Of a DNA stretch of 64,000 nt, positions 1 to 64,000 are shown one piece after another. Where the stretch lies: contig NIVC01000001.1 in the NCBI GenBank assembly GCA_002269645.1, positions 1,240,001 to 1,304,000 of the forward strand, read 5' to 3'. The stretch comes from Macrostomum lignano. Taxonomy: Eukaryota. The notes beneath the pieces were generated by a model. The model had not been told where the DNA came from, ran no database searches, and saw nothing but the letters and a program-made list of their open reading frames with translations. Numbering within the stretch: the first letter of the stretch is position 1; each line of letters opens with the position of its first letter. The position numbers and the translations under genes are program-made.

Positions 1-263
1 ATGACTAGCGTCTGTCTAAATGTACATAGGGTTGGGGGTGATGACTAGCGTCTGTCTAAATGTACATAGGGTTGGGGGTGATGACTAGCGTCTGTCTAAA
101 TGTACATAGGGTTGGGGGTAATGACTAGCGTCTGTCTAAATGTACATAGGGTTGGGGGTGATGACTAGCGTCTGTCTAAATGTACATAGGGTTGGGGGTA
201 ATGACTAGCGTCTGTCTAAATGTACATAGGGTTGGGGGTAATGACTAGCGTCTGTCTAAATGT
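1..263. repeat. 40-bp tandem minisatellite, truncated by the window start
   Basis: Unit ATGACTAGCGTCTGTCTAAATGTACATAGGGTTGGGGGT(G/A) repeats every 40 bp. Confidence 0.95.
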
Positions 264-711
264 ACTTAAGCCGGAAAGCAGAAAATTACAGAATTCTAGA
301 ATACTTAAAAGACGGTCACGTGATTCTACGATCTGGAAACCTCAACAAAAGATTTTTTTTAAATACACGACTGATTTTTTAAATAGATTTTCCATCTTAC
401 TTGCGCACCTTTCTAATCATCTTTGAATTTCTTAAACTGGATTCCCCCAGCATTAAATATCGACCTGATTGACTGACTTTTTTAAACTATCAGGTTAGCT
501 AGTATCTTAAATATAACGAGATTTATAGCATTAGCAGAAGTCTACAAAATCGGAGCGCATTTTACTATTATTATCACTAATACGCTCGTATAATACAATT
601 TGTGGGACAATAAAAATGACTACAACATTGAAGCCAATGCACAGAGGCCTGGTGAAACCCCGGTTCCAGCAACTCGCTTGGCATGCTAAATCAATCGGAG
701 CCGAGAAAAAC

Positions 712-2185
712 CATTGTTCGCCTGTAAAATTTGGCCACATTCCTACGATTAGACAGAACTGGCTGCCTATACTGTAAGTAGACGGAGCTTAGCACGGCTG
801 CAAAATAGGCGATTGTGAGTGCCGAGAGATGCTCAGCTGTGCTGCTGCGACTGGGCTTGCGTTGCTTAATGTCTGATTGGCACTGCGGCTTGGCCCAGTG
901 GGAGGCTGGCCCAGCAACTGACACTCTGGGAGGCTGGCCCAGCAACTGACACTCTGGGAGGCTGGCCCAGCAACTGACACTCTGGGAGGCTGGCCCAGCA
1001 ACTGACACTCTGGGAGGCTGGCCCAGCCAACAACTGTGGATCTGGGAGGCTGGCCCAGCAACTGAGGATCTGGGAGGCTGGCCCAGCCAGCAACTGTGGA
1101 TCTGGGAGGCTGGCCCAGCAACTGAGGATCTGGGAGGCTGGCCCAGCAACTGACACTCTGGGAGGCTGGCCCAGCGACTGAGGATCTGGGAGGCTGGTGG
1201 CCCAGCAACTGAGGATCTGGGAGGCTGGCCCAGCCAGCAACTGTGGATCTGGGAGGCTGGCCCAGCAACTGAGGATCTGGGAGGCTGGCCCAGCCAGCAA
1301 CTGTGGATCTGGGAGGCTGGCCCAGCAACTGAGGATCTGGGAGGCTGGCCCAGCCAGCAACTGTGAATCTGGGAGGCTGGCCCAGCCAGCAACTGTGAAT
1401 CTGGGAGGCTGGCCCAGCAACTGAGGATCTGGGAGGGGGCCCATGTACACGTAAGTCTAGTATTCGTTATTAAAGTCTGTCTAAATCTGCAGATTTTTAA
1501 GAAGTGTTGCAAGCATAACGCAAAACTCAAATCGAAATCCAACAGCAAACATGAGAGCCAACAAGCCTACACCAACTGACGCTAATATAGTATAGTTGGA
1601 GAAAACGACAAACAAAATGTTAAATTTATAATTTTAGGGAAAAATTAATTAGGATAATTAATGCATACAATGGGCCGCACTTCTTGAACAGCCGGGACGC
1701 CAAAGTTCTGGCGCAGTGGGAGTCTGCACACCAATTTTAGAACCAAGTAGTATATGTAGCTCAATATAAATTGCATTGACTCAATCATTTTTTACGATTA
1801 TAAATCTGAGACACCTGGGCAGCGGCAGTTATAATTAATTTTAAGCGATTTTTACGGCAGACTTGCAAACACTCGCTGGTTTCTTTCTTTCTCTGTAAAC
1901 CTCTGCAACGCTATAGCTTAATAATTCAATTGAATACGCGGCACTATAAGTTCATTTAAATAGACATGTTCCGTACAGGTAAGAAATGCACTAAATATTT
2001 CTGTTGATTAACTTACTGCGCCAAACTTCAGCGTTTGCTGCAATGCCGGACACAGCCTGGGCCTGATCGATTACTTTCTTGGCCACCATCTGATTCATCG
2101 GGTGCTCGAAGCTGAGCAATTCGAGAGTGGCGTTGGATGGATGCTTGTGTGTCTGTGCGTCTGTCTGTCTGCCTGCCTGCCTGCC

Positions 2186-2218
<33 letters not shown>

Positions 2219-2313
2219 GCCTGTCTGTCTGCCTGTCTGTCTGTCTGCCTGCCTGTCTGCCTGTCTGTCTGTCTGCCTGTCTGTCTGCCTGTCTGTCTGT
2301 CTGTCTGCCTGCC

Positions 2314-2372
<59 letters not shown>

Positions 2373-2403
2373 GTCTTTCTGTCTGTCTGCCTGCCTGCCT
2401 GCC

Positions 2404-2448
<45 letters not shown>

Positions 2449-2471
2449 GCCTGCCTGCCTGCCTGCCTGCC

Positions 2472-2510
<39 letters not shown>

Positions 2511-3519
2511 GTCTGTCTGCCTGTCTGTCTGTCCTTCTGTCTGTGCGGCAGCATGAAGCAAAGGCACAACTCACGGTTTAGCAAAGTCGAACAGGTGCGG
2601 TCCGCTGCCTCGCAAATTCTTATAAGTGTCCTTCAGAAGATTCTGGAATTCCGAAGACATTCAAAGTAATTATATATAAAGACATTAACTTTTTATTGGG
2701 TCACTGGCTCAATCCCATATTTTAAGAAATTTTCTTGAACAAGAATTGCATTCTACATTAGCTACTATAGCTAATAGCTAGCTAGTAGTTATAGGCCTTT
2801 CTATTTTGTTTATTTCCGCTACACTGACTGCTACAAGAGCTCCATTTAATACCTACTAAGAAAGTCTATATGGTAAGTAGGCAGTGCGAATTTTAACTAT
2901 TTTTAGTACTCACCCGAACATCCACGTTGCTGGGGCCGCCAGCAGCGCCAGCGCCGGCGCCGCCGCTAAAGCTGCTCTCCTCTTCCAGCAGCAGACAGTC
3001 GTCATCTTCGTCGTCGCCGGGAAACGATGAGGCTCCCCCAGCATCGCTAGCAAAGCTGTCAACGTGGCCGAGAGTCTGCTGATGAAGCTGCTGGTGCTGC
3101 TGTTCCAGCTTTACGCCGAGTAGCGGCTCCTTCGGCTCCAATTTGCACGGCCGCTTTGCCGACGGCGGACTGGCGCCATCGCCGGCTCCAGCAGCAGCGG
3201 CAGCGCTGGAGCAACTGGCCGCGGCTGAGTGATGCTGGCGGAGACTCTGCTGCTGCTGTTGCAGCTGTTGCAGCTGTTCCTGCAGCTCCCGATTGGAGGA
3301 CTGCACCTGGCCAGCGCACGGCTGCATCACATCAACAGCCTGGTGCTGCAGGTTGCAGATGAGGCGCACAGCAGCCACCAATTCGTCCAGCGTCATGCTG
3401 TCCAGCAGCATTCCAGCATTGAGCAGAGTGGACTCGAACAGGGTCAGCGCGGAAAATGAGGATTGAGCAGCTGAGGGCTGCTGCTGATGATGGATAGGTA
3501 GCACGGATGCGGCAGACAT
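712..3519 (-). CDS. Paralogue 1 of an uncharacterised C14orf93-like family (3'-partial). Exons 3519-2914, 2642-2575, 2111-2017, 836-712
   Basis: GT-AG boundaries with consistent phases (0, 2, 1) give ...NVDVR|NLLKDTYKNLRGSGPHLFDFAKP|FEHPMNQMVAKKVIDQAQAVSGIAANAEVWR|(T)EHLSALTIAYFAAVLSSVYLQYRQPVLSNRRNVAKFYRRTM. This aligns with paralogues 2 and 3. The last donor (ATG|gttttt) is weak, and I found no terminal exon inside the window. Confidence 0.8.
895..1435. repeat. 28/32-bp minisatellite in paralogue 1 intron 3
   Basis: Unit GGGAGGCTGGCCCAGC(CAGC)AACTGACACTCT and variants. Confidence 0.95.
2150..2545. repeat. (GTCT/GCCT)n microsatellite filling paralogue 1 intron 2
   Basis: Tetranucleotide array between exons 2642-2575 and 2111-2017. 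Confidence 0.95.
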
Positions 3520-4199
3520 TACTCTGGTTGACAATTGTCTTCAGTGTTGAACAACTGGACAAAGGGCTTTGAGATTTAGTTTGCTGGCTGGAAAAATTGC
3601 AGCGATATAGTATTTTTTACATGCCTGACGTGTTCGCTTAAACTACTGACTAATGAGTAGCTTGAAGGGGTATTACAACTCGCATGAGAATACAAGCATG
3701 GGGTGGGCCAACAGGGTTTTTATAATTTTATTATGCAAAGATTTTGTACAATTCGAGTTTATGCTCTATGCCGCTTACTAAGTAGCTTAACTAATTTTAT
3801 TTTGAAAGATAGTAAAAGAAAAAAACCAAATAAAATTTAACTTTTATATTTTTACAAGGACAGTAAAATTGTTGTATAAAACAACAAATTAAATGTCAAT
3901 AGTCATTTGCTTTCAATTAAAACTTAAAGAGAAATATTTATAACAAAATTTACAATAATATTAGCAAACTCGTGCAGCATTCGGACACGAAAAAGCACAT
4001 TGAACTAAATGCAAAATAAGACAGATTACCACTTGTTGACAACATTACGTAACGAAATCAGTTGATGATTAATTACATAAGGAAATTATGGTTACAAATA
4101 CAGCAGATAGGATAGCTTATTGATATGAGTGCATTAAAAACTGAGAACTACGAATAAGAGATTACAGGATAGGACAGAAATGAATATTAGAATATGGTT

Positions 4200-4600
4200 T
4201 AGAGAATGAGGGCCTGGGGGAGAGGAGTGCGTACACTGGGATAGGGGTTGGAAAATGGGGGCCTGGGGGAGAGGAGTGCGTACACTGGGATAGGGGTTAG
4301 AGAATGGGCGCCTGGGGGAGAGGAGTGTGTACACTGGGATAGGGGTTAGAGAATGGGGGCCTGGGGGAGAGGAGTGCGTACACTGGGATAGGGGTTAGAA
4401 AATGGGGGCCTGGGGGAGAGGAGTGCGTACACTGGGATAGGGGTTAGAGAATGGGCGCCTGGGGGAGAGGAGTGTGTACACTGGGATAGGGGTTAGAGAA
4501 TGGGCGCCTGGGGGAGAGGAGTGTGTACACTGGGATAGGGGTTAGAGAATGGGCGCCTGGGGGAGAGGAGTGTGTACACTGGGATAGGGGTTAGAGAATG
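4200..4600. repeat. 49-bp minisatellite
   Basis: Unit GGGGAGAGGAGTG(C/T)GTACACTGGGATAGGGGTTAGAGAATGGGCGCCTG. Confidence 0.9.
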
Positions 4601-4997
4601 AAGGTCCAAAGAAAGGGAGCTTAATGGTTTAACAGGAGCGTGAATATGTACCATACACTCAGGTTAGTCGTAGAGGTTAAGAGAACGGGTGGAAATGTTA
4701 TAGATAGCACACAACTATGCTACAATACTATATTGTCAAAACAATCAATGGATTATTAACATTATTGTACGTTTGGAGGATTAAAAATTGCACAATTTAA
4801 GCTGTTAACTATAATACCTGTTGTACAATATAGTTATACTTATAGTTAATTCGTACTTAACTGAATGTGAACACAAACTAGGGTTTAAAAGCTTATATTA
4901 GCTGCTACCAAATATTAAACGGGAAGGACTGTTAAACTTTGAATCAATGAACAGACTCAAGGCTATCTATGACACTATCGATGTTAATTTTTAACTG

Positions 4998-7900
4998 CTA
5001 CACCCCGTAGCTCTCCTCGCCGTCTCCGCTGGCGCCGCCGGGCAGAGCCTGCCAGGCGGGATTCTTGGCCCAGGTCAGGCTGTCAGGCGGAGGCGGCCGG
5101 TTGGACAGCACGGCCGGATCGCGCTGCACCCGGCTGATCTCGGCACGCTGCTTGTCATCGGCCAGCCTGGCTAGGAAAGTTTCGTCTAATTTCTGCTTCA
5201 CAGCTCGCAGCTCGTCGCTCTCCCATGGCAACGAGCGGACCTTCATCTCAGAGTCTAAATCTGTGCCGCCCTCCTCATCCGAGCTGGTGTAGTCTCTGGT
5301 TAGCACGCTCTCGAATTTCGTTTGGGCAGACGGATCCAGCTCGTCCTTAATGAGCTCGTAGCTCTTCTGCCGCCTGTTCAGCTTCTATAGGCGGACAGTG
5401 GGAATTGGCAGGTTGGTATCCAGGTTAATTGCATAAAGCGACAGAGTGTGAAGAATGGAGCATCCACTCATCATTGCAGAGGAGTGACACACTAATATGG
5501 AGAGTGAAACAGTCATTGCAGAGGAGTGACACACTAATATGGAGAGTGAAACAGTCATTGCAGAGGAGTGACACACTAATATGGAGAGTGAAACAGTCAT
5601 TGCAGAGGAGTGACACACTAATATGGAGAGTGAAACAGTCATTGCAGAGGAGTGACACACTAATATGAAGAGTGAAACAGTCATTGCAGAGGAGTGACAC
5701 TAATATGAAGAGTGAAACAGTCATTGCAGAGGAGTGACACACTAATATGAAGAGTGAAACAGTCATTGCAGAGGAGTGACACACTAATATGGAGAGTGAA
5801 ACAGTCATTGCAGAGGAGTGACACTAATATGAAGAGTGAAACAGTCATTGCAGAGGAGTGACACACTAATATGGAGAGTGAAACAGTCATTGCAGAGGAG
5901 TGACACACTAATATGGAGAGTGAAACAGTCATTGCAGAGGAGTGACACACTAATATGGAGAGTGAAACAGTCATTGCAGAGGAGTGACACACTAATATGG
6001 AGAGTGAAACAGTCATTGCAGAGGAGTGACACACTAATATGGAGAGTGAAACAGTCATTGCAGAGGAGTGACACACTAATATGGAGAGTGAAACAGTCAT
6101 TGCAGAGGAGTGACACACTAATATGAAGAGTGAAACAGTCATTGCAGAGGAGTGACACACTAATATGAAGAGTGAAACAGTCATTGCAGAGGAGTGACAC
6201 TAATATGAAGAGTGAAACAGTCATTGCAGAGGAGTGACACACTAATATGAAGAGTGAAACAGTCATTGCAGAGGAGTGACACACTAATATGAAGAGTGAA
6301 ACAGTCATTGCAGAGGAGTGACACTAATATGAAGAGTGAAACAGTCATTGCAGAGGAGTGACACACTAATATGAAGAGTGAAACAGTCATTGCAGAGGAG
6401 TGACACTAATATGAAGAGTGAAACAGTCATTGCAGAGGAGTGACACTAATATGAAGAGTGAAACAGTCATTGCAGAGGAGTGACACACTAATATGAAGAG
6501 TGAAACAGTCATTGCAGAGGAGTGACACACTAATATGAAGAGTGAAACAGTCATTGCAGAGGAGTGACACACTAATATGGAGAGTGAAACAGTCATTGCA
6601 GAGGAGTGACACACTAATATGAAGAGTGAAACAGTCATTGCAGAGGAGTGACACTAATATGAAGAGTGAAACAGTCATTGCAGAGGAGTGACACTAATAT
6701 GAAGAGTGAAACAGTCATTGCAGAGGAGTGACACTAATATGAAGAGTGAAACAGTCATTGCAGAGGAGTGACACACTAATATGGAGAGTGAAACAGTCAT
6801 TGCAGAGGAGTGACACACTAATATGAAGAGTGAAACAGTCATTGCAGAGGAGTGACACACTAATATGAAGAGTGAAACAGTCATTGCAGAGGAGTGACAC
6901 ACTAATATGGAGAGTGAAACAGTCATTGCAGAGGAGTGACACACTAATATGAAGAGTGAAACAGTCATTGCAGAGGAGTGACACACTAATATGGAGAGCG
7001 AAACACCTACAACTGAGACACAGCGAGATAAGGTGGGGATATAGTACATGTAGTAAAAATCGCAGGAGTGGCTCAACGCCTTCGGCGACAACGGCCCACA
7101 TCTGTTACTAAGGCAACTCAGCCCTTTTCGCTGATTCCTGAGCTAAGATTCGGAAAATCGTAGAAAAAATGCCATTAAATGGCCAGCAGGTGAAAAATTA
7201 CAGACCATTAATCGCCGTATGAATCGCTGGGTGTCCACATTCTTAACAACATTTCTGAACGGATACTTGAGATTCTTGGCGTAATAGTAGCGAAAGTACT
7301 TCACTGCTAGGGCTAAAAACAAGCAAACAAGGATAGATAAAGCAAGGCTAGACACATTCGGATTAGAAAAGGCGGGACGGGCTGGTGCAGGCTGGTCGCT
7401 TCTATCTGGCCTATCCTAGCTTAATTTTCTGTTCAAAAATTCAAAACAGATTTAACAAACGCACCAGACTCTGCCGCACGATATTCATTGTGTCAAGCTC
7501 GCGTTTGCGCAGCTTATAAGCCGAGCGCAAGTTTTTACTATAGTGGCCGCCGAAATAACGCCTGGCTGCGTCTGAACAGTAATTCATTATATATGATTAT
7601 AAAGTTATCAATGTTCTAACTGGCTAGGTTTATTTGGATCGCTTGCAGGGCTGTTGTGCAGAAAGCACAATATCCATTCCATTCCCAACTTTTAGCTGAT
7701 AATTTGTCAGGCGTTTGGCTAAAAATTATGAAGCTACGTTATGGTTACGAGTTATTCAACTATTTATTTGAATTTGAAATAAAATTGGCCTTAAAATCGG
7801 TGCAGCAAAGTGGCTGCGTATCATCTTGTACGAGTACAGCTACTTACCATTCTTTCTTTTCTGTGAACACTCACAATCCTTTCCGTGAACAGTAGCAGTC

Positions 7901-10900
7901 ATTCCCATGAGACACTCACAATCCTTCCCGTGAAAAGTCGCAGTCATTCCACGAGACACTCACGCCATCATTCCCGTGAACAGTCGCAATCATTCCCGTG
8001 AACAGTCGCAATCATTCCCGTGAATAGTCGCAGTCATTCCCGTGAGACACTCACAATCCTTCCCGTGAACAGTCGGAGTCATTCCTGTGAGACACTCACA
8101 ATCCTTCCCGTGAACAGTCGCAGTCATTCCACGAGACACTCACGCCATCATTCCCGTGAACAGTCGCAATCATTCCCGTGAACAGTCGCAATAATTCCTG
8201 CGAACAGTCACAATCATTCCTGCGAACAGTCGCAATCATTCCCGTGAACAGTCCCAATCATTCCTGTGAACAGTCGCAGGTTTTCCCGTGAACACTCACA
8301 ATCCTTCCCGTGAACAGTCGCAATCATTCCCGTGAACAGTCTCAATCATTCCCGTGAACAGTCCCAATCATTCGTGTGAACAGTCGCAATCATTCCTGTG
8401 AACAGTCGCAGTTTTTCCCGTGAACACTCGCAATCATTCCCGTGAACAGTCGCAATCCTTCCCGTGAACAGCTGCAATTCTTCCCGTGGACAGTCGCAGT
8501 CATTCCCGTGAGCAGTCGCAATCATTCACGTGAGACACTCACAAGTGAGGCTGATACGCGAAAAGAAGGCCGATGCCGTTTGAGATGCCGGTATTGCCAG
8601 TTCTTGTAATACTGAGGACTGAGATAGCGATGGCTCTTGGCTGGACAAGCAAATTTGAATTTAGCATTGAGCTGTGTTGTTGTCTTTTAGAACTAGCAAC
8701 AGGAAAACCCGAAGCACTGGTACAAAAGAAGACTACAGGCATCGCAGGGTCTTGTGCGCTTAAATTAGAATGATCTCTTTTACGACATTGCTTACCAGAA
8801 ACAGGTTGACAGAAGTTTTCATTTTCTCCTTCTGAAAGCCGTACTTCTGAGCCGGTTTCAAGGTGGACGTATAATAAATCCGCAGGTATTTGTTGTAAAC
8901 CGAGTCTGCGCGATGAGACCGCGTGCCAGTCGACGGTGCTTATGATTTAATTAATAATCCCCAAAATTCCATTTCCCGAGCTGCACAACAGACTGTTGGG
9001 CAATTGGGCGCGATTTGAGAGATTATAGCCAAATTTAGCTGATAATATTACAAAACTACTACTGCTAGCGATTATAATAAAATGCTAATTAGATAGTTGT
9101 GTCATACAAGGTTAGGTAACAAGTGGGCCAATTCATCGGCCATAGTGTTTGTCACAAGCATGTTTATCGAATTATTTCATATTGTTAACTAACGGCCCTG
9201 CAACGCCCGTATTTTTAGATTATGCAATCAGGTGTACAGGTGTGGGAAAGTGTACAACAATAGGCAAAATAATTAATATCCCTATGCATAAAAGTATTGT
9301 AAAGCAGGGATAAACTAATCGTATAGATACTAGAACCATCAAATAGATTATACCGATATGTAGCGTAAACAACTTTCTACACTACCAACCTTCTAGAGCA
9401 AACTTCTTGTAATTATTGAACCCATTAACACTATAGTAGGCCATAATGTCGTCTACCGATATGTAGTGTAAACAACTTGCTGCATTACTAGCCTTCTATT
9501 GACATAAAGTTGACTACCGATATGTAGCGAATATTGCTTTCTACACGACTTACAAGGAAAAAGTGCAGAATGACATGCCTGAGCTATTAGAATGGAGAAG
9601 CAGACTACTCACTGCGCCAGGCCTCAACATTAGCGGGCTTGTGCCTGCTCAGCTCCAGAGCCTTGTCAATAACCCGGTTGGCTGCCAGCACATTGGCCCT
9701 GGCAGAATAGGGCAGCGAGAAGTCGAACACGTTGGTGCCAGTCTCGTCTTTCAACACTCGATAGGCTTTGCGCAGGATGCCTTTCCATTCGTTTGACAGC
9801 TCGCCGCTAGCTGAAGAGTCCGCGCCGCCCCCGCTGCCGCCTGCGCCACCAGCTCCGCGGCCACCGCTGAAGCTGGCCTGCTGATGCTGCTGCTGCTGGT
9901 ACAGCTGCTGGGACTGCGAGTGCTGATCGAAAATCAAATCGGCTTCCATCAGTACGCAATCGTCGTCGGAATCGATAATCTCGGGCTTAATTAAAGTTGA
10001 TGAAGCGGCTGCCGCAGTCGGACCGGCGGTTGTTGCCAAGGAGCTATCTAGCAGCTTTTTACTAGTGCTACTATTGCTACTGCTATTGCCAACGTTGCCA
10101 ATGGTGACAGCTGCCGAGCCCACAGAGGTTCCGGGCAGGTGAGAAGCGACTGACATTGACTGAGTAACCGGCGGTGGACACTGGAAATGTAATAGTAGGA
10201 TCATTTTGTGCACAATGAGCTCATTGATAGGTGATGTAGGTCATATCGTAATACACTACTTAAAGTAATATTCTAAGAAAATCAATTTAAACTTGCAATC
10301 TATTTTTAGAATGAGTCATATCTATTTTTAGTTTAGAATTTATCTATTTTGAGAGTGAGTCATGTGCAAACGGAAGTGACTCAGAACTCTACAGAGGACC
10401 AACGTTTATTTGTTCAAGGAACCGGATTTCAGCAGCTGTGTTTGCTTAACCCCATATATGGTAATGCTCAAATATGCATGACCGCTTAATCAAACATGTG
10501 ACCTAAGTAAATATCCGATCTCTAACCAGTTTTCCCCAAAATTTTGCTATAAATTCAAGTGAAAATCCGAGTAAAAAAAATTAGACTCAAAGCGGTCTCA
10601 AAGAATACTTGAGAGAAACAAAGAAGACCAATCTTTGAGGGACGAAATCCTGTCCTATTGGTAAGCGCTTACCAGATTTAGTTCTTTGTTGCTAGCGTTA
10701 ATAAATTGATTAATTGAGTTCACGAGAGCCACATTTGAAAAAGACCTTGTTTCCTATGACATATTCCTAGAGGATTTATTGATTTGATTAGAGTTATCCG
10801 TTACGCTTCTTCCAACCTCGAGGACACCGTCAAGACTTCTGATTCGCCCTCGCTTTTGATCGAACCACCCAAAGAAAAAGTTAAGGACTCCCGGGGGTGG

Positions 10901-11354
10901 CAATTCACCGAAGTCAAACCAAGAAGCCTACGAGTCACAAGAGAAGCCGCTCCAGTAAGAGTTACTTTCTTTTGCATATACCCAGGCACTTGTTCCCCAG
11001 TGTCTAGAAGTGGGAGTTTTCGAGTGACTGATCACCACTTCTAAACTCTTCAGTAATAATTATTTAAGGGCAGCCACTCACCAGCGCGTGTTCATCTGCC
11101 ACATTAGCCAGCCGCTGCACAGTGGGATCCAGCACCTCCAACAGGTGGCCGTGCAGTTGGGCCACAATTTTGAAAGCCACTAACAGGTCCCGCACAGCCA
11201 TGTTATCAATCAGCATTGTGGCGCTGGATATTGTGCACTCGAACATTGTCAGCGGGGAGAAGCTGCCGCCTCCGCCTCCGCCGCCGCTGCCGCCGCCACC
11301 GCCAAGCGGCTGATGGTGCCCAGCGGCGTAGGGAGGAATGCCAACTGTTGCCAT
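4998..11354 (-). CDS. Paralogue 2 of the C14orf93-like family. Constant exons 11354-11082, 10180-9613 and 5384-4998, plus one variable exon from 8905-7206
   Basis: Start ACCATGG. Splice sites: CTG|gtgagt, ttccag|TGT, TGGCGCA|gtgagt, cctatag|AAGCTG. The terminal exon KLNRRQKSYE...DYTSSDEE...KVRSLPWESDELRAVKQKLD is colinear with the terminal exon of paralogue 3. Confidence 0.85.
5455..7005. repeat. 42/40-bp minisatellite in the last intron of paralogue 2
   Basis: Unit CAGTCATTGCAGAGGAGTGACAC(AC)TAATATG(G/A)AGAGTGAAA. It explains the MTVSLSILVCHSSA-type ORFs. Confidence 0.95.
7206..7312 (-). CDS. Variable exon D of paralogue 2 (107 nt, phase 1->0)
   Basis: ttgtttttag|CC CTA GCA... encodes LAVKYFRYYYAKNLKYPFRNVVKNVDTQRFIRRLM|gtctgt (weak donor). 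Confidence 0.75.
7465..7571 (-). CDS. Variable exon C of paralogue 2 (107 nt, phase 1->0)
   Basis: actgttcag|AC GCA... encodes AARRYFGGHYSKNLRSAYKLRKRELDTMNIVRQSL|gtgcgt. Ungapped alignment to exon D shares A2, Y5, F6, Y10, K12, N13, L14, D26, T27 and R32. Confidence 0.8.
7862..8542. repeat. About 22-bp minisatellite between variable exons B and C
   Basis: Unit GTGAACAGTCGCAATCATTCCC, with GTGAGACACTCACAATCC variants. Confidence 0.9.
8543..8640 (-). CDS. Variable exon B of paralogue 2 (98 nt, phase 1->0)
   Basis: ttgcttgtccag|CC AAG... encodes KSHRYLSPQYYKNWQYRHLKRHRPSFRVSASL|gtgagt. RYLSPQYYKNW is in the same register as RYFGGHYSKNL (C) and KYFRYYYAKNL (D). Confidence 0.7.
8796..8905 (-). 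CDS. Variable exon A of paralogue 2 (110 nt, phase 1->0)
   Basis: tctcatcgcgcag|AC TCG... encodes SVYNKYLRIYYTSTLKPAQKYGFQKEKMKTSVNLFL|gtaagc. It has the same length and phases as the single equivalent exon of paralogue 3. Confidence 0.75.
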
Positions 11355-12029
11355 GGTAAGTGTTCGAATTGCAGTTTCCGAGTTCAGGTAAGAACAGGTG
11401 AGAGAGATTGAGACAAATTAGCGAACTGGCAGTAATTGGAAAAGGTTAATTTAAGCAGATAACAAACAAATACGCGATTTGTACTACTTTTAGTAGCAAA
11501 ACTAGCCAGATGCGATAATTAATTTCATATCAATAACAACAGATGTAAAACTTTAGAAGAACTTGACAAATCAATTGACTCCCATATAATTTCACAGCAC
11601 TGCAGGTTATGTGTATTACTTTTGCAAACAATTTTAACAATAGCCATTTATATGAGCACGAGTAACCGGTAACACAAGCAAGCACAGGCCACGGGCAGAG
11701 AAATGCATCAAATTTTCAGGTTTCAGTTCAACACTAACGTAACAAATGATTAGTGAGGGCAAATTAATTTAAACATTAATTAACTACACTTGCTTCACCG
11801 ACTAATAAACATTTTACACATTATTTTTATAGAATACTTTTACAACTAAAAAAAATACAAAATCAATTAAAAAGCGAATTAAGTGGATCTATGGGATATT
11901 ATACACGATCCATTACTGTACAATATTACCAACTTAATGCTTACATTATAATCTGCTTTACATTTCCTTTTGAACCTTATATACTAGACAGGATTTAACC
12001 TACTTCCATGGCTAAAATATATATTGAGG

Positions 12030-12745
12030 CAGGTGAGGGGGAGGTTGGTGAGAGGGGGAGGCAGGTCAGGGGGAGGCAGGTGAGATATATATAAGACTAA
12101 CGTTTGCAAACGGAATTGCTCCACAAGAAATACTGAAAGCTTTCTATTTAAATTCAAAGATGGTGCGATGAAGGAGGAAAAAGGCTGACAGAAGATGAGA
12201 TTAGGGAGAGGCAAGTCAATTAAGAGGGGGAGATAGGTGAGGAGACAGGTGAGAGGGAGACAGGTGTCAGGGAGGCAGGTAAGAGGGAGGCAGGTGAGGG
12301 GGAGACAGGTGAGGGGGAGGCAGGTGAGAGGGGAGGCAGGTGAGGGGGAGGCAGGTGAGGGGGAGGCAGGTGAGAGGGGAGGCAGGTGAAGAGGAGGCAG
12401 GTGAGGGGGAGGCAGGTGAGGGGGAGGCAGGTGAGGGGGCAGGTGAGGGGGAGGCAAGTGAGGGGGAGGTTGGTGAGAGGGGGAGGCAGGTGAGGGGGAG
12501 GCAGGTGAGGGGGAGGCAGGTGAGGGGGAGGCAGGTGAGGGGGAGACAGGTGAGGGGGAGGCAGGTGAGAGGGGAGGCAGGTGAGGGGGAGGCAGGTGAG
12601 AGGGGAGGCAGGTGAAGAGGAGGCAGGTCAGGGGGAGGCAGGTGAGAGGGGAGGCAGGTGAGAGGGGAGGCAGGTGAGGAGGAGGCAGGTCAGGGGGGGC
12701 AGGTGAGGAGGAGGCAGGTCAGGGGGAGGCAGGTGAGAGGGGAGA
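12030..12745. repeat. 15-16-bp purine-rich minisatellite between paralogues 3 and 2
   Basis: Unit GAGGGGGAGGCAGGT. Confidence 0.95.
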
Positions 12746-12943
12746 GTATAGGAGGGAAGAAAACGAAGTATGAAAGGAAGAGAGGATACCGCGATAGACT
12801 AGAATGGAGATGTAGAACATAGAGTAAAAAGTTAATTGGAGAGATAAGGGAGACGAGAGGGAGATAGTGGACGGATCGGAGAGGAAGTGGAGAGAGCAGA
12901 AATGTGAGCTAACCCCCCAATATTGACTCGGGCAGCTCAGTTT

Positions 12944-15900
12944 CTAGAAGTGGAACCCAGCCGCAGGATTATCAGCAGTGTCAGTCGCAGTCATGTTGGC
13001 TGTAGTTGCGGCATCGCCCCAGCCAACCACAGCCCAGGCCTGCGGACTGTCGGGCGTCGGTCGCTGACTAATCCAGGCCGGGTGTCGCCGAACTCGCTCG
13101 AGCTCGCGCCGCTCCCTAGGATTAGCGATGACTTCGGCAAAGTGCCGATCGAGCATGGCTTTCAACCTGGCTGCCTCGGCTGACTCCCAGGACAGCCGTT
13201 TCACCCGCAGCACCGTGGAGCTGCTGTCGCCTTCATCGGCGGGCACCTCGTCATCCGAGCTGGTGTACTGAAGATCGAGTAGGGCGCGCAACCGGGCCGT
13301 GTCAACGGGGCTGAGGGCGCCGTGAGCCTGCAGATTGTCGTAGCTGCGCTGCCGCTGGCTCAGCTTCTGCGGTTGGGAGGGGGTCACAGCTGCCTTGGCT
13401 ACTGTAGCGGGGGGGGGGGTCACAGCTGCCTTGGCTACTGTAGCGGGGGGGGGTTGCAGCTGTCTTGGCTACTGTAGCGGGGGGGGTCACAGCTGCCTTG
13501 GCTACTGTAGCGGGGGGGGGTCACAGCTGTCTTGGCTACTGTAGCGGGGGGGGGTTGCAGCTGCCTTGGCTACTGTAGCGGGGGGGGTCACAGCTGTCTT
13601 GGCTACTGTAGCGGGGGGATTGCAGCTGCCTTGGCTACTCTAGGGGGTCACAGCTGCCTTGGATACTGTAGGGGGTCACAGCTGCCTTGGCTACTGTAGG
13701 GGGTCACAGCTGACTTGGCTTGTAGGGGGGTCACAGCTGACTTGGCTACTGTACCAGGGGGTCACAGCTGCCTTGGCTACTGTAGCGGGGGGTCACAGCT
13801 GCCTCACCTTGGCAGCTCGGGATGCCCAGCCGTGCCTGGGCTGGTGCTGTCGGCGATAATTTCTACGAAGAATGTCTTTGAACCAGTAGCGCATGAATGT
13901 CTCCACAAGGATGGAGTCTGCAAATAAAATCAGACACACAAGCGGTTGTCCTGGAGTCCGGAATTAAAGTAAAAATTACAAATATGGCTTCTGAGTCTAG
14001 ATATCGATGGTCTTTGGTTTGTTTGGTAGTCTCTTTGGTAGGTCTTTGGTAGCCTCTACTACCCTCACTATTCACCAATGAGCCTCTCTACTACCCCACT
14101 ATTCACCAATGAGCCTCTACTACCCTCACGATTCACCAATGAGCCTCTCTACTACCCCACTATTCACCAATGAGCCTCTACTACCCTCACGATTCACCAA
14201 TGAGCCTCTCTACTACCCCACTATTCACCAATGAGCCTGTCTACCACCCCACTAACAAGTGCGGCTTGGAAAAGGCTGCCCCCACCTTAATCAATGAGCC
14301 TCTACTACCCTCACGATTCACCAATGAGCCTGTCTACTACCCCACTATTCACCAATGAGCCTCTACTACCCTCACGATTCACCAATGAGCCTCTCTACTA
14401 CCCTCACGATTCACCAATGAGCCTCTCTACTACTCCACTATTCACCAATGAGCCTGTCTACTACCCCACTATTCACCAATGGGCATCTCTACTACCCTCA
14501 CGATTCGCCAATGAGCCTCTCTACTACTCCACTATTCACCAATGAGCCTGTCTACTACCCCACTATTCACCAATGGGCATCTCTACTACCCTCACGATTC
14601 GCCAATGAGCCTGTCTACCACCCCACGATTCACTAATAATTGACTACTACTACTAATAATTAATCTATGGCTGTAATAATGAAACAAACATGACGCTCAC
14701 TTTTCCACGACTCAACATCGGGCGGCGGTTGGCTAGTCATTGACACGGCCCGGTTGATAATGGCCTGGGCCGCCTTCAAATTCACTGGGGCAGAGTATCT
14801 GCGGGTGCAGTTAGCGATCTAGCGCTGCTATTACATATAAAAAAGATGCTAGCCTTGTGGTTAAAGCGTCGGACTCACGACTTGAAGGTCGGGGGTTCGA
14901 TTCCCGATCCCAATGGAACGATTTGTGTCCTTGACACCCAGCTATAAAAAATGGGTGCCAGCATAAGCGGGGGAAATTGAGGGTGTGTGTGGCGACCCCC
15001 CCCCCCAGTCCTTAGACTGAAAAGCCGTTCGCAGTCTTCAGTCCAATTGAGTCAATAGCTGCGGCTGAACTGTCAGTTGCACATCTGGCCCAATAAGGCC
15101 GGGTGTAAATCAATTAATTATCAAAAATTATGATTTACAACCTAAACTGAATAATTGGGTTCTGAACTTTTACAGACATGAGACACTTGGAATTCAATAT
15201 TTCAGTGCCGGCAATGGCATCCACATCGAACTCAGTCCAAATTCAGTGCCATGCCTCCTGTACGCCACAGAAAACACCCCTGGCATTTTTAACTCACGAT
15301 TTAGTGAAGTCAAACAGCTCTCCGCATTGCTCTTTGATAGACCGATAGGACCGGCGCAGCAGCTGCTTCCACCTGTCGGACAGGGCGCCACCGCCGCCAG
15401 TGGCTGATGAAGCGGCACCACCGGAAGCGCCGGCGGCGCCAGACACGGAAGCTGTGGAGCTGGTGCCGCCTGCTCCAGTTGACAGCAGCAGCTGACTGTG
15501 GTTGCCAAGGCTAAGAGTGTTGGACTCTGACGCTTCATCCGACCACAGCATCCCTGCCGTGCCGCTGGCTCCGAATTCCTCCCGACTGGCTTCGCAGTCT
15601 GGCACCTCGTCGTCGTCGCCGCCGTTATCTTCAGCCGCTGCAGCACCGGCTTCTTCTTCCTTGATGCCAATGGATAGTATTGATTTTTGCAGGCTATGAC
15701 TTTCAGACTGTTGGTTATTTAACTGGGACTCGGACTGCTTCGGGGGCTTCTGCTGCTCATCTCGCCGACCGTTGCTGCTGCCATTGTTATAGAGTTCGGC
15801 AATCTGCGCCAGCCTCCCAGCCGACGGCTCCATCACTTCAACTAGGCGGCACTGCAGTTGGCAGACAATCTTCTGCGCTAGTATGAGATCAACCAGCTCC

Positions 15901-16010
15901 ATCGACTCTACCAGCATCTGGGCGTTGCTGATTGTGCATTCGAATAGGGCTATTGGCGAGAAGACACTATTCGAGCCTGGTGAGGTGGCAGGTAGACAGG
16001 CTGTGGCCAT
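12944..16010 (-). CDS. Paralogue 3 of the C14orf93-like family. Exons 16010-15298, 14798-14701, 13917-13808, 13366-12944
   Basis: Phases 2, 1, 0 with canonical sites give ...LFDFTKS|YSAPVNLKAAQAIINRAVSMTSQPPPDVESWK|(N)SILVETFMRYWFKDILRRNYRRQHQPRHGWASRAAK|KLSQRQRSYD...QYTSSDDE...VKRLSWES...LD. Confidence 0.85.
13375..13800. repeat. About 33-bp minisatellite filling paralogue 3 intron 3
   Basis: Unit CACAGCTGCCTTGGCTACTGTAGCG(n)GT with a variable G tract. Confidence 0.9.
14050..14635. repeat. 30-31-bp minisatellite in paralogue 3 intron 2
   Basis: Unit TTCACCAATGAGCCTCT(CT)ACTACCC(CACTA/TCACGA). Confidence 0.9.
14850..14970 (+). mobile_element. tRNA-derived SINE fragment in paralogue 3 intron 1
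   Basis: A-box-like TGGTTAAAGCG and B-box GGTTCGATTCCC, followed by GTGTCCTTG...CACCCAGCTATAAAAAATGGGT, a common SINE core-like sequence. The anticodon stem pairs poorly. Confidence 0.65.
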
Positions 16011-18194
16011 TATTGTGAGTAAGTTTGACCACACAGAGATGAAGTCAAAACCAAGAGCCCAAATGGTCTGTACAAAAATAAGGCTGAAATGACAATTACA
16101 CAAAATAATTTAAAATCATTTGAGTAGTGCAACTTCAATTTATGCTATATATGTATATATATGCACTGTAAATCAAAACTTTTATCAAAAAATGACTTTG
16201 TACACATCCCTATTGAAGGTTTGCAGCCAAAGATCTAACTGCACTAGATAGTTCCTGAAGTGTGCTAGACAAGGCCAGTCCTCTTTCTTTGCTTATGTAC
16301 TATTTGCTAGATGCTTAGGCTTAAGCCTTAGTATTATAGCATATAGTAGCATACTAAGCATCATATTAATCTATACTAAGGGCTATCAAATAGGGATATC
16401 ATATATTTTATTCCTTGTTAAAACAAATATTTCTTGATAGATGGGTACTCCACTTTCCTTATTTCAATAGAAAAAACATTATAAGATAATTAAAAAAATT
16501 AAAGTAATATAATAAATTGAAAATAAGACTAAATAACAATATATATACTCTATATATTATATTTTTTATGAAAGTTGCTATTTTTGGAAAAAAATTATCT
16601 ATATCACTGTCAAAACCATATCTAAAAAATTTCAAGCCTTGCCTAATATAAACCAAAAGTCTTAAATGACCAAAATAATAATCTTTTATCTACCTATTAT
16701 TTACAGACACATAAAAAACTAACATTAATACTATGTTTGGCTATGTGATATGTTGGCAAAGTAATGTTTTGAAAAAGTATTGTAGCATTTCAGCAAATTA
16801 AAAAATTGTATACTGTAATATATATAAAAGAACAACTGCTCAACTACAATATTTGTGTTACCCTTCCCTTAGAATTGAAGACTTACAGCAGATGGATTAA
16901 ACAATGCAGATTCAAATTAATACATTGCACTAAACTTTCTAGCTTAAAATGCACAAATTTGAATGCAAATATATGGTTAACCTGGCAGTGTGGCTATCTA
17001 TTTTTGAAAACTACATTTACCTCAAAGCTAGGTTTTTTTTCTTCATCCATAACTTGGATGCGATTTCGCACCCTGTGCTAGATTTCAGGGTGCAATTTTC
17101 AAGACCAGGATACGCTGCACTGCTGCAGACAAAAACTGGTCTAACATAACACTACTCGATGTCCATAACACTAAATTGTGAAATCCGCATCACATCCTTG
17201 CAAAAAATTCTGGTGTGCTTTTTGCACCCTGAGTCAAATTTCAGGGTGCAATTTTTAAGACCAGGATGCTATTTGCACCCATTTGCACAAAAAAAAACCC
17301 AGCCTCAAAGGTAGCAAATAAGAAACAGCTTTACTTTACAAATAAAAAAGATAATTAAAAGTCATAAAGCAGTAAAATTAACAAATAAATAACAAGCCTA
17401 AACTGTATTTTGACAAACTGGAAAAATTAAGTAATGATTTTAACAAAGTCTTAATTGCCACTAAGTAAGTAAAAATTCTCTTATTGCAAGTTCAAAATTA
17501 TTAAAATATGTAATATTATGTCACTGAAATAAAAGTCTTTAAAAATGAATTTGCTAAAACATTACAATACAATAGGCCCTACTTTGCCAAAATATTCTTT
17601 TGACAATATATTGTATAACCATATGATTCACTTTTTGCTTTCTAGTCTATCTCTTGGATTTGTCCTAAGAAGGATTATATTTAATTTAATACAATTTAGG
17701 AACTAAATAAATTAATAAATATTGGTAAGAATAAGAATTAGGTTAGGGCCTAGGTTAAGGAATTTATATTATAAAAGTAAAATAGTGTAGCAACTATAGT
17801 CTTTCGATAATTGCACATTTGCACTCTTACAAAAAACCATAAATACTTAATAATATCATAGTATTATTAGATAATATACTAGCAATCTTTGCCCCCCAGA
17901 TAGGGGACTTCTAGATAGAATCTTTGTTCTTTTCAAATAATAAATAGACAGCGAAATAAAGCCTTCATAAAAAACAACAGACATTCCCTTTAAAAACAAA
18001 ACATCCCAAGACAGCAAGCATCCCCAGACAGCATTCAAGCATCAATCCCCAATTAGCAAGTATCCCCCAGATAGCAAGCATCTCCCAGATAGCAAGCAAC
18101 CCCCTGATAGCAAATATCCCTCCTTAAATAGCAAGCATCCACCAGAGAACAAGTAGCTAGTGCAATAATTTCCTTAGCTTTATAGTGGCTCTAT

Positions 18195-18545
18195 TTTGTT
18201 TGGCATGACACTTCTTTTTATGTTTGAAATGTTGGCTCTTTTATGTTTGACATAGTGGCTCTTCTATGTTTGACATTGTGTCTCTTCTATGTTTGACATG
18301 ATAGCTCTTTAATGTTTGACATGGTGGCTCTTCTATGTTTGACATGGTAGCTTTTTAATGTTTGACATGGAGTCACGTATATGTTTGACATGGTAGCTCT
18401 TTAATGTTTGACATGGTGGCTTTTTAATGTTTGATATGGAGACACGTATATGTTTTACATAGTGTTTCTTTTATGTTTGACATGGTGTCTCTTCTATGTT
18501 TGACATGGTGGCTCTTTTATATTTGACATTGCGCTTCCTTTATGT
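18195..18545. repeat. 23-bp minisatellite
   Basis: Unit TATGTTTGACATGGTGGCTCTT(C/T), degenerate. A separate array of about 18 bp (AGCAAGCATCCCC) lies at about 18000-18155. Confidence 0.85.
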
Positions 18546-18586
18546 TAAATAGCATTTTGCATTTTTAAGGTGTAATATAATAATAA

Positions 18587-19254
18587 GGCAGTGCTTATCC
18601 CCACGGTACCGTAGGAATAATTTCTGTCTTATTCCAACGGTACCGTGCGAATAATTTTCTGCTTATCCGCACGGCACACTGACGAGATAGCTGCCCTATC
18701 TTCTACATATGCCGTGGGAATAATTTTCTGCTTATCCGCACGGCACACTGACGAGATAGCTGCCCTAAACGTCCTCTGTTTTATTCCCTCTGCTTTACTA
18801 GCTGCCCTATCGGTTTTTATCTGCTACATATATATGCTGTGCGTGAATAGTTTATAGCTTATTGAAAGGGAATTTGAACTGAGGATACTAAGAAGCTGTT
18901 GATCTTGATGTATAAACTCGAATCAGTTCTAGACTAGTATATGCATGTGTAAATGCGTGTTATTCTGCTTTACTGATACCCTTCTGTATACTTATTCAAC
19001 AATAATTCAACAAAGTTGTTATACTGCACTCAAATCGTATGTACTAAACTTCCCACACGGCATATGTAGAAGATAGGGCAGCTATCTTGTCAGTGTGCCA
19101 TGCGGATAAGCAGAAAATTATTCGCACGGCATATGTAGAAGATAGGGCAGCTATCTCCTCAGTGTGCCGTGCGGATAAGCAGAAAATTATTCGCACGGTA
19201 CTGTTGGAATAAGACAGAAATTATTCCTACGGTACCGTGGGGATAAGCACTGCC
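18587..19254. mobile_element. 668-bp MITE with long inverted termini, PIF/Harbinger (Tourist)-like
   Basis: TAA|GGCAGTGCTTATCCCCACGGTACCG...CGGTACCGTGGGGATAAGCACTGCC|TAA. The inverted arms are about 190 bp with internal tandem subrepeats, and both flanks carry TAA. Confidence 0.85.
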
Positions 19255-21089
19255 TAATAATAATAATATATTAATATTAATATTTAATTAGACAATAATA
19301 ATATTACTAGCTTTGAAAAATAGTAGATAGTAAAATAGATATAAATACAAGAAAATTAATTAGTAATCAAGACTTTTCATAAATATTAAGAATTCTATCT
19401 TATCTATAAATGTTTATTATTAGTAGTATGACTAGTTTGGATTTTTCGATTTTTATTGAATAATCAAAGTAATAATCCAAGTAACAATTCTAACTCTAAG
19501 CTAGGCCTAGTCTAAGCTATTCAATTGTTTAAATAGTGTTTTTAGCTAAGTAGCTTATTGCCTATATAAAATTGTTCATCACATCTTATCCAACTCCTAC
19601 TCCTAGGTCTATGACTATGGTTATTGCCATAAAATACTAGGCTTATATTAACTAGAGTACAAAAGCCAAAGCAAGGTGTATAGGCCTATAAAGTTAAGAA
19701 TATGGCAATCTTGCAGTTTGTTCTGCATAGCCATAGGGCTCAATTAATTGTAATTAGGCTATTTTTTAGTTTGAATTTAAACAAAAGACTATCATCATAT
19801 TAGATTAACTTGAAAACTTAATGAAAATCAAATCACCTCATAATGTGCATTGCATTACACATGCATGGGTCCGCCATGGGATGGTAGTATGGTAGGGCCT
19901 ACTTGGTATGTCAACGTCCAACAGAATATTCAAGAGCCTCTTTGAAGAGTTTATTTGGCGCAGTTTTGATTTGCTTTACTTATTTATTTACCCTCTCTAA
20001 ATATTCTAATCTAAAGTTACTAATTTAACATTAAGTCATTATTAAACCCTTTGAAACATTAAAAATTCGATTATCGTGAAAAGTAAGACTCTGTATAAAA
20101 TTAATTAATTTGCGTAGTAGTAAGTAAGTTTGGCTCAGGCAAGAAGCCTGTTTGGCCAATATATTTCAGTGTAATTCAAGAGTAGAAGGCAATACTTAAT
20201 GCATAAATTAATTTACGATCAGTACGAGTTTTATAATTGTAATAATATAGTATTTGAAAGAGCGCCTAAATGTTATTTACGAAACTTTGAGTGAGCTTCA
20301 ACGACTAACGAAAAAAAGTAAGGAATTAAGAAAAAAGGACAAGTATTGTGTGAAATTGATGTATGTAGTTGGTGATTTTGAGCAAATCAGTTTAACCCGT
20401 CGGTGATAAAAAAGTATATAGGTATTAATCAGGTAATAAAGAAATTGTATTAAATATGTATTTGAAAGAGCGTATAGGATTTTTTGCGGTTTTTACGGAC
20501 GAACTATACGGACTAACAACAGAACTACAGGTAATTAAGTAGGGAGTTATAAAAACAGGTACCGTATGGCTTTGATGCAAAAAACGGTTCATCCAAAATG
20601 CGATTTAAAATAGGTAATTAAGCATTATTCTGTCAGTGAAAAATATCGAGTATATTAATTGCTCACAATATTTGGCGATTGTAAAAATGTATTATTTGAA
20701 AGCCTGAAAAACTTTTAACTTTAGCAACTTTTAACGTCTAACGACCTAATGGCGATTAAATAGAAAATACAAAAGGTGATTAATGAATGAAATTCTTGCA
20801 AAAGGAATGAGTAGAAGGAATGAGTCATTATTAATTAATAAAGCAAATCGCGGTATTAGTACTTTTCTGCGAATGAATGCGCTAAGGGACCGTACAAGGA
20901 CGCGAATCGTGATGGTGGTGGTGGGAATGAGAAGCGGACTCAGTACTATTCTGCTATACATGTATTAACATGCTATATGTTTCAAGTAAATAATTTTTAC
21001 TGTACATGGCATCGTAAATTTTAGCTACTCCGGAGAGCTCTTTTCTGACTCTTTTCATTTGTGGCATATCCTATTTTATGTCTCTGGGT

Positions 21090-21340
21090 GCAGTGGCGTC
21101 TAGAAGGTATTGAGAAAAATTTTTTCCTAATCTCTAGTGTTTGTGGGCACTCAGTTTATAGGTACATGTAGTGAAGAATATCGGATCCATTTCTTGCTCC
21201 ACATAGTCCACAAGCTTCTTGAGAGAATTCCTTGGGCGTGAGCTCACATTTTAGTTTTATTAGAAGGGTCGTTAGACATTTCCCATATACTAAAAATTTT
21301 GTTTCTAAATAGACTTGGAAAGTAATTCGAGAGGACATTT
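21090..21340 (-). pseudogene. Possible decayed 3' zinc-knuckle of a non-LTR retrotransposon ORF2
   Basis: CGLCGARNGSDILHY(MYL*)TECPQTLEIRKK resembles the CxxC...H....C motif at the end of LINE ORF2. It is interrupted by a stop. Confidence 0.3.
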
Positions 21341-22689
21341 CTGCAGATTTTTTTGTATAGGTAAGCGTTTTTGTAGTTTTTAATGTTGCTGGTTGTCTAG
21401 CTAGCTTTCGGCTTAGTTCTCTTTCTCTACATGTGCAGGTGTTTTTTCACTAGAAATTTCTCATTGTTATAAAGCTTAATTGGGGGGTTTTATCTTTGTG
21501 TCTCGAGGTCTATACTTTTCAGTTTCTTTTGAACATTCGTTACCCAAGGGTTGCTTTGGCTGGTATTTGAGTGAAAATTAATTTACAAGTGTTTTGTTGG
21601 ACAGAGTTTTTTGTGTCTGATTTTTAGCCAGTAGATAAAGTAGGTTTTTGCGATCTGTTGAGAGATATGGGATGAGCTCGAGTTCGGATGATTACATGTA
21701 CACTGTTGCTTGCACATTTTGGTAGGTTGAGAAGGTATTTGTAGAAGTTTATAGTTGGTTGCTATCGATAGCATTTGTGTCAGAAAGGGTAGCCAGAGGT
21801 CCCCAAAGTTCACAATACATTTACTGCGTATAGCGTGCTGCTATACATTTGAATATTTGAATATTACAAGACAAAGTAAAACGTTAGAACAAAGTTTATC
21901 ATTTTAAATTTATTACACTTTCATAATGAACTTGAAAAAAGTGCAAACAGACAAAAAAATTATATTTAATTTACATAACAATTTATACTTACTATATAGC
22001 TTTGCTCTTAACTATATTGTCTGACTCAACTCCGACATAGGCGACAACCATTCTGGAGCCAGAATCATCCCAGAAAAAAAGCAGTACCAGGCCCAGCGGA
22101 GCCGAGGGGCAGGTGGGATAACTTGACTGTGACAGCTTTACACGACCCCCAATGTCCACAAGCTTTCCCCGCAGCTGTTACATACATGTGATCCCAATAA
22201 TTTATCATTTCTCTCTACTGTGCCCCCACCCTAATTTTTGTCCAATCACAACGCGGCTGGCGGTTGACGTCATTGGGGGGGGGTTGGATACGGAGGTCCA
22301 AAGGAGAGGTCTTCAGCCCTCAACCACACATCACTCTATAGCTATTAGGAGCAGCTGTTTTGAGTCTGATCGGAAAATTTTACCTCCTTTATCCTTTACA
22401 CTTTGCTTGCTGTTCTCTGCGCTTCGTTCGGTCCCTTGTGTCGTTGATTTCTCTCAAGCAAGACTCACCTTCCCTTAGAAACTCAGCACCCAAATGACCG
22501 CGGGCAACTCTCAATTCCCACCTTTTCTCTGGGTGTGCTTTCACAATTTCAAAATCTCACAACATCTATTAAAACTCTATTAGCCTGCATGGTCTCCTCC
22601 CCCATTTTGCTCACTATTTCCAAGCTAATATTCTGTCAACCTATTCCGCTTTAATAATACATGTAAACCGAACTGTTAAGGCCAATAGG

Positions 22690-23255
22690 AGGGCCAGCAT
22701 GCAATTCAGGGCATTAGCTACATGTACATGCATGTATTCAACTCGTTCTGTTTACTTACATGTGTATTTATCATGAGTTGTGGTATGAAGTGAGTAGTGA
22801 GTGCGCGTGTCGCAGAGCATGGACTAGGAAGCTGAGAATCAGAGTGGAAGATCACCGAGTATGAACCGAATTTAACCAAATGATCATTTAACTCAATGAA
22901 TTTAACTCGTAGCAGTAACAATACTTCTAAAATAAGTCCCGTAGGATGTGCACCATGAGAGAGCTCTGGGACCTGCACTTCCGGCCATCCCATGCCGTAT
23001 CAAACTTATCTAAGAGGAAAGACGTTAAGATGGCGCTATCCATTATCTACCCTGGGATCCTGGGGCTTAGGAGCTGGGAATTGTAGCCTAGAACCGCTCA
23101 CCAGCTAAAATATCCCCCCTATGCAAAAGTCCTCGTTTCCAGCACTGACTGGAATGTCCTTGTTTGCCCAGAGTCCCTTAATCGGCCATTTCAATTACAG
23201 TTGGGGTCAAGAACATTAGTCTACTCCAGACCGGGAGTGTACTTCTACCCAGGTG
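22690..23255. repeat. Dispersed repeat, inverted diverged copy of about 43550-44070
   Basis: Shared blocks, e.g. CAGAGTGGAAGATCACCGAGTATGAACCGAATTTAACCAAATGATC here and its reverse complement at about 43890-43935. Also CGTTTCCAGCACTGACTGGA versus CCAGTCAGTGCTGGAAACG. Confidence 0.85.
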
Positions 23256-24764
23256 ACTGCATGGTGGATCGATTCTAATTTTACAGAATTGTGCAGTAGA
23301 ACCGATCATGCTCCGTTCTAACATGCAACTGAAACTACAACCTCTGCGTTATGCGAAAGGCAAATCGTGGACGAAAAGTATAGTAACCAGTACCAGGACC
23401 ACTGTATATAATGTTATGTAATGGTCCTTGACCAGTACACGTGTATGTTAAAAAGATTCTGGAATCCGAATTGACAAAGATAGATATTATGTACAGTCAA
23501 TTTTGGTGTGTTTATAGACTATATATGGAGATACATTTTTCGCTAGTCCTGCACTGACTGATTTATTAGTTCATAACTTCATTCTCATACTACTCACAAT
23601 TTAGTCAGCTACATGTACATAACTGTTGTGTATGTATAGTATCGACAAACAAGCAATATCGAGTAGTGTAAGAAGAGCTGTAAAGCGTCCGTAAAGCAAT
23701 ACTGCACGCACAGGAGCGTATTAGGAAAAAACGTCACCTTTCGAAGACAGATACTGAATTGCAACAGAGCGAAAAGCACGGGATTATGTGTAGGGGTAGA
23801 ATTATAACGCGAAAATTTGCAGAAAAAAAAACAAAAAAATTGGTCAGATTGTTTGGAAACGAACGCGGAAGGTGAACCTGGCTGTATGCACACATGGGGC
23901 GATGGCTATAAATAACAGTACAGTCAAAGCACAGGGTTTTTCGCGAATTGCGGTGGAATTTAATTCACGGGATGCGTTTTGATTTCTCCGGAGCCGAAAA
24001 ACCGCGAGGACTTATTATGCACAAATTGTGATGAAGAAACGTGATTATTAATTTTATGAGTTAGTCCTTGCGAATACAAAATATCGGTGGGCAATTATCT
24101 GGATTGGAAAATTGCTTAAAGCATCAGAAGTCAAAGCAACTGGTATATCTAAAATTCGGGTATTTGGGCAAATATTTTGGTTAGAAACTAATTCGAGGCA
24201 TAATTTGCTACATCTGTTATACGATTCGAGAATTCCGCCAGCCACCGTAATTTTAAATTGGCGCCAAATTTAGATCATTGCATTTTTTAATCAAATGTGT
24301 TTATATGTAATATTCGTTTCGAGTATTAAACTTCAAATTTTAGCGCTAATTTAAAAACAAAGCAAAATATAGTTGCAGATTATTGCTTGGGAGAAGAAGG
24401 GCAAAAGCAAGATCAGAAAAAATAATAATTGTAATACGAATGGTTATTAAAGCTGCATAAAGCTGCAATAAATAATTATCAACTCGCTATAAAAATTAGT
24501 TGGGCGAGGAAGCTCTTAAAAAGGAGCAAAAGCCAAAACTACTAACTGGCAGGTACCGTGTAGCATATCATGTATTCGGATGTAATAAAATTCATTAGTT
24601 CTTCAAAACTTAACAAATAATCTTCCACCCGGCATTACAGTACTAAAAATTAACAGTAATAAATTGCGAGACACGATCCAATGAGAATTGATTATGACGG
24701 AGAAAACATTTTACTTGTGAATGAAATTGAAAACATGAAGGTCAAGGACTGTATAACAGCTAGA

Positions 24765-25852
24765 TCCCTTATCTAACAGATCCCTTATCTAACAGATCCC
24801 TTATCTAACAGATCCCTTATCTAACAGATCCTTTATCTAACAGATCCTTTATCTAACAGATCCCTTATCTAACAGATCCCTTATCTAACAGATCCCTTAT
24901 CTAACAGGTCCCTTATCTAATAGGTCTCCTTTCTAACAGGTCCCTTATCTAACAGGTCTCCTTTCTAACAGGTCCCTTATCTAACAAGTCTCTTATCTAA
25001 CAGGTCTCCTTTCTAACAGGTCTCCTATCTAACAGGTCCCTTATCTAACAGGTCCCTTATCTAACAGGTCCCTTATCTAACAGGTCCCTTATCTAACAGG
25101 TCCCTTATCTAACAAGTCTCTTATCTAACAGGTCCCTTATCTAACAGATCCCTTATCTAACAGATCTCTTATCTAACAGATCCCAGATCCCTTATCTAAC
25201 AGGTCTCCTATCTAACAGATCCCTTATCTAACAGATCCCTTATCTAACAGACCCCCTATCTAACAGGTCCCTTATCTAACAGATCCCTTATCTAACAGAT
25301 CCCTTATCTAACAGATCTCTTATCTAACAGATCCCAGATCCCTTATCTAACAGGTCTCCTATCTAACAGATCCCTTATCTAACAGATCCCTTATCTAACG
25401 GACCCCTATCTAACAGGTCCCTTATCTAACAGATCCCTTATCTAACAGATCCCTTATCTAACAGATCTCTTATCTAACAGATCCCAGATCCTTTATCTAA
25501 CAGGTCTCCTATCTAACAGATCCCTTATCTAACAGATCCCTTATCTAACAGACCCCCTATCTAACAGGTCCCTTATCTAACAGGTCTCCTATCTAACAGG
25601 ACTCCTATCTAACAGGTCCTTATCTAACAGGTCCTTATCTAACAGGTCCCTTATCTAACAGGTCTCCTATCTAATAGGTCCCTTATCTAACAGATCCCTT
25701 ATCTAACAGGTCTCCTATCTAATAGGTCCCTAATCTAACAGGTCCCTTATCTAACAGGTCCTTGTGTAACACGTCTCCTATCTAATAGGTCCCTTTTCTA
25801 ACAGGTCCCTTATCTAACAGGTCCTTGTGTAACACGTCCCCTATCTAACAGG
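24765..25852. repeat. 16-bp minisatellite
   Basis: Unit (A/G)TCCCTTATCTAACAG. Confidence 0.95.
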
Positions 25853-26275
25853 TAGCATCTAAAATTCGGTTTGAAAATCGAACAAAATACTTCGACAAAA
25901 ATACTTTGATTTCACAGACGTAAAGAATTAAATACATTGTCTTAACAACCGGGGGAGAAAATGACAAACGAAAATAATGAGTGCTGCACTGAAAAATAGC
26001 ATTGGTGCATCGGCAGCGAATCGGGTTAGCGGAAACAATGACCTTTGTACATAATTTTGTAAACTGAACACGTATTCTAAATTATCATATCCTACTCAAA
26101 CTAGCAATCCAGTGGAATTAAACTCCCCCCTATTGCGAGACTAGCAATCCAGAGGAATTAAATTCCCTCCTAATGAGAGACAAGCAATCCAGTGTAATTA
26201 AATATCCCCATCACCAGGGTGTCAGACCAGCAATCAGCATGCTGAAGTACAATCGCACTTTTGCCCGTCATCATC

Positions 26276-28907
26276 TTACGCTCGCCCGGTGCACGCTGGC
26301 GGCCGGAAGGAGAACTCTCTGAGCACTTTTTCGCCGACTTTGAGCACCTCGGTGACGCGGTCGGCTGTGCTGGTCGCGGTGTACACGAAGGGAAACCGGC
26401 TGGCCAGCCGTGAGCACAGAAGGCTTCTCTGGCGCCAGTGCGGCAGCGGCACCTCCATCACGTGGGAGAAGCCGCGCGATTGACACAGGGTCCAGTTGAA
26501 GCCCGGGTCCTAAGCCGGGGGAGAGATAAAACAGAGTGCTTGCTTAAATTTATTTGTCTTTTGCGATTAAGCTACTGCAAGTAAAAAGTTGCGTTTTTTT
26601 ACTTTACTGTTCGACTCTGTTCATTAAATTTAGAAAAGAATTTGGCACACAAATAATGCGTTTTCATTTGAAGCGTATGAAAATTGAATCAATACTGTTT
26701 GGAACAACATTTTTATTCGAAATGTATTGCGGATGGGGAAATTTCAAGGCCAACAGGGGGAATTGCTGAGATGTCAAGGCTAACAGGGGGAATTGCTGAG
26801 ATGTCAAGGCTAACAGGGGGAATTGCTGAGGTGTCAAGGCTAACAGGGGGAATTGCTGAGATGTCAAGGCTAACAGGGGGAATTGCTGAGATGTCAAGGC
26901 CAACAGGGGGAATTGCTGAGATGTCAAGGCTAACAGGGGGAATTGCTGAGATGTCAAGGCCAACAGGGGTATTGCTGAGATTTCGATGTATTCCATTCTT
27001 TGTTGGCTCCCCAACAGGAGGGCGCTGCTGATTGCTAGTTAACCCCCTCCCCCAGTCAAGCCGCCATCCCCAACCCCCCAAGAATCAAACCGCTACCCCT
27101 AACCACCCAAGAGTCAAACCGCTACCCCAACCAGTGCAACCACACAAGAGTCAAACCGCTACCCAAACCACCCAAGAGTCAAACCGCTACCCCAACCACC
27201 CAAGAGTCAAACCGCTACCCCAACCACCCAAGAGTCAAACCGCTACCCCAACCACCCAAGAGTCAAACCGCTACCCCAACCACCCAAGAGTCAAACCGCT
27301 ACCCCAACCACCCAAGAGTCAAACCGCTACCCCAACCACCCAAGAGTCAAACCGCTACCCCCAACCACCCAAGAGTAAAGACGCACCCCCCTCCCTCAAA
27401 CCCCCAAGATCCAGTCATACCCCCAACCCCCCAAAAGTGAAGCCGCACATTCAAATTCCCCCAACCCTTGAAAAAGCCAAAGGCGCCATAATCTGAACCA
27501 TCATCAAAATCACCTGAAACTCGGCGCGCATGAAGTCACCGGGCGCGCAGGGCACCGGAAGCATCATGCCCTCGTAGGGGCGCAGCTGCAGTGGGAACAG
27601 GTCCTTCCGTCGGAAGTAGATGTCACCGTAGTAGGCGTGCCGCAGGTGGCTGGCGTTGTGGCCCTGCACGAAGAAGATGTCAACGTAGGGCCAGCGGAAT
27701 TTGCTCCACGGCTGCAGCAGGAAGGCGTCGGAGTCGGCCCGGAAGAACTTCCACTTACCCAGCGCCGCCCACTCCATGAAGCGGTACAGACGGTACTCGG
27801 GCTCCAGCTGTTTCAGGGCCGCCTCCATCTGCTGGCGCTGCTCGATAAGCACCATCACGTCTGCGGAGTGAGTGAGCGAATGGTTGATGATTCTTTTTAA
27901 AGATACCCGTGTCTTAAGATCCCAGAATCAGCCTCTTACAGATTAGCTCCATGTTCCTAAACCCAATATCTATTAATATAATTCCAAATGTCATATTTGG
28001 GATCTCAGAATCCCCAATTTGAAATTCTTTCTCCCAGATGCCAGGTCCAAGTTTACAGTTTCTGCTTCAACAGCTCCCCAATCCGAAATCAGAGCTCCCC
28101 AATCCGAAATCCCAGCTCCCCAATCCGAAATCAGAGCTCCCCAATCCGAAATCAGAGCTCCCCAATCCAAAATCCCAGCTCCCAAATCCGAAATCCCAGC
28201 TCCCCAATCCGAAATCCCAGATCCCCAATCCGAAATCCCAGATCCCCAATCTGAAATCCCAAATCCCCAATCCGAAATCCCAGCTCCCCAATCTGAAATC
28301 CCAGCTCCCCAATCTGAAATCCCAGCTCCCCAATCCGAAACCCCAGCTCCCCAATCCGAAATCCCAGATCCCCAATCCGAAATCGGCCAGCCCCCCAATC
28401 TGAAATCCCAGCTCCCTAATCCGAAATCCCAGCTCCCCAACCAAAGTTTCAAGCTCCGAGACTTCCGATTCCAGCTCCTGAATATTTCATCCCACCAATC
28501 CAGCGTCTTCAGAGCAACTTACCAACGTCGTCATCCCACGGGATGCGTCCGTGATGCCGCAGGCTGCCCAGCAGGGTGCCGGAGCACAGGAAGAAGGTCA
28601 CGCTGGCGTTTTTCATCGCGTCAGCAAAGACGCGCAACACAGAGCGCATCTGCATGGCCTGCTGCTCGGTGACGGGGCTGTAGAAATAGTCCTCGGTCTT
28701 GAGGTGGCCGGACTGGCTGAGCTGCATGATGAGAACGTAGGTGTTCACCAACAACACGAAGATGTTGATGGAGACGATGGAACGGGTTGAGATGAAGCGG
28801 CCGGTGCGCATCTGGGCGAATCGCTTGAACCAGAGGCGGGCTGCCGTTCGGGCCTCGGCTGCTGAGTCTGCGGCTGCGGCTGCTCCTGCGACCTCCGGGT
28901 CCTTCAT
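26276..28907 (-). CDS. LicD-family (fukutin/FKRP-related) nucleotidyltransferase-fold phosphotransferase, type II membrane. Exons 28907-28523, 27860-27514, 26509-26276 (about 321 aa)
   Basis: LicD signature GTLLGSLRHHGRIPWDDDV|D, WPYVDIF and DLFPLQLRPYEG. The N-terminal hydrophobic segment is SIVSINIFVLLVNTYVLIM. Splice sites G|gtaagt, ccgcag|AC, CAG|gtgatt and ggcttag|GAC keep the frame. Confidence 0.9.
26745..26985. repeat. 30-bp minisatellite in LicD intron 2
   Basis: Unit (C/T)AACAGGGGGAATTGCTGAGATGTCAAGGC. Confidence 0.95.
27080..27375. repeat. 28-bp minisatellite in LicD intron 2
   Basis: Unit CAAGAGTCAAACCGCTACCCCAACCACC. Confidence 0.95.
28070..28445. repeat. 21-bp minisatellite in LicD intron 1
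   Basis: Unit CCAATCCGAAATCCCAGCTCC. Confidence 0.95.
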
Positions 28908-29029
28908 CTTAGGGAAGCATGCGCGCTGCGCGGGTTTACGGAGGAGAGGACGAGTCAGGTGATGTACGGAATGTCAAACATGTCGTTAGCATTACAATTG
29001 CAACAAATAGTAGGATGCAGCAGCTGCTC

Positions 29030-30065
29030 TGAAGCTGCTCTGAAGCTGCTCTGAAGGTACTCCTGAAGCTATTTTGACGCTACTCTGAATCTGCCCTGAA
29101 TGTACGCTGACGCTACTCTGAATCTGCCCTGAATGTACGCTGAAGCTACTCTGAAGCTACTCTGAAGCTACTCTGAAGCTACTCTGAAGCTACTCTGAAG
29201 CTACTTCAAAGCTACTCCAAAGCTACTCCAAAGCTACTCTGAAGGTACTCTGAAGGTACTCTGAAGGTACTCTGAAGGTACTCTGAAGGTACTCTGAAGG
29301 TACTTCAAAGCTACTCCAAAGCTACTCTGAAGGTACTCTGAAGGTACTTCAAAGCTACACCAAAGCTACTCTGAAGGTACTCTGAAGGTACTTCAAAGCT
29401 ACTCCAAAGCTACTCTGAAGCTACTTCAAAGCTAGTCCAAAGCTACTCCAAAGCTACTCCAAAGCTACTCTGAAGCTACTCCAAAGCTACTCCAAAGCTA
29501 CTCCAAAGCTACTCCAAAGCTACTCCAAAGCTACTCTGAAGCTACTCTGAAGGTACTCTGAAGCTACTCTGAAGGTACTCTGAAGCTACTTCAAAGCTAG
29601 TCCAAAGCTACTCCAAAGCTACTCCAAAGCTACTCTGAAGCTACTCCAAAGCTACTCCAAAGCTACTCCAAAGCTACTCCAAAGCTACTCCAAAGCTACT
29701 CCAAAGCTAGTCCAAAGCTACTCTTAGGCTACTCCACAGCTACTTTAAAGCTACTCCAAAGCTACTCCAAAGCTACTCCAAAGCTACTCTTAAGCTACTC
29801 TTAAGCTACTCCAAAGCTACTCCAAAGCTTCTCTTAAGCTACTCCAAAGCTACTCCAAAGCTACTCCAAAGCTACTCCAAAGCTACTCCAAAGCTACTCC
29901 AAAGCTATTATAAAGCTACTCCAAAGCTACTCCAAAGCTACTCCAAAGCTACTCCAAAGCTATTATAAAGCTACTCTGAAGCTACTCCAAAGCTACTCCA
30001 AAGCTATTATAAAGCTACTCCAAAGCTTCTCCAAAGCTACTCTGAAGCTGTTCCGAAGCTACTCT
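29030..30065. repeat. 11-bp minisatellite upstream of the LicD gene
   Basis: Unit AAGCTACTCTG grading into AAGCTACTCCA. Confidence 0.95.
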
Positions 30066-30654
30066 GTAGCGACCATTCCGCACTGAAGTCTTTCTGAGCT
30101 GGCTGCTAGCTAAGTACGGGTAATAGCAAATCAATCATTTTCGCAAACCTCAATTGAGTTAACTCTGCAGCTCTTGTCTAGCCTACACTGAATACAGTGT
30201 GCCGCTATAATAACAGTCTGCATAGAACTACTGGAAAAATTTCCAATCAGCCATCAATCATTCTGCTCGTATACGCTGCAACCACAGAAACAGCCCGCAT
30301 ACAGAAACGCGGATTTACAATGCATATCCGATCGTGGTAAAGTTCTGCCTTCAGGGTACAGCACTGCGGTTAGATGAGCAGAGTTTCTGTGATAAATATC
30401 GTACTTGCATGTCTAGACCTTGTGCCGCAAACATCATCAATAGCTTATTTACGACGTAGTTAATTTAAAATGACTATGGTACAAGTGGTTAAGCCCTCGT
30501 ATAGCTCGTATATAAGTAACTTGGGGGGTTGGGTTTAGCGACAGAGTCCCTGTTTTAAGCTGGCATCAGTCAAGAAAGCTCAAATACCAACATCTCTCTA
30601 CGCCCGCACCCTACCCTTTAGCACTGCTCAGCCTCTCTAACCCACACAAGTCCA

Positions 30655-31017
30655 TGGGGGACGTAACCCAGAGTGGCCTGGCGCTGCGCTCTGATGTGCC
30701 AGCGGCCCAGGCTCGATTCCAAGTGCAGTCACATTAATTTGAGGCTGAATTGGAATCTCGGCTTGGCTCTCCTCGTGCAATTAACGGCCTTGAGAGCCAA
30801 CCCCCCAAGGCGCAGTGAAGTGCACATGCCTAACGATAAACAAAGTTAGGGCCGCTGTACACTCCTGTGTGAGTGTGTGCCTGCTCAGGGAAGTCGGCGG
30901 AATGGGCAGCAATGCCTCTCGCCGGTTGTGGTGACAATGTCACTTAAAGTGCGCCAGGGTGCACACAGCCTCTAACTGCAGACTCCGTGCTTACAGATTA
31001 CTCAAGTTTGACAATTG
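30655..31017 (+). mobile_element. tRNA-headed SINE-like element
   Basis: GGGGACGTAACCCAGAGTGG (A-box-like) ... GGCTCGATTCC (B-box-like), followed by a GC-rich body of about 300 bp. Confidence 0.55.
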
Positions 31018-32074
31018 GTATCACGAAGTCTTGCAACACAAGTTGAGTTGAGTTCATTCAGGCTTGCGCCCCCTGACAAGACGCCGACTGCGCCAACCGG
31101 GGAAAAAAAGTTTTTTTTGTTCAATCAGCCGAACAGAAGCGGAGATTTCCTCAGCTGAAGGGGAATTTGAACAGCTGGCGCACTTGACCCAATCTGATTT
31201 GCCAATGTCCGCTAGCTCTGGCCACGGAGCTAAGTGCATGCGGAATCAGCTCAAGTCGAGTCGCTCTGCCGACTCTATAACTATACACATGCAGCCTGTA
31301 GCAATGACCAGCCTAGTGCGCTAAATCCAATCGATCTTCTGAAACAATTCTAAGGAAGACTGGATTTGGGATCAGCTTGAGATCGAGTGGCCTTCACTCT
31401 TCTTTCTTCACTTCAGACTTTTCTAATCTGAATGTCTTCGCATTTGAACCGCAGTGCCAGATTTGCTCAAATTTCGTCTCGGGGGGGGGGGTTTAATCCG
31501 TGCACAACGGGGTATTGGCTGGCACAGCACTTGCTTTGGTTGAAGGGGGGGTGACGATATGCTCGCTTCCGGTAGAGCACCCCTTGCTCCGCTCTGAAAT
31601 GCACTTTTCCAAACTTGCATTCCTTTTCTATGAATGAATCAGTTGCAGTTTTCTTCTGAATTTTCCGAGAAAGAAAGAGAAAGAACAAGCTCGAAGAGAA
31701 ATAGTTTGTCCCAGAAAAAAGCTTTGCATTGGAGATCTTATAGTCTGACTTTGTAAGAAAAAATTACTTACTGACTAGATTCTTGGCAACTGTTTCACTG
31801 TAGAAAAATCCCTATTCAAACAATTGCGCTATGCAATGCCACAGCTGTCTTGACAACACGTTTGGCCCCGCGGGAGACAAGCGCGCTATAGTGCTCAACT
31901 CAATGCCCCGAACGAGTCTCAACGAGTCGAGTGCGACAGAAATCTGTCCATTTGTGAAATAAAATGGGTTAAATGGGCCAACGTGGGGTAATTTCGGTCG
32001 AATGGTCAGGAGGCAGAAAAACAAAATTATCCAGGCTTATAAGCTTGAAACTGCTATGGAGAAGCCGGAGTAGA

Positions 32075-33262
32075 AGAAGAGTGAGGGAGAAGGAGAGGGA
32101 GAAGGAGAGGGAGTAGAGGGAGAAGGAGAGGGAGGAGGAGAGGGAGAAGGAGAGGGAGAAGGAGAGGGAGAAGGGGAGGGAGGAGAGGGAGGAGGAGAGG
32201 GAGGAGGAGAGGGAGAGGGAGAAGAGGGAGAAGGAGAGGGAGAAGGAGGAGAGGGAGAAGGAGAAGGAGAGGGAGAAGGAGAGGGAGTAGAGGGAGAAGG
32301 AGAGGGAGGAGGAGAGGGAGAAGGAGAGGGAGAAGGAGAGGGAGAAGGGGAGGGAGGAGAGGGAGGAGGAGAGGGAGAAGGAGAGGGAGAAGGGGATGGG
32401 GGAGAGGAAGGAGGAGAGGGAGGAGGAGAGGGAGAGGGAGAAGAGGGAGAAGGAGAGGGAGAAGGAGGAGAGGGAGAAGGAGAGAGAGAGGGGGATGGGG
32501 GAGAGGGAGGAGGAGAGGGAGGAGGAGAGGGAGGAGGAGAGGGAGAAGGAGAGGGAGAAGGGGAGGGAGAAGGAGGAGAGGGAGAAGGAGAGGGAGAGGG
32601 AGAAGAGGGAGAAGGAGAGGGAGAAGGAGAGGGAGGAGGAGAGGGAGAAGGAGAGGGAGAAGGGGAGGGAGGAGAGGGAGGAGGAGAGGGAGGAGGAGAG
32701 GGAGAAGGAGGGGGAGAAGGGGAGGGAGGAGAGGGAGGAGGAGAGGGAGAAGGGGATGGGGGAGAGGAAGGAGGAGAGGGAGGAGGAGAGGGAGAGGGAG
32801 AAGAGGGAGAAGGAGAGGGAGAAGGGGATGGGGGAGAGGGAGGAGGAGAGGGAGGAGGAGAGGGAGGAGGAGAGGGAGATGGAGAAGAGGGAGAAGGAGA
32901 GGGAGAAGGGGATGGGGGAGAGGGAGGAGGAGAGGGAGGGCGAGAGGGAGGAGGAGAGGGAGGAGGAGAGGGAGGAGGAGAGGGAGAAGGAGGAGAGGGA
33001 GAAGGAGAGGGAGAGGGGGATGGGGGAGAGGGAGGAGGAGAGGGAGGAGGAGAGGGAGGAGGAGAGGGAGGAGGAGAGGGAGAAGGAGAAGGAGAAGGAG
33101 AGGGAGAAGGAGAGGAAGGAGAGGGAGGAGATGGAGGAGGAGAGGGAGAAGGGGATGGGGAGAGGGAGGAGGAGAGGGAGGAGGAGAGGGAGGAGGAGAG
33201 GGAGGAGAGGGAGAAGGAGATGGAGAGGGAGGAGAGGGAGAGGAGTCCAGGAGAAGGGAGAT
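32075..33262. repeat. Polypurine (GGA/GA) low-complexity tract
   Basis: Almost entirely G/A, built from GGAGAGGGAGAA and GGAGGAGAG motifs. Confidence 0.95.
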
Positions 33263-34099
33263 GGGAGGGTTCAAACGATATTAGAGGCGACAAAGTGGCA
33301 AGTAAGTGGAAAAGCTGAGCTGAGAACATGACCCAGTGTATTTATTTAAGCTAAGCCCATATAAGCCGCGGCATTAGATGGATAGCAGAGGAACTCAACT
33401 CACCCAAGATATACACTCGTTATACTAATAAATTAGTATGCATGTCCTCGACAATATATGTATGCACATATAATTCAAATACGAGCTACCTATAGATCCG
33501 GACTAGCAATCTGTTCACTACTCACTGACTGACTGTATAAACTTGAACTAAACTTATCAAATCTGGCGTCTTATCTTATAAAATAAAAATGACTGCACAC
33601 TGCAGTGTGTAACATGCAATATACACGCGCCCCAGCACGCCACTGAACTGTTTAGCATTGACTCAGGGGGGGGGGCCTTCTCCCCCTCCATGGACTGCAG
33701 TAACTACATACAGCATAGTCCCAGTCAGCCACTGACACACTAGCATTCCCACTCTCTCTCTCTGCCATCCCGCAGCCCCGCAGTGTGCTGCACTTGTAAT
33801 TATATAACCGCACACTGCACAACTGCCTTCCACCAGCCGTGTGTACGCTCGGTTCGACCGAACTGAGTGAGCCCCGAGGTTCGCTCGAACTTTGCATGCA
33901 GTTCGGCGTGGCAAGATAGCAAAATTGCAATTGCGAGTGTTGAGGACACTTTGCTAGGCAGCCCCGCTTTTGGCAATTGGGGAATGGAATAGCGAGTTCC
34001 AGGGATTTTTCGCACTTAATGTGATCCCTCTCTCCTGCCTCTCGCTTTTTTATCTCTATACCTTTGTCCGTCTCTCTGTCTCATACTTGGCTCTGTATG

Positions 34100-36190
34100 C
34101 CTCTCCCCGTCTCAACTTGTCTGTTCCTGTCTCTCCCCGTCTGTCCCTGTCTCTCCCCGTCTGTCCCTGTCTCTCCCCGTCTGTCCCTGTCTCTCCCCGT
34201 CTGTCCCTGTCTCTCCCCGTCTGTCCCTGTCTCTCCCCGTCTGTCCCTGTCTCTCCCCGTCTGTCCCTGCCTCTCCCCGTCTGTCCCTGTCTCTCCCCGT
34301 CTGTCCCTGTCTCTCCCCGTCTGTCCCTGTCTCTCCCCGTCTGTCCCTGTCTCTCCCCGTCTGTCCCTGTCTCTCCCCGTCTGTCCCTGTCTCTCCCCGT
34401 CTGTCCCTGCCTCTCCCCGTCTGTCCCTGTCTCTCCCCGTCTGTCCCTGTCTCTCCCCGTCTGTCCCTGTCTCTCCCCGTCTGTCCCTGTCTCTCCCCGT
34501 CTGTCCCTGCCTCTCCCCGTCTGTCCCTGTCTCTCCCCGTCTGTCCCTGTCTCTCCCCGTCTGTCCCTGTCTCTCCCCGTCTGTCCCTGTCTCTCCCCGT
34601 CTGTCCCTGTCTCTCCCCGTCTGTCCCTGTCTCTCCCCGTCTGTCCCTGTCTCTCCCCGTCTGTCCCTGTCTCTCCCCGTCTGTCCCTGTCTCTCCCCGT
34701 CTGTCCCTGCCTCTCCCCGTCTGTCCCTATCTCTCCCCGTCTGTTCCTGTCTCTCCCCGTCTGTTCCTGTCTCTCCCCGTCTCTACTTGTCTGTTCCTGT
34801 CTCTCCCCGTCTGTTCCTGTCTCTCCCCGTCTGTCCCTGTCTCTCCCCGTCTGTTCCTGTCTCTCCTTGTCTGTTTCTGTCTCTCCCCGTCTGTTCCTGC
34901 CTCTCCCCGTCTGTTTCTGTCTCTCCCCGTCTCTACTTGTCTGTCCCTGCCTCTCCCCGTCTGTTCCTGCCTCTCCCCGTCTGTTCCTGCCTCTCCCCGT
35001 CTGTTCCTGCCTCTCCCCGTCTGTTCCTGCCTCTCCCCGTCTGTCCCTGCCTCTCCCCGTCTGTCCCTGTCTCTCCCCGTCTGTCCCTGTCTCTCCCCGT
35101 CTGTCCCTGTCTCTCCCCGTCTGTCCCTGTCTCTCCCCGTCTGTCCCTGTCTCTCCCCGTCTGTCCCTGTCTCTCCCCGTCTGTCCCTGTCTCTCCCCGT
35201 CTGTCCCTGTCTCTCCCCGTCTGTTCCTGCCTCTCCCCGTCTGTTCCTGTCTCTCCCCGTCTGTTCCTGCCTCTCCCCGTCTGTTCCTGTCTCTCCCCGT
35301 CTGTTCCTGTCTCTCCCCGTCTGTTCCTGCCTCTCCCCGTCTGTTCCTGTCTCTCCCCGTCTGTCCCTGTCTCTCCCCGTCTGTTCCTGTCTCTCCTTGT
35401 CTGTTTCTGTCTCTCCTTGTCTGTTTCTGTCTCTCCCCGTCTGTTCCTGCCTCTCCCCGTCTGTTTCTGTCTCTCCCCGTCTCTACTTGTCTGTCCCTGC
35501 CTCTCCCCGTCTGTTCCTGCCTCTCCCCGTCTGTTCCTGCCTCTCCCCGTCTGTTCCTGCCTCTCCCCGTCTGTCCCTGCCTCTCCCCGTCTGTCCCTGC
35601 CTCTCCCCGTCTGTCCCTGTCTCTCCCCGTCTGTCCCTGTCTCTCCCCGTCTGTCCCTGTCTCTCCCCGTCTGTCCCTGTCTCTCCCCGTCTGTCCCTGT
35701 CTCTCCCCGTCTGTCCCTGCCTCTCCCCGTCTGTCCCTGTCTCTCCCCGTCTGTCCCTGTCTCTCCCCGTCTGTTCCTGTCTCTCCCCGTCTGTTCCTGC
35801 CTCTCCCCGTCTGTTCCTGTCTCTCCCCGTCTGTTCCTGCCTCTCCCCGTCTGTTCCTGTCTCTCCCCGTCTGTTCCTGTCTCTCCCCGTCTGTTCCTGT
35901 CTCTCCCCGTCTGTTCCTGTCTCTCCCCGTCTGTTCCTGTCTCTCCCCGTCTGTTCCTGTCTCTCCCCGTCTGTTCCTGTCTCTCCCCGTCTGTTCCTGT
36001 CTCTCCCCGTCTGTTCCTGTCTCTCCCCGTCTGTTCCTGTCTCTCCCCGTCTGTTCCTGTCTCTCCCCGTCTGTTCCTGTCTCTCTCTCCATCTGTCCCT
36101 GTCTGTCCCTGTCTCTCCTTATACCTCTCTGTCTCTCCCTATCTGAGTCTGTCTGACTGATTGTCTCCCTGCCTGTCCCATTCCCCGTCT
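34100..36190. repeat. 20-bp pyrimidine-rich minisatellite (about 2 kb)
   Basis: Unit CTGT(C/T)CCTG(T/C)CTCTCCCCGT. It explains the 700-aa ORFs in the track. Confidence 0.97.
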
Positions 36191-37224
36191 CTCCATGTCT
36201 GTGTCCTATAGTCCCAGGAATATAGGTAAGTTGTTTTCTAAGATTTTTAAACAACGTCAAACTTTCACTGTTACCGAATAGCAAAAACAAAAGAGTAAAG
36301 ACTTCGACGCTTTTCCAACTAGAACCCTCAGACAATTATTTAGCCACAAGTGGAAGGCTCGTATGTCTCAAGGAACAGTGCAGGCACACTAAAATGCCTA
36401 CAGGTGATCTCAGTCGCTGTCCCTCTCTGGAACACGCGCGGCCCGGATGTGCTTACCAGAAAATGTATCAAGAAGCCGCATGCTGTAGTGGCTGCTAATC
36501 TTATTGAAAAAAAACGACTTATTTAGTCAATAAATTCTTGTTTTTCTCTTCGAAAAATACTATATTATATATTCGAGAAATGAAAGCACTTTTCTATATT
36601 AATATCCAGGCAAATTATGGGACAACAAAGCGGGCTCAACCTCAACTGCTTAAGGGGAGAAGGCAAGGAGCTAAGGAGGGATGCCCGGTTTTGAGGGATC
36701 CTGTGGGGGATTTTTATAAAGTCTGCGAGTGGGAAATCGGGAAAAATACAGAGAGAGTGGAGATGGCGGTGGGGGGAGAGGGGGAACTTCTTCCACAGGG
36801 GAGTGGGGAATGAGCGAAGGGATGAAAACGAGCGGTGGGTAGGGGTGGGGGGCACACGCACGGGCTGGGTGGCCATTGGAGGGGGCACGAAAAGGGGGCG
36901 GTTCCCCTGCGCACTGCCGGGCACACAGGGGTGCGAGCCTCTCGGACAGGCGCACGGAGGGGGCAGGGAAATGAGAAAGAAGGGCGAGACGAGGTGAGAG
37001 AGCAGCCGAAAAGGAGAGAGAGAAAAGGATGAAACTGGGCGATGACGCAGTGATGGAATTCACTGCATGACTCTCTGACGGGGACACCCGGTTCAGTCGA
37101 TTTTGATAATCGAGAATGACTGCCTGAGCTTTCGCGATTCGAGATCTTGCGGCATCTTTTGGTGATGTCTGTGATGGGATCTGGGATTTATTGGAATAGC
37201 TGGACCGTTGGAACATGTGTATTT

Positions 37225-37650
37225 CTGGGATATCGGGATCTGGGATATCGGGATCTGGGATATCGGGATCTGGGATATCGGGATCTGGGATATCGGGATC
37301 TGGGATATCGGGATCTGGGATATCGGGATCTGGGATATCGGGATCTGGGATATCGGGATCTGGGATATCGGGATCTGGGATATCGGGATCTGGGATATCG
37401 GGATCTGGGATATCGGGATCTGGGATATCGGGATCTGGGATATCGGGATCTGGGATATCGGGATCTGGGATATCGGGATCTGGGATATCGGGATCTGGGA
37501 TATCGGGATCTGGGATATCGGGATCTGGGATATCGGGATCTGGGATATCGGGATCTGGGATATCGGGATCTGGGATATCGGGATCTGGGATATCGGGATC
37601 TGGGATATCGGGATCTGGGATATCGGGATCTGGGATATCGGGATCTGGGA
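37225..37650. repeat. Near-perfect 15-bp tandem repeat
   Basis: Unit CTGGGATATCGGGAT. Confidence 0.97.
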
Positions 37651-38164
37651 TTGCGGATATATTACAAAGTATCTTTACTATCTACCTGTATTTTTCATGC
37701 CTATAAAGCCTATACAATGCTGTAGTTTAGAAAATTCGATCAACAAAACGAAAATAAACAACTACGAGTGCACTTTTTCGAGGGATTCGTGGGGAAGGGA
37801 GGGGATAGAAAATTTCTGGTTGCCGGGGGTTGCTGAGCTCACCCCACAACCGGGAGTGAATCGAAGCGTGCAAGGCCCGAAGACGCCAACGTTAATGAGC
37901 TCGAGTGTGAACAGGAATGAGCATCGCTATTAGCCGAGAGAACATGCGCGAGTGCTCGCAATGCTGACTGACCAGTGCTTAATTAAGGTGGGTGAAAAGG
38001 GTTGTACCTTGCACGGCTTGCATGGTCATTGCAGGGGACAACTAGAGAATCAGGCTTGCTCGATTCTGCGTCAGAAAATATGCTCGCAGTCACAGCTTGT
38101 GAAACAGTAGTCACATCTCACCCTTTCCAAACATTTCATGACTACTAAGAGCTACAATCTTTCC

Positions 38165-39056
38165 TTTCTTGGCGCCGCACTTCCCACCAACTTGGTGCCT
38201 CACTTTCCTCCAACTTGGCGTCTCACTTTCCTCCAACTTGGCGTCTCACTTTCCTCCAACTTGGCGTCTCACTTTCCTCCAACTTGGCACCTCACTTTCT
38301 CATAAATTGGCGTCTCACTTTCTCATAAGCTGGCGCCTCACTTTCCCATAACTTGGCGCCTCACTTTTTCATAAATTAGCGTCGCACTTTCTCATAAGCT
38401 GGCGCCTCACTTTCCTCCAACTTAGCGCCTCGATCACTTTCCTCAAACTCAGCGCCTCACTTTCCTCAAACTCGGCGCCTCACTTTCCTCAAACTCGGCG
38501 CCTCACTTTTTTCAAACTGGGCGCCTCACTTTCCTCCAACTTGGCGCCTTACTTTCCAAAAACTTGGCGCCTCACTTTTTAAAAACTTGCCGCCTCACTT
38601 TCCCATAACTTGGCGCCTCATTTTCCCATAAATTGGCACCTCACTTTCTCATAAATTGGCGCCTCACTTTCCCATAACTTGGCGCCTCACTTTTCCATAA
38701 CTTGGCGCCTCACTTTTCTCCAACTTGGTGCCTCACTTTTCTCCAACTTGGCGCCTCACTTTCCTCCAACTTGGCGTCTCACTTTCCTCCAACTTGGCGC
38801 CTCACTATCCCATAAATTGGCGCCTCACTATCCCATAACTTGGCACCTCACTTTCCCATAACTTGGCGCCTCACTTTCCCATAACTTGGCGCCTCACTTT
38901 CCCATAACTTGGCACCTCACTTTCCCATAACTTGGCGCCTCACTTTCCCATAACTTGGCGCCTCACTTTCCCATAACTTGGCGCCTCACTTTCCCATAAC
39001 TTGGCGCCTCACTTTCCCATAACTTGGCGCCTCACTTTCCCATAACTTGGCACCTC
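38165..39056. repeat. 23-bp minisatellite
   Basis: Unit AACTTGGCGCCTCACTTTCCCAT and variants. Confidence 0.95.
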
Positions 39057-39589
39057 AATGTTCTTTCTTCTTCATTAGCGTTTTTAACTCTGCTTTAATA
39101 AATCTCTGCAGCAGAGAAAGCAGATAAAACAGCAATGGTCTACGCGGATCCACTTAACAGATTGGCATGAAAAGAAAAAAATCCAAGTAAAAACTGTCGC
39201 ATGAGGGCGCAGTTTTCAGCTACAGCTATAGTGCTCAATGTGCGCAATTTACCCATTAAACTGTATATATGAAAACCCTGTGCGTCACTTGACCAAAAAT
39301 TAGAACAGGGAGTAGTAAAGATCTTCGGAAATTTCCTTTACAGCTCACCGCGAAGCTCACCTGTTTATTGTTACCCGTAATTTTAATGTTAGTCAAGATC
39401 TATGAATAATCCGTTGGGTAACGCGTGCTGAGGAATCAGTGAGGCGCGGCAATAGAAATTCCAAGGAGTTGCTCTCTCTCTCTCTCTCTCTTGCGAATAA
39501 ACAAAGGTACAACTAAAGTGTGTATACTTAGTGTCCAAGGCCGAAGGTAAAGTGCTAGCCTGCACGAGAGAAAGAGAGAGTGACAGTGA

Positions 39590-39716
39590 CTGACAGACAG
39601 ACACGAGACAGAGACAGAGACAGAGACAGACAGAGGCGGTTTACAGAGAGAGACAGACAGACGGAGACAGTTTACAGAGGTAGACAGACAGTCAGACAGA
39701 GACAGTTTACAGAGGT

Positions 39717-39747
<31 letters not shown>

Positions 39748-39907
39748 GTTTGCAGAGGTAGACAGACAAACAGACAGACAGACGGAGACAGTTTGCAGAG
39801 GTAGACAGACAGACAGACGGAGACAGTTTACAGAGGTAGACAGACAGACAGACGGAGACAGTTTACAGAGGTAGACAGACAGACAGACGGAGACAGTTTG
39901 CAGAGGT

Positions 39908-39938
<31 letters not shown>

Positions 39939-40300
39939 GTTTGCAGAGGTAGACAGACAAACAGACAGACAGACGGAGACAGTTTGCAGAGGTAGACAGA
40001 CAGACAGACGGAGACAGTTTACAGAGGTAGACAGACAGACAGACGGAGACAGTTTACAGAGGTAGACAGACAGACAGACGAAGACAGTTTACAGAGGTAG
40101 ACAGACAGACAGACGGAGACAGTTTGCAGAGGTAGACAGACAGACGGAGACAGTTTACAGAGGTAGACAGACAGACAGAGGCAGTTTACAGTTGTAGACA
40201 GACAGACAGACAGAGACAGTTTACAGAGGTAGACAGACAGACAGACGGAGACAGTTTACAGAGGTAGACAGACAGACAGACGGAGACAGTTTGCAGAGGT

Positions 40301-40331
<31 letters not shown>

Positions 40332-40825
40332 GTTTGCAGAGGTAGACAGACAAACAGACAGACAGACGGAGACAGTTTGCAGAGGTAGACAGACAGACAG
40401 ACGGAGACAGTTTACAGAGGTAGACAGACAGACAGACGGAGACAGTTTACAGAGGTAGACAGACAGACAGACGAAGACAGTTTACAGAGGTAGACAGACA
40501 GACAGACGGAGACAGTTTGCAGAGGTAGACAGACAGACGGAGACAGTTTACAGAGGTAGACAGACAGACAGAGGCAGTTTACAGTTGTAGACAGACAGAC
40601 AGACAGAGACAGTTTACAGAGGTAGACAGACAGACAGACGGAGACAGTTTGCAGAGGTAGACAGACAGACGGAGACAGTTTACAGAGGTAGACAGACAGA
40701 CAGAGGCAGTTTACAGTTGTAGACAGACAGACAGACAGAGACAGTTTACAGAGGTAGACAGACAGACAGACGGAGACAGTTTACAGAGGTAGACAGACAG
40801 ACAGACGGAGACAGTTTGCAGAGGT

Positions 40826-40856
<31 letters not shown>

Positions 40857-41218
40857 GTTTGCAGAGGTAGACAGACAAACAGACAGACAGACGGAGACAG
40901 TTTGCAGAGGTAGACAGACAGACAGACGGAGACAGTTTACAGAGGTAGACAGACAGACAGACGGAGACAGTTTACAGAGGTAGACAGACAGACAGACGAA
41001 GACAGTTTACAGAGGTAGACAGACAGACAGACGGAGACAGTTTGCAGAGGTAGACAGACAGACGGAGACAGTTTACAGAGGTAGACAGACAGACAGAGGC
41101 AGTTTACAGTTGTAGACAGACAGACAGACAGAGACAGTTTACAGAGGTAGACAGACAGACAGACGGAGACAGTTTACAGAGGTAGACAGACAGACAGACG
41201 GAGACAGTTTGCAGAGGT

Positions 41219-41249
<31 letters not shown>

Positions 41250-41700
41250 GTTTGCAGAGGTAGACAGACAAACAGACAGACAGACGGAGACAGTTTGCAG
41301 AGGTAGACAGACAGACAGACGGAGACAGTTTACAGAGGTAGACAGACAGACAGACGGAGACAGTTTACAGAGGTAGACAGACAGACAGACGAAGACAGTT
41401 TACAGAGGTAGACAGACAGACAGACGGAGACAGTTTGCAGAGGTAGACAGACAGACGGAGACAGTTTACAGAGGTAGACAGACAGACAGAGGCAGTTTAC
41501 AGTTGTAGACAGACAGACAGACAGAGACAGTTTACAGAGGTAGACAGACAGACAGACGGAGACAGTTTGCAGAGGTAGACAGACAGACGGAGACAGTTTA
41601 CAGAGGTAGACAGACAGACAGAGACAGTTTACAGTTGTAGACAGACAGGCACACAGAGACAGTTTACAGAGGTAGAGAGACAGGTAGTTTAAAAAGGTAG
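39590..41700. repeat. Compound satellite with higher-order repeat structure
   Basis: Unit GAGACAGTTT(A/G)CAGAGGTA(GACA)n. The variant GAGAAAGTTTGCAG...GACAAACAG recurs at about 39.74, 39.94, 40.33, 40.85 and 41.25 kb. Confidence 0.9.
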
Positions 41701-44080
41701 ATAGGCAGAAACATTTGGAGGTAGCCAGGGCCGGGTAGACAGACGGACAGAGACTGTCTAGGCCGACACGAGCTTCAGCCTCCTTAATTGAGTTTTTTGT
41801 CAACGAAACGTTTAAAAACTCCATGTTCGAGAAACCACTATTCGCTATTTACCTACAGTAAAAAAACAAACACTAAAATTGCATTGCTGCAGCTGAGAGA
41901 GCTGAAACGGATAGAGCGCATAGGGAGCTAACGAGCTAAATTAGAGAATTAAAAATTCCTAAAAATATTTTTTTACAATCCTAAATGGAAACTTAGAAAC
42001 TTTTCGAAACCCTGAAGATTCTGACCCGAACACCCCAAGGGGTTACGCTTTTGATAGAAGGCGGACCCAATGTTCATCTTCTGATATCTTGCCTTTCTTG
42101 CCTAATAGCTCTGCTGCAACTTCCAACCCATACTCGCTCGCTCGTGTACTGTCACCCTTTTGTTGACAATCGTAAAAATAGAGATTCTACTAAGTTTGAA
42201 TAGAGCCAGCCGCCGTAAGCTGTTTCTAGACAGAAAAACCCACTTTTAGCTTAAAAATAGGCTTGTATAATAACAAGCGAGTCACGTGAAAATACGATAA
42301 TAATAAAATATGCCTGTGTTTTTCTGCACAGTTTCGTTATTCTGCATTTTTCTATAAAATGCCTGTTATGCCATTCGGGGTCACGTCTAGTTCTAGTCAG
42401 GACCACAGGGCTTTGGGTGAGACACTCGGTGCTCGTTTATAATCGAGTTTTGACGAGTAGTTATAAACAACACTCAAGATTTGATGACGACGGGAACCAC
42501 GGATTGAAAGTTTGAGAGTAATATTTAATAAAGGGCTAGGAGAATACTCGGTACCTGGTACTCAGTCACTCACCTGCGCTGCAATGCTGGGAATCCGCTG
42601 GATAAAAAGATCTCAATAGAAGTGATGTATTATAATTTTACGCGTATTTATTAGTACGTTAAAACTGATTCAATTTGAATAAAAAACGCAAACAAGCGAA
42701 GTCCAATATAAATAAATAGCGACTTTATCGGGCCGCGGAGGCCAACTGAAGATTGTAATTGGCTGCCGTAACTGCTGCAATAGGCCTCTGTAGCTATGTA
42801 CACACTCTGCTGAATGTACATGCTTTTCTAGCTCAGATAATTTTACTGGTGCTTTTCGCGCCCCTGGCTTTGGCAATATTAATTTCACCAAACAAAACAC
42901 GAAGGGTGAATAAACTCACCAGCTATAATAAGAAAATTACGCGCGTCGGCTCTTATGCGCTATCTTAGCACCCCCTCCCCACCAAACTAAATTGCCTCTG
43001 CGCAAGAGTCGCGCGCACGCCCGGGTGGCGGGCGGTGTGCGGAATGACTCGAATGAGTAAGTGTACACTTTTTAAAAATTCAAACGCGGGTCAAGGCAAA
43101 ACGCGGCCACTAGCCAATGTGTATTAAAGTAAGGGTTAGCAAATACCACTTTGGGAATGGAAAACAACTTGTAGCTAAACTACTAAAATTGATATCAAAC
43201 TATCGCGACCGCCACTAAAAGCCTTGGCTGATTTGTTTCAAATTATTTTAATCAATAGTTTTAAATATGCACGCGCTGTGTGATCTATCTGGTAGGGTCG
43301 TATTAAAAAATGCGCTAAATTGCCCATTTGCACCAATGTACAGCTGGCGCCCCCTCTGTACCTGTGCAAACCCCTGGGCTCTGGCGCTGAAAGGTACAAC
43401 CACTAGGCCTCGTCCCTTAGACTCTTTCCGCCTCTGGATGGTGCGGTAGCTGACGTTGCGACCAAGATCCCATTACCTATAGACTCCGGGCCCGGGTTGT
43501 TTGAAGGTACACGCCAGAGGTGCGGGGTATACACCCGGTAAAATCTCTCACTAACGAGACGGGACTCCCGGTCTGCAACAGTTCTTAACCCCACCTGTAC
43601 TAGAAAGGGCCGATTAATGGACTCTATGCGAGGCTTACAAGGACAGTCCAGTCAGTGCTGGAAACGATTCCACTTTTGCATGGGGGTCTTTGAGCTGGTG
43701 AGCGGTTTTAGACTACGATTCCCTCCTAAGCCCCGGGATTCCAAGGGTGGATAATAGATAACGCCATATTAATATCTTTACTCCTAGATGGGTTCGATGC
43801 AGCAGGAGATGGGGAAGTGCAGGTCTCAGAGCCCAGAGCTGCACATCCTACGGGGACTTATTTAGAAGTATTGTTATACTGCTATGATCATTTGGTTAAA
43901 TTCGGTTCATACTCGGTGATCTTCCACTCTGATCCTCAGCTTCTAGTCCATGCCCTGCGACACGCGCACTTACTACTCACATTTCATGTCACGTCTCATA
44001 TTAAATAAATAAACAGACAGAAACAAACGAGTTGAATTATAGCTAATGCCCTGAAATACTGGCCCTAAAACTGGCCTTAA

Positions 44081-46549
44081 CCCTTAGATGCCGGGTGGCT
44101 AGCAGAGCTGACCATAGCCATAGAATAGAAGGTGACGAGAAAAAAAATTGGTAGTCTACGAGTATGGCCAGTGAGGCGCAGAATTGCAGCTCCTTTCCTG
44201 CCGAACATGGTCAGCTGAGCTGACCATGGAATAAATAGCGCACTCACTCAGTCTGTAGCACTCTGTAGCGACCACTAGAGCAACTTTCATGTACTAACAA
44301 TGGCACAGAAGAAAGATGCAGTTTATTGTTGAATTAATTTCGAACTATAAAGTTAAAGGGAAAGTTAAAGTTAAAGTTCAAGCAAAAGAAGATATTTGTC
44401 CAAAAGCAACAAAAAATTTATGATTTTGAGACGCAACTACATGTACGCTCGTATAGTAGCATATAATAATACAGGGAACAATATTGTGGTAGAGTGCCGC
44501 AGTTGGACATTTAATTATTTTTGTCTTAACATAAAGGTAAAAAATTAATAGTCAATGCCGAATACAAACGCGAATTATATAGTACGGCTGGTGAAAGGAG
44601 TTCTTTAATTCAGTGATTCACATGCCACCGTTCAAAGCAGGGACTTGGGCACAGTCCAGGTGCATTCGGACACGCACTGCAGCAGAACACGGTGCGCTTC
44701 GCAGTGCCGTTGCGGTAGCACACGCGGCATCGCTTCACCGGCCTCGGGCACGATTCCCTCGGAGGCAGCTTTGATGGAAAGTGCTGCTGAGCTGCGGCCG
44801 CCGCTGGTTGCCTAGCTGCCGTTCGCTGTCTTCCTGGTCCCGTGGAGTCAACCAGTAGGGTGATACAGCTCTCCAGGAATTTGAAGAACTGCAGCCGGCC
44901 ACCGTGCTTTGAGTATACAACCCATGCATTGTGTACAAGCAGCAGGCAGAGATGAAACCCCAACTTATGAAACCACTTGTAGGTTTTGCGGCAGCTGTCG
45001 TACGGTTTCAGCATGGCATCGAGTCGGTCAACGCCTCCCATGCAGCGGTTGTACAGCAGGTTCGAGGCGCTTTTCTGCACTTGCACAGCTTCACCATTCT
45101 TGCGAATTCGGTTCGTCGCTACTTTCTGAGCTGAGCCGTGGGTGTCGATCATGAAGAATGTTTTCAAGCCGCTTTCCTTGCGCTCCAGGATTTTCATGGC
45201 CAGCACTGGCAGCTTCCTCATGAAAACTACGTCATTCAACGGCACCTGCTGACTGCGCAATGCCAACGGCACTCCACGGTCGGCTCGAACAGTTGCTGTC
45301 AGCAGTGTGCTGCGTTCGTACAGAAAAGTCGCAAGCCGTACTGAGGCAAACCACTTGTCGACGAAAAGGTGATAGCCGAAACCGAGCAGGTCCTTGCAAA
45401 GGTGTTTTACGATTTTCTCGCTTAGAGACAGCTGGTCACAACCGAGGTCGTCGCCAAAATGAGAGTTCTCTTCAGCAGTCGAATGTACTAGAAAGTTATA
45501 CAGGTAGCCAGATGCAGACTCACAGGCGCAGTACATTTTAATTCCAACTCTGGCTCTCTTCGATGGGATGTACTGCCTAAACTGAAGGCGCCCCTTGTAC
45601 AGAATCAGGGACTCGTCGACGCTGACCTGCTGCTCCGGCTGGTACACGTTCGCGCAGAGCTGCTGAGCCAGACGGAGCAGCGGCCGAATCTTGTGCAGTG
45701 GGTCGTTCGAGGCGGGTGCTCGTGCATCGTAGAAACGAAGGAAGGCCAGCAGTTGCTTGAATCGGTCACGGGTCAAGCCATTGGGCGATTGAAAAAACGG
45801 AGTACTGTGAATGACACTGGTGCTCCAGTAATCATGCAGTTCCGGCTTCCGTGAGATGCCCATGAACAGGTACATACCCAACAGCTTGGATATCTCACTG
45901 CGGTTTGTGTCCTTCCATGACTTCAGCAAGCTCGAAACATCTTCTCCATCATGTGTCGCCTGCTCATACTCAGCCCAAGCTTTTGCGTTTGTCCACTCCA
46001 CGATCTTATACAGCAGCTCATCGGTTAGAAACAGTCGTAGAAAATATTGGATGTCTTCACGGTCTTCGGGAAGGACAATGCTGGGGTTTACACCCGAAAT
46101 TCCAGTGAAACTGGGGCCGTCTTCAACAATGTCTTCGCCTGGCTCCACAAACTGCCAATCGTCTTCTACTTCGCTGATAGTGACCGACTCAGACGACTCG
46201 GAGTTCTCCGCTATTCCAGCGTCACTTTCGGAGTCGGAAGTCAACAGAATATCCATATTTGGATTGATTTGAATTACATGAATAGAATTGTACAGAATTT
46301 GGCACAGCCTTAATATACTAAAACTGGACTGTCTATGGCCAGTCTTGTACAGTTTTGATAAGCGTGTGTGCAACCCATTCCAAATGTACATTCTCCTTCA
46401 ACCCTAGATTAGACCAGCGATGGCTGGCTTATCGGCAGGAGTGGCAGTGCAATTCAGTTCACTGAAAACTTGAAATAGTCTATGGTCAGCTCTGCTGACC
46501 ATGCCGGCAGGAACGGAGCTTTCTATTTAGGAATTCAGGCTTGAAAAGG
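44081..46549 (-). mobile_element. piggyBac DNA transposon
   Basis: TTAA|CCCTTAGATGCC... ...GGCTTGAAAAGG|TTAA (imperfect TIRs). Subterminal inverted repeats: AGCTCCTTTCCTGCCGAACATGGTCAGC at about 44190 and GCTGACCATGCCGGCAGGAACGGAGCT at about 46495. Encloses a transposase ORF. Confidence 0.85.
44610..46256 (-). CDS. piggyBac transposase, PGBD4-like (548 aa from the ATG at 46256)
   Basis: Uninterrupted ORF with an acidic N-terminus, VSVDES / LFVDKWF / GVDRLD (DDD triad) and a C-terminal Cys-rich domain RCRVC...CSAC...LC...CF..WH. Confidence 0.95.
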   Translation of the reverse strand: MDILLTSDSESDAGIAENSESSESVTISEVEDDWQFVEPGEDIVEDGPSFTGISGVNPSIVLPEDREDIQYFLRLFLTDELLYKIVEWTNAKAWAEYEQATHDGEDVSSLLKSWKDTNRSEISKLLGMYLFMGISRKPELHDYWSTSVIHSTPFFQSPNGLTRDRFKQLLAFLRFYDARAPASNDPLHKIRPLLRLAQQLCANVYQPEQQVSVDESLILYKGRLQFRQYIPSKRARVGIKMYCACESASGYLYNFLVHSTAEENSHFGDDLGCDQLSLSEKIVKHLCKDLLGFGYHLFVDKWFASVRLATFLYERSTLLTATVRADRGVPLALRSQQVPLNDVVFMRKLPVLAMKILERKESGLKTFFMIDTHGSAQKVATNRIRKNGEAVQVQKSASNLLYNRCMGGVDRLDAMLKPYDSCRKTYKWFHKLGFHLCLLLVHNAWVVYSKHGGRLQFFKFLESCITLLVDSTGPGRQRTAARQPAAAAAQQHFPSKLPPRESCPRPVKRCRVCYRNGTAKRTVFCCSACPNAPGLCPSPCFERWHVNH

Positions 46550-46984
46550 TTAACCTCTCGGTTAATTATTAAAACGGAATTAATAAGTTAAGATTGAAAA
46601 CTAGGAGATGCAGATGATCAAGGGGGGAGACCGGGGCTGACTATACCCAACGCCAGCCCAGTGCAACAGAGAAAGAAATACGAGTACCTTACAGACGCGA
46701 CCGACGGGCAGGGCTGCTTGGCGCGGTGGTCGTCAGATGGTCACGGCGGGCGGTTGCAGTCACGGACGATCAGTCCAGGAGAGGCGCGTTGGGAGGTTAA
46801 AGCCAAGGGAAGTTACAGCTCAGCACGGTGGTTACAGCTCAGCGCCGAAAAGGGTGAAGGGGCTCCGAACGGTTGTTGCAGCTCCGAAGGGTCCGTAAGG
46901 AAACAGAAGGGGAAGAAGAAGGAAGCGGGAAGAGGGAAACGCTTGCCCCTTTATGCTCAAACAGCTCCCATGGAACGGTAGGCA

Positions 46985-47300
46985 GTCCAGGCAAGCCCGG
47001 CACGCAGAGCACGACGGTCTTCTGCGTGTTGACCACCAGGCCGACGCTCGCCACAACGCTTAACAGCCGGTCCAGCTGGCGCTTTGCTCCCTCGACGGTC
47101 AAGAACAGCAGGGCGAGATCGTCGGCGTAGCCATGCAAGCACGCTGAGACGCCTCTTCGGTTGGCGTCGACCCAGGCGTCGCTACAGCAGGAAGCCGTCG
47201 TCTTTAGAAGGGAGAGCAGTCCGCATCACCCAGTCAAGCACCAGAACGAACAGGAACGGCGCAGGCGTGACGGCCTGCTGGATCCCGTTTGCCGCTGCAG
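46985..47300 (-). pseudogene. Non-LTR retrotransposon reverse transcriptase fragment (RTE-like)
   Basis: GYADDLALL...AKRQLDRLLSVVASVGLVVNTQKTVVLCVP carries the YADD catalytic motif. The frame breaks on both sides. Confidence 0.8.
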
Positions 47301-47696
47301 GTAGACAGCCGCCTGCTCAGACAGCATAAAATTTTATATAACATGAGAAAATTTAGGCAGCTGCAACTTACTACACAGTATTCACTGTTAATAATACCCT
47401 CGAAGGCCACTGAACTATATACGCAAGTAACAATTGATGTAAGAACTCAAAACACAAATTAAAACAAAAAAATCCTGCCTTACATGCATGCCTCTAAAGC
47501 ATCAATCAAATTATCATATTTTGAATACATCATGTTTACGAGCTACTTCGATCGAACTTTTAGTTAATTTTTGTCTATGGAAAAGCTTAAAAGCAGCAAC
47601 CATCTACTATGCTGTTGGCCAGCCTTATCATCACTCTTTAGCTTAGCATCGCTCAGTTTCCCAGACCCCGCCTACTTAAGCCAGCAAACGCATTCA

Positions 47697-48768
47697 ATGG
47701 AACTGCCAAGAACTGAATGGCGAGCAATTCTGCTCAGCCACTTTCATGCGGGACGCAAAGCAGCCGAGGCACATCGCGAGTTGTTGCACGAGTGTACGAG
47801 TACGTGGTTCTCTCGCTTTGCTGAGGAGAACTCTGAGCTGCAGGACAAGCCGAGGTCAGGTCGACCCCCTGCTGCTCATGGCAATGCCGTTCTCCAAGCC
47901 CGTTCTCCGGACAATCCGGACTACAGCGTGCGCAAGCTGTCAGTGCTACTGGGGTGTCCTGTGGCACGGTCCGGCGGAGCCTGCATGCTGCGGACAAGGT
48001 GCCGAAGAAGCCTACTCTGGTGCCCCATGAGTTGACACCTCAGAAGCTGAGAGCCAGGGTGGATGTGGCAACTTCGAATCTTCGCCAGGCCGGTTCGCCA
48101 AACTTTCTCAAGTCGATAATCGCTCAAGACGAGAAGTGGGTCTGCCATGAGAACCCAAGCACATCAGCCGTCTGGGTCGATGCTTCTGAAGAACCACCCA
48201 GCTGCCCAATGCGGAACCCCCACTGCAGCAAGGAGCTGCCCTCTTTCTGGTTCTGCTCGTCTGGCCCTGTTTTCTGGGAGGTCATCCCGCATGGCATGGC
48301 TGTGAACGCGGAGGTTATCTGCAGCGAACTTCATGGAGCACGCAGGTCGCCCGTTTGCTGCGATCCGTGTGCCCGGGACACCGCGACAAGGTGTCCCTCT
48401 TCGACAATGCGCGGCCTCACAAAGCAAGACTCACCCAGGCCAAGCCTGGGCTTCAGTGTTTTGCCCCACCCACCATACTCGCCAGACCTCTAGCCATGCG
48501 ACTACCATGTGTTCAGATCCCTCCAGAGCTTTTGTGATGGACAGCGGTTCACCAACAAGCAACATGTGGAGCAGGCAGTGCAGAAATGGATAGATTCAAA
48601 GCCTGCGAGCTTCTGGAGGGAGGCGATCGAGGCATTGCCAGCAAGATGAGAGATGGTCAGGGCCTTGAATGGCAACTACATCACATCGCTGTAAACTGTT
48701 TGTTCTTGACACTATTTGTTACAGTTTTCAATTGTTCAAATTCCGGAAACTTTTGGCTCACCCTAATA
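47697..48768 (+). mobile_element. Decayed mariner transposon (frameshifted D,D-type transposase)
   Basis: Motifs WFSRF...QDKPRSGRP, LVPHELT, DEKW, DNARPH and HPPYSPDL are spread over several frames, ending at TAA 48694. A right-TIR-like CCGGAAACTTTTGGCTCACCCTAATA lies at 48743-48768. I found no matching left TIR. Confidence 0.85.
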
Positions 48769-48824
48769 GCTGCAGGGGGCTCCGTGTGTCTGGAAACAGC
48801 GAGGAGGCGTTGCCACCCATTTTG

Positions 48825-49440
48825 CTAACCCCTGGTGACCACGGGCAGCTGGTGCTGCGGTGTCGCGCAGGGAGTTCCGGTGGTGCCGGTGTCTGCAGCG
48901 CGGTCCCCCTCCGGAGAGTCCAAGAGGTGGATTGTCGCTCGCCCGGTAGCCCTTAGGTAGCGGACGAGCTGGCAGAGATTCTCGGGCCTGAAAACGTCGG
49001 AGACGTCCGGGTTTGGGCCGAGGTAGGTGAGCCTGTCCTGAGTAAAGGCGGGGCATTCACAGATAAAGTGCACCGCATTCTCGACACCGGAGAGGCAGAA
49101 TGGGCATTCCTCGCTGCGCATTTTTCCCTGGAGGTAACGATGCTTGGCAATACAGCCATGGACCCGAGAGGGCCAGGTCACCGCCCTGATGTCCCTGCAG
49201 TTGAGTCCAAGCAGGACCCTGCGCAGGGCGGAGGAAGGACAGGGGACAGCCGCGTGGGATTGCCGGCAGTCGGGGGCGTTAGCCCACCTCTCCCTGTGCT
49301 TAGAAGCTACCGTTACCCACTGGTTGATCCGAGTGGTGACAACGGCGATGGGGGTGGGGGCCATGGGCAGACCAGTAAAAGAACCGGTCGTGCCAGTCTT
49401 GGCCAGCCGATCGGCCATTCAGCCTGGGTACTGGCCCGTA
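48825..49440 (-). pseudogene. 5'-truncated LINE 3' end (end of RNase H plus CCHC zinc knuckle; I/R1/LOA-like)
   Basis: ADRLAKTG (RNase H end) ... [21 protein letters not shown] (CxxC...H...C). Confidence 0.8.
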
Positions 49441-50662
49441 CATGTACGATATATGGCTCGCAAAAGCCAATTGACAATGTATTTAATAGGTCGGATATTT
49501 AAAGAAAAATCTACATGTAAATGGTGACACGTACATGTACATATGTACATGTTGCAAAGGAGGAATTCAATGTATTGTTCATACTTCTACATACATGCAG
49601 TTATTACACAGTTGCATGGTCCTGGTTTTGAAGTTGATCTAATTTTCAAGTCCACCTTGTAGAAGAAGAAGCCATCCGCATCTGAAGAATTCGCAGATAA
49701 ATAATTAGACCACAACCCTGCTATATAGCTGCACCACACCATCTCTCTAGCTTGTCAAGCCAGTGAACACCTTTTGCGTTCGATTTAAAAAACTCGCATT
49801 CTATTTCGGCAAGCTGATCACTTTCATCATTCTATTCACAGCTACCTCAACATTCGAATTCGGCAAGGACCAGTCAATTTCAGCAATCACCATTGAATGC
49901 AATATCAATAATCACAAGCTATTCCTGAGTCGAGCGCATTTTTGTGATCTCACAATAAAATAATTCAATTTCATTGTACATAATAAATAAATACAACAAA
50001 ATATTCTTAATTTCTATTTAATTAGTGACAGTTTAACTTAACATGATTACATCCCCAGTAGCATTTCCTAACTTTGTTATACTGCTTGTTTGTTTTAATA
50101 GTACAATGTATACAAAATTAAATTTACACTTTCGTAGAAAATCAGTCTTCGTGTGTTTTTCAATGAACGCTTACGCAGGCCTACGGCTTATGCTACAAAT
50201 GAAAGTCTGAAACAATAAACAATTAGTGCAAGTACTAGGATTATTAAATACTGACTTATAAAAATGAAACGCGAATTTTTGCAGAAAAAGTAGTTTAGAG
50301 GATAATATATTAGCTTATTTACCATCTTTTTTTAGAGTTTCTCTATTGTTTTCTACTTTCCAAAACTCTTACTCCATACACGACCATAGCATAGTATTCT
50401 TTTTACTATGAACTGAAGCATCATTTTAGTATTCTTTATTTGGTAACTGATGCTGACAATTTGCACCCGTAAATCAACCAAGGGCTGAGTTTATGATTAC
50501 CAATCAGAATGAATTTTCTCACTTTCATTCCCTGGTTTAAAATAGTCAACTCAAAAGTCAAAGTTAACATTATGACCTGCTTTTCAATTTTCATAAAACA
50601 CAATAACTGAGCCAAAGTCACTTGTTATAGCTAATGTTATATTAAAGAGATTGTAAAAATCA

Positions 50663-54888
<4,226 letters not shown>

Positions 54889-57871
54889 GTGAGCGGTTTT
54901 TTTAATTCACTTCTGGTTGCTTGCTTGTTTATAAGTTCATTTCAATGCCCGGGATCCGTGGGATTTTTAGGACAACTGCGTTTTAATGGGGAATCTGTTT
55001 TATACTGCTAGTGGTCCTTGTTTGATAAATTTAAGTATTACGTACAGGCATTTATACTTAGCAAAACTGCTTTCTACTTCCAGTTCAGTAGCAATGAAGA
55101 ATGCATAAGCTATTTTATAAAATAAAGGCGGCTGAAATGACTTTGATAAGCTAGGCTTAGAAGCCCAAGCTTGCAGGCGTAAACAGCTTGCTAATTGGTT
55201 CAGCAATAATGTACATTAGCCACTGAAATGTACATGGCAGATTTAGGCTGGAACAACCGAGGAAGGCAATAAAAATTGAGTGGCGGGGCAGGGGTAGAGG
55301 TTCGGTGTGGAGTTTGAGGGTTTGCGCTTTGAGGGGTGGGGGGGGGGGTAAGAGCCAATCAATAAGACTTGGCTTTAAAATACATTAAAATACTTCAGTT
55401 TAACTTACTACTGAACTGAAAGTAGCTGGCACGCAAATGTGCTGAATGACCCATCTAGTTATTCTAGTACCCTACCCTTTACACTGCTAAGGCTCTCTGA
55501 CTCCGTGTTAACCAAATTACTCAAATCTGACAATCGAGTGAATTCATGAAATCTCAAGAATACCATATAGTTATAAAATTATTGATAGTTTATATCTCTA
55601 TCTATATATACTAAAGTTGACACGTTGTTTGTCTGTCTGTCTGTCTGTCATTTCGACAACTCCTCCTTGAATAGTGCCAACTCAGCGTTGAAACTTATAT
55701 GGGAAGATTGGAAATTATCCGAGGTCGGCTATAGGCTATTTTAATTCTGAAATTTTAATTTCTAAGATCCTCAAAAAAGCAGAAAACGGCGGTCTTGACC
55801 TTTGATAATCTTAATTGTCCCCTCTTTCTGCTTGGAGCTGAAAATTTGCATGAATTTCAAGTGATTGCGCCACAACTTTTCCCTATCTCTGCAGTGTATT
55901 TTCTCTCCAGTGGGGGGATGGGGCGTTCTAAATGGCTGCATGTGTACAATCGGACCCTGGCTCACTGGCTGACTGTATAGACAATTGCGCAAAGATTTGT
56001 GTTCTAATTTTCAATAGGCAGCCCTGTGATTTTGTTGAACCTTGAAATTCAATGCATAAACTTGCGGGCCTCTTTAGCAGGCAGTGAACGTACAATCGAT
56101 ATTTCAATGCTTTAAATCAGAAAGTTTCAAACGCAAACTGTTGCTCGAGTTTTTAACTTTGAGAGAAAAAATTTATATTGCTGGAAAGAACTTGCAAAGC
56201 TGATTTCAGGGATATAAATTGTTTGCTTTAAATATGAAAACTAAAAGCTCTGCATTGCAGAAACTATATCCATACTTTAAACTTTCTGCAAAGATTGTAC
56301 TCATTTTAGGATTTCAATGGCGTTCGACCGACCCCCCAACAGTTAGGAGGTCGGTCGGTCGGTGTGTATTTGAGGGTTGATTTAGATTGCGCAATCTGTT
56401 TGTTAACTTTAACTGAGACTGATACTGACTAACACAGAAATATATTGCACAATCAATTGATTCAATTGGTTCATTTTTTATTATCGGCCCTGTGTATTAG
56501 TTTGGCAGTGAAATTCAATGAATAAACTTGCGAGCTTCTCTAGCAAGTAGTCGGGAAATTGGTAAATTCAAACGCTAACTGTTCCTCGAGTTTTAAACTT
56601 TCAGAGGAGAAACTTATATTGCTGGAAAGATCTTGCAACGCTGAGTTCGGGGATATAAGTTGTTTGCTTTAAATATAAAAAGAAAAAGCACAGCATTGAA
56701 AAAACTATTTCCATGCTTTTAACTTTCTGCAAAAATTGTGCTCAGTTTTGCGAGACGTAATAGATAAAGTTGGGGGGAGGGTTCAACTTCTCACTGCTGC
56801 TGTGTATTGGAGGGTTGATTTAGATTGCGCAATGTTTTTTTAACTTTAACTGAGACTGATACTGACTAACACAGAAATATATTGCACAATCAATTGATTC
56901 AATTGGTTCATTTTTATTATCGGCCCTGTGTATTAGTTTGGCAGTGAAATTCAATGAATAAACTTGCGAGCTTCTCTAGCAAGTAGTCGGGAAATTGGTA
57001 AATTCAAACGCTAACTGTTCCTCGAGTTTTAAACTTTCAGAGGAGAAACTTATATTGCTGGAAAGATCTTGCAACGCTGAGTTCGGGGATATAAGTTGTT
57101 TGCTTTAAATATAAAAAGAAAAAGCACAGCATTGAAAAAACTATTTCCATGCTTTTAACTTTCTGCAAAAATTGTGCTCAGTTTTGCGAGACGTAATAGA
57201 TAAAGTTGGGGGGAGGGTTCAACTTCTCACTGCTGCTGTGTATTGGAGGGTTGATTTAGATTGCGCAATGTTTTTGTTAACTTTAACTGAGACTGGTACT
57301 GACTGACTGTGAAATCGGTTGCGCCATCAATTTGTTTTATTATCTGTGCCTTTCAATGCGCTGCCCTGTGTAATAGCCGGCCTGTGTAGTGAATGAATCA
57401 ACTTGCGAGCCTCTTTGGCAGGCAGTGAACGTACACTCGATATTTTAATGCTTTAAAACGGAAACTTTCAAACGCTAACTGCTCTTCGAGTTCTAAACTT
57501 TAAGAGAAGAGACTTATACTGCTGAAAAGATCTTGCAACGCTGAGTTCGAGGATATAAATTGTTAGCTTTCAATATAAAGACTAAAAGAGCAGCATCAAA
57601 AAAAACTAATTCCATACTTTTAGCTTTATGCAAAGATTGTACTCATTTTTTGGTTCAATGCCCCCAACAGATGGGGGTTCAATTTCTAACTGCCACAGCG
57701 TATTGAAAAGGGGTCGGTCTCTGTGTACTGGAGGGTTGATTTAAATTGCGCAATCTTTTGGTTAAATTTAACTGAGACTGATACTGACTGTGAAATCGGT
57801 TGCGCAATGAATTGATTCAATTAGTTCAATATTTTTATCTGTGCCTTTTAACACGAAGCTGTGCGTAGTTC

Positions 57872-57903
57872 TAACCCTAACCCTAACCCTAACCCTAACC
57901 CTA
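57872..57903. repeat. Interstitial (CCCTAA)n telomere-type repeat
   Basis: TAACCCTAACCCTAACCCTAACCCTAACCCTAA. Confidence 0.85.
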
Positions 57904-60823
57904 ATGAATCTGGCGAGTTAAGTTGTTTGACGGAAAAAATTCGATTAAGTCAAGTTTAACGGAGACGATTTCAATGTTTAAATTCTGACGGAGAAGATTT
58001 CTGTTTCGTGGAGAGGATTTCGATGATGTTCAGTTTCACGAAAGGATTTCCATGGTGTTCAGTTTCACGGAGAGGATTTCGATCATGTTCAGCTTCACGG
58101 AGAGGCTTTCTGTTTCGCGGAGATAATTTATGATTGATTTCTGTTTTATGAAAACAATTTTGATGGATTTAAGTTTCAAGGAGAGGATTTCGAAGGAGTC
58201 CAGTTTCACTGAGAGGATTTCGATGGTTTTTAGTTGCACAGACAGGATTTTTGCTTCGCGGAGAGGATCTTGATGGATTTGGCATCTTCAATCAGTCAGA
58301 GAAGAGAGTAAAGAGAAGACTGAAAAGAGAAGAGAGAAGAGATGATAGAAAACAGAGTATAATTGAGTGGAGAGATTAGACATGACAGATTGGAAATGAT
58401 AGGAGAGAGAATAGATGAGGGATAAGAGCGTACAGAGGCAATATAAGAGAGGGGAGAGTAGAGGAGAAAGAAAGAGTGAGATGAGGAGATGAGGGATGAG
58501 AGAGCAGGGGAGAGAGGAGACAGGAGAGAGTACAGACGAAAGACTAAGGAGAAGATATAAATAAGGTAGTAAAGATGAGAGGAGAGAGAGGAGAGAGAAG
58601 CGAAAGGAGAAGAGAGTGAGGTGAGAGGAGAGAGATGAAAGGAGCAAGGAAATGAGAAAAGAGAGAATGGAGAGAATAGAAAAGAGAGAAGAGAAGAGAC
58701 AGGGGATAGTGAAAAGGAGGAAGAAAGATGGGAGACAAGAAAGTAGTGTCAGAGCGTATATGAAATATGAGAAATGAGAGCAGAGAGAAGAGAAAAGAGA
58801 AGAGAGAGAGAGGGTTAAGAGAGACGATAGATAAGTGAGTAGAGATGACATATGAGAGAGGAGAGAAGAGGGAGAGATAAGAGTGAAGAGAGGAGACAGA
58901 AGACAGGAGAAGGTACAGACGAAAGACGAGGGAGAAGAGATAAATAAGGGAGCAGGGGTAGAGATGAGATGAGAGAGAGGAGAGAGTAGATATGAGAGAC
59001 GTAAGAGTCTTTGAGCTATGGTCTTTGAAAGATTTTGTAAAGAATTTGGAGACGATTTGGAAGATAGGGTTAAAGACATGGAATTTCAGTTGATGGATAT
59101 TTCAGGGAATAGAATTCCGGTGATGGGAGTTCTTCCCCTTTCTCCTCCGAAGGAGGAGTTCCACTTCTCTATCTATTATATACTAAAGTTGACGCGTTGT
59201 TTGTCTGTCTGTGTGTCATTTCGACAACTCCTCCTTGAATAGTGGCAACTCAGCGTTGAAACTTATATGGGAAGATTGGAAATTATCCGAGGTCGGCTAT
59301 AGGCTATTTTAATATTTTATTTTCGATTGTTAAGATCCCTAAAAAAGCAGAAAACTTGAATCTTGACCTTTGATAATCTTATTTGTCCCCTCTTTCTGCT
59401 TGGAGCTGAAAAAATGCACGAATTTTTAGTGATTGCGCCACAACTTTTCCCTATCTCTGTAGTGTATTTTCTTTCCAGTGGGGGGTGGGAGCGTTCTCAG
59501 TGGCTGCGTGTGTACACTTGGACCCTGGCTTACTGGCTGACTGTATAGATAATTGCGCAATGATATGGCTACTGATAAGTTTTCCTGCCTCTCAATGGGC
59601 AGCCCTGTGTATTTGTTGGACATTAAAATTCAATGCATCAACTTGCAAGCAGGCAGTGAACGTACACTCCATACTTCAATGCTATAAATCAGACAGTTTC
59701 AAACGCAAACTGTTGCTCGAGTTTTAAACTTTGAGAGGAGAGACTTATATTGCTGGAAAGATCTTGCAACGCTGAGTTCGGGGATATAAGTTGTATGCTT
59801 TAAATATGAAAAGAAAAAGCACAGCATTAAAAAAAACCATTTCCATACTTTAAACTTTCTGCAAAAATTGTACTCAGTTTTGCGAGACGTAATAGATAAA
59901 GTTAGGGGTTTCGACTTCTAACTGGCGCTGTGTATAGGAAGGGGGTCAGTTGCTTTGTATTGGAGGGTTGATTAGATTGCGCAAACTTTTTGTTAACTTT
60001 AACTGAGACTTATACTGACTAACACAGAAATATATTGCGCAATCAATTGATTCAATTGGTTCACTTTTTTATTATCGGCCCTGTGTATTAGCTTGGCAGT
60101 GAAATTCAATGTACAAAATTGCGAGCCTCTCAGGCAAGCAGTCGGGAAATTGGGAAATTAGAAACGGCAACTGTTCCACGAGTTTTAAACTTTAAGAGAA
60201 GAGACTTATATTGCTGGAAAGAGCTTGCAACGCTGAGTTCGGGGGTATAAGTTTCTTGCTTTAATCATGAAAACAAAAAGCACAGCATTCAAGAAAAATC
60301 TTTCTTTAAATTTTCTGACACTATTCAATTCAAATAACCCGTGTTGGGGCCAGGGGTGGCGGGCCGCGGTGAAGTGATAGGGTTCAGTGTACACAGTGAA
60401 TGCCCAGTAGGCTACAGATAGCAATGAAATGAAAGAACGATGAAATTATGGTTACCCTAACCCCAACCCCCGGCCCAATGAAGAATTCACACCTTTTCGT
60501 GCATTGTAATTGGTGAATTCTAAATTAATAAATTAAATCGATTGTCTGTATGTACATTGAAGATAAGATAAAATTTAGTCCACAGAGAACTGTCCGCTGA
60601 TTGGTTGGTTAGGCAGCAGTTTTACTCATCAAAGCGATGTTTGTACACTTGGTGTAGAGAAGTGGAGATTTAGTGACGCAAAGCTGCAGGCACGGGACAG
60701 CTAATTGCTTTATATAAAGTCACGTTTTGTTTCGATACCACCGATCCACACTTGGCCGGATTGTTTCAATCGCCTCTCAATATTTTTTAAAATATTTTCT
60801 TCAAATATATTCCTTTTTTTGTA

Positions 60824-61075
60824 ATGCCTAAACGCGGTCGAGGCAATTTGTCCCGCTCTACACGCGCTGCATCTGGTGCCAAGAAGCGGAGGGACTCCGA
60901 GACACCAGAGGAGCATGCAGCACGCCTGGAGCAGAATAGGCTTTGCCAGGCGGAAAGACGCGCAGTTGAGGGCGAGGCCGAGCGCCAGCATCGCCTCAAG
61001 CAGAACCGGCTGCGCACAGCTGAAGACCGCGCAGCTGAGGACGAGGCCGACCGCCAGCATCGCCTCGAGCAGGAA
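60824..61075 (+). pseudogene. STPR-repeat coding fragment, similar to the N-terminus of Helitron Rep/helicase proteins
   Basis: MPKRGRGNLSRSTRAASGAKKRRDS followed by 23-aa repeats ETPEEHAARLEQNRLCQAERRAV / EGEAERQHRLKQNRLRTAEDRAA / EDEADRQHRLEQE. No Rep or helicase motifs follow. Confidence 0.65.
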
Positions 61076-64000
61076 GTCGCACTTTCTCTTTTTGTAATCT
61101 TTCTCGGTCATGCCTGTCAGTCACTTTTTGGTCATTCGTCAGTGAATGCGTTGCCCTTCGCTTTTGGTGTAGCATTTCCGCCTTCCCCTATTATTTCCGA
61201 TGTCAATCTTAACATGTATTGCGATGCTCTACCATAGCTTTCTAATGCTTATCGACTTCAACGGTTGCTGTGGATTGTGTTTTGTGACAATGTAATTTAT
61301 GTAATAAATATAACTAAAAACTTAATATTTTTGTCATGTAGATATAATGTATTATTTGATAAAGTTCTGTTTCACAGAGACGATTTTGATGGCTTTCAGT
61401 TTCCCAAAGAAAATTTTGATACATTTCTGTTTCTCGGAGAGAATTTTGATGGATTTCTATTTGACGGAGGATTTCGATGGATTTGGTACCTTCAGTCAGT
61501 CAGAGAAAAGAGAAAAGAGATTATAGAAAAGAGTAGATATGAGAGAGGAGAGATTAGAGATGACAAATGGGAGAAAATAGGAGAGTAAGGCGAGAATGAA
61601 GAGGGAGAGAGAAGAGAAGAGGAGAGAGGAGATGAGAGGGGAGATATGAGATAGCAGAGGGAGACAGGAGAGATGATAGGAGAGAGAATAGATGAGGGAT
61701 AAGAGCGTGAGAGAGAGTGTGTGTGAGAGTGTGAGAGCGTATATAAAATTTGAGAAATGAGAGCAGAGAGGAGAGAAAAGAGAAGAGAGAGAGAGGGTTA
61801 AGAGAGACGATAGATAAGTGAGTAGAGATGACATATGAGAGAGAAGAGAAGAGGGAGAGATAAGAGAGAAGAAGCAAGACAAAAGACAAAAGAGGGTACA
61901 GACGAAAGGCGAGGGAGAAGAGATAAATAAGTGAGTAGGGGTAGAGATGAGATGAGAGAGAGGAGAGAGAAGAGAGTCACGATAATAGCGAAGAGAGGAG
62001 AGAGGAGATATGAGAGACGTAAGAGTCTTTGAGCTATGGTCTTTGAAAGGTTTGTAAAGAATTTGGAGACGATTTGGAAGATGGGGTTCAAGACATGGAA
62101 TTTCAGTTGATGGATAATTCAGGGAATGGAATTCCGGTGATGGGAGTTCTTCCCCTTTCTCCTCCGAAGGAGGAGTTCCTCTCGTCTCTATATATACTAA
62201 AGTTGACGCGTTGTTTGTCTGTCTGTCTGTCTGTCATTTCGACAACTCCTCCTTGAATAGTGCCAACTCAGCGTTGAAACTTATATGGGAAGATTGGAAA
62301 TTATCCGAGGTCGGCTATAGGCTATTTTAATTCTGAAATTTTAATTTCTAAGATCCTCAAAAAAGCAGAAAACGGCGGTCTTGACCTTTGATAATCTTAA
62401 TTGTCCCCTCTTTCTGCTTGGAGCTGAAAATTTGCATGAATTTCAAGTGATTGCGCCACAACTTTTCCCTATCTCTGCAGTGTATTTTCTCTCCAGTGGG
62501 GGGATGGGGCGTTCTAAATGGCTGCATGTGTACAATCGGACCCTGGCTCACTGGCTGACTGTATAGACAATTGCGCAAAGATTTGTGTTCTAATTTTCAA
62601 TAGGCAGCCCTGTGATTTTGTTGAACCTTGAAATTCAATGCATAAACTTGCGGGCCTCTTTAGCAGGCAGTGAACGTACAATCGATATTTCAATGCTTTA
62701 AATCAGAAAGTTTCAAACGCAAACTGTTGCTCGAGTTTTTAACTTTGAGAGAAAAAATTTATATTGCTGGAAAGAACTTGCAAAGCTGATTTCAGGGATA
62801 TAAATTGTTTGCTTTAAATATGAAAACTAAAAGCTCTGCATTGCAAAAACTATTTCCATACTTTAAACTTTCTGCAAAGATTGTACTCATTTTAGGATTT
62901 CAATGGCGTTCGACCGACCCCCCAACAGTTAGGAGGTCGGTCGGTGTGTATTTGAGGGTTGATTTAGATTGCGCAATCTGTTTGTTAACTTTAACTGAGA
63001 CTGATACTGACTAACACAGAAATATATTGCACAATCAATTGATTCAATTGGTTCATTTTTTATTATCGGCCCTGTGTATTAGTTTGGCAGTGAAATTCAA
63101 TGAATAAACTTGCGAGCTTCTCTAGCAAGTAGTCGGGAAATTGGTAAATTCAAACGCTAACTGTTCCTCGAGTTTTAAACTTTGAGAGGAGAAACTTATA
63201 TTGCTGGAAAGATCTTGCAACGCTGAGTTCGAGGATATAAGTTGTTTGCTTTAAATATAAAAAGAAAAAGCACAGCATTGAAAAAACTATTTCCATGCTT
63301 TTAACTTTCTGCAAAAATTGTGCTCAGTTTTGCGAGACGTAATAGATAAAGTTGGGGGGAGGGTTCAACTTCTCACTGCTGCTGTGTATTGGAGGGTTGA
63401 TTTAGATTGCGCAATGTTTTTGTTAACTTTAACTGAGACTGATACTGACTGACTGTGAAATCGGTTGCACCATCAATTTGTTTTATTATCTGTGCCTTTC
63501 AATACGCTGCCCTGTGTAATAGCCGGCCTGTGTAGTGAATGAATCAACTTGCGAGCCTCTTTGGCAGGCAGTGAACGTACACTCGATATTTTAATGCTTT
63601 AAAACGGAAACTTTCAAACGCTAACTGCTCTTCGAGTTCTAAACTTTAAGAGAAGAGACTTATACTGCTGAAAAGATCTTGCAACGCTGAGTTCGAGGAT
63701 ATAAATTGTTAGCTTTCAATATAAAGACTAAAAGAGCAGCATCAAAAAAACTATTTCCATACTTTTAGCTTTCTGCAAAGATTGTACTCATTTTTTGGTT
63801 CAATGCCCCCAACAGATGGGGGTTCAATTTCTAACTGCCACAGCGTATTGAAAAGGGGTCGGTCTCTGTGTACTGGAGGGTTGATTTAAATTGCGCAATC
63901 TTTTGGTTAAATTTAACTGAGACTGATACTGACTGTGAAATCGGTTGCGCAATGAATTGATTCAATTAGTTCAATATTTTTATCTGTGCCTTTTAACACG

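What the first reader, a model, noticed from the sequence alone, without database searches (positions are those of the whole stretch)
7206..8905. Candidate mutually exclusive exon array: at least four alternative aromatic/basic helices in a C14orf93-like gene
Seen: four short exons lie between constant exon 2 (donor TGGCGCA|gtgagt at 9613, phase 1) and the terminal exon (acceptor at 5384, phase 0). They are A 8905-8796, B 8640-8543, C 7571-7465 and D 7312-7206. Each opens with AG in phase 1, closes with GT in phase 0 and has no stop. Their peptides are homologous in the same register: KYLRIYYTSTL, RYLSPQYYKNW, RYFGGHYSKNL, KYFRYYYAKNL. C and D are both 107 nt and share 10 aligned residues. Joining any two shifts the frame, so only one can be used per productive mRNA. 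Paralogue 3 has one exon at this position, and I found only one in paralogue 1. Established: tandem exon duplication with mutually exclusive use occurs in Dscam1, and variable DNA-binding exons occur in mod(mdg4), lola and fruitless. Inference: one gene makes four or more isoforms differing only in a Tyr/Arg/Lys-rich, probably nucleic-acid-contacting helix. I know of no such array described for this family. The ORF track shows only D, partly.
Basis: partly seen in the sequence, partly recalled or inferred. Interest (0 to 1): 0.92.

Follow-up and report, generated by a model that had tools for sequence, protein, structure and literature searches.

The report
Flatworm alternative-exon array with RNA docking site
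A gene of the flatworm Macrostomum lignano carries four interchangeable copies of one exon plus conserved intron sequences that look like the RNA "docking site and selector" switch known from insect Dscam, so it probably makes four protein versions that differ in one basic helix.

Summary
Four exons (A 8905-8796, B 8640-8543, C 7571-7465, D 7312-7206, minus strand) have AG/GT sites, start in phase 1, end in phase 0, and encode homologous peptides. Only single inclusion gives the full 441-445 aa ORF.

The window is Macrostomum lignano, not an insect. Four paralogous genes carry the same kind of array (3-8 exons, 28 in all, every length 2 mod 3). Exons A, B and C are closer to same-type exons in paralogues than to their own neighbours, and pN is well below pS. 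Public models of paralogues use different single exons.

New here: one conserved intronic element (GGCGTTGCAGGGCC, 9207-9194) lies downstream of constant exon 2 in four of the five genes, and diverged in the fifth. It is complementary to sites 44-97 nt upstream of 20 of 28 variable exons, including B, C and D but not A. This is the Dscam exon-6 docking/selector layout.

The exon encodes the first two thirds of a long helix in a domain remotely related to C14orf93. Nothing supports nucleic-acid contact. For this gene, transcript evidence exists only for exon D.

Verdict: a new member of a known kind, of high interest.

The parts
11082..11354 (-). Constant exon 1 (ATG at 11354; ends in phase 0 before GTGAGT)
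   Evidence: identical to the start of P0001
9613..10180 (-). Constant exon 2 (ends ...EAWR plus one base A; donor GTGAGT)
   Evidence: The same W[RTH]+A|GT(G/A)(A/G)G junction is found in all five array genes.
9189..9212 (-). Candidate docking site, RNA 5'-AUACGGGCGUUGCAGGGCCGUUAG-3' (conserved core 9207-9194)
   Evidence: It is the only conserved block in otherwise unalignable introns of the paralogues. It is the top-ranking 24-nt stretch for pairing with the introns upstream of the variable exons. None of 300 shuffled docks and none of 200 shuffled intron sets reach the observed value.
8987..9013 (-). Best, but not significant, docking-complementary site upstream of exon A
   Evidence: E -18.4, p 0.36; hairpin z -1.0
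8796..8905 (-). Variable exon A (110 nt; NSVYNKYLRIYYTSTLKPAQKYGFQKEKMKTSVNLFL)
   Evidence: The same-type exon in a paralogue is L004 11870-11979, also 110 nt, pN 0.47 / pS 0.84.
8733..8761 (-). Selector upstream of exon B (92 nt from the exon)
   Evidence: duplex with dock -31.2 kcal/mol, p<0.004; hairpin z -5.9, 0/200 shuffles
8543..8640 (-). Variable exon B (98 nt; TKSHRYLSPQYYKNWQYRHLKRHRPSFRVSASL)
   Evidence: The same-type exon in a paralogue is L004 13089-13186, also 98 nt, pN 0.31 / pS 0.83.
7863..8533 (-). 22-nt tandem repeat (about 30 copies) filling most of the intron between B and C; it starts at the donor of B
7635..7656 (-). Selector upstream of exon C (63 nt from the exon)
   Evidence: duplex -25.2 kcal/mol, p 0.003; hairpin z -4.5, 0/200
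7465..7571 (-). Variable exon C (107 nt; NAARRYFGGHYSKNLRSAYKLRKRELDTMNIVRQSL)
   Evidence: The same-type exon in a paralogue is L001 13463-13569, 57% identical, pN 0.30 / pS saturated.
7376..7401 (-). Selector upstream of exon D (63 nt from the exon)
   Evidence: duplex -24.4 kcal/mol, p 0.033; hairpin z -2.8, 3/200
7206..7312 (-). Variable exon D (107 nt; TLAVKYFRYYYAKNLKYPFRNVVKNVDTQRFIRRLM); the only one present in public gene models of this gene
   Evidence: P0001 and P0009 join exon 2 to D
5471..7005 (-). 42-nt tandem repeat (37 copies) in the last intron
4998..5384 (-). Constant terminal exon (KLNRRQKSYE...ESYGV, stop at 5000-4998)

Best explanation
This is a cluster of four tandemly duplicated, mutually exclusive exons in a Macrostomum lignano gene of a helical-domain family remotely related to C14orf93.

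Shown:
- The four exons are homologous, share phases, and have lengths of 2 mod 3.
- Only mRNAs with exactly one of them keep the frame.
- The array is older than the duplication that produced at least five paralogous genes.
- Individual exon types (A, B, C) have been kept under purifying selection.

Inferred:
- Choice of exon is made at the RNA level, as in the Dscam exon 6 cluster. A single docking site in the intron after constant exon 2 (9212-9189) can pair with only one selector at a time. Selectors lie 63-92 nt upstream of exons B, C and D. Pairing loops out the exons in between and brings that exon to the exon 2 donor.
- Frame disruption and mRNA surveillance remove products that carry none or several variable exons.
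- Exon A, the first in the array, has no clear selector. It may be a default or weakly used exon.

Each isoform replaces about 33-37 residues that form the first two thirds of a 56-60 residue helix. The positions [KR]-Y-[FL]-x3-[YF]-x3-L-[KR] stay fixed while the other positions, which carry many basic residues, change. This presumably alters the binding specificity for an unknown partner.
For: - Exon anatomy and frames.
- Independent homology test.
- Arrays of 7, 8, 3 and 6 homologous exons lie at the same intron in L001-L004. Every one is 2 mod 3 (92, 95, 98, 107 x15, 110, 119 nt) and nearly all have good AG/GT sites.
- Cross-gene matches: A with L004 exon 1, B with L004 exon 3, and C with L001 exon 6 score 66-106, against 20-54 for any exon of the same gene. 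pN is 0.30-0.47 against pS 0.83-1.0.
- Public isoforms that use different single exons of one gene, both spliced to KLNRRQK: P0004 and P0008.
- Docking element: CGTTGCAGGGC occurs exactly once in each of L001, L002 and L004, and the 14-mer occurs once in the 64-kb window. Each time it sits in the intron after exon 2 on the coding strand.
- It is the best of all 24-nt stretches of that intron for pairing with the upstream introns in four of four genes.
- No shuffled dock (0/300) or shuffled intron set (0/200) reaches the observed value in any of the five genes.
- 20 of 28 exons have a selector at p<=0.05, and the reverse-complement control is much weaker.
- Hairpin z-scores are -5.9, -4.5 and -2.8 for B, C and D.
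- Selectors match the gene-specific flanks of their own dock, for example L004 CCATCGCA with TTGCGATGG and L002 GCTCTCTCATT with AATGAGAGA. One G-C pair becomes A-U in L003.
- Helix: AlphaFold2 models of two paralogue isoforms with different exon types place the segment in one long helix with pLDDT 85-97.
Against: - No transcript data could be reached. For this gene only the exon 2 to D junction appears in public models, and both models read through or stop at the donor of D.
- Exon A has no significant selector and a weak acceptor. Exon D has a weak donor and no clear same-type exon in a paralogue.
- The docking windows are G+C-rich and were partly chosen by scanning, so the shuffle tests are somewhat optimistic.
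- In the cross-gene test a gene's own dock is clearly best in only three of five genes.
- An ungapped 14-mer pairing count was significant for only a minority of exons.
- Pairing is predicted, not shown.
Confidence: 0.7

Rival explanations
1. The array is real and mutually exclusive only through frame and mRNA surveillance (or protein regulators). The conserved GGCGTTGCAGGGCC element is a protein-binding splicing element, and its complementarity to the upstream introns has no role as an RNA duplex.
For: All multi-exon and skipped forms carry premature stops. A skipped, frameshifted transcript model exists in a paralogue (P0006). Exon A and the first exons of two other arrays lack selectors. 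The cross-gene dock test is only modest.
Against: Complementarity is strand-specific. It is found at a regular distance upstream of 20 of 28 exons. It extends into gene-specific flanks of each dock. The conserved element is the best-pairing stretch in four of four genes in an unbiased scan.
Confidence: 0.15
2. Only exon D (perhaps with one other) is used in this gene. A, B and C are decaying leftovers of exon duplication.
For: Both public models of this gene contain only D. A has a poor acceptor and no selector.
Against: A, B and C keep open frames, correct phases and AG/GT sites. B and C match exons in paralogous genes with pN about one third of pS, and both keep significant selectors. Relics of that age would have accumulated stops and indels.
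Confidence: 0.1
3. The variable exons act mainly as alternative ends. Read-through of their donors gives truncated proteins that lack the C-terminal half of the domain.
For: P0001 (this gene, after D) and P0007 (paralogue) both read through the donor to a nearby stop.
Against: Full-length models spliced to the terminal exon exist for paralogues (P0002, P0003, P0004, P0008). Conservation of phase 0 ends and strong GTAAG/GTGAG donors in nearly all 28 exons is not expected for terminal exons. The read-through here is more simply explained by the weak donor of D and the 1.5-kb satellite in the last intron.
Confidence: 0.04
4. Chance open frames with fortuitous AG/GT sites.
For: Short stop-free AG...GT segments are common in 4.2 kb of intron.
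Against: The independent HMM test, the 28 homologous exons that all keep the same phase, and the cross-gene exon matches.
Confidence: 0.01

Closest known systems
Dscam1 exon 6 cluster of insects (docking site / selector sequences; Graveley model as summarised in PMC6071210)
   Same: Both are tandemly duplicated exons of near-equal length and identical phase. Both have one docking site in the intron just downstream of the preceding constant exon, and a selector complementary to it upstream of the variable exons. Only one pairing is possible at a time.
   Different: This array has 4 exons (3-8 in paralogues) rather than 48. It is in a flatworm, not an arthropod, and in an unrelated gene with a helical domain rather than an Ig domain. 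The first exon of the array lacks a selector. No repressor is known and there is no experimental evidence. The same system is present in at least five paralogous genes.
Other multi-exon MXE clusters with competing RNA structures (Drosophila MRP with 8 exons, Mhc, 14-3-3zeta; human ATE1; PMC6071210, PMC7797038)
   Same: Cluster size is similar (3-8 exons). They also arose by tandem exon duplication and rely on competing RNA pairings.
   Different: In MRP, Mhc and 14-3-3zeta the docking site lies downstream of the cluster (PMC6071210). Here it lies upstream, as in Dscam exon 6.
Vertebrate C14orf93 (RTFC; Pfam DUF4616, PF15394)
   Same: The motifs are in the same order...A.xY[FY]..[KR]..., KL.RR..., acidic SSDEE-like patch, L.WES..L..K..LD. 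Profile comparison through invertebrate relatives gives 99.8% for the flatworm family against the invertebrate family and 94% for the invertebrate family against C14orf93.
   Different: The direct profile match is weak (3% probability, E 0.013). Pfam DUF4616 is not hit. No exon array is reported for C14orf93 in the papers found.
mod(mdg4), lola, fruitless
   Same: One gene produces many isoforms that differ in one module.
   Different: Those genes use alternative 3' terminal exons (partly by trans-splicing) that encode zinc fingers. Here an internal cassette is exchanged and no DNA-binding domain is recognisable.

Membership tests
Tandem-duplicated mutually exclusive exon cluster | Neighbouring exons in one intron, same strand, similar length | tested here: met
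   110, 98, 107 and 107 nt between exon 2 and the terminal exon
Tandem-duplicated mutually exclusive exon cluster | Same start and end phase; joint inclusion or skipping destroys the frame | tested here: met
   All are phase 1 to 0 and 2 mod 3. Of 16 combinations, only the 4 single inclusions give the full ORF.
Tandem-duplicated mutually exclusive exon cluster | Sequence homology between the exons | tested here: met
   Independent HMM E-values from 8e-9 to 1.5e-2, with the next hit at 0.25
Tandem-duplicated mutually exclusive exon cluster | Exactly one exon per mature mRNA (transcript evidence) | tested here: inconclusive
   Paralogue models P0004/P0008 and P0003/P0007 use different single exons. 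For this gene only D is in public models.
Docking site / selector competing RNA structures (Dscam exon 6 type) | One conserved docking element in the intron next to the cluster | tested here: met
   GGCGTTGCAGGGCC occurs once in the window (9207-9194). The same core is at the same place in L001, L002 and L004, and diverged in L003. The rest of these introns is unalignable.
Docking site / selector competing RNA structures (Dscam exon 6 type) | A selector complementary to the docking site upstream of every variable exon | tested here: inconclusive
   Met for B, C and D (p <0.004, 0.003, 0.033) but not for A (p 0.36). Overall 20 of 28 exons in five genes pass.
Docking site / selector competing RNA structures (Dscam exon 6 type) | Covariation that maintains pairing | tested here: inconclusive
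   Selectors follow the gene-specific dock flanks, and one G-C pair becomes A-U in L003. A gene's own dock is clearly best in only 3 of 5 genes.
Docking site / selector competing RNA structures (Dscam exon 6 type) | Disrupting and restoring the pairing changes exon choice | not testable with these tools
   Needs minigenes or transgenic worms
C14orf93 / DUF4616 (PF15394) | Match to the Pfam model above its cut-off | tested here: not met
   No hit at E<=1 for the four isoforms, nor at E<=10 for 31 family members
C14orf93 / DUF4616 (PF15394) | Profile-profile homology to true C14orf93 proteins | tested here: inconclusive
   Direct comparison gives 3% probability and E 0.013, but with motifs in the same order. 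Through invertebrate relatives the values are 99.8% (E 1e-29) and 94% (E 1e-7).
Variable DNA-binding exon genes (mod(mdg4), lola, fru) | Alternative 3' exons encoding a recognisable DNA-binding domain | tested here: not met
   The variable unit is an internal cassette. There is no DNA-binding family hit. The best Foldseek matches have E>=3.8.

The most novel reading that the evidence does not exclude
A Dscam-type docking/selector exon-choice system arose independently in a flatworm and was copied with the gene. A family of at least five genes then offers 28 or more alternative versions of one basic helix. That would be a diversified recognition repertoire, with isoforms possibly chosen cell by cell, in a protein superfamily (C14orf93-like) whose molecular function is unknown.
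Probability: 0.3. Interest if true: 0.85.

Novelty: new member of a known kind. Interest (0 to 1): 0.7.

Why it matters
Clusters of more than three mutually exclusive exons are rare even in Drosophila (list in PMC6071210). In the papers I could search, docking/selector control is described for arthropod and a few mammalian genes, and not for flatworms.

A small array of 4 to 8 exons, with an upstream docking site and at least five diverged paralogue copies, would give a compact second system for asking how one pairing leads to exclusive exon choice. It would also test the proposal that tandem exon duplication creates such switches by itself (PMC6071210).

It also marks which helix of the uncharacterised C14orf93-like domain is the variable, and presumably specificity-determining, surface. 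Finally, it explains why the public gene models at these loci are truncated or mis-joined.

Tried and rejected
- Pfam scans of the four isoforms, of ten relatives and of 31 family members: no informative family.
- Foldseek of the AlphaFold2 model against PDB: nothing significant. The weak Zeste and TEA DNA-binding-domain matches (probability <=0.15) are not usable.
- First RNA test, unrestricted duplex folding of whole introns against each other: only noise, with |z|<2 (one search timed out).
- The repeat finder inverted pairs were at chance level on their own. One of them (9191-9203 with 7643-7655) later proved to be the pairing of the dock with the exon C selector.
- An ungapped 14-mer pair count misses bulged selectors and was significant for only a minority of exons. 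Energy-based tests were used instead.
- Exact look-ups of P0005 and P0007 found no contig.
- A protein search with the four isoform C-termini found no transcript-derived proteins with A, B or C.
- No Rfam family in the window.
- The 22-nt repeat units pair with the dock only within the range of shuffled controls.


Full report
**What is in the sequence.**
On the minus strand I reconstructed a gene with these parts:
- exon 1 at 11354-11082;
- exon 2 at 10180-9613, ending ...EAWR plus one base, with donor GTGAGT;
- four candidate exons, A 8905-8796 (110 nt), B 8640-8543 (98 nt), C 7571-7465 (107 nt) and D 7312-7206 (107 nt);
- a terminal exon at 5384-4998.

Each exon follows an AG, precedes a GT, starts in phase 1, ends in phase 0, and is open in that frame. 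Joining exon 1, exon 2, one variable exon and the terminal exon gives ORFs of 445, 441, 444 and 444 aa. The skipped form and all 11 combinations of two to four exons end prematurely. The peptides carry net charge +6 to +8 and 4-8 aromatic residues.

**Where it comes from.**
The best protein match, at 99% identity, is BOX15_Mlig028318g1 of the flatworm Macrostomum lignano (P0001). That model, and a second public model (P0009), join exon 2 to exon D. P0001 then reads through the weak donor of D (GTCTGT), while P0009 simply ends one residue before it. The last intron holds 37 copies of a 42-nt repeat, which probably broke the transcript assemblies. The comparison with insect genes is therefore an analogy only.

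**Is it more than chance?**
I fetched the loci of four paralogues that are 44-59% identical in protein (L001-L004). A profile of the variable peptides was scanned over all six frames of the window and these loci. Every hit above 10 bits lay between exon 2 and the terminal exon of a family gene, on the coding strand.

A second profile, built only from the exons of the other loci, found C (8e-9), A (1e-5), D (2e-3) and B (1.5e-2) in the window. It also found the single exon of the neighbouring paralogue, and the next hit had E 0.25.

The paralogues carry arrays of 7, 8, 3 and 6 such exons. All 28 exons have lengths of 2 mod 3 (92, 95, 98, 107 in fifteen cases, 110, 119). Nearly all have a polypyrimidine-AG acceptor 11 nt before the [KR]Y motif and a GTAAG or GTGAG donor.

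**Age and constraint.**
Each of A, B and C is much closer to an exon at the matching place in another gene than to its own neighbours:
- A with L004 exon 1, both 110 nt;
- B with L004 exon 3, both 98 nt;
- C with L001 exon 6.

These pairs score 66-106, against 20-54 within a gene. The array therefore predates the gene duplications. For these pairs pN is 0.30-0.47 while pS is 0.83-1.0, that is, saturated. D has no clear same-type exon in a paralogue.

**Use in transcripts.**
Public models of paralogues use different single exons of one gene, correctly spliced to KLNRRQK. P0004 uses L003 12554-12672 and P0008 uses L003 14396-14502. P0003 and P0007/P0016 use different exons of L002. P0006 is an exon-skipped, frameshifted form, and P0005 strings parts of three exons together. 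I could not reach RNA-seq data, so use of A, B and C in this gene is inferred.

**A docking site and selectors.**
I aligned the introns after exon 2 in the five genes. They were unalignable except for one block. The 11-mer CGTTGCAGGGC occurs exactly once in each of L001, L002 and L004, and GGCGTTGCAGGGCC occurs once in the whole window (9207-9194). Each time it lies in that intron on the coding strand. L003 has a diverged copy.

I then scored every 24-nt stretch of that intron for duplex energy with the introns upstream of all variable exons. The conserved block ranked first in the window, L001, L002 and L004. For the window the mean was -24.8 kcal/mol against a background of -11.6 +/- 2.9. 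No shuffled dock (0/300) and no shuffled intron set (0/200) reached the observed value in any of the five genes.

Exon by exon, 20 of 28 have a complementary site at p<=0.05, located 44-97 nt upstream. The reverse-complement control pairs far less well.

In the window the selector sites are:

| Exon | Selector site | Duplex energy (kcal/mol) |
|---|---|---|
| B | 8761-8733 | -31.2 |
| C | 7656-7635 | -25.2 |
| D | 7401-7376 | -24.4 |

Dock-linker-selector hairpins gave z -5.9, -4.5 and -2.8 against dinucleotide shuffles. Exon A has no significant site (p 0.36, z -1.0), and neither do the first exons of L001 and L004.

Selectors also follow the gene-specific flanks of their own dock, and one G-C pair becomes A-U in L003. 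A cross-gene test is only modestly in favour of co-evolution.

This layout is that of the Dscam exon 6 cluster as described in PMC6071210: one dock just downstream of the constant exon and a selector upstream of the variable exons.

**The protein.**
A profile search of 1.84 billion representatives found 143 relatives. They comprise many M. lignano paralogues and uncharacterised proteins of amphioxus, a sea star, abalone, Lingula, a mussel, an acorn worm and one fungus. In those relatives the variable segment corresponds to a conserved A.x.Y[FY].S.[KR]DD..R stretch just before KL.RR..AL.

True C14orf93 proteins (Pfam DUF4616) were fetched with a query I recalled from memory, which proved about 96% identical to database entries. 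Profile comparisons gave:
- 99.8% for the flatworm family against the invertebrate family;
- 94% for the invertebrate family against C14orf93;
- only 3% for the direct comparison, though with motifs in the same order.

Pfam itself is never hit. 'C14orf93-like' is therefore fair only as a remote relationship.

AlphaFold2 models of P0002 and P0004, which carry different exon types of 36 and 40 residues, put the segment in one helix of 56 or 60 residues with pLDDT 85-97. Foldseek found nothing significant in PDB. I found no evidence for nucleic-acid binding. The papers on C14orf93 concern thyroid function and a secreted chemoattractant role.

**Verdict.**
The mechanism I consider most likely is docking/selector pairing backed by frame control. 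The weak points are the lack of transcript data for A, B and C, the missing selector and poor acceptor of A, and the fact that the pairing is predicted rather than shown.

I found no paper describing such an array in M. lignano, in flatworms or in C14orf93 genes. It is a new member of a known kind, and interesting because the kind has been described almost only in arthropods.

Noticed in passing
window 7863-8533: A 22-nt tandem repeat (about 30 copies) starts right at the donor of exon B. Many units carry GTGAGT-like and CAG-like strings, so the intron between B and C is full of splice-site look-alikes. Pairing of the units with the docking site is within the range of shuffled controls.
   Followed up: partly
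window 5471-7005: A 42-nt tandem repeat with 37 copies at 97% identity fills most of the last intron. It shares the core GACTGTT(T)CAC with the 22-nt repeat. It probably explains why public gene models stop after exon D.
   Followed up: partly
window 9351-9395, 9454-9498, 9515-9559: Three 45-nt direct repeats (71-87% identical) lie in the intron after exon 2, upstream of the docking site. Their role is unknown.
   Followed up: no
window 16019-12956 and 3519-~2000 (minus strand): Two further family paralogues flank the array gene in tandem. The upstream one has a single 110-nt exon (13917-13808) at the array position and no docking element. The 3' exons of the downstream one were not found in the window. 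The layout of a single-exon paralogue next to an array paralogue recurs in L001, L003 and L004.
   Followed up: partly
window A (8905-8796); L001 11936-12042; L004 11870-11979: The first exon of the array (the 'TLKP' type) lacks a significant selector in three genes, and in two of them (window A, L004) it also has a poor polypyrimidine tract. It may be regulated differently or serve as a default exon.
   Followed up: partly
L001 11936-12501 (protein P0005); L004 (protein P0006): Public model P0005 joins parts of three variable exons through non-homologous splice sites. P0006 skips the array and is frameshifted. Annotation at these loci is unreliable.
   Followed up: partly
window 44613-46397 (minus strand): An intact 595-aa ORF encodes a piggyBac-type transposase (Pfam DDE_Tnp_1_7, E 2.6e-70, plus its zinc finger).
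   Followed up: partly
window 28512-28973 (minus strand): An ORF fragment matches the LicD family (E 5.7e-9), probably an exon of a neighbouring gene.
   Followed up: no
relatives P0132, P0169-P0171, P0056, P0174, P0085, P0096: Relatives in abalone, Lingula and amphioxus occur as several similar 'uncharacterized' genes per genome, so the wider family tends to be multi-copy. Whether it is linked to mobile elements was not examined.
   Followed up: no
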